DNA of 55,109 bases, filler included, from Dirinaria sp. TL-2023a (GCA_051941275.1; 4 parts of 4 records of this genome joined end to end with filler, not necessarily neighbours in it), one strand, 5' to 3'; counted from the first letter of the whole stretch, positions 1 through 55,109 are shown. The notes: generated from the letters alone by a model not told the origin. A program made the numbers and translations.

Positions 1-391
1 GTGGGATGGGGATTGAATTATTATTATTGAGCTGAGTTGAGTTGAAAGGGTTTGGGGATGTTTATCCTGGGGATATTTATCCTAGGGAACATGATGATAC
101 CTACTGTAGGTGATGTAAAGGTACTTCAAGAACAACGGTTCGGCTCGACTTACTCCTTTCTAGGTATCTCTGCATGCAGAGTGTCTTCATATTTGGGTTT
201 ATTCAATGGAAATTGAAAGGCAGTCCAGTTGGGAAGGATGAAGATCTCAGCTCTACTATCTATCATGTTCTCTTTAAGCCATATCGGCTAAGCTATACAT
301 ACATATGCATTGTAGCGCGATAGCCCTCTCATATCCGAATAGCAAGCAACCTATACAACGCAAACTCAAGACATCAACAGGGTTATTACTA

Positions 392-2238
392 TTACTGTAC
401 CTGTTTGACCTTACATTTCCAACCGGACTCCTTGCTCAATAAAGGTAGACTAAATCGCCCCATATCAGCAACTTTTCTCACTGCAATAATGTCTCGGCCG
501 CGGGGGGGTTCAAACGTGTTCAGAAAACTTGGATCTTGACTCACCTAGCACCCAAACACCATCCTAGCTCATTATCCTTGATCTTCTTGGCGATTCGCAC
601 TTCCCTCTGACTCGGCATCTCATAACCCGTATGCAGCAACGCCATCATGAAATTCAGATCCAAACACCACTCCGGTCGGTCTTCCAACTCGGCCAACGCG
701 CCTTTGACCCCCTCGAACGCTTTCCACCCGCTCTTGCCTTCGCACACTTTTGCCGTCGTATCCCGGAGCTCGGCGAGGGTGTACGACTCCGGCATACCCA
801 GAGGCGCGGTGCGATCGTAGAAGTAGCTGAAAATGTATATATCCTCTTGCGCAAACGTTTTAGACAACGATGGCTGGTGCACGCCTTTGAAACTGCATGG
901 CGCGAGCGCGCACGGGGCATCTTTCTCCAGGATCTTCTCGGCCAGACCACGACATTGCGCAGGACTGCCATCCGTAGGGCCGACCATGTTGACAGTAATC
1001 TCCCCAGTGCCTTCCATGCTGACTTTGACCTCGCGAGATGTGCCTGCCGCGAGGCAAGGGTTCTGAATGGGTTTGGTGTGCCAGTCTGGATTAGAATCGT
1101 CGGCAGCCTCTTTCTTGGCTTGAACCACAACTTTGTGGATTGCTTCTCGCGCCGCCATCAGACCATACCCAAGATGAGAATGCTGGTAGAGCTCAAAATG
1201 ACGGCCGCCAAAGGTAAGGGAGTATTTGTGGTCGCCTTCGGCTAGCTTCTCGGGCATTCCTCCAGCAGGAGCTTTAAATGTGGGTTCAAATACAATTTGT
1301 GTAGAGCCACCACCGAGGTCAAAGATTGCCGCCGTGGGGCTTTTGTCCGGTCCACCGATCTTTCCTAGCAAATAGTTGGTGGTGATCCATGCGTAGACGC
1401 CTTCATCTTTGCCATCTATTACCTCCACGCCGTTTTCTTCAACCACAGGGAATGGATAGACGGTCTCAAGCCGGTTCCTAACCGCGGCCAGGATTTTGGC
1501 GCTCATCTCTTCACCGAGCATCCGAAGACCTGCGGTAGCTTTGACTGCCACAGGCGAGCAGGACTGATATTTCTCCGGGACAGTCTTCACGGCCACATCC
1601 ATGAGCACGTCTAAACTCCTCGCCGCTCCTTCAGCATCCGACTTGTAGGAACTAAGACCCGAGCCGCCTTCTTTTTTCTCGGTCATCTTAAACTCCTCAT
1701 TCTCAAGCTCCGGCGTCGGACCGCAATTGTTGAATTTATAAACGTGAATTCGTGAGCCGGTGCTACCGGCATCAATCATTAGGGCATACTGTATTAAAGG
1801 TTTGCTCGAAGAGTATGACCTCGAGCATTTTGCAGTCTCCGCGGAGGGGTCGGCTGCGATTTGGCCGCCATGACCTATTTTTCAATCAGTATCACTTAAG
1901 AGTGGCTTGAGGGAAGGGACCTCAATTTGCATCTACGCACCCTTCACTAATTCCCCAACACCTGCAGCCTTTTTCCCAGAGAATAGGTACAGAATAAATA
2001 CAACGAACGCAATGATCGCTCCACTTTTGTAGTATCGAGAACGCTGACTTGGCGTCATCCAGGCGCCTTCCCGATGGCTATCCACTTTGCCGCCTCTTAT
2101 GGGACCGCTCTTTTGATAAATGTCGCGACCACTGTTGTTGCGCGTGGGCAACGATATCGAGCGCCTCCTAGGGGTTGTACCAAAACTGATGTAAGACCAC
2201 AAGCTTGGGCGGCGGCGGGCGTCAATCGCTGTGGACAT
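392..2238 (-). CDS. GDA1: Golgi guanosine diphosphatase (GDA1/CD39 apyrase family), 3 exons (2238-1941, 1874-545, 449-392)
   Basis: Apyrase conserved regions IDAGSTGSR, KATAGLR, DGKDEGVYAW, DLGGGSTQ, GWCLGA; N-terminal type II TM (GAIIAFVVFILYLF). GT-AG introns 1940-1875 and 544-450 give the C-terminus SLPLLSKESGWKCKVKQVQ*. Confidence 0.93.
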
Positions 2239-2922
2239 AAGAAAGAGAGGAAAAGGGGGCGCTGCGAAGAACTGAACTGGAAAATCTGGCGAACTCCGGA
2301 CACGAGGCGTGATCGAGATAGGAGGCGACGGGAAGGAGCAATTTCAGAAACGAATGAAGGCTATTTTGGAAGGAATAGCAGCGGTGACGTGGTGTGTTGG
2401 GAAAATCTGGCACAGCTGGTTGACGGTTTGTGGATGTCGAGTGCTAGTGCTTCGGTTTAGGTCTCGACAAGGATCTGTCACTTTTATTCTACGGCGGGCG
2501 CCAACTCGGATCGCGCAATCGTCGAGCGCCAAGGAGCAGGGATAACCATCTATGCAGTCCATATGTGGTAGAATGAGATGATTCTTGCAAGATATGGTGA
2601 GAGTGTCACGGGAAAAAAGGCGCTTCAAGATGCACTGTCAAAGTCAAGGCAATGTATACTGTGCAGATGATAGACTGTGAAATAGTCAATTCATTGAACC
2701 GTTGCCAGGCTACAAGCTGTAAAATATACCAATGGTTCTCGTACCAACTGATGCTCCGTGAGTAAGGACTACCTAAGTCCTCAAGATGCTATTACCAGTA
2801 CCTGTGATCCCTCTCTACCTTAAGCGCCAGGCTGTAATAATAGTACTATGCTACGCTCCAAAAAAATGCATTGAGGTATTGTCTCGGTATAAAACTCCCC
2901 ACTACCTTGATACGCCGCAGCT

Positions 2923-5295
2923 CTAATTTGCAGTCACCATGGAGGATACTTGCCCCATACCTTTACTGCCCCGGCGGGGACTCCCGAATCCAGTGCGTGT
3001 TGGTGTTCGCACAGTCGGTACGGTCTGGCGCTTTTCTTTCGAAGCTTCCTCTGGTGCGGGAGCGTGCAAAGCCACCTCGGAAGCTGGTGCTCCAGAATCG
3101 AGCGATTGAGCTACCTTTTGCGACAAGGGCTGATCCGACTTGGCTAGATTTCTATTTTGGGCATGCTCAGCGACTTGCAAGGTAAGCGCTGATGGCGACA
3201 CCTGCTCTGGAGGGATATATGTTGATACGTCGGTGGCGGACTTTGAAATACCTTCAGTATCAGCTTCGGCCTCATTTCTGTCGGATGGAGCCTCGATCGC
3301 TATTTCCTGCTTGTCTGGAAGGTCTTCCTGCGTATGCTCAGTCTTTTCTGGACTTTGTTCGACCGAAGCCAGCAAAATCCGCTCCGTATTCCCTCGATTA
3401 TCGGTAGCTTCCTCTAGCCCTGCTTGCGGCGTCTCTGGCATATTCCGCGCAACTTCAGCAGCATTATTCTCTGTGCTCGACAGTAGCGTGGTAACAAGAT
3501 GATGCTCTGGTGCCTTCGCCTCACTCTCTTCAGCATCTGGTACAGATGGTGGCGGCGTGATCTGCTCGTAGAATAGCATGAAGACCCCACCCTGCGACAA
3601 GACAACGTTTTCGCTGACCTGCGAAACATCCTCATCGCTAAGCCGCCACCACGAGCCCTTTGGATCAGACGAAGGGTACCTCCTATAACAGATATAGTGC
3701 CCATTTTCGTGCCTGCCGTAGTGTGTAACGACAGCACGTAGCTCGTACTCTTTCCGCAAGTGCATCGGGCCGTCCTGAATATCCGGAGACAGCATGGATC
3801 GAGCTGGGTCTATTGTCCATTGCTCTGTCGCCTCTGTCTCAGAGTCCGAAACGACCCCTCCACCTAGACACCAAGAGCTGAGGTCGAGCTTGTCGGGAAA
3901 TCTAACATCTGCAAAATTCTTGGTCTGGGCACCAGTGAGCTCATCAAAGACACTCCGGTTGACGTGAATAGCTAGCGACCTAGGCGCTCGAGCTATGACT
4001 GCTTGCCGTGATTTAGTTGTTGATATCCGGCTCTTCGAGTTGATCTGGCACTTCTTCGAAAGAGTACTATCTGAGAAATCTTCATCTGCTAGGGCAATCT
4101 TCACAGCACTGAGTCTTTCCTGCAGCGACGCTTCAAGCACTTGAGGCAATTGCGGTGCATGAGAAGCGTCATCTTCATTTTTGTGAGCTTGAATCCGGGC
4201 GAGCAGCCGTTCTAGTTGTCGCCGCGTATGTAAAAGAGTGCATTTAGCACATTCTACGCCATTGATGGGCTCGAGGCCGGTATATTCATCAAGGCAAGAG
4301 CGGATGTCGTATGTCCACTGTCTGCCTAATGGGACTGTGAGACAATTGAAAGGGATGAGGGACAAGCCTTCAACGTAGCCACATTGCAAACAACCAACTC
4401 GCTGGGCTAAGAGACCTTCTAAGGGGTTTCGTATTATCATAGAGGCGAGTTCTCCCGGAAGTGTAAATATCCGACTGCGGGTAGAACTTCTAGCCTTGCT
4501 GGAGGCCACACGGTCCGATGATAGGCTTAAGTCTATTTTCGGAAGCTTTTCTTCTAGATCTGCCAGGGACGCAAGTCCAGCGCACTTTGAAGGTCCCGGA
4601 GCAGACTTGGAAAGCTCTTTCTCCACCTCATCGAGCACCTTCGAAAAGTATTCTTGTGCATCCTGCTGTTGCCAACTACTCATGCTCTTGAGAATAGCCG
4701 GCGTCCAAAACATCTTCCCCGCGTTGGACCCGTCATTTAGCCTTGACAGTAGATCTCGAAGAGCCACTCTCATCGATTCACCAGCTTCCGCAGACTTGTT
4801 TTGATCGATGTAGTCAGGTAAGGACCGAAGCGAGGCGAGACCCTGAAGAATACTATTCTGATAGCAGGAGTTGTCCCAGTTCCCCAAGCCCGGTGGAGCA
4901 TTGCTCGGTGTTGCTTTTACCACGGCACCGACGCCCGGTAGACTCCTGACCCTCTGAACGTTTGTCATGATTCCTGCGCCATCCAAGCCTAATATGTGCC
5001 TCATGGCTTCGCTCTTTTTCGCATACCCAACAGACCGGGAACTGTTATCGCTCAAACCGGCTTCGGAAGATGCCCAATCTGATGACGGATGTAGGAAGGA
5101 TATCACTCTAGAAGGGGTGATGTAGACGAGAGTGTTCCAGGCAAGCTCAGAGAAGGACAGCACAGGAAAGTCCAGGTATTGCAGGGTATAATAGACAAAC
5201 AAGACAAAGAGAACTGCATATGCAATGACGGTGGATGGGGCTGTGGAGGCTATCGAATGAGCGGTATCCAAATGTTGGCGGCTCGGAATAGTCAT
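2923..5295 (-). CDS. Ubiquitin-specific protease (peptidase C19) with N-terminal membrane anchor, Ubp16/USP30-like
   Basis: 790-aa single ORF. Cys box GLGNWDNSCYQNSILQ, QQDAQEY, His box VVTHYGRHENGHYICYR, WWRLSDE; hydrophobic segment VIAYAVLFVLFVYYTL near the N-terminus; acidic low-complexity tail. Confidence 0.88.
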   Translation of the reverse strand: MTIPSRQHLDTAHSIASTAPSTVIAYAVLFVLFVYYTLQYLDFPVLSFSELAWNTLVYITPSRVISFLHPSSDWASSEAGLSDNSSRSVGYAKKSEAMRHILGLDGAGIMTNVQRVRSLPGVGAVVKATPSNAPPGLGNWDNSCYQNSILQGLASLRSLPDYIDQNKSAEAGESMRVALRDLLSRLNDGSNAGKMFWTPAILKSMSSWQQQDAQEYFSKVLDEVEKELSKSAPGPSKCAGLASLADLEEKLPKIDLSLSSDRVASSKARSSTRSRIFTLPGELASMIIRNPLEGLLAQRVGCLQCGYVEGLSLIPFNCLTVPLGRQWTYDIRSCLDEYTGLEPINGVECAKCTLLHTRRQLERLLARIQAHKNEDDASHAPQLPQVLEASLQERLSAVKIALADEDFSDSTLSKKCQINSKSRISTTKSRQAVIARAPRSLAIHVNRSVFDELTGAQTKNFADVRFPDKLDLSSWCLGGGVVSDSETEATEQWTIDPARSMLSPDIQDGPMHLRKEYELRAVVTHYGRHENGHYICYRRYPSSDPKGSWWRLSDEDVSQVSENVVLSQGGVFMLFYEQITPPPSVPDAEESEAKAPEHHLVTTLLSSTENNAAEVARNMPETPQAGLEEATDNRGNTERILLASVEQSPEKTEHTQEDLPDKQEIAIEAPSDRNEAEADTEGISKSATDVSTYIPPEQVSPSALTLQVAEHAQNRNLAKSDQPLSQKVAQSLDSGAPASEVALHAPAPEEASKEKRQTVPTVRTPTRTGFGSPRRGSKGMGQVSSMVTAN

Positions 5296-5768
5296 GGTGG
5301 AAACTGAGTTTCGTCACCGACGGAGAGGCTTGTTCCTAACCATCCGATCGCGGCACTTACTTATGGAGAGATGGTGGCCATGTAGAAAGAGCAGAAGTAG
5401 TGGTTTTAAGATAGTAAGCTTTGGAAAATTCGAGAATGATACTTCAACATTAGTACTGGTGTTCCGTGTGGGAAACTGCTGTGGGATAAAGGGCGGGCAG
5501 GTGTATTTTGACGGTTAGCAATCCATTAATATTATTGGGCTTTTACCTAAGGTACTTTAGGCTATCATAGTTACCCTTAGATTGGACATCGGTGGCGTGC
5601 ATTAGCTCCCGCCGAGCTTTCTGGCCCGCATCTTCGGCCACAGTAGCCGATTTTATTAGGGGCGCAGTCTGATGACGATTGCCTGCAAGTGTCAAAGCTA
5701 TCACAGTACTCCGTAAGGTAAGTAGTATCGATTATTGCAAAAACAACACAATACAATATTAACATAAG

Positions 5769-6962
5769 ATGATACCTGCATTTCCCAAACCTTGTCCACT
5801 TTATGTATCCACCGTACTTCTCAAGCCCGCCCAACGCTCTCTTTCGTATTCATCCCTGCCCCCACCCCGCATAGGCTTTACCCAACTCACCTCTCGCCGC
5901 CTAATCGCCCTAGCCGGAAAAGACGCCCCTCATTTCCTGCAAGGCCTAACGACGCGCAACATTGCGCCTCGAGACTCGCGGCACGACCAAGACCCGTTCG
6001 AAGGCTTCTACTCCGCCTTCCTCAATGCGGCTGGCAGGGTCCTGCACGACGTCTTCATCTACCCTGGCGCGCATCACCACTACCTTCCCCAGGGCGATGA
6101 TCCGGGCTTCCTGATCGACGTCGATGCGAATGAAGCGGAGAGGCTGAGGAAACATTTGAAAAAATTCCAGCTGAAGGCGAAAGTTCAGGTGGAGGTATTG
6201 GACCAGCAGGCTTATGTGTGGAGTTTATGGCAGGAGGAGAAGAATGATAGCCTACCTCGGTTCCTGGGTCGGAATATTAGATCTTATGATGGAAAAATCG
6301 CATATGCTTTGGATGCAAGAGCAGATGGGATGGGTGCGAGGGTTGTGCTACCGCATGGCAAGGATCCGATTCCGGATATGGGCGCCGAAGAATGTTCACT
6401 TGAGAGCTATCATGTGCGACGGGTTTTGAACGGAGTGGCTGAAGGCCAGGGCGAGATACGGCGCGAAGCAGCGCTGCCACTCGAAAGTAACATGGATTAC
6501 ATGGGCGGAATCGACTTTCGGAAAGGCTGCTACGTGGGTCAGGAGCTTACCATCAGGACACATCATACGGGCGTGGTACGCAAACGTATACTCCCTGTTC
6601 AGCTCTACGACTCGGATCGGCCTCCGGAACATCTGCAATATGATGCTGGCGCGCTTGTAACCATGCCCCCCTCAGGGACCGATATCAAGCGACTGAATGG
6701 GGAGGGTAGGAGTACCGGCAAGTGGTTAGGTGGAGTGGGTAATCTTGGGCTGGCGTTGTGCAGACTGGAAAACATGACCGATATTACATTGACTGGAGAA
6801 AGCAATCAGTGGCATCCAGAACTTGAGTTTGCAATGTCATGGGGGCAGGAAGGCGAAGCGCCAGAAAAAGTGAAAGTGAAAGCCTTTATACCACATTGGC
6901 ACAGGAACAGATCTAGCGCCAGAGACATACATAATGGTATTCTCAATGCAAATACATCGTAG
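5769..6962 (+). CDS. IBA57: Mitochondrial Fe-S assembly factor IBA57/CAF17 (YgfZ/GcvT family)
   Basis: Signature KGCYVGQELTIR, FLQGLTT, FLNAAGRVLHD; basic/hydroxylated presequence-like N-terminus; 397-aa intronless ORF. Confidence 0.92.
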   Translation: MIPAFPKPCPLYVSTVLLKPAQRSLSYSSLPPPRIGFTQLTSRRLIALAGKDAPHFLQGLTTRNIAPRDSRHDQDPFEGFYSAFLNAAGRVLHDVFIYPGAHHHYLPQGDDPGFLIDVDANEAERLRKHLKKFQLKAKVQVEVLDQQAYVWSLWQEEKNDSLPRFLGRNIRSYDGKIAYALDARADGMGARVVLPHGKDPIPDMGAEECSLESYHVRRVLNGVAEGQGEIRREAALPLESNMDYMGGIDFRKGCYVGQELTIRTHHTGVVRKRILPVQLYDSDRPPEHLQYDAGALVTMPPSGTDIKRLNGEGRSTGKWLGGVGNLGLALCRLENMTDITLTGESNQWHPELEFAMSWGQEGEAPEKVKVKAFIPHWHRNRSSARDIHNGILNANTS

Positions 6963-7123
6963 CAATTATATTTCGATTGTGCATCGGGACCGCAATGCAA
7001 TTTATTGAGTTACCGAAGTAAAAAAAATGCCAGAAAGACTTATACTTGGGGTATCTTTGGAAACAACCTAGGCGCCATCGCTCAATGCGTAAAGCACGAT
7101 TCCAGCTCCAGACTTTGACAAAC

Positions 7124-8347
7124 TCAAGAGGTGGCCGATTCAGCTGCAGCTGCTTCCTCGTCCTGGCGTCGGATTTCATCGGCCAATCGCTTCTTTTCAG
7201 CATTCCTCAATCGGATCATCGTCATTTCTTCCAGGCTTGGACTGCCTCCGCCCAAGCTGTCACCGAGCGGTGAACCATGGGGATTTTTCGACTTAGTTGC
7301 AGAAAATGAAGAAAATGAAGGCATTTTGTGAAGACGCTCTCCGGAGCCGTTAACAGCTGGCAACGGTGTTGAAGGATTGCTGTCGAGGTTGAAGAATGCT
7401 GAGCGGCTAGTCTTCGACACATTAGACAAAGGCGTCGATGGCGCGGAACCAGCCTCACTACCACCGTTCTGGTAACTGCTAATGAAGTCAGGCTCCTTGT
7501 TCGCAGCCCATTTGACAGAGTCGAATACCGCCCATTCGGTACCTGTCTGCTTGGGAAAGTCCTCAACTGCCGCATGAGCGCCAACCACAGACGAGTACTG
7601 CACCATGCAAATTGATGCCAGTTCCTTTTTGTTCTTCTTCCCAAATTTCATCGGTTTGGGATTGAGCAGGTGCACGCCCTCAATCCTGCCAAATGTTGAG
7701 AAGAGTTTCTCTATATAGTCTTCACCTATTGGCTCGCCCAGACTGTTTCGTGCCCAGCGTACCTTGACCGTCCGATCGATTTCAGAGACTTGCATTTGTG
7801 CCTTTGACTCCCCATCACTGGGGGTAGCGCTGCTGGGGGCAGGGCTGCCTGGATGATCACCTCCATACTCGGCTTCCTGTTTTACGACTTTCCTGAGAGC
7901 CTCTTCTCGTTCTTTCCGCAACCTTTTCCCATCTTCAGCCAACCTCCTGAGCTCTCTTTCCAATTTTATTTCGTTGTCCTCTTCTTCAGTCCTAGCTCGC
8001 TTAACGCCGCGTTCCCTGGCTTCCAAATCATCCTTCATCTGTCTTCGCTTGCCTTCGAAGAGCTCATTTTGCCGCTTCTTCTGCAAGCGGGCTGCTCTGG
8101 TGTTGTCGTAAAGCGCCTTGGTGGTGGGATCGGACAATAGATCGTACCCTACCTGCGCCAAATGAAACTTGTGCCTGGCGATTTCCTTGGCAGCAGGATC
8201 GCCAGTGACCTTATCCGGGTGATACTTGAGCGCTGTTTTCCTCCATGCTCGGTCAAGATCCTTCTGAGAGTTCTCGAAGGTGATACCTAACAACTCGTAG
8301 AAATCGGTGTCGGAGGTCGCATAGTCTTTGAGATCGTCTGAAGGCAT
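7124..8347 (-). CDS. CWC23: J-domain spliceosomal co-chaperone Cwc23/Cwf23 (DNAJC17-like)
   Basis: N-terminal J domain (DFYELLG...ALKYHPDK), charged coiled coil (RRQMKDDLEARERG), RRM-like segment (FSTFGRIEGV), C-terminal SLEEMTMIRLRNAEKKRL. Confidence 0.85.
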   Translation of the reverse strand: MPSDDLKDYATSDTDFYELLGITFENSQKDLDRAWRKTALKYHPDKVTGDPAAKEIARHKFHLAQVGYDLLSDPTTKALYDNTRAARLQKKRQNELFEGKRRQMKDDLEARERGVKRARTEEEDNEIKLERELRRLAEDGKRLRKEREEALRKVVKQEAEYGGDHPGSPAPSSATPSDGESKAQMQVSEIDRTVKVRWARNSLGEPIGEDYIEKLFSTFGRIEGVHLLNPKPMKFGKKNKKELASICMVQYSSVVGAHAAVEDFPKQTGTEWAVFDSVKWAANKEPDFISSYQNGGSEAGSAPSTPLSNVSKTSRSAFFNLDSNPSTPLPAVNGSGERLHKMPSFSSFSATKSKNPHGSPLGDSLGGGSPSLEEMTMIRLRNAEKKRLADEIRRQDEEAAAAESATS

Positions 8348-8858
8348 ATTTCAAAAATTACTGGGTGAAAAGCCAAGACGTTTGATCGGGCCTTAAAGAA
8401 GACCAGCGTGTACACTGTCCCACTGCCTTATAGTTGGGTAATTGAGCAAAAGATAATGTACGTTGTTTTGACTGCACCCACAAAAATCGAGCTAAGCCGA
8501 GTCTGGATTCTTGGAACATCGAGTGCCAAGGCGTGCGCTGCAGTCGAGATCCCATCAATAATCAAGGTTGAAGGATCTTTTTCCAGGAACAGCTAGCTAG
8601 GTAGCTTTACGCCCGATAAGTGCAACTCGGACTCGATTTGCTAGCCATAAGGCGCCTTGTGCCAGTGTTACTGTAGCTTCCTTTGACAGCATTTCTAAGC
8701 AAATCTAACTTTGGGAATATTATTTAATGCAAATTTGCTGACCAATCGAAACGCTCGCCATGCGGGGCACATCTGTGACGTTGTTGACGCGCAAATAGAT
8801 GCAGGATCACTAATCAATCAATTTACAGCAGACTTTAAGGTACAAGGAGAGTCTCGCT

Positions 8859-8859
<1 letters not shown>

Positions 8860-8887
<28 letters not shown>
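8860..8887 (+). repeat. T28 homopolymer
   Basis: Uninterrupted run of T ending 10 nt before the GST ATG at 8898. Confidence 0.95.
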
Positions 8888-8891
<4 letters not shown>

Positions 8892-8897
8892 CGCTTC

Positions 8898-10014
8898 ATG
8901 TTTCGCTCAGTCCAAAGACTTGCACTACATACATCGCATCTAAAGCCCAAAGTCCAATTCGTGCAGCCACCACAGCGAATCATCACTCGCAACATGTCTC
9001 ATCTGTGGGAAGATGCAACGCCGGCCGAGGTCAGGAACGCCAAGGTTGGTTCTTTGAGACCGTGTTCGAATAGTGAGGAATTTGCAGGGTGACTTTAATT
9101 GTGACAGGGTCTTCACTTGTTGACCATGAGTACCCCCAATGGCCAAAAAGTGCAGATCATGCTCGAGGAGCTCAAGGACATCTACGGCACTGAATGGACC
9201 GAGACGATCATGTCCGTCTCTTCAATCTAAATCGCTTCTTTCATCGTTCCATGCTGATACCTGTTGTCAGTAATATCATGAGCAACAAGCAGAAAGAGGA
9301 CTGGTTTCTCCGGCTTGATCCCAATGGTGATATTTGATTTAACCCAAGTAATCGAATCAGGAGATTCTGATACATTCAGGCCGAATTCCGGTTTTGGTCG
9401 ATCATACCCAGAATCCACCGTTTTGCGTTATGGAAACAAGCGCCGAATTGCTCTATCTGCTGAAGGAGTATGACAACAAGGATGTCTTCGGTTTCAAGGA
9501 TGAGCTCGAACGAAGCGAAGCGCTGCAATGGCTGTTCTTCTGGCACGGCAGCGGAGCACCGTACCAAGGCAAGTCAAGAATAGGCCTGTCCTCGTATATT
9601 TGATTAATTCCGCATTCAGGCCAAGTGAACCACTTTACCAAAGCCGCCAAAGAGAAGATCCCATGTGAGTCTCAATGACATGACTAATTCAACGGGCGTG
9701 TCTTGATCAACTATGCAGATGCAATTGAACGTTTCCGTAACGAAACTTTGCGAGTATACGGGGTTCTCGAGATTCGGCTTTCAGGCAAGTATACTGGCGA
9801 ACCGCGAGACTACCTGGCGGGTGCCGGCAAGGGGAAGTACTCGGTCGCAGATATTGGCACCTGGCCTTGGGTCAAAGGATGGGAGTTCTCGGGCTTCAGC
9901 AAGGAGGACATGGAGCCTTTCCCACACTTGCTGAAGTGGATCGACCGCATTGCTGCACGGCCGGCCGTCCAACGCGGCATCGGAGACAGGTACTCCAAAG
10001 ATAAGGCTATTTGA
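8898..10014 (+). CDS. Glutathione S-transferase, Ure2p-like/Nu class, 6 exons; second in-frame ATG at 8994
   Basis: Spliced product contains STPNGQKVQIMLEEL, DPNGRIPVLVD, METSAELLYL, QWLFFW, SVADIGTWPWV, WIDRIAARPAVQRG. Five introns, one of them GC-AG (9569-9619). Confidence 0.9.
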
Positions 10015-10144
10015 GAGACATCCAATGCTGTAGTTGAAGACGGCCATCCACCTTGGTCAATTCTAAATAGAAAGCCATGGAGATCATAATTTCAATTGAC
10101 GACCTTTCAGCCATCCTTATGGCTCGAATGCTTCGCGATTCTTA

Positions 10145-11335
10145 TTACTTGCTACGTGTTGCTCTCTCACAGCCATAGCATAGGATGGTCTTGCCATTCG
10201 AAATTGACGTTGTTTCGTTGATTGCGATTGTCGAAGCCTCCTGTTCTCCGGCCCAGGCGTGGTGTGACTTCTCCATAGGATGTCCACACAGGAGACACAA
10301 TTCTGAGCTCTTCGATAAAGGGAGTGGAAGCAATCTACCTGAGGTGCGGACAACATTAGCCACAATGCTAGGATAATTGTGCTCCACAGATTCGAAGTAC
10401 TGGCCCATTAAATCATCAATCGTAATATTCTTGGAGGAGGGGGGCTCATAGCTTGCTGACTCCTGCAGAAGAACTGAGGAATCTAGGGGCGGTTCCACCG
10501 TTTCTGCGTACATTAAAACTTCTTTCTTGAGTATATCTCGCATAGGATAGATGACTTTGAGGCCGCTACGCATGATGCCGTCAGCTGTGAGCCAGGGCAA
10601 GGAGCCGCCCCTCCCTTTCGCCGTTTCGGCTATAGTCTTCTGTGCTAGTCGAGTGGTTGTGTCTCCGAAAATGACTCCATAACATTGCTGCCGTTCAGCG
10701 AACGCAGAAATCAGACGCGTACGCAGGATGTTACTGATATCGACCCTTGATGAAGCTGAAGGCAATGACGATAGAATAGAAGTCAAAGTATCTCGGCGAG
10801 AAAACGATGGATTCTCTCCAAGGTGCCTGAAATCCTCAGATATTTGAGTTAAACATAATTCATCATAATTAAAAACTTCTTCAATCGGTATTATGGAGTA
10901 AGTATGTAAAGGAAAGCGCTGCCGAAGATTCGGCAGCAGTGCATCACAAGTCTCTCGACATGTCACGGCTTTCTCGTCAATGATCAGCACATGCAAAGTA
11001 TACGTAGTATGACCAGTTCTATCAATTTGAAATTGGAGATGCTGATCAAGCACGTGGAGTAGGGAAACAGAAGATACACCGAATGAGAGCGGAAGGAGCA
11101 ATTTGTTTGCAGCTTCATGGAACGAGCTCCGGATTTTGTTTGCTTCCATTCGTTTGGAGACCTTGGTCGCGACATATTTGTGGAAACATTTTCTTGCATT
11201 TTGGTAAGCTTGAGGCTGATAGGATGAAGTGGATAGAACAAACTTGCAGAGTTGTTCCGTGCGCACTACCAGGTCTGCCGCAGCAGAGCGACATCTTATG
11301 CACATACTAGGGTTTGCCTGCATCACTTCAGCCAT
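10145..11335 (-). CDS. NCS2: Cytoplasmic tRNA 2-thiolation protein 2 (Ncs2/Ctu2)
   Basis: N-terminal CxxC...C-x-x-C, LLPLSFGVSS, GDTTTRLAQKTIAETAKGRG, YPMRDILKKE, YPSIVANVVRT, C-terminal CLLC/CYGC; likely 51-nt intron 11243-11193. Confidence 0.9.
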   Translation of the reverse strand: MAEVMQANPSMCIRCRSAAADLVVRTEQLCKFVLSTSSYQPQAYQNARKCFHKYVATKVSKRMEANKIRSSFHEAANKLLLPLSFGVSSVSLLHVLDQHLQFQIDRTGHTTYTLHVLIIDEKAVTCRETCDALLPNLRQRFPLHTYSIIPIEEVFNYDELCLTQISEDFRHLGENPSFSRRDTLTSILSSLPSASSRVDISNILRTRLISAFAERQQCYGVIFGDTTTRLAQKTIAETAKGRGGSLPWLTADGIMRSGLKVIYPMRDILKKEVLMYAETVEPPLDSSVLLQESASYEPPSSKNITIDDLMGQYFESVEHNYPSIVANVVRTSGRLLPLPLSKSSELCLLCGHPMEKSHHAWAGEQEASTIAINETTSISNGKTILCYGCERATRSK

Positions 11336-11626
11336 GACAGGGTCCGAGGTGGCTATGCTGCAGCGAAAATGATCTCGCTGTCTGTTGAGTTGAGAACGAA
11401 AGGTGGCTCATCAAACAACTTCAAACTCTAGTGCGGCAGGTGGAAGCGCGCCTCGCGCGGCTATGCATGGGAAGGCTGAATCCTTAGCTTACACTTAGAA
11501 GACAGTCTGACACTCTTGCGTGTCATTGCGCCTTGGGTAGTTGGCACTCTGCCTATATACTCGTACCCTTTGCGAGAGCTTTGAGCACAGCTCTGTCGAA
11601 CGCGACGGCCTCATCAACGACCCAAG

Positions 11627-13528
11627 ATGAGGAGAGCTCTGGGAACACTAATTGCGTTAGCAACGACCCTGTCGTGTACTTTAGCTAATGAATTAAAGAT
11701 CGTACGTTCCATTGCTTCCCGGAACAGAGGGCGCGATTGCTGAACCACTCACAGGATCAGAAAGACAGCAATAGGCAGCAATGCTCCGGCATGTACAGCA
11801 GAAAAGCCTGGGGAGGGGACACCGACCCTTTCGTGCTTACCAAGTTCATCAAGGCTACACCACCCGGCGACGAGGATCCTTTGGTTAGTCTGGTCGTTTT
11901 TGAATGGAGAGATGAGGACTACGTAGGGGTGTGGCCGACACCAGAATCCGCGACTGTAATCTCCCCCTATCTGGAATATTGGAATTCTAATTGACGGCTA
12001 CAAAGAAAGAATACATATGCACGGAAGAAAACGTTAAAGCGTCCTTCTGCAATTCGACACAAATCGGTGAATTTATACTGAGCTCTAATTCCTCGCAATC
12101 GCGGAATCCTATCATATCTCAAACCGTTCATCTGAAGGATCCTCAACCAGTCAACTACCCCATCTCAAGGACAGGATACTACTGTGTGGGCACGTATGGC
12201 TATTCTTCAGACGAGTACAAGGCGGCGGTGGAGTTTAGAAACGCCTACGGAGAACTTCCGGCTGCACAGATAGCAAAACTTCCGTTCTACGGAGGTCTGA
12301 CCATTACATATGCTGTTATCGCAATGTCTGTGTAATGAATCTCAGGTGCCAGAACTATCCACTGACGAAACATAGATTTTGGGGCTTTCTGTACGTACAG
12401 AACCGGCACGACATTTGTGGGTTTCCTTAAAAGACTTCGTTTGACAATTAATGCTGATGGGCCTTAGTACCTGTGCAAAATTACATCACAGCCATCATTG
12501 TCTTCCTGATCGTCGAGGAGCTGATGACATGGGGCTTTTATCGTAAGTTCCCAACGTGCGTTGATCTGAATATGTTTACTGATATGATCAAAGAATACTC
12601 CAACACGCATGGCAGCAACGTTCTTGCAAAGATCATGCTCATCATAGTCTCGGTCCTTAATGCTGGCCGAAATTCCTTTTCTTTCTTTCTCCTACTCATA
12701 GTCTGCATGGGCTATGGAGTCGTCAAGCCAAGCTTAGGGAAGACCATGGTCTACGTTCGCATCCTCGCAATTGTCCACTTCGTTTTTGGCGTAATATACG
12801 CCGTAGCGAGTCTCTCGATCACGCCAGATAACGCGGGACCTATTGTCCTCCTTGTCATTCTTCCTCTCGCAGCCACATTGACAGCCTTCTACGTCTGGAC
12901 ACTGAACTCCCTGAATCTTACGATGAAGGATTTACTTGAGCGAAAGCAAAGTGTCAAGGCCATGATGTACAAAAAGCTCTGGTGGTGCATCCTCGGCAGT
13001 ATTGTCGTCATCTTTGCTTTCTTCTTCTTCAACTCCTTTACATTCGCTGGACAGAAGGACCCCGATTTTGTGCCGGATCATTGGAAGACAAGGTGGTTCA
13101 TTCTCGACGGTTGGTTGAATCTGGTGTATCTGGCGGACATCGCATACATTGCCTATCTTTGGCGACCTACCGCCAACAACAGGCGATTTGCCATGAGCGA
13201 CGAGGTGTGTTTACTTTATTCCTCAGAATTGAATCTTTTACTAACGCCCTCGCAGCTAGCGCAAGATGACGAAGGTTTTGAGATCGCTTCATTTGGCGGC
13301 TCACTCGACGAAGAAGATGCTCGGTCACCAAACGACCAGACACTGAATGGTGGACCTGGGACACTATCTCCAGTCCCTCCGAAGCCCATCAACGAGCATG
13401 CCCGTCAAAGGCCTTCACTGGACGGCGAGACCATTTTTGCGGTAGGCGAAGACGGTGACAAGTGGTCTGATGACGAATCCCCTCGGAATTCCTCCGAACG
13501 GCAGAAATTGACGGGTAAGAGGGATTGA
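11627..13528 (+). CDS. PTM1: PTM1-like / LUSTR (GPR107/TMEM87 family) seven-TM Golgi protein, multi-exon
   Basis: Signal peptide MRRALGTLIALATTLSCTLA, lumenal domain (CSGMYSRKAWGG, TGYYCV, FRNAYGELPAAQ), TM block (LNAGRNSFSFFLLLIVCMGYGVVKP, YLWRPTANNRRFAMSDE). About 7 canonical introns link the ORF fragments. Confidence 0.88.
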
Positions 13529-13743
13529 AAGTTTACTCCGCATAGGGCTTGAAAATTGGAGTTTAGCATGGGTCTACAACTTTATTTCGAGAGAAGGAAT
13601 ACCTTGCATTTAGCCAGCGCGTTTGCTGGGGATTTTTCGATAGAAGCCATGAAATGTTTTGCCCAGCGCATATGCCACTAGAGCCCGTGTAGAGGGTGTA
13701 CAGCGATTTACATCGCATCTGAAGTTCCTTCATTTCTTGCCCT

Positions 13744-13843
13744 NNNNNNNNNNNNNNNNNNNNNNNNNNNNNNNNNNNNNNNNNNNNTTAATTAATTAAN
13801 NNNNNNNNNNNNNNNNNNNNNNNNNNNNNNNNNNNNNNNNNNN
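13744..13843. other. Artificial contig-joining linker N44-TTAATTAATTAA-N44
   Basis: Exactly 100 nt; the central 12-mer has stop codons in all six frames; identical to the linkers at 27559 and 41337. Confidence 0.97.
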
Positions 13844-13870
13844 GAGGAGGAGGAGGAGGAGGAGGAGGAG
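13844..13870 (+). repeat. (GAG)n trinucleotide microsatellite at contig start (poly-Ser on minus strand)
   Basis: Nine consecutive GAG units immediately after the N run. Confidence 0.9.
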
Positions 13871-15867
13871 GGAGAGGAAGGGGAAGAAGTGGAATTGGCC
13901 AGGGCCTTGATACGCTCGAGATACGATTCCAGCGCGAGCGCGTAATCGCTCGCGTTCAGTGCCAGCACGGGGCTCTCGAGGAGGTTGGCGGCCATCAACG
14001 CCCAGACCTGAGTGATCGCGACGTGGTATCTCCACCCCGGATCGCCGAAACGGTTCATCCAGGTCCAGGAATCGTAGTTGCTGTGGTAATGATACACGGG
14101 GCCGTTTTTGGTGCCTCGGAACCCCATGTCTATGCTCGGCACGCCAGCGAAGTCTTGGAAGGCGGTAAAATCCGAGCCCGAGCCAATGGTCCTGATAGAG
14201 CCGTCCCAGACATCGCCGACCGTTTGCCCGGGCACGGTCTGGTTCGGGGACGGGACCAGGCTGGCGGCGGTAGATAGGGCTTGACGGAGCAAGGGGCTGG
14301 CGGCGGGATCGAGGTGCGGTCCCCGCGCGCCGCTATCGACGTTGAGGTAGGCGATTGCCGAGCCCGACAGCCAGGGCAGGTATTCCTCCACCCATTCCGT
14401 CGACCCGAGCAGCCCGTATTCTTCCCCGTCCCAGCTTGCGAAGACAATTGTCCGCAGAGGTTTCCATCCGCGGGACAGCGCGATCCCGAAAGAGCGGACA
14501 ACCTCGTTCAATGCTGCGGAACCCGAATGCGGGTCTACGGCACCGCCAGCGCTCCAGGCGTCGCGGTGGTTGCCTATTACCAGGACTTCGTTGGGCAGCG
14601 TGCCGTTGATGATACCAATGACATCCCACAGGGGCGTGGTGGTGTAAGACACCTCATTGACGAGATTCAGAGCCGTATTCGGAGGCGAGGGGCCGATGTT
14701 GTAGTTGACGCCTTTGTAGGAAAGACCACCGCCCTGCCAGTACTCATTGAACGATGAGGCTGCTGGGCCGTGGCCGTTCAAGGCGCGGAGGAGGGGCAGC
14801 GCGTCGGCGTAGGAGATGGGCAGGGAGGGGATGCGAGGGGTGGCAAAATACGGATCCTCTCGCGGGGCGCCAGGCTTCGATGGGTATCCGGGGGTTGTAG
14901 GGTCGCCAGGCAGCATGCTGAGGAATTGAACGCTCCCCTTTTGGACGCTGCTTGGGTTCCTGGCGGGGCCGTCAGGGTATGCTTTGTACCCGTTCAGCTC
15001 GGTGGTCTCGCCGTCCTCTTGCGGGTCTGTGAAGAGGACCACGCCAACCATGCCCAGTTCTTGGGCGCGCTTGATTTTCAGCCCGCGGAAGACGCGCCCG
15101 TATTTAGCAATAGCAATCTTGCCTTCGAGGCTGATATTCGCGGCGACGAGGTCGGCAAAGTCCCAATACGTCCCAAAATTGACGAAAACGTATTGCGCCG
15201 TCACATCGCCGTTGGCCGAGTAGCCATGGAAGGTCGGTATACGGTCCTCGAGCCCTGTGGTTGGATCTCCATCGAGGACGTCCTCCTCGAGACTGCATTC
15301 GTATCTGACCACATATTCGTCCGAGTAAGTCGGTGCAACTTCTCCCCCGTCCCAGGATCCCATGCTCGTATTATTCTCTTTCTCCAAAAGCGCCAATCGA
15401 TGCCCCACAGGATAATTGATATACACGTCATAAGCCGCAATGCCAGCATTGCTAACGCCCCATTCCTGCCATCTCTCCCTTGTCCAAAGCGCCTGGCTCA
15501 GGTTCTTGCCCACAAGATGCGGCCCGGAGGAGTAATACTCGCTCCATTCCCGTGCTTTATCCGCCGACGGCGATTCCAGAAGTATCTGCTGCAGGTTTTC
15601 GTACGTGATCCCCTGGCTCTGCGGCCATGAGCTGTGTGGCAAGGGTGAAGATAAGAGGTGGTAGGAGAAAAGTTTATCGTTGGAGTGTTCACTACCGCCG
15701 TGGAATGGGAGCCAGCTGACCGGTATGAGGAAGAGTATCAGGACTACTATAACGGTGATGGTGAGGCAGATGGTGCAAAAGCGTCGGAGGGTGCTGTGGG
15801 TATAGCGCTCTCGCTGATGGCCGACAACGACTGTGGTTATGAGAGGGGTGCGTTCGTTGGCGGACAT
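13844..15867 (-). CDS. Glutamate carboxypeptidase II / transferrin-receptor-like M28B peptidase (Tre/Vps70-like), 3'-truncated at contig edge
   Basis: Type II TM after MSANERTPLI; PA domain (FHGYSANGDVTAQYVFVNFG, YGRVFRGLK); M28 motifs GNHRDAW, GAVDPHSGSA, SWDGEEYGLLGSTEW, YLNVD, GSGSDF, YHYHSNYD. The ORF runs into a (GAG)n repeat and the linker before the TfR dimerisation domain. Confidence 0.9.
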
Positions 15868-17338
15868 GTTCGGGGATCTGCCAGCTGTGGATGTGGGGCA
15901 GTCATCAAGTTTGCATCTTAAGTAAAGGTATACCACTGATAGTCTGATGCAATGAGAAAGGACTAAGAGTTAATTAGCATTTGAGCTTGTATATTAAATT
16001 TAGCAGAGCAAAAGTCGCCCCTCGTGCAGTCATAACGTGGGGCAGCCGGTAAGGTAGTTGTTCAATACCTGACCTACCTTAGGGTTGTTTACAAAATACC
16101 CTAGACCGTGATAAGTTATCATTGTACATAGTAAGGAAGGAGGGAAGGTAAGGAGGTATAATTCTAAGACTGCATGGCAATATCCGTCATGCAAATGGAA
16201 GCCCGTTTCACTTTGATTGAGAGACAAGTGGACTAGAGTTTTCAAGTTTCCTTCGTTCCATCTCCCTCTCCTACTCTCTACGGTCGGCGATGAGGATCAT
16301 CTGTACGTGGTGCCGGCTACGAACCTATTGCAATGTCAATAGAGTCAAGTATCCTCCTTTCTGTTGACGATGAGAGCATAGTGAGAGCAGTGTGTTCTCG
16401 TGATGACAACTGTGGTCTGATCTGTTGCACGCGTCTGAACTCGAAATTCGCGTCGTCAACGTCGATTGTGTCAGGACCTGCACAGCGCTCATAGGCATAT
16501 GGGTACTAGTAGACTAGGACACTATCTATGAGGAAGAAAAGAAGAAAAGAGCCAGAAGAAGAAGAAGTATAGGTACAGGAGGTGCAAGCAACAAATAGGG
16601 GGTCGGGTATGCAGGTAACGCGCCTAGAAGGTTATAGAGCAAAACCAGGGTCCTCCAAGGCAGGCACGTGACCACACATAGGTGCTTCCAGGTCAGGTTC
16701 ATGACAACAAAGATGTTAATAGATCGAGAAAGTGTTTCAGTTCTTGAGATTGTTTCTTTACTTGTCGTCACAGCATCAATCACGAGTATCGAAACGCTTC
16801 TCTGAAGCGACAGAGAAGACGTCGATTAGAGAATCGAGACGATTGTGTCGAAGAAAGTCACTCATTAGAATATTGTTATCACAGAGAGATTATAGATAGA
16901 TTGTTGATGATCGCATAGCTAATCCTGATTGAGGACGGGCTCCGAGTGCCTAATGAAGTAATCAATCAATCAATCAATCCTACTCTCTACTTCTACCGCC
17001 ATTCGTCGCACTCATCCATCCACAAAGCTACATCCTCTTTCCACACTCCTGCCTTACTTTTCCTCCTTCCTTGCGAGGACATGGCAGATATCATATATCT
17101 GTGTCCTGCCTTGACAGTTTCGAGGCTGGCCAAGCAGTATGCTTGAGCCTCGTTTGTCGATCCACATCACCTCCCCAACAGCTTCTCGCCTCCCTGGTAA
17201 GGGTGCTGTGTGTTTTGTCTACACGCCATCGGTTCGGCTAAGTGGTCATCCAAAGACCAGTTCAGATGAGGATTTTTTTTCTTTTTTGGAAAATAGTGAC
17301 TGAACTCAAAAGGAAATTATGCCACTCCTCCAATTCAC

Positions 17339-18218
17339 CTATCGACGTCTCCTCGTGTCAACAGGAGCGCGAGATCGGGGCTGGATCGTCTTGTAGCGGG
17401 GCTCTTCGTCACTCTCACTCTCACTGTCGGTACCGGAGCATGCAGACGAGCTATCGTCGCTGTAACCACATCGGCTGCCACCGCAGTCGAGCTTGACGCG
17501 GTCGCCTTTCCTGGTCACACCATAGCGGTTGCAGCGGCAAGAGCCGCATGATCGGTCACTGAGCGAGGACAGCGAAGATGGAGAGCTGCGGTCTGAGCTT
17601 CGGCTGGACAGGCTGGAGCCAACGGACGATGGTGGGCTGACGTTGCGCATTTTGCTGCTGTAAAGCGACGTCTGTTCCAGTTGGCTGGCCAGATCGTCCA
17701 TTCGTGGAGAGGTGCTGTAGTCAGCTTCGCGAAGGCCTCGGGACGCATACGGTTTTGATGGCTTTGGGTGTGCAATCCTGGACGGGGATATCCCACGGCC
17801 CGTGGGGATGTCGCAACCTTGGGTGGAGCCACGCTTGTTGATACTCAGAGTTGAGGCTAGGGAGGCGCCGGACTTGGGTACATCGAGGATGTTCAGCGAG
17901 CGACCCGTGGTGGGTTCTTTGGTGTGGGGCTGTGCTGGGTCGTGAGAGACGTGGTAACCATCCATGATATACTATCAAATACATCAGTAAATGTCACTAA
18001 AAAAAAGACCGTGGTGGTAGCCTTACGTAGTACCAGTAGCGCTGGCCAGGCTTGAGAGTCGAGCTGGAAAAGCGGAAAACTCCCTTCCATCCTCCAGCCT
18101 TGGAAGAGTCCTTGGAGAGGGGAAGTTGACCTTTATAGCCGTCCCATGAGCCGAGGAGGTGGGCGGTCTTGACGTTGGAAGAGGTGCGGAGGGTGAAGGA
18201 CAATTGAGTTGCAGACAT
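17339..18218 (-). CDS. esdC: EsdC-like protein (AMPK-beta/CBM48-type glycogen-binding domain; early sexual development), 2 exons
   Basis: Intron 18026-17972 joins FTLRTSSNVKTAHLLGSWDGY...RYWYY to YIMDGYHVSHDP...EPTTGRSLNILDVP; Ser-rich region, then the Cys motif CRCNRYGVTRKGDRVKLDCGGSRCG, which I recognise from EsdC-type proteins. Confidence 0.82.
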
Positions 18219-19776
18219 TATTACTGTGGGGTATGATTAAGGGGGTAATTGGTAATTGGTAATTGGTGAAAAGTCTCGCTGGTGGAATTGGCGGTAACGC
18301 GAGGTATGGGGATGGCAAACGCCGGAAGCTGTTTGTGTCGAGAAACAGGACTGACTGGACAAAAAAGCTATATTGACGAACTACAAGGCTGCCAGAGCTA
18401 CTCGTAGGACTTCGACGTTTTTTTCAGAGGAAATAAGAACAATTGGGTAAACAAGAGCCACGGCTTGCCACGAAAAAAGACCAGGCAAAAGACGTAAGCG
18501 CGAGCGAGCAGAGAGTCCTTGAGCTATGGAACGAGGTCGACCGGCGACAACGAGGTTGTTGGAATTAGCAAAAAAGGTGCGTTAAGGCAAAAAACAACAA
18601 AGAGCACAGCTCTGAGTGGAGAAAGGACGCAAAAAGCACGAATTGCTAAGGATAGCTCAAGGAAATTGAAGGAGGACTTTTGCTGCTGCTGGAGAAAGGA
18701 AAAAAAGAGAGAAGGGAGAGAGGTAGGCGCCTTCTTTATCTTTAGAGCAGAGAGGCTACCATGATTGGGGAGGAGGAGGCGGGGGAGAGCGCTGAATGGA
18801 TACGGTCGATGACATGCATAGCGTCGTTGATGGGCCTCTGCAGACTACGGTAGCTAGAGGGAGGTTAGTCGAGGTTAGGGTCGACTAGAAGATCATCGGG
18901 ATTCGAGTGGGCGCTTAGAGACTTGGAGAGGTGGATGGAAGCTTGTCAGTCTGTGAACGAATGGCATGACTTTATGCCGCTCTAGCCCAATCTTGCATTA
19001 GAGTAATGCATTGTGATTCGAATCCCGAGGCTCGCTTAGAAAACTGTACAGCACAGTATTACTGTCAGTAGTCAGTACAGACACAGTAGAACACAGTAGC
19101 TAGTAAGGTACCTCGGCAAGTTCGGCACGGTAGACTGCATCCCTTGGCAATTAAAGCCAAGATCCCATGTTCACTCTCACCAATCACACCAACCTGCGAC
19201 CAGGCAGCCACTGAGAGTCGGCGGTTAGAGACTTACTAGAGGACACGCACATACCTTGCCCGACTGGACTTTCCATCACCACAATCTCAAAAAGGCAGAC
19301 GAGGCTGACAAGCAAACTTCAATATTGTCCGAGGTAAGTACATACACTCAATACTACGATCAACCGCTTTGGTACACACACACCACCGTGCTCATGCCTG
19401 CCAATTCCGCGGCTTCAACCAGCAATCACGGCACCACCGTTCCACATTACGCTATCCTATTGCGGATGTAATCGTAGTAAAGTAGGTTAGGTACCTTATC
19501 TTACCCTGTCAAAGTACAAGTACAAGTACATTCGAAAGCATGCATCATTTTTGCAGCTGATCGCTGTTCCTACCCTTGCGCCTCGCATGCTTCATGCATG
19601 CCTTTGTAAACCTATCACACCTCCCCCGGCGCCGTCGCAGTGCTATTTTTGACGAGATGCTTCCTCGAGGTGGGAAGATGGGAAACCCAGATCAGGACGG
19701 AAGCTTCGTCCCATGGGAGCGATGTGGGATGAAGCGATGTAGGATGATGTATTCATCCAGCTGACCAGAAGCCAGC

Positions 19777-22700
19777 CTATCGGACCGTGACGCCCGACCG
19801 CTTGGTGTAGAGCCTCGTGGCGATGTTCATCGACTGCAGCTCTTGGAAGAGTAGTTTGGCCGCATAGGGCATGTGCACTTGCGAGATCCGCGTCTTGTTC
19901 TTGCACGGCCGGCACTCGAACGTCTTCTTGGTGAGATTCCTGCAGATGGAGTCAGCAATTGTAGAGGCAAACTTCCGCCTAGGCTCGACTGCACGTACAC
20001 GATGGGGGTCATCAGCCCACAGATGTCGCAAACGTGCACTCGGTACGCGTCCGACACTTCAAAGAGCCGCTCTTTCAAGAAGGCACTGGCTCCGTGGGCG
20101 ATCATACAATCGCGCTCCATCTCCCCGAAGCGGAGGCCTCCGTCGCGGGCTCGCCCTTCCACCGGCTGTCTGGTCAGGATCTGCAACGGCCCTCTAGCCC
20201 GTGCATGGATCTTGTCGTCCACCATGTGCCGTAGCCGCTGGTAGTACGTCGGTCCTAGGAACACCTGCGCAACGAGCTTCCGCCCAGTGTGCCCGTTGTA
20301 CATCACTTCAAACCCCCGCGATTGATAGCCGTGTTCGCGCAGCAGGCTAGAGACCGAGTCGACCGTCACTTCGGTGAAGGGAGTAGCATCGCCTTCAAAG
20401 CCACGCAGGGAAGAAACCTTACTTAGTTGGCACTCGATCAAGTGAGCGATCGTCATTCGCGAAGGGATAGCGTGAGGGTTGATGATGAGATCCGGTACTA
20501 TGCCCTCACTCGTGAATGGCATGTCTTCCTGGCGATATGTAATGCCGATCGTGCCTTTCTGGCCATGCCGTGACGCAAACTTGTCCCCGATTTGTGGGAT
20601 TTTGGTCGTCCGCATCCGAACCTTGACAAACCGCAAGCCTTCGGAGTTGACGGTCAGGAGTACCTGGTCCACTAGCCCGCTTTCAGTACTCCGCAGAGGC
20701 GTAGAGGCATCTCGTTTGTTGTGCAGCTTTGTGCGTTGACCAAGCTCTTCAGCATCTGGTGCGATAGGTGCGGTCTTCCCAATGATGATGTCTTCGCCAG
20801 ACACCCGAGCTCCAGGAATGATGATACCATCAGTGGCATCCAATTTGTCATATGTCCCGTGCTTCAGCTTCAATGTATCGCTACGGTCAGGTTTTTCAAA
20901 CTGCTCCATTGTATACATGCCGATCTTCTTCTCTTGGTCCGTATAGGATCGATAGAAAAGACTTCGGAACAAGCCGCGGTCGATACTGCTCTGGTTCATG
21001 ATAACCGAATCTTCCTGGTTGTAGCCAGAATAGCAAGCGATGGCAACGATGGCATTTTGACCCGCCGGCAGCTCTCGAAATTTGAGGAACTCCATGGATC
21101 TTGTTGTTGCTAGAGGCTTCTGCGGATAGTAAAGTATGTGCGACATAGTCTCCATACGTTGGTCAAAGTTAGTAAGAAATACGCCCATTGCTTGCTTGCC
21201 CATAGCAGATTGGTACGTATTTCGTGGTGACTAGACCCACAATTAGCACGGATTGTCAGAAAAGGGCTTGTAACATACTTGATTGTGATCTGGGAATGGA
21301 ATAATGCTTGCACATATTCCCAAAATCATACTGGGGTGGATCTCACAATGAGTCCAAGTGTGGGCTGTTGGATTAACCGGTGCCTTGACACGACGATTGG
21401 GGTCATGATCGTCTGCTTCCGGCAGCACGTAGCCCGCTTGAATTTGTCTCGAGACGTTGAGATCATACGGAGTCATGACTATCATGATGGTTTCCTCCTC
21501 TTCCGCATCAACATACTCAACAACGCCTTCGTTTATAAGGCCATGCCAGCCAAAAGTGAGTTGTTCGCGCTCTTCTTTGTCCATGTCGAGGGGAACGTCC
21601 CGATCGGCCTCTAAACGCTCGATATGATCCTTGGTTAGGACGAGGTTGCCATGGTTTGGCAACTTGGGATCATCGCCAATAACGAACAGAGGCCGGAGGA
21701 CGCGTCCCTGGTCTGTGAGAATTTTGAATTCCCGGTCTCGGATGTCGCGGACCAAGCTAACTTCGTGCTCGATGAAGTGTCTTCGCCTTAGAGATTGTAC
21801 TGCGCCCACGAGTTGCGCTGGTTTCCGATGGACACCGACCCATACCCCGTTCACGAATATTTTGGTCGCGTGCGGCGACGCAAGGGGATCGTATTCCTCT
21901 AGAGGCTCCATTTGCCGAGAGAGTAGAAACTCTACGATTCCTTCTGAGGGCGTGCCAACAGAAACGTAGCACATCAGAGCCAAGTTCTTCACAAGCCCAC
22001 AGGCTTGCCCTTCCGGGGTTTCGGCAGGGCAAACCAGGCCCCAGTGCGTATTGTGCAATTGCCGAGGCTTAGCTATTTTTCCGTCGCGTCCGATGGGAGT
22101 GTTTGTGCGTCTTAGATGAGACAATGTGGAGGCGAAGGTGAACCGGTTAAGCACCTGAGATACACCAGCTTTCGACGATGATGCCTTCTTCTGCTCGCCC
22201 CAATTCCCTGTAGCAAGAGAATATTTGAGGCCATTAGTTATGGTTGTTGACTTAACGCCCAGTGTCAAGTTAAACTCTCGATTGTTTTCAATGCAGTTCT
22301 TGAGGTATTTTTCAACGTCCTTGTTCAGCTTGTTGAACAGCGTCCGGAAAAGACCAGCAAGGAGAGGTCCAGCGAGGTCAAGCCGCTTTTTGCCAAAATG
22401 ATCTCGATCATCGACTTCTCTTCGACCAAGCGCGCACTGTAGTAGTCGATGTATCATATAGCCAAGGAAAAAAGCCTTCTTCGTCTCATTGCCTGGCTGC
22501 TGCGACACATGTGGTAAAAGCTCCTTGGTCATGATGTCGTTTGCAAATTTGACTCGTTTCTGGCGACCCATGAATTTTTGGTTACCGCGTTTAGCAATGA
22601 AATCGAGCGCATCTTCGCGGTCCTGTATCACGAACGCTTCTTGGACACACGGTCTTAGCATTTCAAGCATCTCAGTGTCGTTACGGTCGAAGCAGATATG

Positions 22701-23684
22701 GTTCAAGATGTCCTCGTCCGATACAACACCGAGGGCTCGAAAGACGACGGCAATGGGTATGTCTGACTTTACATATGGCAAGGTGACTTTGATAGTAGCG
22801 CCAATACCGCTCTTTGCAGCTTCGCTCTGCTTGCATAGTTTTACTTGTAAGCTTGAGATGAGCCTCGAACCCTTTTCAAGAGCACTTCGTATCTCGGCAA
22901 CGTAAGGCGTTGGGGTTGGATTTGCCTTCTTGAAGACCTGTACGATGTTTGCAGCGCTCCGCTCTTGAGCGATCAAGACCTTTTCACTGCCGTTGATGAT
23001 AAAGTATCCTCCTTGGTCGTAAGGGCATTCTTTCCAGTTGTACAGTTCCTGTTCCTTCAGCCCCCGCAGATGACAATATTTCGCCTTCAGCATCATGGGT
23101 ATCTTTCCGAGAAAGACACTGACCCCTCGCTCGTTCCCGTGTTCATCTTTTTCCGGCTCGTCTTCAACCTCCCACTCCAGATACGTCCCACCACCTTGCT
23201 TTTCACCCTCTGCTCCCTCACCAAACTCATCGGCCGGCGCATCCAATTGGTTGGGATCGGCTACGCGCTCTCTTGCGACGGAGACCTTTTTGATCATTTG
23301 AACGAAGATCGGGGCGGAATAGGTAAGATTGCGCTGACGGGCCTCGTTAGGTAGCATGTAGCTAGTGCTGCCGTCGCCTTCCGTCATGGATGGCTTTGAC
23401 AAGACCAGTCTTGTGAATTTAATCTCATACCGGCGCACAACTATTGGGTCGGCATCGTCCGAAGGAGGAGACTTGTGGTCAACTGTGATGGTGGAGTTGG
23501 CATCCACAATCTCCTGCATCGAGTTGATCATGAAGTCATCGAATGAATCGATTTGCTGCGACACGAGGCCCTTGCTGTCAAAGAAGGCCGAGATGACCTG
23601 CCAGCAGTCCTCGGTCGTGATGCCCTCGTCATCTTCTTCTTCGTCCAAGTATGCATCATCGTAGTTCGGATCATAGCTGGCCAT
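19777..23684 (-). CDS. RPB2: RNA polymerase II second-largest subunit, 3 exons (introns 21278-21231 and 19998-19940)
   Basis: [101 protein letters not shown]-terminal Zn ribbon. Confidence 0.98.
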
Positions 23685-24488
23685 GTTCCTGATCGCTGAC
23701 TCCCCAGCAAGTTCACCAGACGTGGCCGCGTTCTGACGCTTGCCTCAGATCAAGGGGCGCAAAACAGGAGTCACCGACGCGCTGAAGCCGAACTCAGTGC
23801 TCGTGAGTCATGTAGACTTCAGAGCAACAGGCACACATCTCTGACCCAGCTTGCTGTGTGATAGGATGCGCAAGCAACTCGATTCTATTGTGTGTCAAGA
23901 CAAGAGAGTGAGGGCAGAAGTGAAATGACCTGGTGAACTTTGATGAACAAGGGAGTCTGACACTTTTTCGAAGGCCTCGGAAGGCCCATTAGCGTCTCTC
24001 GCATTAATATTACTCCGATCCGCCACCATGCCGGAAAACGTTAGAATGGCCTTAACTCAAAAGGGAGCCGAAGCACTGACATTTCGATAGAACAGGAACC
24101 TCCATCCTACCCATGCTTGGCCAAACAGCCGGATCTATGCTTTTCATCGAATAGCAACTCGATCCCATGCTGTCGTCCAAGTGTGATGACATGGGCAAGC
24201 TGTTGCCGCAAGCCGTACTGGCCATTAGAGCACAGAAGCACTGATAGTCTGGTACCGCTTCGCACCGAAGCGGTTGAATGCGGCATTCTTAATCCCGGTT
24301 GAGTTTTTCATCCCGCAGCTGAGTCACATTCGGTGGTTTGTGGCTATCGCTATGCCTTTGGAACTTGAACTTGGCTCAAGAGCCTTCTCGAGCTGGTTAA
24401 AGTGCGAAAACACTGGCAACCAGTGCACTGCGGAGTGCACTTCGGAGTGCCCACCTACGTAAGGTAGTGTTCCTTTTTTGAAGCAACA

Positions 24489-26646
24489 ATGGCGAGATCA
24501 CGAGACCCGCCCAAATTGCCGAAGCAACAGCTCTTGATTCTCTGTGCGTTGATAAGGGAAAGCAACTATCTTGAAGTGCTGACACAGAGTCCCTCTAGCA
24601 TTATGTCGATTTGCAGAGCCGAGTAAGCTTTCTTCATAGCCTAACCCCCTACCAACCCTCCTCGATAGAACTTGGCGGGAGCAATGGGTCCTTACATTAA
24701 TTGGTCGAGCTTTTGTACTGATAAGTGAGTCTAGTTGCTTTTACATCGGTATTTCCCTACCTTGTATGTGGACAGTTTCGATTATTGTCGTCGACCGTAC
24801 ACAACACTGACTTCACGCAGCCGGAGATGATCGAGAGCTTCAACGTTCCAAAGAACAAGGTAGCCAGATGGGCAGGCATCACCTCCGCTGCCTTCTCTCT
24901 AAGCCAAGCACTTACGGGCATTTTCTGGGGTCGAGCGTCTGATCGATTCGGCCGGAAGCCTGTGATACTAGTGGCTATGCTCTGTACAATGCTAGCCTGT
25001 CTATTGTTTGGTTTCTCACGGTCTCTGGCATGGGCTATCATTGTTCGAAGTTTATCTGGCGCGGTGAACGGAAATATAGGCGTATTGAGAACCACCGTCG
25101 CAGAAATGGTACCCCAAAAAGAGTTGCAGCCCACAGCGTTTTCGGTAATGCCACTTGTCTGGACTATTGGAGGCATCCTTGGTCCCAGTCTCGGAGGTGC
25201 GCTAGCAAGTCCAGCTGCACGGTATCCTGGAACATTTGGTAACAGTCGGTTCTTCAACGACTACCCATTTGCGTTGCCCAATCTAGTAGCAAGTCTTTTT
25301 TTCCTTGTCGGTCTCTCTGCCGGCTTTCTTTTTCTGAAAGAGACACTGGAGACGAAAAAGCATCAGCATGATTATGGGCGTGTACTTGGAAAAGCACTCA
25401 TAAGACCGTTCAAGAACACAAATCGAGCCGATTGGCATGATAGAGATGAGCAGTCAAGAAGTCTGCTCAAGCGCTCGCGGATTCCGTCTAATCCTACCGC
25501 AAATGACGATTCTGATGCACTCGCAAATCCTCAAGCGGTCAAGCAAGCACCCTCATTGTATCGTGAGGTGAGTTTTGCCACGGAAGGCGGCTGTGCTGAG
25601 CTCTCCTGCAATAATATCTCTTAACCGCAAATACAAATCGCATCGGTACGAGCACATGATGCGAGCATAACTGAAGCTATGCCGTAGGTCTTCACTCGGC
25701 AGTCGAGTATCAACCTACTTGTCTACACCCTGCTAGCTCTTCATACTATCGCCTATGACCAGCTATTACCGATCTTTATGCATTACCCGCGTCAAGAGAA
25801 CCGCGCTACCAATCCTCGTGTTAAATTGCCTTTTAAATTTAGCGGTGGCTTTGGTATTGATGTACGTCTCTACTGCGAGTTATCCTTTATTTCTACGTGA
25901 AAAGCTGAAACGCTCGCGTCCTGCAGTCTGACCGCATCGGCCTTCTCTTCACAGCTTATGGTGCGTGCGGAATGCTTATCCAGTTTCTCGCTTTTCCACC
26001 TATCGCTCGCCATTTTGGTGTCCTCAATTGCCTCAAGGTTGTTACTATAATCTTTCCAGTGGCTTACATCTTGACCCCTTTCACGGCCTTACTACCGAGC
26101 CAGCTGATGCAACAGACGGGCATGTTTGCAATCATGTTTCTAAAATGCTGGGGATCTATCTTTGCTTTTCCCTGTATCACCATTCTCTTGACCAACAGCG
26201 CTTCCAGTTTGCGAATTCTTGGTACGCTTAATGGTATCTCCACAAGTGTAAGTGCACTGGGGCGCGCAGCGGGACCGGCGATTGGAGGTTGGACTTTCTC
26301 GCTCGGCGTGGATCATGACTATCTTATAACGCCTTGGTGGACACTTGCGGTTTTTGCTATCCTAGGCGTAGTGCCAGTGTGGTGGCTCTTGGAAATGGAT
26401 GGATTTGGGGGTGGAGACGAGACGGATTCTGGATTCGAAGACGACGAAGTCTTACTCCCCAACGAAGATGACATGCCAAAGTCGGATCCTATCGACACTG
26501 CGAACGTTTCTCCTGAGCAAGCTGGCGGGGAGAACGCGATTGTTACCGAAGAGAATCTGGAACCTGCGAAACAGCTATCGAAGACTCTGAGCCATGATGG
26601 TGTAAATCGACGTGTGTCGAGTCCTGTCAGCGCAGAGAATCAATAG
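24489..26646 (+). CDS. MFS transporter (DHA1/TCR-like, YCR023C/ZIFL-type), 6 exons
   Basis: Spliced N-terminus MARSRDPPKLPKQQLLILSLCRFAEPIAFTSVFPYLPEMIESF; motif A WGRASDRFGRKP, NGNIGVLRTTVAE, GPSLGGAL, FLKETL, LGTLNG...GRAAGPAIGG. Confidence 0.87.
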
Positions 26647-27244
26647 GTCCTGGAGGTAGAGCATGATTGAGCAACGGTTTGGGACACCCGCACAGCGGGT
26701 TTAATTTCTGTGGAGCTTCGTACTACTGAGCAATGCATAGCTATCGTATGCGGCGGCACGATGCACCTACGGCGAGCTTCTTCTAGCCACCAAGACCAGG
26801 TGCACCACTTCGTCCCACTACATGGGCCATGCTGCATGCCTATTCATCCATCTGATGTGCAGAATGAAGCTTGAGCGTAGCAGAAAGTGTTAGTCTTAAG
26901 CTCCTCTACACATCATTTATTTTATAGCAGAGAATAAAGCCAGAAGCCACCAAAAGCCTCAGTATCACGTCCAAAAGGAAAAAATGTGCGACTCGGGTGA
27001 CTATGCTGGATAGCCATTGGGCTATCGACGCTATGGAGAATTCAAAGTATTTTGAGCCTGAGGCAATCAGGCTCTCAGGCAAGGGCCTCGGGCCAAGAGC
27101 ATGCCATTGACCCTAAATCAACCCTGATCTCTCACTGATTCATGCACTCAATTAGGTAACGTACAATAGGTAGCTCTCAACTCATCTCAATCAAAGCTCC
27201 AACCCATCTCTCTCCAACCCATCAAAGCCTACCACACCAGCGCA

Positions 27245-27523
27245 ATGCTCCTACGACGCTCAACGCTGCTCCTCTCCCGGCCCGTAGCCTACCAACCCGT
27301 CGCCCGACGCACATTCTCGTTCGCCACCTTCTTTCGTGCGTCACTCATCCCAATCCCAATCCCTATCCCCATCCCACATAACGCCCATACACATGTACTA
27401 ACCCACCATCCCCTCTCCCAGGCGGCGACAACGCCAAAAAAAATGACGACGCCAAAAAACATGACGGCGCGGACGCAGATCCGGCCCCGGGACAACCCAA
27501 TGCGAAAATGATTCCTTTCGAGG
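27245..27523 (+). CDS. 5' part of a gene for a mitochondrially targeted protein (possibly cytochrome c oxidase subunit IV/5B), truncated at contig end
   Basis: Arg-rich presequence MLLRRSTLLLSRPVAYQPVARRTFSF; intron GTGCGT...CTAAC...CAG; second exon GDNAKKNDDAKKHDG...KMIPFE, then a GTAAGT donor and the linker. The COX4 identity is only a resemblance; no diagnostic domain is present. Confidence 0.6.
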
Positions 27524-27558
27524 GTAAGTACATAAACCCATTCCCTCCCCCCTTCCCC

Positions 27559-27658
27559 NNNNNNNNNNNNNNNNNNNNNNNNNNNNNNNNNNNNNNNNNN
27601 NNTTAATTAATTAANNNNNNNNNNNNNNNNNNNNNNNNNNNNNNNNNNNNNNNNNNNN
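27559..27658. other. Artificial contig-joining linker N44-TTAATTAATTAA-N44
   Basis: Same 100-nt structure as the other two linkers. Confidence 0.97.
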
Positions 27659-27912
27659 CTATAAAATACATGATTATAAATAATTGATTTCGCATACGCT
27701 TATCAGAGTCGAAGAGTCGGATTGGTATGATTGTAAACTTGCGAGAGCTCTTACTGATAAAATTTTCTATTGTTGGCACGTTTGTATTAATTAATTAAAT
27801 TATCTAATGTAGATCGCTCTGTTGAATGTTTTTGTCTATATCCCATCCCATCCTTCATATGTGTGTAAGTATGTAACTCATATCCCATCCGTAAATCACA
27901 TTGGCCAAATTT

Positions 27913-30398
27913 TCATTTCCGTCGCCTCCTCCACATACTCTCCGCTCTCCTCGGCTTCGGCATGCCCAGCACATCGCCGTCATCGTCCACAAACGCCACA
28001 ACGCTGCCGGCCAGCTTCGCCCTCTCCATCGCAAACCACTTCTTCCGCTCCCATCTCCGCTTATCCACCCACTCCTGGCTGACGGCGCCCCTCCTCAGCG
28101 CCACGTCCAAGAGCGAACCGGCGTCCAGCATCTCCCGCGGCAGGCCTTGCACCACTTGGAACATCTCCATGGGTTCCTTGACGCGTTTGATCCGCTGCTC
28201 GCCGAGTCTGAAAATGGCCACCGCGACGCGGAAAAGCGTGCGGCTGCCCTCGTAGAACAGGACGTCCCACACCCGAAGCACGGACTCGATCGGCAGCGTG
28301 CCGATGAAGAGCGACATGAACCAGCTCGTCGTGCAGAGACTGATGGGGGGAAGTTTGATGCTGGGGCCACTACCGGTTTCCTCCCCGTCGGAGGAAATTA
28401 TGCCCCATATCCCCGGGATGGATTCTTTCAATGCCATCATCAGCACCCAGAGATCGACGTTCGCACCTTCGAGACTGATCGCATGGGTGCCCGGGAGGTA
28501 CACGGTTGTGATGAGTTGTAGCATGCAAAAGGTTTTTTCTTCGGGAAGGAAGAGCAGTAGTAGGCCGGCTATGAAATTAAGGCTTTGGCAGTAGCCGATG
28601 CGAGGGCAGTGGAGAGCAAAGGCGCGGAGAACGTTCCGCAGCGAGGCAAGCAAGGGCTGCTCTGCTGCGTTTGGCGATTCGGATTTGAAGTGGAGATTAT
28701 CTGGGAATGTGCGGTTGAGGTCACGCTCAATGATTTCCTGGTCTTCGCCACTGAGCTCAGACGAGGAGCGAGCGACTAGTGACTGGTAGAGGTTTGGGTG
28801 TTCCTGAAGAAATGCTTCACCGCCCGAGTAGAAGAACCAGGCCGCGCCTCGCCAGCTTGGAGGAATGCCCTTGCGAATATATCGTCGGACTTTGGCAGAG
28901 CGAGAGGGGAATTGCATAGGATAGGTTGTCGGCAGATTACATTCATGCATATATGATAGCCACTTCTTGGTGCGGCGATCTTGTATCTGGCTGTAACTCG
29001 TATGCCAAGCTTCGTATTGTCCAAGGGGTACATGAAGACTGGCTTTCAAAAAGCCATACTGGTCACGTGTTGACGTAGGACTCGATAACGCCGGGACCTC
29101 GGGTATTTCTTGCTTGAATGCAGCACCGGACATCAAGGCCGCCGAGCTGCGTGATGCGGAAGTTGACGGCCGTTTGGGGGGAAGGAGATCGGAGCCCATG
29201 CTGTCACTGATAGCTTCTGCAAGCTTCGAAGACCGCCGCCTTTCCTCGTCGGCTGCAGAAGTATTGGTAATACTTGTCCTCTCTGAGTCGATTTCATCTC
29301 CGAACCCAGCAGCATACATGCCGATGGCTTCGTCCACAGTCATGCCGATATCTCTTTGGTGACCCTTCTCGTAAATTTCGACCGTCAAGTCACTGACGGA
29401 TGTATGTCGAGTCATCACACTGGAGCTCTCTGTACTGGATGCATGGGCCAAGGTCGAAGTATTTGTTATGGCAGACCGGACACTTGCCCGCATTTCTACA
29501 GCGTCATGAGGTTCCTGCCCTGGTTTCCGAGCATGGTGAATGGTAGAGCTACCGCCTACGTCGTCTCGAGAATTATGAAACGGTTCATGGCTATTCGCAC
29601 TTGAGAGGACGGCGGCAGCAGTAGCGGGCCGCAGAAGCAACCGATTCCTTGACAATTGAATGACAGACTTTCGCAGTGAAGAAGAAAGCCCACGTGCTTG
29701 AGCTTCTGGTGCTCCTCCTGATGAAGCATGGTCCTTTGTGTTCCCATCAGGGCCAGACTTGAACTCGAAAGGGGCACACGGAGGACTCTGAACAGTGGAT
29801 GAAGCATTAACCGCGGGGTCTGACCGAGTATGTGCTTGGGGATCACTCAAGCTATCTTGTCTTGAAGTTCGTTCCGAACGGATGGACCCGGGACCATCGC
29901 TTTGTCGGTGAGACCTTATGTCGGTATTCCCGTTCTCTTCTGAGCTGCTTTGCGCTAGCGAGACCTGTGTAACATCTGGGTTTGTAGGCAAGAAGCGATC
30001 AGGAATTTTGGGTGTGACTGGTGTTGCTGGAGAAGACGGTTGGGATTGGGATACGGAGGACTTTCGAGATCTTGACGTGAACAGTCTACTAAGACTCCGA
30101 CGCTTCTTCAAAGCTGCTGGATGGGCTTTGGTGCCGTCTTCCTTGGTATGACCTTGTTGCTCTAAGTCATGACTCCGCGACGCCATACTCCGGGTTCGAG
30201 GATATCGTGAAGGAATGGAGCGCTGCTTGATCGGTCCTTCTGCCAATCGAGAGGCTGGCTATAGGTGGAAGAAGCAGCTTGCCGATCAGATGCAAATGCC
30301 TTGTCTCGCATGCTGTACTACTACATGCAGGATGTGATACTGGCGTAAACGAGGGTTGGTGATGTGTCAATCGAGTATCCTGATGGAGCAGGCTGCAT
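27913..30398 (-). CDS. TBC-domain Rab GTPase-activating protein (Gyp3/Msb3/Msb4-like)
   Basis: RDQYGF, IRKGIPPSWRGAAWFFYSGG, IERDLNRTFPDN (Arg finger), IGYCQSLNFIAG (Gln finger), SVLRVWDVLFYEG. First ATG in the main ORF is at 30186; a short upstream exon from ATG 30398 (MQPAPSGYSIDTSPTLVYA) is plausible but uncertain. Confidence 0.88.
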
Positions 30399-31183
30399 TG
30401 GAAGGGAAGAGCAGACGGTAAAGACTGAAGATGCAAGCATGCAATGCCAGGATGACGGATGATGGACAGCGAAAGGGCAGTTTTTGGGCGTCTGCAATAT
30501 CAGGATCCAATGCTCGGATCATGCTGCTGTCCATGCACGCTCGGAGATTGCATGCAGCAAGAGCTGAGTGCGTCATAGAACGCCAAGGCTCTACTATACT
30601 CACTTCGGAGTCACGGAGGGCGGGCTAAGCTGGACTGGGCTGCTCGGCTGGCTGCCCTGGCATGTCACATGCGCGGGGGACCCCTGGATAATGTGTAGGT
30701 ACTCCGTAAGTACGAGTACCGAGTACGCGTACGTCAGGCATTATTAATTACACGAGTGGTCTTTTCTTTGTCTTGTTCCTTCAAATCCTGCCTACCTTCC
30801 ATAGGTGATTCCTACGTACCGGGCCATTCTATGAGGTGCTCGTACCTCTCTTGTTACAATTGTACAGACATGTCAGCTCCCCCCACCTGTTCGTGGCTAT
30901 ACGCCATGCATACTATGCTACTAGTTTGGAGTTGTTTGACGACAATAGACCTATGATATTGTGCTGCGTCCGTGCAAAAGCAAAGACTAAGGTACATATC
31001 TGGAACTAAAAATCTGAGATCTGGCCCGGTCGGTAATCTCTGCCCTGCATAATGCAAGGATCGAAGCCTGAATGATGGGGTGCCAATCTGATCGTTGACT
31101 GGATTAATTCATGACGGTTTCGGACTGCTTCACAACAAATGATTGTGAGACTGTACGAAGCTAGCCTGTTCAGTCGAATCCGT

Positions 31184-31501
31184 TCATCCTTTTTCGCCTC
31201 TGCCTCGCTTGGAGTAATACTCGTCTCTGAACAAGAATCAGCGCCGAGCTCGTCGAGGGTCATCGATGGCTGCGTCCTACATTTTCTTGCCCCTATCGGC
31301 CTCGGTGCCTTTACCCTCTAAGCGATCAAGCGACTCCTCAATGTATCCAATGTGCCCCCGAAGTGTCCCTTCCAACTCGTCCATTCGAGCTTCGTGCTCC
31401 TCGAGGTTGTAGATGTGGTGGGACCTAAGTAGGTAGGTCGCTGCGGCGATGGTGGAGATGTTGACGCCGAGCATCGTCCATGGATGCCGAAGGAAAGACA
31501 T
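31184..31501 (-). CDS. Small hypothetical protein (87 aa), one hydrophobic helix plus coiled coil, 2 exons
   Basis: ATG 31501; coding-like codon usage; 54-nt intron 31280-31227 (GTAGGA...GCTGAT...TTCAG) extends the ORF to ...RGKKIDEYYSKRGRGEKG*. Confidence 0.68.
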
Positions 31502-31905
31502 CTGGGCTGCGCGGTAGCAAGAGCGGAGTCCAAAAATGCTGTTGAACAATACTTAAGTACTTTGCACTTCGGACCCGCAATGCTCGTACCTTAAGGACCT
31601 CTAGGTACCTTACCTTAGTAATCGATGGGTGGCATACCTTCAGGTTCCTTGCCGTACCCTACCTAGGTACCTTATGTATGCAAGACCTCGTGACGACGCT
31701 AGATGATGGCTCCGGATCTGCGATGGGATCGCGTTACCGAAATTCTTGGCACTGCGCGAAGTAATGAATGCCGCGGTTCACGCTCGCTCGTAGGTCCTCT
31801 TCAGTATGTTCCCAAGGGATATTAGCCTACAACTTCTGATATGTGTCCACTAAATCAAAGTCGCCATGGGGTGTGGAACTAACAGCCCGGACGCAAGTCG
31901 CCGTA

Positions 31906-34038
31906 ATGTCATCGTCCCAACCTTTCCCGCCATCCTCTCCATTATCCCTTACAGCAGGCCGTCGGCGAAAATCAAGATTCACGTATAAACATCTCAATCT
32001 ATTGAGCCAGTCTTCTACCTCAAGTCCTCTGCGAGTCATTGCGCACATCGATCTCGACGCCTTCTACGCACAGTGCGAAGGTGTGCGGCTCGGCATCGCG
32101 GAGGATCAGCCCCTCGCTGTCCAGGTTATTGCTAACCTCCTTCGCCGCCTTGAGCCAGTGGCTGATTACTTTCGGTAGCAATGGTCAGGTCTCATAGCTA
32201 TCAACTATCCTGCCAGGAAATATGGGGTTCAAAGATTCACCACCATTAGCGAGGCGAAGAAGCTTTGTCCAGACATTATCCTACAGCACGTGGCGACATG
32301 GAAGGAAGGAGATGAACGATGGGCTTATCATAGCGATGCGTTTGCGCACATGGGGACTCATAAAGTCTCTCTCGATCCGTATAGGCTGGAGTCAAGAAGG
32401 ATTTTGGCCTGTATCAAGGATGTTCTGCCCCCTCCCCCAACGCAAAGGGTGGAAAAGGCGAGTATAGACGAGGTCTTCTTAGACTTGTCGGCGCAAATCC
32501 ACTCGGTTCTGCTCCAGAGATACCCAGAGCTTAACGGACCTGCCCCATATGACGATCCTACAGAGTGCTTGCCACGCCCTCCAACAACCGCTTTGGACTG
32601 GAACACGGATGCCCTGGTCGATCTTGATAGTTCGGAAACTGAAGACGATGATCCAGACTGGGATGATATTGCTATGTTGATTGGCTCTGAGATCGTGAGG
32701 GCGGTACGTGCGGCAATCAGGGAACGTCTGAAATACACTTGTAGCGCCGGTGTTGCTCGTAACAAAATGCTCGCCAAGTTAGGTTCTGCGCATAAAAAAC
32801 CAAACCAGCAGACCATCGTCCGCAACCGAGCTGTGCAAAAATTCTTGGGAGAGATCAAAATCACTCAAATCCGTAACCTAGGAGGCAAATTGGGTGATGA
32901 CGTGGTTTCCAAATTCGCTACTGAGGAGGTCGAGGAGCTACTTCCAGTACCGATCGAGCTGATGAAGTCTAAGTTGGGTGACGACACAGGATCTTGGGTC
33001 TATCATGTCGTACGAGGCGATGACTTCAGCGAGGTGAACTCGCGGACTCAGATTAAATCTATGCTGTCCGCCAAATCGTTCCGCCCCAGTATCAATACCG
33101 TCGAAGAGGCTACAAGATGGTTGCGAATTTTTGTTGCCGACATATATGGTCGTTTGGTGGAAGAGGGCGTGATTGAGAACAAGCGCAGACCAAAGACAAT
33201 CAACTTGCATCACCGACAGGGCGGGCAAATGCGCTCACGTCAGGGTCCAATACCTTCCGGCAGACCTATCAATGAGGCATTACTGTTCGATATTGCCAGG
33301 AACTTACTGGGCCAGATTGTTATAGACGGCAGGTGTTGGCCATGCAGCAACTTGCAGCTAAGTGTGGGTGGTTTCGAGGATGGTCCTGCGAACAATCGAG
33401 GCATTGGAGGTTTCCTAGTGAGGGGAGACGAAGCAAAGGCGATGATGCCGACGACACGTGATACCATCAACTCCAAAGCTTATGACGAGAGTGGTGGCGA
33501 AGCCAAGCGCCGAAAGCTCGACACTGGTGCCATGCAAAAATTCCTCATCCGGAGTGAGACCAGTTCTGAAGTCAGCGGACTTGATGAGTGTACCAAACAG
33601 CTGTCCGGACCCGAGCCATATGATAGTGATGCCCAGGATGATCACCACAGCAATGCGATCGATGAGTTGGCTGTGGCCACTGACATTGTCCAGACGGATT
33701 CGGCCAAGCTGCAAAACGCAGAACAGCATACGTCACGTCTTGAAAGCGGAGCAGGGGCATATCAGCAAGCGTTAAATAAACCTTTCATTTGCACTAGATG
33801 CGGAAAGTCCCTGCCGCTGCAGGAGAAGGAAGAACACGAAGACTGGCACTTTGCTAAATCCCTACAGGCTCGAGAGACCAGCGCTCCTGCATCTAGGGAA
33901 GTACAGGGACCAGGCCCGCCGAAAGAGCTACAAGATTCTCGCCCAACGAATGCTTCCAAGAAGGCTTCGACCGGCAGACCCAGCGCTCCCAATACGAAGA
34001 AGGTTGAAAGGGGTCAGAAGCGATTAGCTTTTGGTTGA
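31906..34038 (+). CDS. RAD30: DNA polymerase eta (Y family), 2 exons
   Basis: IAHIDLDAFYAQCE, AVQ|QWSGLIAINYPAR, SLDPYRLESR, EKASIDEVFLD, TCSAGVARNKMLAKL, LGGKLG; UBZ finger CTRC...EHEDWHFAKSLQ; C-terminal GQKRLAFG. Confidence 0.95.
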
Positions 34039-36199
34039 AAGCCACCGTCGTATCCAACCGTTGCGAGGACAGCTGGCTATCAGACATACCAGATGTCAGA
34101 ATTGGTTTCCTCGTTTGGCGGCGCAGCGACAATTTATGATTTGGTGGCTCAGGCATGGGCGAACCTTGGGCTCATGAAACGATGCGGATCCAGCGTCAAA
34201 GGTAGTTTTGATGATAAGGGCTGCGCCGAATGAGGGGTGGGAGCGGAGCTTCGGGAAAGCAGTTCTGACCAAGAGCTGTAGAGAAGCTCTCTTGGGTTCC
34301 ACGTCAAGACACTGTCAATCTTGGCCGTCCGGACAGCCAGTGCTCGCTTTTACGGAACTTGGACCATTGTACTCACATCATACCACCAGAGCTCTTCTAT
34401 TCCCCAGACAATCCTTGTTCAGCTCGTCCAGATCATTTCAGCCATTGAAATGAGGGGTATATGGCAGACTCAAAACTGCTCAACCCACTTCAGAGCTGTC
34501 ATATCCACCTTATATCCAAATTGTCCGTATTTGAGTAGCATGCCTGCATCGACCCAAGGCTACGAGGTGGTACGGCCCTATACCGCAAGCGATTCCAATG
34601 ATCTAGACCACCTGCCTCGGCATTTCCCGCAGAGTCCACGATGCTTCGGTCCAATCCACTGTCTCCGAGCCATGGTGGACATACAACCTGGACAATAATG
34701 TCCAACATGCTGTTATCGACAGCAGATGTCTACCGGTCAGACTAGCGACCCAAGCAGGCCTGGTTTAGTAATGTGATGGCCAAATTTCAGCGTTAAGGCT
34801 TGTAGCCTAAACCCATTTGAAGGTCGATATGTAAGGTACCTACGTCTGAGCGACTTGCAAAGTACTTTGTCAGGTTACAAGAGTAGTGGCGGCGTTGTTG
34901 TCTCGCATTCACTTCGAATCCTTGGCTTCAGGCGATCGCGCGGGCAGTATTCGCTTATTATTGATGGGCTGTAGGTACGTGCAGTCTGAGGCTCAATCCC
35001 ACCTTATCAATCCAACCTGTCGCCATACGAATCTGAGGTAATTAACTATCCACAGCTGCATGCGCTAAGCTGCCACCTACTGCACAGGCAAACCCCCGGC
35101 TATATTATACCTTATTAAAAATATGGGTACCTGGAATCTGAAAGCTACGTTACCATTCAGGAGTGCAGAACATGGTAGCGCTGTCACCGTCGACACATGA
35201 ACTCACTCCGAGTTTCCTCCCTTTGTCTTGCAACGCGAAGCTCCAACAAGCGGTGGATTGAGACCGAGGAAGATATCCGAATTCCCCATCCTCGGGTTGC
35301 CGCAGATGGGAGGGAGAACAGTAGGATCGACGTCAACGTATGTAAGGTAGTAATAAGGTAGAGCCAGGTCAGGTAAGGTCAGGTAGAGATGTGGGTTGGA
35401 TTAGGGATGCTCACCGGACATTGCTGCGGGTGAGCTTGTACCAATGCAAGCCGCGGAAAAATGTTAGGTAGGGATGTAGAAGGCCAATGAGAGGGGGGGG
35501 ACGGGGCAGGACGGGGTAGGCAGAGGCAGGCAGAGGAGCGAATAGTGTATGCCGGTGACAATTCTAGCCTGGCACACCGGCGACGGCGGTGGAGGAGGTG
35601 ATTGGTGGCAGTGGTGGTACGAGCCTGAAGCTAAGGGCACGCCTGTTGCTGCCCAACGCAAACGAGCGGACGGGAAGGCAGAAGTGAGCACAACATGGTT
35701 TCAGTGGTACTCGAGACTACCTGACTACGGTAGTACGGTACATGGGCAACTCGCACTATCGGTGATCTCGAGTGCAGTCGGCTGTCCCATCGATCTGTGC
35801 AAATGCGGGATATGGGTACATAGAGTTTACGCCCTGTTGAGACCGCGCAGGACAGCGACGGGCAAAATGATTTGTGACTGGACTGTAGGTGGGAAATGGG
35901 AAATGGGGAAATCCATGGGAATTGGTGCCTGGGGAGGGTTTTTTTTTCTTTGGGAAGTTGGTTTTAGTGGCACCAGGACGGCCAGGACGGCCAGAGTCAG
36001 TCAGTCCTTTGGTCGAATCGTTTGCGTCTTGGCGATCATCCCAGAGTCTGCGCTTATCCCCTTCGAGAGGCAGGTGCATTCTTGGCCACTTAAAGCGCCG
36101 CCCCCCACCCCCTCTTCGCCCTCTCACTGCCATCCACGTCTCGAAAGAAAAAAAACCTTACCTGACTCTCCCCTCCAGGCTGGTCCCAAAGAAGTCTCC

Positions 36200-36246
36200 C
36201 CAGTTCCACCAGTTCCATCAGTTCCACCTGTTCCACCCTGTTCCAC
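36200..36246 (+). repeat. Degenerate ~9-nt tandem repeat (C[A/T]GTTCCA[C/T]) x5
   Basis: ccagttccaccagttccatcagttccacctgttccaccctgttccac in the region upstream of the RfeG-like gene. Confidence 0.8.
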
Positions 36247-36642
36247 TTCCTCATTTTCGTCTCCAAGTCACTCTAACCCCGAAACCTGCCTACCATTTAC
36301 CTTCCCCAGGACACACAGGGAAAAAACCAGGAGAAACCACAAATACAAATAAACAAGGCTCCGTGATTGACGCTGTCATCTCGCCACGTATCTCTGCCGC
36401 GCCTCTGCAGTGACAGAAAGGATAAGGCCGCAGCACTACTACGTTGCGTGTCCCGGTACCAAAAAAAATTTTCAGCCCCAGCCTTCCTACATATTACAGT
36501 ATCAACGACATCCCCTCCCCCCATCCCCAAGATCCAGTCTTGTCTCTGAGTGCGTGACCCTCCGTACCCGTGATTTTGTCCTTGCTGGAACCCAGGTTTG
36601 TGCCGCGTTCGCTTTTTCATATCCGGACCGCCGAAATTTGCT

Positions 36643-37868
36643 ATGGCTCACCGAAGTGACCGTGACCGGGATCGGGATGACCGTCGGGACCGGGACCGGG
36701 ACCGAGAGCGCCGACGAGGAGATGAACGGGACCCGAGGAGAGAACCTATCCGGGACAGAGAACCAGCGAGACCCGGCCGTGGGGGAGGCGAGGGCTTGAA
36801 CGAGTTCTTCATCGACGGGGAGGGCATCCACCGCGAAGTCATGCAGAGGGAAATATGTAAATACTTAGGCCCAGAAGCATTCTCCAGGCCAGGAGCGTAT
36901 AATGTTCGATACTCGGTAGTCCCGTACAAACGGATTGGTAACTAATCTCCTGTTCAGGGCAGAAACGGCTTCATTGTGAAGGCTGTGCGCCCCTTCACAC
37001 CGGTAAGTGATACTGGTCAAATTTCGAGTCCATCCACTCGTGTGCCCCGTCCTGACATGACCAGAAAATGCTGGAAGACCTCAAAGATCTATCAGAGGAC
37101 TACATTCGTGAGAATCGTGATATGACAAGGCGCGGCTATCCAGGTAGTCCGATGCGAGCCTCGCCGGTGGCTGCTGTGCCTGACAAATCTCTAGGTATTC
37201 CGTATGGAGAGTCCCAGACCAGCCAGCGTCGGGACGCAGCTATGCAAGATCCCTATGCGGCAGAAAGGCAGTACGCTCCACAGTCGGCATACACATTGGC
37301 ACCTACCCAAGGCGGATACCCTTCCACAGCAAATGGATATTCCGATCAGTCAAGGTATCCTCCTTCCCAACCTCTTGGATACCCTCAAGGTTCAGGCTAC
37401 CCTTCTGTTTCTGGCTATCCCCAGGGCTATCCTCAGGGTGCCGGCTACCCTTCTCCCTCAGCCTATGCTCCAGTTTCTGGTTATGCTTCTTCAGGATACC
37501 CAGCAACCGCTGGAAGACCAGGGATTCCAAATGAGGCTTATCCTTATACTGAACAACCAGGTGACTATCCTTCTCAAGGCCAACCATACAGACAACCAGG
37601 CCCATATCCAGGCGGCACTCAGGCTCGAGGGGACCCCAGGTCAGTATCCGCATATCCTTACGTCTCATCGCCACAGGATGTCCCAATGCATGGGACTGCA
37701 ATAGATGACAGGTATGACTCCTATGTTCAGACGATGCCCCAAAGCCAGTCAGGTCGCCCTGCCTACGTTACTTCCAGAGGAACTCCTGTCTATGACCCTC
37801 CGCCTCCACATCCACGGGATGGATATCTTCGTGGTGAGCCCATACGAGAGGAACGTCGCCGGAGATAG
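36643..37868 (+). CDS. RfeG-like protein (RD-repeat N-terminus, small conserved domain, Gly/Tyr/Pro/Gln-rich tail), 4 exons
   Basis: NEFFIDGEGIHREVMQREICKYLGPEAFSRPG...|GRNGFIVKAVRPFTP|KMLEDLK resembles the RfeG family core; canonical introns; many GYP repeats. Confidence 0.72.
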
Positions 37869-38929
37869 CGCAGCATCTCAATTTCCATACTCATCTGAGA
37901 ATTGTTGAACGATCTCCTTTACTCTGCCCGGCTTTTTCATGCTCCATCCAGTGCTTCGTTGGATCCAAAATGGATAACACCGCTTTTCTCAGGATCAAAG
38001 GGCCACTTGCCGCAGAACATAGACACGCAACAAGGCCTACGGGTTGGATGTAGCGCACCTCACTTGGATATAGGAACCTTGCAGCAAATTATTGCTGTTC
38101 CTAGCCCTCTCAATACCGCAGGACCCAGTAACTACATACATTATGTGCGTTGCAATTGCCGAACATCTATCAGTACCCACTTTAATGGACCTCGCTCATC
38201 GGAGCTACTTCCGCAGATACAGCTTGAACAAGGGGAAAACCATGGTCGGCCTTGCGAATACTTGGATGCCGATGCATTGACTCTTTCCCCTTCGGGCTTC
38301 TGTTGTCATCTCTCTTGTTTTTGGTTTTTCATTGGGGCCGAATTTCAAGTGTTCTACACCTGGGCTTCGATGCCCAGCGGAGCGATCATTGCTTGGAGTG
38401 GGAACGATTCTGAACGAATCATGAAGTGGTTACGTGGTCGTTTGAAGCGCTTGTATTATATTAGACAACTGATGCTGCACCCTCGGATCTGGTGGGATTG
38501 TGTTGATCTAGTGGAAGCAGTGCTCCCTGCGTAATGGGAGTGTGGATGCTGTTCACCGTTCCAGCTCTTCGAACCGTTCCTTCTCTCCGTTTGACTGATC
38601 CGCTCCCGACATGGACCTTCTCCTTGCCCTTGCGGCTCCTGGGTGAGCGAGCTCTTGTCGAAAGGTCCTCCCATGCCTGAGCCTTTCCCACTGTTGGTCC
38701 CTACGGATAGGCTTACTCCTTCCGGATATCCGAACTCAGCCAGATCAGTACATCGATTTTGTACTCTTCTGCATGACGCCTGCTTCAAAAGCCATCTCTA
38801 CCCGGAGTACCATCGAACGCGACATAGAACGCCGAGACGGCCAATGGGCATGGTTATATCAATGGGCATGACTCGCTCACCCACCAATCCTTTACTGGGA
38901 CGATACGATCGATCTTCAAGCACCCTAGC

Positions 38930-38998
38930 AAGCAAGGAAAAGGAAAAACGAAAAAAAACGAAAAAAAATAAGAATAAAAAAGGAAATAAAAAACGAAC
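38930..38998 (+). repeat. A-rich low-complexity tract
   Basis: Runs of A interrupted by G/C/T in the long spacer 3' of the RfeG-like gene. Confidence 0.75.
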
Positions 38999-40009
38999 GA
39001 TCGGAGTGTCCCAGCGCGCTACAAATACATCTTGCACGATCCGGTTATGGGTAGACCTGGATGTCACCATTAGCTCCAGGGATAATTGATGGCGTGGATC
39101 TGGGAAAGCTGCATCTTCCCGCTTCGTTTGATTTGCTACCAGATCACCATTCCTTGCAAGTCGTTTTGTAGCTCGTCGAACGACAGTACGCCTTATTTTT
39201 GTCCATCCGGAGCATTCAGCCAGCCGCGGGGCCTTTCCAATGCTGTGTTCAATAGCTGATTTAGGATCTCCATAGCTACGGCACGTGATTCGTAATGGCA
39301 ATGCCCGCTGCCTCAGCAGTTTCCACCATCATTCCAGCAGCAAAATCATTGCCAATTGTCACGAGTTTGATTATTGAACTGGCTCGTCCTCGATATCTGT
39401 TCACATGATCGTAGTACCCTCTTACCTTGAACGTGCCTACCTCATGCAACTGACTGTATCACGATGACCTCATAGTTTTCTCCCTGTTCACTTGAGCAGA
39501 GCATCACGAGGATCCTTTGGGGGTACGAGTACCTTAAACTACCTTATGCAATGTTACGCTTCGATGATGAATGCACGAATTTCGATGTACTTTGGATCGG
39601 CAATAATGTCTCCCAATCACAGAACGCAAAGCCCCACCTTCCACCTAAGTGAAAACCTGTTCGACCACATCTTTTTTTTTTTTTTTACCTTTAGGCCAAA
39701 TTGCCAATTGTCCCCGACTTGACCCCTAAAGCTACTACCAACTACGGTCGACCAACCCTAACACAACGGATCGTCCCGAATTTTCTTCGAACAGCTGGCT
39801 AGCCTCACTACCTTACTTGACTTTATCTTACCTTACGAATTCCACGCTTCTTGTTCTGCTGCAATCACACACTATCTGTGACATAGCATTTCACACTCGA
39901 CTTCACTGTTCTCGCCCCTTGGAAGAGCATTGCTGCCCATCCTCCGTTACCCCGTTACCCCGCTACCCCCCCAATACCAGTAGCAACCTTTGATTTGCTC
40001 ACTTGCAAC

Positions 40010-41336
40010 ATGTCACGGCGGGGCTACCCCTCAAGCGAGGTCTACGAAGAAAGAGATCGGGAATATTACGCACCTCGCCGAGGTGGTCGCACAGCCGAAT
40101 ACGACGAGGTGGACATTCGTGAACGCCGCCGAGTTGCTGACCGGGAGCCCGATTTCCTGCGAGAGGATTATGGTCGCAGCTCGAATGCCGGCCCGCTGGT
40201 CTTGCGGGACGATAAGCGGCCAACAGCAGAATCTAGACCGCCTCGGCGCGGAGACAGGGAGGTTGTGGAGACAGACGAGGTGTTTGTCTCCCGAGCTTCT
40301 CGGGAACCTCCACGTGACCGGCCCAGAGTGAAACCGGTAGAGAGGGGCGAGGCGCAAATGCGAAGTAGCACCGTTGCAGCCACTGCTGGGAGGGAGAGGG
40401 AATACCACGAGCGTGACCGCGAGGAGATCATATACCGAGACCGAGAGACTTTTTCTCCTCCGCCGCAGCAGGTTGCTCGGGAGCGCGAAGAGTTCGTTTA
40501 CCGGCCGAGAGAGCGTACGCCTCCACAGATAGCCCGAGAGCGAGAAGAGTTCGTGTTCCGCCCACGACCTAGAGAGCCAAGCTACGAACGGGAAGAGATC
40601 ATCATCCGTGAAGGGGAAAGGGAGAAGGAGCGCCCTAGAGAGCGTGAATATAGGGACGAGGAGATCATCGTCCGACGAGGCGAGAAGGAGAGAGAACGGC
40701 CACGAGGATTCGAACAAGAGGAAATCACCATCCGCGACCGAGAGCGAGAAGGGCTGCGTCCAAGGGCTCGGAGCTACGAAAGAGATTCTCTCACCGTCCG
40801 TGATGACCGAACCGTCCGTTCTCGCTCAAGGGATTACAGAGAAGAGGATATCATTATTCGGAGGGGCGAAGGGGACAGACCCTGGCAACGGTCACCCCCA
40901 CGCGACTACCGGGAGGAAGACATCACCATTCGAAGGAGTGAGAGGGAGGCACCGCCCCGCAACAAGTCAAGAGAGCGTGGGTACCGAGATGACGAGCTGG
41001 TGATTCGAGAGCGAGACAGACCCCGGGAGAAGTCCAGGGGTCCTCGAGACGAGGAGGATATAATCATTCGACACGACGACAATGACAGGCGGCATAAGGA
41101 TGAGATTATTATAAGACGGAATGAACGATCGCCTTCCCCAGAGCCATATGTTCCCCCGCCTCCCCCGCCTGAGCCGGAGCCTGTTCGAGCTCCGCCCATC
41201 CACCAAGAAATCATCACCCATCACCGGCATATCGATCATGGTAAGCTGGAAAAGAGGTTCGAAGAAGCATGTAGCTGACAACAGATAGGCTTTGAGCGAG
41301 CCCCCGTCCCAACACCCCCACCACCAGCGCCAGCAC
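40010..41336 (+). CDS. Conserved fungal Arg/Glu/Asp-rich repeat protein, truncated at contig end
   Basis: ATG 40010; PDFLREDYGR..AGPLVLR, repeated (E/D)EIIIR(R) units, poly-Pro, RAPPIHQEIITHHRHIDHG; intron from 41241 (GTAAGC) to 41288, then FERAPVPTPPPP up to the linker. Confidence 0.8.
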
Positions 41337-41436
41337 NNNNNNNNNNNNNNNNNNNNNNNNNNNNNNNNNNNNNNNNNNNNTTAATTAATTAANNNNNNNN
41401 NNNNNNNNNNNNNNNNNNNNNNNNNNNNNNNNNNNN
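41337..41436. other. Artificial contig-joining linker N44-TTAATTAATTAA-N44
   Basis: Same 100-nt structure as the other two linkers. Confidence 0.97.
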
Positions 41437-41970
41437 AAGTGGATAACTAGGGGGGGAGATTTGAGAGTGGTGTGGAGGAGGATTGATCATGAGTGGCGAG
41501 ATGATGAATATAAGAGGGATGAGAATGTAATCCAGGAAACTCGAAAATTGAGGAAATTGGCAGAGGTAATTTTCCACGAGTGGTGGAGTCATTTGAGGAG
41601 AAGTTAGGCTTTTGTATATAGTTTGAAGTATTAGGAGGGGACGTGGTGGAATTCTTGTCTCATAGAGATTAGAGGGGAATTTGAGGAGGAGGATGATGGG
41701 TGTTGGTATCTTACAAGGAGAATGGGACGAGAAACTTTACAGGGAAGATTGAACGATAGGGAAATGGACGTCTCTTTTACACACGGACTGCTAAGATATG
41801 ATGTAGCTATACTTCCACCGCTGCCATATGTTACGGTGAGTATTATATGCACCTATAAGCAATCAGCCATGGGGACGTTTTTTTTGTTCGATCGTAGAGG
41901 CGGTGATTATGAAAAAGCGCAGAATCATGCGTTCTAATGAGATTCTAATAGGGATCTAATTCTAAATGAG

Positions 41971-43777
41971 CTAAGACTTCGGTGCTAAGCTTTGCATATC
42001 CACGAGCTTTTGCATGTGGATGATCCATCGCTTTGCGAAAGCCTCTTCGGTGAACCGCTTGGCTGATGACCTTGCTCTGTGGCGCATTTGTAGAGTCTCT
42101 CGAGCCGACATTGAAAGTGCTTTTTCGAAGCCTTCAGCGAACTCCGACTCGTCGCTGGCGTGGAATCCTGCAAATGCCGCATTAACGAGATTCTGGTACT
42201 GTCATGACGGAGGCTTACCTGTCGGACCGCCAGCCCAATCTATCACGATATCTGCTTTCGGACCACCGCTATCATTGACAACACTGACGAGGCCGGCAGC
42301 TTGATACTCGACCACGCCGATACCAAAATGCTCGTTCCACATCCCGTTGACGCCAACCCAGCTTCTTCGTAGCCAGTCCAGAATTTCCGACCAAGGTGCA
42401 TCGCAGAGGAATTGAACACTCTCCCGAAGCTTGAGCTCGTGGGCGAGAAGTCGAAGATTGTATACTCTTGTGGCATCTTCGCTGTCCCGCACGCTCCCAA
42501 TGAGGACCAACTTTGCGCCTTCTGAAGCTTTCGAAGCACTGTCTGATGACGAATGGAGCATTTGAGCGAAGGCGCGCAGAATGAGCGGGTGGTTCTTCTC
42601 CGGGCGGAATTGCGCCACGTATAGCAGCGCTTTCTCCCTTCGAGCCTCGCTTGCCTCGCTGACTTCGATGGCTTGCTCGAGTTCTTCAACGGCAACTGGG
42701 GGGAACAGAACCTCGATGCCATATTTCTTTTGTCTCCTGATTCGCTTTGGGCCCCACAAGTGCTTGATGTGCGCTTGGGTCCACGATGAGTTAGTCATGA
42801 CAACATCAACGTCACCACCAACCCAGCTGTACATCCAGGCAAAAGCGTGCCAGTACCACCGCTTTACCGTGCCTCGCAGTCCTTTGCCGGCCCCAGCATT
42901 CAGCCCTTTACCAGCCTCCGCATCCAGAGAACCCAACATATCTGTAGAGATGGTCGGATAATGCACGTACGCCCCAGTGGGTATCCTTGGAAAAAACAAT
43001 CTGCAAAGCGCCAGTGTAAATGCATAACCCATGGTATCTATAAAAATGTCTGGAACGAGAAGTGAGAATGCGTCATAAGCCAAGACAAGCGATCCAAGAC
43101 TCTGGCCTAATAGAGTGAAATGTGGATACGTAGAGCTCAGGACATAATGACGTGTAGAGAGATAAAGAAAGACTACTGTCGGAGGGTGCAGTCGAATATT
43201 AAAACGGTTCTAACCCAACATCAGCTTGCTGACCGTGCTGCGGCTTTAGCACTATTGATCGTCGGCAGCTACCTTTACTCGCTCCAGGATGGCAGGTTTA
43301 GTGGCGTCGTGATCACCGGTGTACACAACACAGGTGGCCTTTGGCCATCGCTTCTGCGTGGCTCTGATGGCCGCCCAGAGGACTCGTTCACCGCCTCCAC
43401 CAGCGTTACTGATCTACCATGAGCACGCTATTGGAGAACCGAGTTCCATTTGAATGGACAAACCAAAATGGGTGGAAAAATCCTATTATCCCCTCCCAGT
43501 CATCATCGGATTGGCCACCAATTATATCGGATGTTGGACGGTGGCTTTCGACCTTCTCCCACTCTTCGTCCTCATGCTTTCCATTCTTGCGATAGAACGA
43601 CTCGACAGCTTTCTCCTCTATTTTGACGCGTGTCAGGATAGACTTTCTACGAGGAGCAGTCTTGCGTCTCAGATAGGAGCCGAAGGCTCTACCAGCGCTG
43701 TAGGCCAACCATTTGCCAAACAGAAGAGTGAGTAGGATCGCTAGAAGCGAGTTCCTAATATGAGCAGTGAGCTTCAT
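41971..43777 (-). CDS. ALG11: Alpha-1,2-mannosyltransferase Alg11 (GT4), 4 exons
   Basis: [93 protein letters not shown]; the start codon is less certain. Confidence 0.94.
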
Positions 43778-43926
43778 CTCAGTAGCCCCTTGCCATAATT
43801 TTTCTCCAACACCACTTTATTCTGTATGAGCTGAAGGTTCACGATGAATATGACAAGTCGCCTGGCACCCGATATACTAGTCCAATTTGGGCGTAAGCAG
43901 TGATTCAATGTCTTGGCAAAACACTT

Positions 43927-43962
43927 AACGCGGAAACACGGCAACGCGCTAGACCGACGCGT
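43927..43962. promoter_or_regulatory. Cluster of MCB-like (ACGCG) elements in the divergent ALG11/RNR1 promoter
   Basis: AACGCGG (43927), AACGCGC (43943) and a perfect ACGCGT (43957) within 36 bp, about 230-270 bp upstream of the RNR1 ATG. Confidence 0.62.
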
Positions 43963-44193
43963 TTTCTAAACATGCCCGTCGTTATTACCGTGCATTTTTC
44001 CCCATCCCACTCTCCTCTCACGCACAACCCACGCTCTTGCTTGAGACTTCCGACCGATCCTGACCAGTGAGGTCGAGCCAGCTCGACTACATCTGGCTGT
44101 TTTACAGGCATTGGAATCATTTCTCTTGCCCCACATCCTTTGCCACAAGTCGAACCTGAAGCAATTTCGAGTATCCATTACGAAAACTTCACG

Positions 44194-47169
44194 ATGTTTG
44201 TGTACAAGAGAGGTAAGCATGGCTACGGTATACGGATACACTGCTGGATTTGAAGATCGATGTTGTATTATTAGCGGCACTGTCGATGCAATCAGATAAC
44301 TATGTTGGCCTTGGGTATCTCATGTGCTAACTAGTACGATAGATGGCCGTAAAGAGCGCGTGCAATTCGACAAAATCACCGCTCGTGTGTCCAGGCTGTG
44401 CTACGGACTTGATTCGGATCATGTCGATGCTGCTGCCATTACCCAGAAAGTCATCTCAGGTGTATATCAAGGTGTGACTACTATCGAACTCGACAATCTG
44501 GTAAACTCGGAATACTCGTTCCCTTGCTCCAGTCTCTCTTGGCTAACACGTTCCTGATCAGGCTGCCGAAACTGCTGCGTATATGACAGTCACTCATCCT
44601 GACTATGCCATCCTTGCTGCTCGTATCGCGGTATCGAACCTCCACAAGCAGACAAAGAAACAATTTTCCTCCGTGGTCGACGACCTTTTTCATTATGTCA
44701 ACCCCATCAATCATAAAGCAGCCCCCATGATCTCCCCCGAAACACATGATACTGTCATGAAGCACGCAGAAGAATTGAACTCTGCTATCGTGTACGACCG
44801 AGATTTCAACTATCAATACTTTGGGTTCAAGACGTTGGAGCGCTCATACCTACTCCGCCTGAACGGCAAGGTTGCGGAGCGGCCACAACACATGATCATG
44901 CGCGTAGCTGTTGGCATCCACGGGGATGACATTGAGAAAGCCATTGAGACTTACAACTTGATGTCTCAGAGATGCTTCACACACGCTTCTCCAACGCTGT
45001 TCAATGCAGGCACTCCACAGCCTCAGTTGTCCTCCTGTTTCTTGATCGATATGAAAGAGGACAGTATCGAGGGCATCTATGACACCCTCAAGACCTGTGC
45101 TTTGATATCGAAGACTGCAGGAGGAATTGGCTTGAACATTCACCGTATCCGCGCAACAGGGTCGTACATTGGCGGCACGAACGGTTCTTCAAACGGCATT
45201 GTGCCTATGCTTCGCGTTTTCAACAACACTGCCCGATATGTCGACCAGGGTGGCAACAAGCGCCCGGGAGCTTTTGCAATTTACCTGGAGCCATGGCATG
45301 CAGACGTTTTCGAATTTCTAGATCTCCGTAAGAATCACGGCAAGGAGGAGGTCCGTGCTCGAGACCTTTTCTTTGCCCTCTGGGTACCGGATTTGTTTAT
45401 GAAGAGAGTTGAAGCCAACAAAGAATGGACACTCATGTGCCCTAATGAGTGTCCTGGACTTGCAGATGTGTATGGTGAGGAGTTCGAGGCACTTTATGAG
45501 CAGTGAGTAGCCGCTGCATTGGCTCGAACGTGTTTCCTAACGTGCCTGACAGATACGAAAAGGAAGGCCGTGGACGGAAAACGATCAAGGCTCAGAAACT
45601 ATGGTACTCGATCCTTGAGTCTCAGACCGAGACGGGAAATCCTTATATGCTCTACAAGGATGCTTGCAACCGCAAGAGTAACCAGAAGAACCTCGGGACC
45701 ATCCGAAGCTCCAATCTGTGCACTGAGATCATCGAGTACAGTGCGCCAGACGAGGTTGCTGTTTGTAACTTGGCATCTCTTGCACTGCCAACATTCGTGG
45801 ACATTCCTCGTGGCGAATACGACTTCGGTAGACTTCACGAGGTAACTCAAGTGCTTGTGCGGAACCTTAACAAGATCATCGAGATCAACCATTATCCTGT
45901 CGAAGAAGCGAGGAGAAGCAATTTCAGACATCGACCTATCGGATTGGGTGTCCAAGGGCTCGCGGATGCATTTCTTGCTCTTCGCCTGCCTTTCGACTCC
46001 CCGGAAGCAAAGTATCTCAACAAGCAAATTTTCGAGACCATTTATCACGCGGCCTTGACCGCATCCTGCGAGATTGCAAGCTCGCTCGGACCTTACGCCA
46101 CGTATGAAGGCTCCCCTGTCTCCCAAGGCATCCTACAGTATGACATGTGGAATGTCACGCCCACGGATCTCTGGGACTGGGATACACTCAAACAATCGAT
46201 TGCTAAGCACGGCGTTCGTAATAGTTTGCTTGTGGCTCCAATGCCTACCGCGTCTACTAGTCAAATCCTCGGCAACAATGAATGCTTCGAACCTTACACA
46301 TCCAACATATACTCTCGACGGGTCCTTGCCGGTGAATTCCAAGTTGTCAATCCCTGGCTTCTCAAAGACTTGGTTGACATGGGTCTCTGGAGCGAAAACA
46401 TGAAAAACCGCATCATTGCGGATGGAGGCTCGATTCAAAATATCCCCAACATACCAGCCGACATCAAAGCCCTCTACAAGACTGTCTGGGAGATATCCCA
46501 GCGTACCATTGTGCAGATGGCGGCCGACCGCGGTGCTTTCATTGACCAGAGCCAAAGCTTGAATATTCATATCAAAGAACCTACAATGGGCAAAATCACC
46601 TCGATGCACTTTGCAGGGTGGAAGCTGGGCCTCAAAACCGGCATGTATTACCTCCGCACTATGGCCGCTTCTGCGCCCATCCAATTCACCGTCGATCAAG
46701 AACAGCTCAAGGTCGCAGACACAAACATTGCGAGGGCTGGTGGGGTCAAGAAGCGTATGAGCGTCGGCTATAGCTCGTCGAACAGCCACAGCAGCGTCCC
46801 GAGACCGATGTATTTGCGCAAACCCTCGCAGGGCACCGAGATGTCTGCAGGAGGTATGCCAACCCCGTCAGCAACGCCACCTCCGCTAGAGAAGAAAGAG
46901 AACGAAACGATCAAGAACGAAATAAGCGAGAGCCCCAAGACGCTAGCCACTGACCCAGTAGGTACACCGATCAAAGAGGAGGATTTATCGGATGAGGACA
47001 AGGCCAAGCAAGAGGAAGATTCGAAGGGCGTGAGTGAGGATCGAGAGGGAGATATTTACGCGCAGCGGGTTTTGCAGTGTAAGTCGCTCTCCGGAGTGTA
47101 GGCAATAATACTAATTGGTGAGCAGGTAGTATCGAGAACAAAGAAGCGTGTGTGATGTGCAGCGGTTAG
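44194..47169 (+). CDS. RNR1: Ribonucleoside-diphosphate reductase large subunit (class Ia), 5 exons
   Basis: ATP cone [80 protein letters not shown]; last exon ends [12 protein letters not shown] (C-terminal CxxC). Confidence 0.98.
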
Positions 47170-48339
47170 GAAAAAGTGGGTTAGCATCTATGCCTACTGC
47201 AGTACTAATGGAATAAGAGGGAGAACAGCCACGCGGCTAGAGAAGGTAGTCAGCCAAGATCTGTCACTACACAAGTAAGGGGTTTTCTTTTCGTGGGCAT
47301 GAGGCATTCTTGGACAGGCTGGCATTTGTAGCAACAATCGAGAAACAGAGCATGGTTTTGATTGCTTGAGCTCCTTCCTTTCGGCCGCTCCATACTCTTG
47401 TTGCATGGATGCTCATGACGCACGCCCCTTGGCTTGTAAGTGAAGCAAGTCATATTTCCGGCATGCTATGCATTGAAAGCGAACCTAGCGAGGCAGAAGG
47501 AAACATTTTCCAAGATTTAACACCCGAAGTATATGTACCTTGAGGAAGACCTTGTTCGACAGCAAGCCGCCAATGCGTACTCAGTGCCGGAGCGCAGCTC
47601 TTTGGGTCGCTACGCTGCTTCCTTCTGTAGAAGATTGCTCACGGTTTACGTTTTGCTGTTGCAAGATACGATACCAGCCTCGAGAAAATCAAACAGGTTG
47701 GGATAAGGTATGATAGATCGACGATATGGGTTCATATTCCCTAAGCGAGCACAAGCGGCATAAAGTTTATTATGCCTTTCATAATAATAATGTTGGGTTA
47801 ATCTGCCCAGGGATTGGAGCAGGATGAGTGGGGTAGGGCTAAGAATGCGGTGGTGTGTTAAACCAGATGTAGTGTAGCCGATGACATCAATGGACTTTGC
47901 GTTCGTCAGCGAGTAAAGTACTCCGTACAGTAAGGCAGGCAAGCGATGAAGCGAGGCAAGGTAGATCGCCCGTCAGAGCTTGGCAGCTTGGGAGAGTTGG
48001 GAGACCCAATGAGGACTTGCACTAGACAACTGCCGGTGCTTTTGCACATCATCCGTTCTAGCCCCAGAGGGCTACACCGATAAGCACCTCAATGGAAAAA
48101 CACACACACGGCCAAGAGCTCGGTTGTCGGCTCAGCAATGGCGGAGACACAGCAGCGAATAGATTGCACCTTATACTTACAACCATCTCCATCTCCTCTT
48201 TTTGCCGCCCTGACCCTGATGTCTTCCCAAAGACACGCGGTTCCATAAATCGAGGGCACGGCCGGTGGACCAGACTCGAGAATGACCGCGATCGCCATAT
48301 GGACCGTATGACGGAGATCCAAGTGCTCAGAACGCGACG

Positions 48340-51168
48340 ATGGCTGGATCCGCCAGCCATGTCGAGAACAGAAGTTCAGACGTCTTGGGCGTCGACATTG
48401 CGGTCCTCTGTGTGTCCACGGTTTTCGTCATCTTACGCCTGGTATCGCGCATTGGTGTGGTGAAGAGGGTGACTCCGGACGACTACTTCATCATACTCGC
48501 ATGGGTTAGTGAGCACAATGGCACGCGTCCGATAGTCGGAATGGCTGGGCTGAATGATACACAGTTCATCGCTTTTGGCTTCTCTTTCTCGATCTGTTAC
48601 GGTACTTCGGTCGGACTTGGAAGACATGAAGTAGACGTGAAGCCGGAATGGCAGGAACCACTCAAGAAGGCGGAATATGCTTTTTCGGTACTCTATGTAG
48701 GCTATCCCGCTTATTGTTCCAGAAGTGGCATTAGCTGATACCATCAGAACCCTGCCTTGATGGCCACAAAAACTTCCATATGCCTCTTCTACCTTACCCT
48801 AGCCAAGAACCAGCGGGCTTTCAAATGGGCGACGCTGGTCACGCTTGCGGTCGTCAACGTCGCCGGTATCGCCTTGACATTCTTGAACATATTCCAATGT
48901 CACCCAGTGGGTGCTGCATTCGAACATATTGTATCCCCGGGACAGCACTGTACAGATATCATCACGATATACCTCTCCTCTGCACCTGTAAATATCGTCA
49001 CCGATCTTGCGCTCCTTTTCCTGCCGATGCCTATTTTGACGGCGATGCGCTTGCCTCGTAATGAGAAACTCATCTTGATTGTTACTTTCAGCTTTGGCGC
49101 TTTTGTTGCCGTAGTGGACGTGGTCAGGATTGCATATCTGGAATCGGCAACACTGACGCGGCTGCAAAATAGCACGGAAGATGCCAATAAGAATGACCAG
49201 GGGGACTTTTCTTGGATAGCGTCGTTATCTTTCATGTGGTCTGCGGTGGAGGTGCATGTCGGTATCATTTGCGCATGCGTTCCAGGAGTCAAACCGCTCG
49301 CCGCCAAGGTCTTTCCCAGCTTACTGGGCAAAATCAAACACTCCAAAGATCCATCTCGTAATTCTTACGGCCCAGAACATGCTTCACCCCCAACAACAGC
49401 GCCTCGGAGACCGAATCACATACAACCTCAAACGCCCCCGGAGTCTCCCACCGCTCCGCGCCACCTGGCAGTCAACACTGCAGCTCACCAGAATGGGAAC
49501 ATGGAATCACTCGACTTTGTAACTACACCGGAGGGCGGGCGCAATCGAGAGTCCAAAAGGCAAGAGGAGGATCTTGATATCATGGACTTCCTCACTACTC
49601 CTGACACGCCAACTACCATGAGAAAGACTGACACGGCTTTCACAGCTGATACCTGGAAATCTAGATCTGCCAGTTTGACACCGTATGACTTTGTGAATAT
49701 GAACGGATCGAAAAGCCTGGTCAAAAGGAGTAATCGAGAATCTTTGGCACCAATCGCTTTTGTGACTATACTGTTTTTCTTATGGGGTTTCGCCTACGGC
49801 CTACTCGATGTCTTGAATTCTCAATTCCGAATCATTGTTCAAATGAGTAATGGACAGTCTATCGGCTTACACTCTGCATATTACGGCGCCTACTTCGTCG
49901 CACCGCTTACATTTGGAAGAATCGTGTTCCAGAAGTGCGGTTTTAAGTTCACGTTCATTGTGGGACTATGCGTCTACGGGATCGGAACGCTCGTCTTCTG
50001 GCCTTCGGCCGTACTCGCGTCGTTCCCAGCGTTCCTCATCTCTAACTTCATCATCGGCTTGGGAGTCGCCACGCTTGAACTTGCTGGCAATCCATTCATC
50101 GCCCTCTGTGGCCCTCCTGAGTATGCCGAGGTTCGTCTGAACATATCGCAGGCTATCCAAGCTATTGGCACTGTCGTGTCGCCGGTCTTGGCAAAGAAGG
50201 TTCTTTTTCGCAGTGTGCTCGACGCACCGTCGCTCATCGACGTTCAGTGGGCATACCTTGGCATAGCATTGTTCGTTGTAATCCTCGCCCTTGTCTTCTA
50301 TTACGTGCCTCTGCCAGAAGCATCGGACAATGATCTGCAAGATGTTGCTCTCAAGAATCTGGAAGCCAACATCAGGAGAGTCGGACCGTTCCCGGTCATC
50401 TACGTCACACTGGCCTTAGGGCTGTTCTCCAATTTCTGTTACGTGGGCGGTCAAGAGGCTGTGTCTACACAATTTCAAAATTACGTCGCTATTGTCAAGC
50501 CAGAGTAAGGCCTCTGGCCACTGCACAACAGGTTCAGGGCTAATTGATGGTCTAGATCGGACATTGGCCCGTTTAATTACCAAGCTGTAGGTCATACGTG
50601 TTTTGCTGCGGGCAGGTTTCTCTCAGCGTTTGCTGGGCTGCTCATCAAGCCGAGGTGGATACTGCTCTTCCTGTACGCGGGCGTCATTGTCACATCGGCA
50701 CTTGCCATGAGTCTTGAGGGATATTCGGGCGTGGCCATGATCGTCCTGGTCCTGCTATTTGAATCGGGCATCTTCTCCATCATCTTCGCCATGTGCATTC
50801 GGGGCCTTGGCACACGTACCAAATTCGGTTCGGTGGCGCTCACTGCTGCAACTTCTGGCGGTGCTATAATTCCAGCCATTATGAGCGCTGTCTCTGACCA
50901 CCGCGGGCTGCGATACTCGTTGGCTGTCGCCGTAGCGGTCTTTGCATTTGGAGCCTTGCTACCTATCTACGTGTGCGCTGTGCCCGCCGCGAAGAATCAG
51001 GTCGATCCTATCCATGCGCCTCACCGACGTCGTGAAAGGGAGCGACGGCCTTCGACGCCGCATCGCACCAATCACATCCTCGGTGCGCTGAAGCACAGGA
51101 ACAAAGTCTCGTCAGATATGCCAAGCGTAGACCATGTGGAAAGCAATGCGGAGAAAGAAGCTGGATGA
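48340..51168 (+). CDS. Fusion protein: PTH11-like (fungal rhodopsin-like 7-TM, no CFEM) domain plus FucP-family MFS sugar permease, 4 exons
   Basis: N-half: VILRLVSR...DDYFIILAW, GLGRH, TKTSICLFYL, FQCHPV, NIVTDLALLFLPMP, WSAVEVHVGIICACVP. C-half in the same exon and frame: LFFLWGFAYGLLDVLN, YYGAYF, LELAGNPFIALCGPPEYAEVRLNISQ, FCYVGGQE, FESGIFSIIFA, SGGAIIP. Confidence 0.88.
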
Positions 51169-51888
51169 GAAAGTCGAGCGACCATTTCCTCCTTATTAAC
51201 TTTATGCTTTGCAGTATCTTCAGCGCGGCGTTGGCGGGCATCAATCAGGGTTCAACTGGTGCGTCACACCAGATACTATTACGCATAGAGAGTCTTTCAC
51301 CGGGTGCTACCATATATATGACTCTTTGTCATGCGAACCGGATGACTTGCAGATCTCACTCAGCAATGCTTCTAACTGTACGTGTACTTGGGTACCGTGC
51401 TATTTACCGAATACGGTTCGCGGTGTCCGGGGCGTCCTGTCCAGATTGGAATGGCTTGCCTCGCTTGCATTATCTGTCATCCAGGAAAAAAAGTAATTCT
51501 AGATTAATATCCGCTAAGGGCAGAGATTGCGCAAATCGCTGGTAATTCCCACCAATCCCCGGCCTCAATCGAAGCCGAGTGCGGAGTGCCAAGCGCGCCA
51601 AGCCCCAACGATTGCTAATCGCATCGCATCACTGAAAACCGCAAGAGGAAATTCCTCCCCCCCACACTCCACACTCTTCAAACATCCCCTCACTGATTTC
51701 TGATTAGCAGGTACAGTAGTAGTACAGTAGTAAGTACTCGCTCTAAGCTACCGACCTTACTCTTTCCTCTTTCCTCTTTCCTCTTCTTTCTTCTTTTTCC
51801 ATACTTCTCCCCAACCACCTCCCCTGCCATTCTCCTTCCAACCCTCTGCGGCGACTGGCTACACGATCGCCAAATCTCTAACCGGGCT

Positions 51889-52850
51889 ATGGCCAACTTT
51901 GCTGGTCGAAGAGCACCCAATGTGTCGCAGTACATTGCCAATCTCAACGTCGTGCAGCCCAAGGACGACAATACTTTCCACCCGGATGAGACGTTCGACT
52001 TTGAACATGATTTGAACATGTTCACCAATACCGAGTTCCTGGATTTTTCCGTTGACGAGAGTATCGAGTTTAATACTTCGGGCCCGGAGCAATTGCCGCT
52101 AGCAGAGGCTGCCGCGAGACAGGACCAGCAGCATGGACGGCCGGGCTTAGCCAAAAGTATGCCTTTTCACTCCGTTGATTACCATCTGATGAGCATGCCT
52201 CGGGACAATGCGTTGTGATTTTGATGAGCTCCTCAGCTTCGCGACATCTTGACACCCCGCAAGGTCTTTTCAATGTACATGCGCACGCCATTTCTTGGAG
52301 ATGCTAATTGTTCCCACCTATAGCCGATTATGAATATAACATGACCGAGCTTATGTCCCCAACCTCCATGACCTCCGTCCCTGCAGCGACCGCCAGCCCT
52401 ACCTACCCACAAAATGCTCGTCCTCTGCCCCTCAACGTCTCAACTGCCAATCCCAATCTCGATCCTTCCCTCTATAATGCGCCCGCGCACTCTCCATCGT
52501 CTGCCGCTTCTCCCACAAACGCCAAGAGATTCGAGGAAGACACCAAGGCGGCTGCTGAAGAAGATAAACGACGTCGCAACACCGCTGCCTCGGCCCGTTT
52601 CCGAGTGAAGAAGAAGCAGCGAGAACAGGCGCTGGAGAGTTCCGTGAAGGAAATGACAAACAAGATATCGGCGATGGAGAAGCGTATTGGTCAATTGGAG
52701 CAAGAGAATGGATTCTTGCGAGATCTGGTGACGGAGAAATCGGATAAGGAGGGCATGGCGGAGAAATATCGCAAGTTCAGGAAGGCCAGTGAGGAGACCG
52801 ACGATAGCCCAAGGAGTACTGGTCGTGGGAAGAAAGGCGTGGGAACGTGA
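51889..52850 (+). CDS. metR: bZIP sulfur-metabolism activator MetR/CYS-3, 2 exons (intron 52157-52323)
   Basis: N-terminal GRRAPNVSQYIANLN and LNMFTNTEFLDF; bZIP AAEEDKRRRNTAASARFRVKKKQREQALE followed by a zipper ending LEQENGFLRDLVTEK. Confidence 0.88.
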
Positions 52851-53373
52851 ACTCGTGGAAGCTCTGTTGTGTTCATTCATTATGCCGATGGATATGCATG
52901 TTTTATTTGCTTGAGAGAGAGATGGATACAGCCGAGATTATCAGAATCCAGCATCACTAATCACTGGACTTGAATCATTTTTGCTGCTTCTTCTCCGAAC
53001 CTGAGCGCGTTGTGGAGCAAACAGGCCTTATTGCCATGTAAGAAGATCTGAAGCTACAAATATCTAGTCCGTCGACGGCCATCTAATTCGATCAATGCGA
53101 TATGAATATCTTGATTATTTGTGGTTGTAAGCTCCAAACATTTGGAATTCAGTGCCCAGTGAATGCTCCGGAGGTCTTCGATATCTACGTACCTTGCATA
53201 CCTTAAATAATATACCATAGTCTGTTGGCAGGGTATTTCAACTTTGGCTTTTCGGCTCCCTCTCAAGCAACTAAGATATCGATACAAAGAAGAAGTCCCA
53301 TCCAGCTTTTCAAACATGTTTTCGGCGATAGTAACTCTTGATTACCTTCTGCCTGTTTTTGACAATATCAAGA

Positions 53374-54867
53374 ATGCTGACTAGATTTCGCTCCTTCCAC
53401 CGAGGTATGTCCGTCTATACATAGCTTTGGTAGCTATACCCAAATTCCCCGAAACTCTACCTATATGAACTCTATCAGATTGTATGAGGCGCAGACTCTA
53501 CTTGAGCTCATCTGTCATAGTAATACAGATGGCCGCAAACGCGAGTTCGACTATTGCTGGGCCAACCTCGTCATCATCAGCAGTCCAAGGACAGACGGCG
53601 GCTATGGTCATGGACAGGCCCAAATTCGTAGACGTGGGTCAGCATAAGTTCCAAAGAGGACCATCCAAAAGTCCAAAAGCTCATTTGATGCATCCAGGTT
53701 GGCATCAACCTCAGCGACCCTGTTTTCCGGGGCGTCTACCACGGCAAGCAAGCACATGACGACGATTTGGACGATGTGGTCAAGCGGGCCGCAAATGCAG
53801 GCTGCGTCAAGCTTATGGTCACGGGCTCTGATCTAGAAGAGAGCAGGAAGGCGGTGCAGTTGTCGAGAGATCATTGTGCGTCCTTTTGGCCCTACATCTA
53901 CTACTTCATTACGCGCGTCGACATGAATTTCTGATTGACAACTACAGCGGGCCGTTGTTACGCTACCGTCGGTGTTCATCCGTGTTCTGCCAAAAGCTTT
54001 GACACGCATCCCGGTGGAGACTCTGCGCTGCTCAAGGAGCTGGAGGATCTGGCAATCCAAGCCAAGAAAGCAGGTCTTGCAACGGCATTTGGCGAGATCG
54101 GTCTGGACTACGATCGGCTTTTCCTCTGTCCGAAGGAACAGCAACTGAAATACTTTGAAGCCCAGCTCGACCTCGCAGTGAAAGTGCAATTGCCGCTGTT
54201 CCTCCACTCGCGGGCCGCTCATGCGGATTTTGTGCGGTTGTTGAAGCCACGGTTGGAACTGCTGCCGAAGGGAGGCCTAGTGCATAGCTTTACGGGGACG
54301 ATGGAGGAGATGCGGGATCTGGTTGGGGCAGGGCTGATGTTGGGGGTCAACGGGTGTAGTTTGAAAACGGAGGAGAACTTGGAGGTCGTGAAGGAGATGG
54401 AACTGGGGAGGATCATGCTCGAGACGGATGGGCCGTGGGTATGCCTGTTGTTCCCTTTTGACCCCTTTTTGCAGGGGTAGAGTACTGGTCACATGTTTGG
54501 TCTGAAGGTGTACTGATATGACCCACTGATACACCGCCAGTGCGAGATTCGGCCCTCTCACGCCTCGTCCAAGTACCTGGAAGGCGCCCCACCGTTGCCG
54601 AGAGCGGTCAAGAAGGAGAAATGGGAACGAGGCTTAATGGTCAAAGGCCGGAACGAGCCGGCCACGATCACTCACGTTGCCCAAGTGGTTGCCAACGTCA
54701 AAGGTTTGCCCGTGGAGCAGGTTTGTCAAGCGTAGGTCTCCCGATTCCACGATCTGTCCATACCGTATATACTTTAAATAATTAATTGCTAATGGCATAT
54801 GGCTAGGACATGGGACAATGCTGTTCGAATGTTTGGGCTGGGAGAGGTCGATATAATAGAATGTTAG
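53374..54867 (+). CDS. TatD-family deoxyribonuclease (TATDN1-like), multi-exon; alternative start at 53529
   Basis: FVD|VGINLSDPVFRG, YATVGVHP, AFGEIGLDYDRL, LPLFLHSR, VHSFTG, GVNGCSLKT, LETDGPW|CEIRPSH, VKGRNEP; canonical introns. The upstream exon 53374-53404 is inferred. Confidence 0.9.
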
Positions 54868-55109
54868 AGTAATTCCGTATTGAGGATCTTGTTCTACACG
54901 CTTTATTCCAGCTCTCTAATGAAGTATCATAAACTCTGTCCGAGTCAATCATTCATTATCCCCGTCATCCGCGGAAACCGTAACCGATCACTATAAGATT
55001 TGATTGAGAAACCCTAAGGGCTAAGGCTACAACTGCCGACGCCCAACGTCTCTTTCTGTGGCGGGAACTGGCTTTATCGAGCCTAGTCTCCATCGGATTC
55101 GACTGCCTA

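Follow-up and report, generated by a model that had tools for sequence, protein, structure and literature searches.

What would a fungus do with a receptor-like membrane domain and a sugar permease in one polypeptide, and does such a protein exist? The question is raised by a gene at 48340-51168 on the plus strand of the window, by which we mean the whole 55,109-nt stretch of Dirinaria DNA analysed here. The initial annotation had read it as a PTH11-like seven-helix (7TM) domain fused to a FucP-type permease of the MFS superfamily. The fusion proves to be real, widespread and apparently unstudied, and its architecture is visible in automatic annotation.

One spliced frame for two domains

The complete gene has four exons and encodes 888 codons plus a TGA at 51166-51168, with 0 internal stops. 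Exon 1 (48340..48504) supplies the start codon, TM1 and the beginning of TM2 of the 7TM domain, and exon 2 (48565..48696) the remainder of TM2 and the beginning of TM3. Exon 3 (48748..50504), a single stop-free frame contained in a 589-codon open frame, runs through 7TM helices 3-7, the linker and permease helices 1-7; its boundaries as an uninterrupted exon had been placed exactly by the initial annotation. Exon 4 (50556..51168) carries permease helices 8-12, the C-terminal tail and the stop codon.

Transcripts come from four RNA runs (X1-X4) of one lichen sample, from a relative about 96% identical to the window, and take the form of assembled contigs, not reads. Introns 1 (48505..48564, 60 nt) and 2 (48697..48747, 51 nt), both GT..AG, are spliced out in the contigs of 4/4 runs. 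Intron 3 (50505..50555, 51 nt, GT..AG) is spliced out in 3/4, X4 having no cover there; its joint is printed one base off in the contigs, and both placements fit equally. The X1 contig of 2662 nt runs from 48205 to 51029 with 96 differences and all three introns gone, the X2 contig of 2620 nt runs from the leader into exon 4 with introns removed, and the X3 contig covers 48195-49760, so that in X1 and X2 one contig reaches from the leader through the 7TM domain and the linker over most of the permease. The linker, where a break in the transcript might have been sought, is thus crossed by continuous spliced RNA contigs of this relative. Among the changed codons 25/32 are synonymous (35 coding rows among the 40 listed of 202 difference rows).

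Could the fusion nevertheless be a gene-merging artefact? The initial annotation had argued that it was not, and the stop-free frame of exon 3 with its domain matches, the spliced RNA contigs across both halves, and the presence of both domains in the orthologues listed rule the artefact out. The fusion is one spliced reading frame with both domains intact. The closest record, P0001, which bears the name of the lichen-forming fungus Dirinaria sp., matches exon 3 with 100% identity; its 865-aa model is shorter than the RNA-supported one, by 3 residues where exons 2 and 3 meet and by 20 where exon 4 begins.

Some features of the transcript deserve mention in their own right. The 5' leader (48195..48339) lies under RNA contigs that start at 48195, 48205 and 48230, and it contains short upstream ORFs. 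Upstream ATGs are found at 48219, 48282, 48299 and 48308; those at 48219 and 48282 open two 9-codon uORFs, and an out-of-frame ORF from 48299/48308 to 48463 overlaps the main start codon. The uORFs of the leader may damp translation. A second, more divergent set of RNA contigs (about 88-90% identical) covers 50593-51183 in exon 4, which suggests that another related fungus in the same sample expresses the gene.

The fusion gene (contig G000:C664) stands between the ribonucleotide reductase large subunit (44300-47170, plus strand) and a two-exon bZIP gene (51890-52850, plus strand), with a TatD nuclease beyond (53600-54760, plus strand). The N-terminus of the bZIP protein resembles, as we judge it, the MetR/Cys-3 sulphur regulators, and the minus-strand gene at 41900-43820 is presumably an ALG11-type mannosyltransferase. 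The reductase, the nuclease and the presumed mannosyltransferase are ordinary housekeeping genes, the neighbourhood is not a biosynthetic cluster, and a clue to the substrate, sought among the ribonucleotide reductase, bZIP and TatD genes, was not found there. Runs of N lie at 13744-13843, 27559-27658 and 41337-41436; because the window consists of contigs joined end to end, gene order across these runs is meaningless.

The two halves and the linker

The 7TM domain occupies 48370..49323 (plus strand), about residues 11-291. The exon-3 frame matches PF20684 (Fung_rhodopsin) over profile positions 68-236 with E 4.2e-45 and 154.6 bits against a cutoff of 27, and exons 1-2 supply the rest of the domain; in the orthologue P0036, profile positions 1-236 of 237 are covered. 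With a score so far above cutoff, the proposed PTH11-like nature of the N-terminal half holds. TM1 begins about 11 residues past the Met, and there is no match to a CFEM domain. Two invariant extracellular cysteines are encoded at 48898 and 48949, and there is an invariant Arg. The 7TM half is conserved as well as the permease or slightly better: identities to P0001 in three groups of proteins are 73 versus 70%, 51 versus 47%, and 41 versus 41%. The Pfam name suggests a photoreceptor. Retinal-binding rhodopsins are recognised by a Schiff-base Lys in their seventh helix; here that helix is free of Lys in its membrane part and has it at the cytoplasmic end alone, and a photoreceptor is ruled out by this absence.

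What does the 7TM half look like? A model of P0207, a 7TM-plus-linker fragment, has seven helices, and the closest fold is that of the fungal class D GPCR Ste2 (Z 17.2, rmsd 4.2, 247 residues aligned), which leads bitter-taste receptors, microbial rhodopsin and designed bundles by only about 2 Z. Other matches are non-GPCR seven-helix proteins such as the adiponectin receptor and microbial rhodopsins, and a Foldseek search with the 7TM model returned nothing at E 0.001 or better. As modelled, the 7TM half is GPCR-like in fold. The fusion resembles Magnaporthe oryzae Pth11 and the Pth11-like proteins (GPCR class XIV, PF20684) in the PF20684 domain, the seven helices and this fold, but unlike Pth11 it has no CFEM domain and its C-tail runs on into a whole permease. 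The genome of the window has about 160 matches to PF20684, among which the 7TM half of the fusion scores best. Found in a 27.7-Mb lichen-fungus assembly, these are exon-wise matches and not gene counts; taken at sequence level, they would indicate a large Pth11-like expansion outside the plant pathogens.

The permease half (49735..50991, plus strand) is an MFS domain of the FucP/RhtA (FHS) type with 12 helices. The exon-3 frame matches MFS_1 with E 1e-11, and exon 4 supplies the rest of the domain. The top NCBIfam match is TIGR00885 (fucP), for which the exon pieces, scanned separately, reach 119 and 44 bits, below a cutoff of 280.4 that was set for bacterial FucP equivalogs. E. coli FucP is the best match both in sequence (E 1.4e-36) and in fold, and in this respect the first reading was right. 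The equivalents of FucP D46 (here D453), E135 (here E543), R154, Q159 and R312 are encoded on the plus strand at 49807, 50077, 50134, 50149 and 50614, and a Glu of TM7 that is specific to the fusion at 50455. Set beside FucP (PDB 3O7Q/3O7P; FHS, TC 2.A.1.7), the fusion keeps the equivalents of W38, E135, R154, Q159, Q274 and R312, but it is only about 26% identical, D46 is variable, and a 7TM domain has been added at the N-terminus. It also has Gln for N162 and mostly Phe for Y365, as does the stand-alone fungal paralogue.

How well have these residues been kept? The scoring took in 215 fused proteins and, for comparison, 120 stand-alone paralogues, out of over 520; rows with MFS cover below 85% were excluded, and in the fused set also those with 7TM cover below 50%. 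Among the 215 fused proteins E135 is kept in 207, R154 in 214, R312 in 207, W38 in 200, Q159 in 200, Q274 in 198 and Y270 in 194; in the 50 closest orthologues the first six of these sites are kept in 48-50. The Asp46 equivalent is present in 73/215 fused proteins versus 120/120 stand-alone ones, a set which is no matched control because it is far less diverged (80-91% identity). By group, Asp46 is found in 23/50 close orthologues, in 50/130 others and in 0/35 Tremellomycetes. Its substitutes in the fused proteins are Asn, Gly, Ser, Gln, Ala and Phe, and on the tree the position has changed at least 18 times, versus 3-9 times for five other sites. The window's own copy (D453) retains the Asp, as do most named Dothideomycete and Aspergillus/Penicillium copies. 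In 5/5 genus- or species-matched pairs the fused MFS domain is 41-48% identical to that of the window and has Asn, while the stand-alone protein shows 83-87% identity and has Asp; the fused MFS evolves much faster than its stand-alone paralogue. The TM7 Glu is present in 200/215 fused proteins, where 120/120 stand-alone ones have Val, and from this pattern it could be a substitute proton site.

According to the available part of PMC3824880, Asp46 is essential for proton-driven transport and Glu135 is involved in substrate recognition. The earlier description of the permease as a sugar/H+ symporter therefore needs division: homology to FucP and the kept E135 agree with it, but with Asp46 in 73/215 the permease half is, across the family, probably not a plain sugar/H+ symporter. 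Fungal members of the FHS family are on record, as Aspergillus niger RhtA and Neurospora crassa SUT-28 (NCU05897) are L-rhamnose transporters in the accessible text of PMC5161314 and PMC7084071; the fusion shares with them a fungal FucP-domain permease, whereas RhtA and SUT-28 are stand-alone. One other FucP-like gene is found in the genome of the window, P0405, a stand-alone protein of 502 aa that is 49% identical to the fused MFS and is a candidate RhtA-like L-rhamnose transporter. P0405 is intronless, lies on G000:C284 (L002 877-2415, minus strand), and is 76-88% identical across the Pezizomycotina matches listed.

Between the halves lies a disordered linker at 49324..49734 (plus strand; residues 292-428), with Asp-Phe motifs at 49513, 49585 and 49684, placed on the cytoplasmic side by the topology of the 7TM and MFS domains. 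It is rich in Pro, Ser and Thr, as had been noticed at the start (33% versus 19% for the whole protein), but its length is 137 aa instead of the 150 or so then proposed. Across the fused proteins its length ranges from 25 to 224 aa. An aromatic-Asp-Phe-Val motif stands right before the permease in 139/215 fused proteins and in 0/120 stand-alone ones. The linker has no in-frame stop and its frame is open in every close orthologue among the matches listed; in the linker windows of homologues, no conserved Met and no cleavage-like site was evident.

Do the two halves pack against each other? The 7TM domain ends, and the MFS domain begins, on the inside, so that the topologies are compatible. The AlphaFold model of the orthologue P0036 (mean pLDDT 82.7, 688/893 residues at 70 or above, pTM 0.81) has 7 + 12 membrane helices, as read from its helix list, and a disordered linker, which bears out the early proposal of a single polypeptide of about 19 TM helices. 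Because the permease makes up under half of the chain, we infer from the pTM of 0.81 an inter-domain interface placed with confidence, and hence that the domains of P0036 are modelled as placed together; pTM speaks for packing only indirectly, and the ESM Atlas model of the same protein reaches no more than 0.64. Covariation between the domains (215 rows, effective number 121) put 3 inter-domain pairs in the top 50, with no coherent patch, in a signal that is noisy and partly gap-driven.

Range and descent of the fusion

How far does the fusion reach? In homologue searches run at default lengths, the exon-3 query found both domains in 120/120 matches listed (2388 matches among 8000 candidates scored). 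At 50% identity, 150 representatives comprise 72 with both domains, 57 with the permease only and 21 with the 7TM only, and the single-domain records that were examined are mostly truncated gene calls. The fusion persists to about 31-35% identity across fungal classes, and three ESM Atlas clusters (60, 184 and 97 members) share its architecture. By the usual placement of their genera, the named fused records belong to the Lecanoro-, Eurotio-, Dothideo-, Leotio-, Sordario- and Pezizomycetes. The suspicion that the architecture occurs in other filamentous ascomycetes was well founded, as fused records are found across the Pezizomycotina, and so was the remark on their annotation: source names are L-fucose permease, MFS transporter, rhodopsin-domain protein and hypothetical protein, mostly transporter or hypothetical.

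The range does not end there. With Cryptococcus depauperatus as query, both domains were found in 111/120 matches listed, and 33/120 bear Tremellomycete names, from the genera Cryptococcus, Kwoniella, Saitozyma, Naematelia, Vanrija, Cutaneotrichosporon, Cryptotrichosporon and Filobasidium; many of these copies lie on megabase contigs. No other basidiomycete or yeast names occur among the matches listed for this query (8000 candidates scored). The Pth11-like class is confined to the Pezizomycotina, and absent from Tremellomycetes, in the portions of PMC12842992 and PMC1088943 available to us, and the Tremellomycete copies contradict this published range. The fusion is present five times in Saitozyma podzolica (P0302, P0303, P0312, P0314 and P0320) and twice in each of Kwoniella pini and K. 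dendrophila.

What path might account for this distribution? Trees built separately for the MFS and 7TM domains agree on the class-level groups and on a single Tremellomycete clade, so the halves have travelled together. The fusion is ancient, with copies across the Pezizomycotina and in the Tremellomycetes. In the MFS tree the Tremellomycete clade falls inside the Pezizomycotina (SH-aLRT 88), and horizontal transfer of the fusion to the Tremellomycetes is suggested by that tree; the AU test does not reject a tree with monophyletic Pezizomycotina (p 0.233), and in the 7TM tree the Tremellomycete clade has another position.

Split forms were looked at one by one. The 7TM-only records P0207, P0222, P0232, P0238, P0254 and P0265 break off around the first permease helix and seem to be prematurely ended gene calls. 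P0176 has an N-terminus of the stand-alone type and a permease that is identical to the full fusion P0527 from TM1 on, and is probably an assembly chimera. Two records labelled Orbiliomycetes are of another kind: P0197 is a permease of the fused type without the 7TM domain, and P0264 has a related 7TM domain with a 530-aa low-complexity tail and without a permease. The two come from nematode-trapping genera, where the fusion may truly have split or not yet have formed, or where the gene models may be broken. Both halves are kept in the 120/120 close matches listed, a result qualified by these possible split forms.

Sensing, transport and the alternatives

Why should a receptor-like domain be tied to a permease? 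Since the permease half has often lost its proton-coupling residue, its role may be to detect sugar and not to transport it. The reading that we favour, tentatively and at somewhat less than an even chance, is that the fusion is a candidate sugar sensor made of a single chain, whose permease would bind sugar, with no need to pump it, and act on an orphan receptor half. The MFS half would bind a monosaccharide, perhaps a deoxy-sugar such as L-rhamnose if the characterised fungal FHS members are a guide, and would carry it, if at all, without need for proton coupling of the Asp46 type. Its change of shape would be passed over the membrane interface to the Pth11-like half, which would signal inward, probably, in line with what has been proposed for Pth11, via a heterotrimeric G protein, and the conserved stand-alone paralogue would see to bulk uptake. 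The window's copy, with its Asp retained, may still co-transport protons. What speaks for a sensor, at the level of sequence, is that the cavity residues are kept while the proton-coupling Asp is repeatedly replaced. Against it, the loss of Asp46 fits a uniporter equally well, and the residue is retained by the window's copy and many others.

The same facts can be turned around. The protein might be a working permease, a uniporter or a symporter that uses another acidic residue, with the 7TM half as a built-in regulator that gates it or controls its trafficking or turnover according to a ligand of its own, so that information would flow from receptor to transporter. The retained cavity and gating residues, the Asp46 of the window's copy and many others, the conserved extra Glu in TM7, the predicted packing of the domains and the short conserved motifs of the linker are what one would expect of such a protein. 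Against it stand the conserved stand-alone paralogue already present in this genome, the much faster divergence of the fused MFS, and the variety of residues (Asn, Gly, Ser, Gln, Ala and Phe) tolerated in place of Asp46; on balance we hold a regulated permease, the main rival of the sensor, to be somewhat less likely than it. Are the halves coupled at all? Two independent modules, tethered for co-expression or co-localisation and with allosteric coupling absent, would suit a disordered linker of such variable length (25 to 224 aa) and the possible Orbiliomycete split forms (P0197 permease only, P0264 7TM only), but the persistence of the fusion to about 31-35% identity across classes and the pTM of 0.81 make mere tethering improbable.

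It is also conceivable that the 7TM half is no receptor but a membrane accessory or a small-molecule conduit, the fusion being a two-part transport unit. Some PF20684 proteins sit in biosynthetic clusters, one homologue is labelled a biosynthetic-cluster protein, the seven-helix fold matches include proteins that are not GPCRs (adiponectin receptor, microbial rhodopsins), and 4.2% of Pth11-like genes adjoin clusters according to the part of PMC12842992 available. Since the top fold match is the fungal GPCR Ste2, the accessible text of PMC13308352 ties the class to cAMP and MAPK signalling, and the neighbouring genes here form no biosynthetic cluster, we consider an accessory decidedly improbable. 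The gene might finally give two products, with an internal start or cleavage in the linker yielding a separate receptor and permease. The linker is long and poorly conserved and has internal Met codons, and internal starts cannot show in assembled RNA contigs; its frame is open in all close orthologues among the matches listed, continuous RNA contigs cross it, and the linker windows show neither a conserved Met nor anything like a cleavage site, so that two products seem very improbable indeed.

The sensor reading can be carried further, to a covalent GPCR-transporter in which an orphan Pth11-class receptor would use a tethered, proton-uncoupled permease as its module for ligand binding and read the alternating access of this permease into G-protein signalling, together with an ancient horizontal transfer by which the Tremellomycete ancestor would have received the whole unit from early Pezizomycotina. 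We regard this combined proposal as speculative and, taken whole, unlikely. Sensors derived from transporters are familiar: yeast Snf3/Rgt2, the Neurospora CDT transceptors, the bacterial UhpC-UhpB pair, and symporter-kinase fusions such as CbrA. The fusion, in the proposed sensor reading, would be like them in that a carrier fold detects its substrate and reports to a signalling partner. To our knowledge none of Snf3/Rgt2, CDT, UhpC-UhpB and CbrA is fused to a seven-helix receptor fold.

If the coupling is true, the fusion would represent a receptor-transporter design for which we found no description in the literature searched. No account of a Pth11-permease fusion was found in the open full-text literature, whose supplementary GPCR lists may contain orthologues without comment, and the view that the architecture has had no functional characterisation agrees with that search. 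A Pth11-MFS fusion goes unmentioned in the accessible portions of PMC5526305, PMC4683645, PMC12842992, PMC6652019, PMC5425790, PMC1088943, PMC3664084, PMC13308352, PMC3824880, PMC7084071 and PMC5161314, and two preprints on modular rhodopsins (10.1101/2025.06.26.661701 and 10.64898/2026.05.25.727616), in the parts available, mention neither MFS, permease nor Pth11. The matter has some weight, as Pth11-like proteins are described as the most abundant class of fungal GPCRs (PMC12842992, available text) and most fungal GPCRs as having no known agonist (PMC13308352, available text). With a Pth11-like member joined to a permease from a family of known sugar substrates, the candidate ligands are few, transport can be read out in yeast, and nature supplies an Asp/Asn contrast, so that Pth11-like sensing and G-protein coupling can be tested directly. 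Nor need the permease be the only partner of this domain: a 52-member cluster in the ESM Atlas joins CFEM, PF20684 and GMC oxidoreductase domains, and is either another PF20684 fusion or a recurrent merging of gene models.
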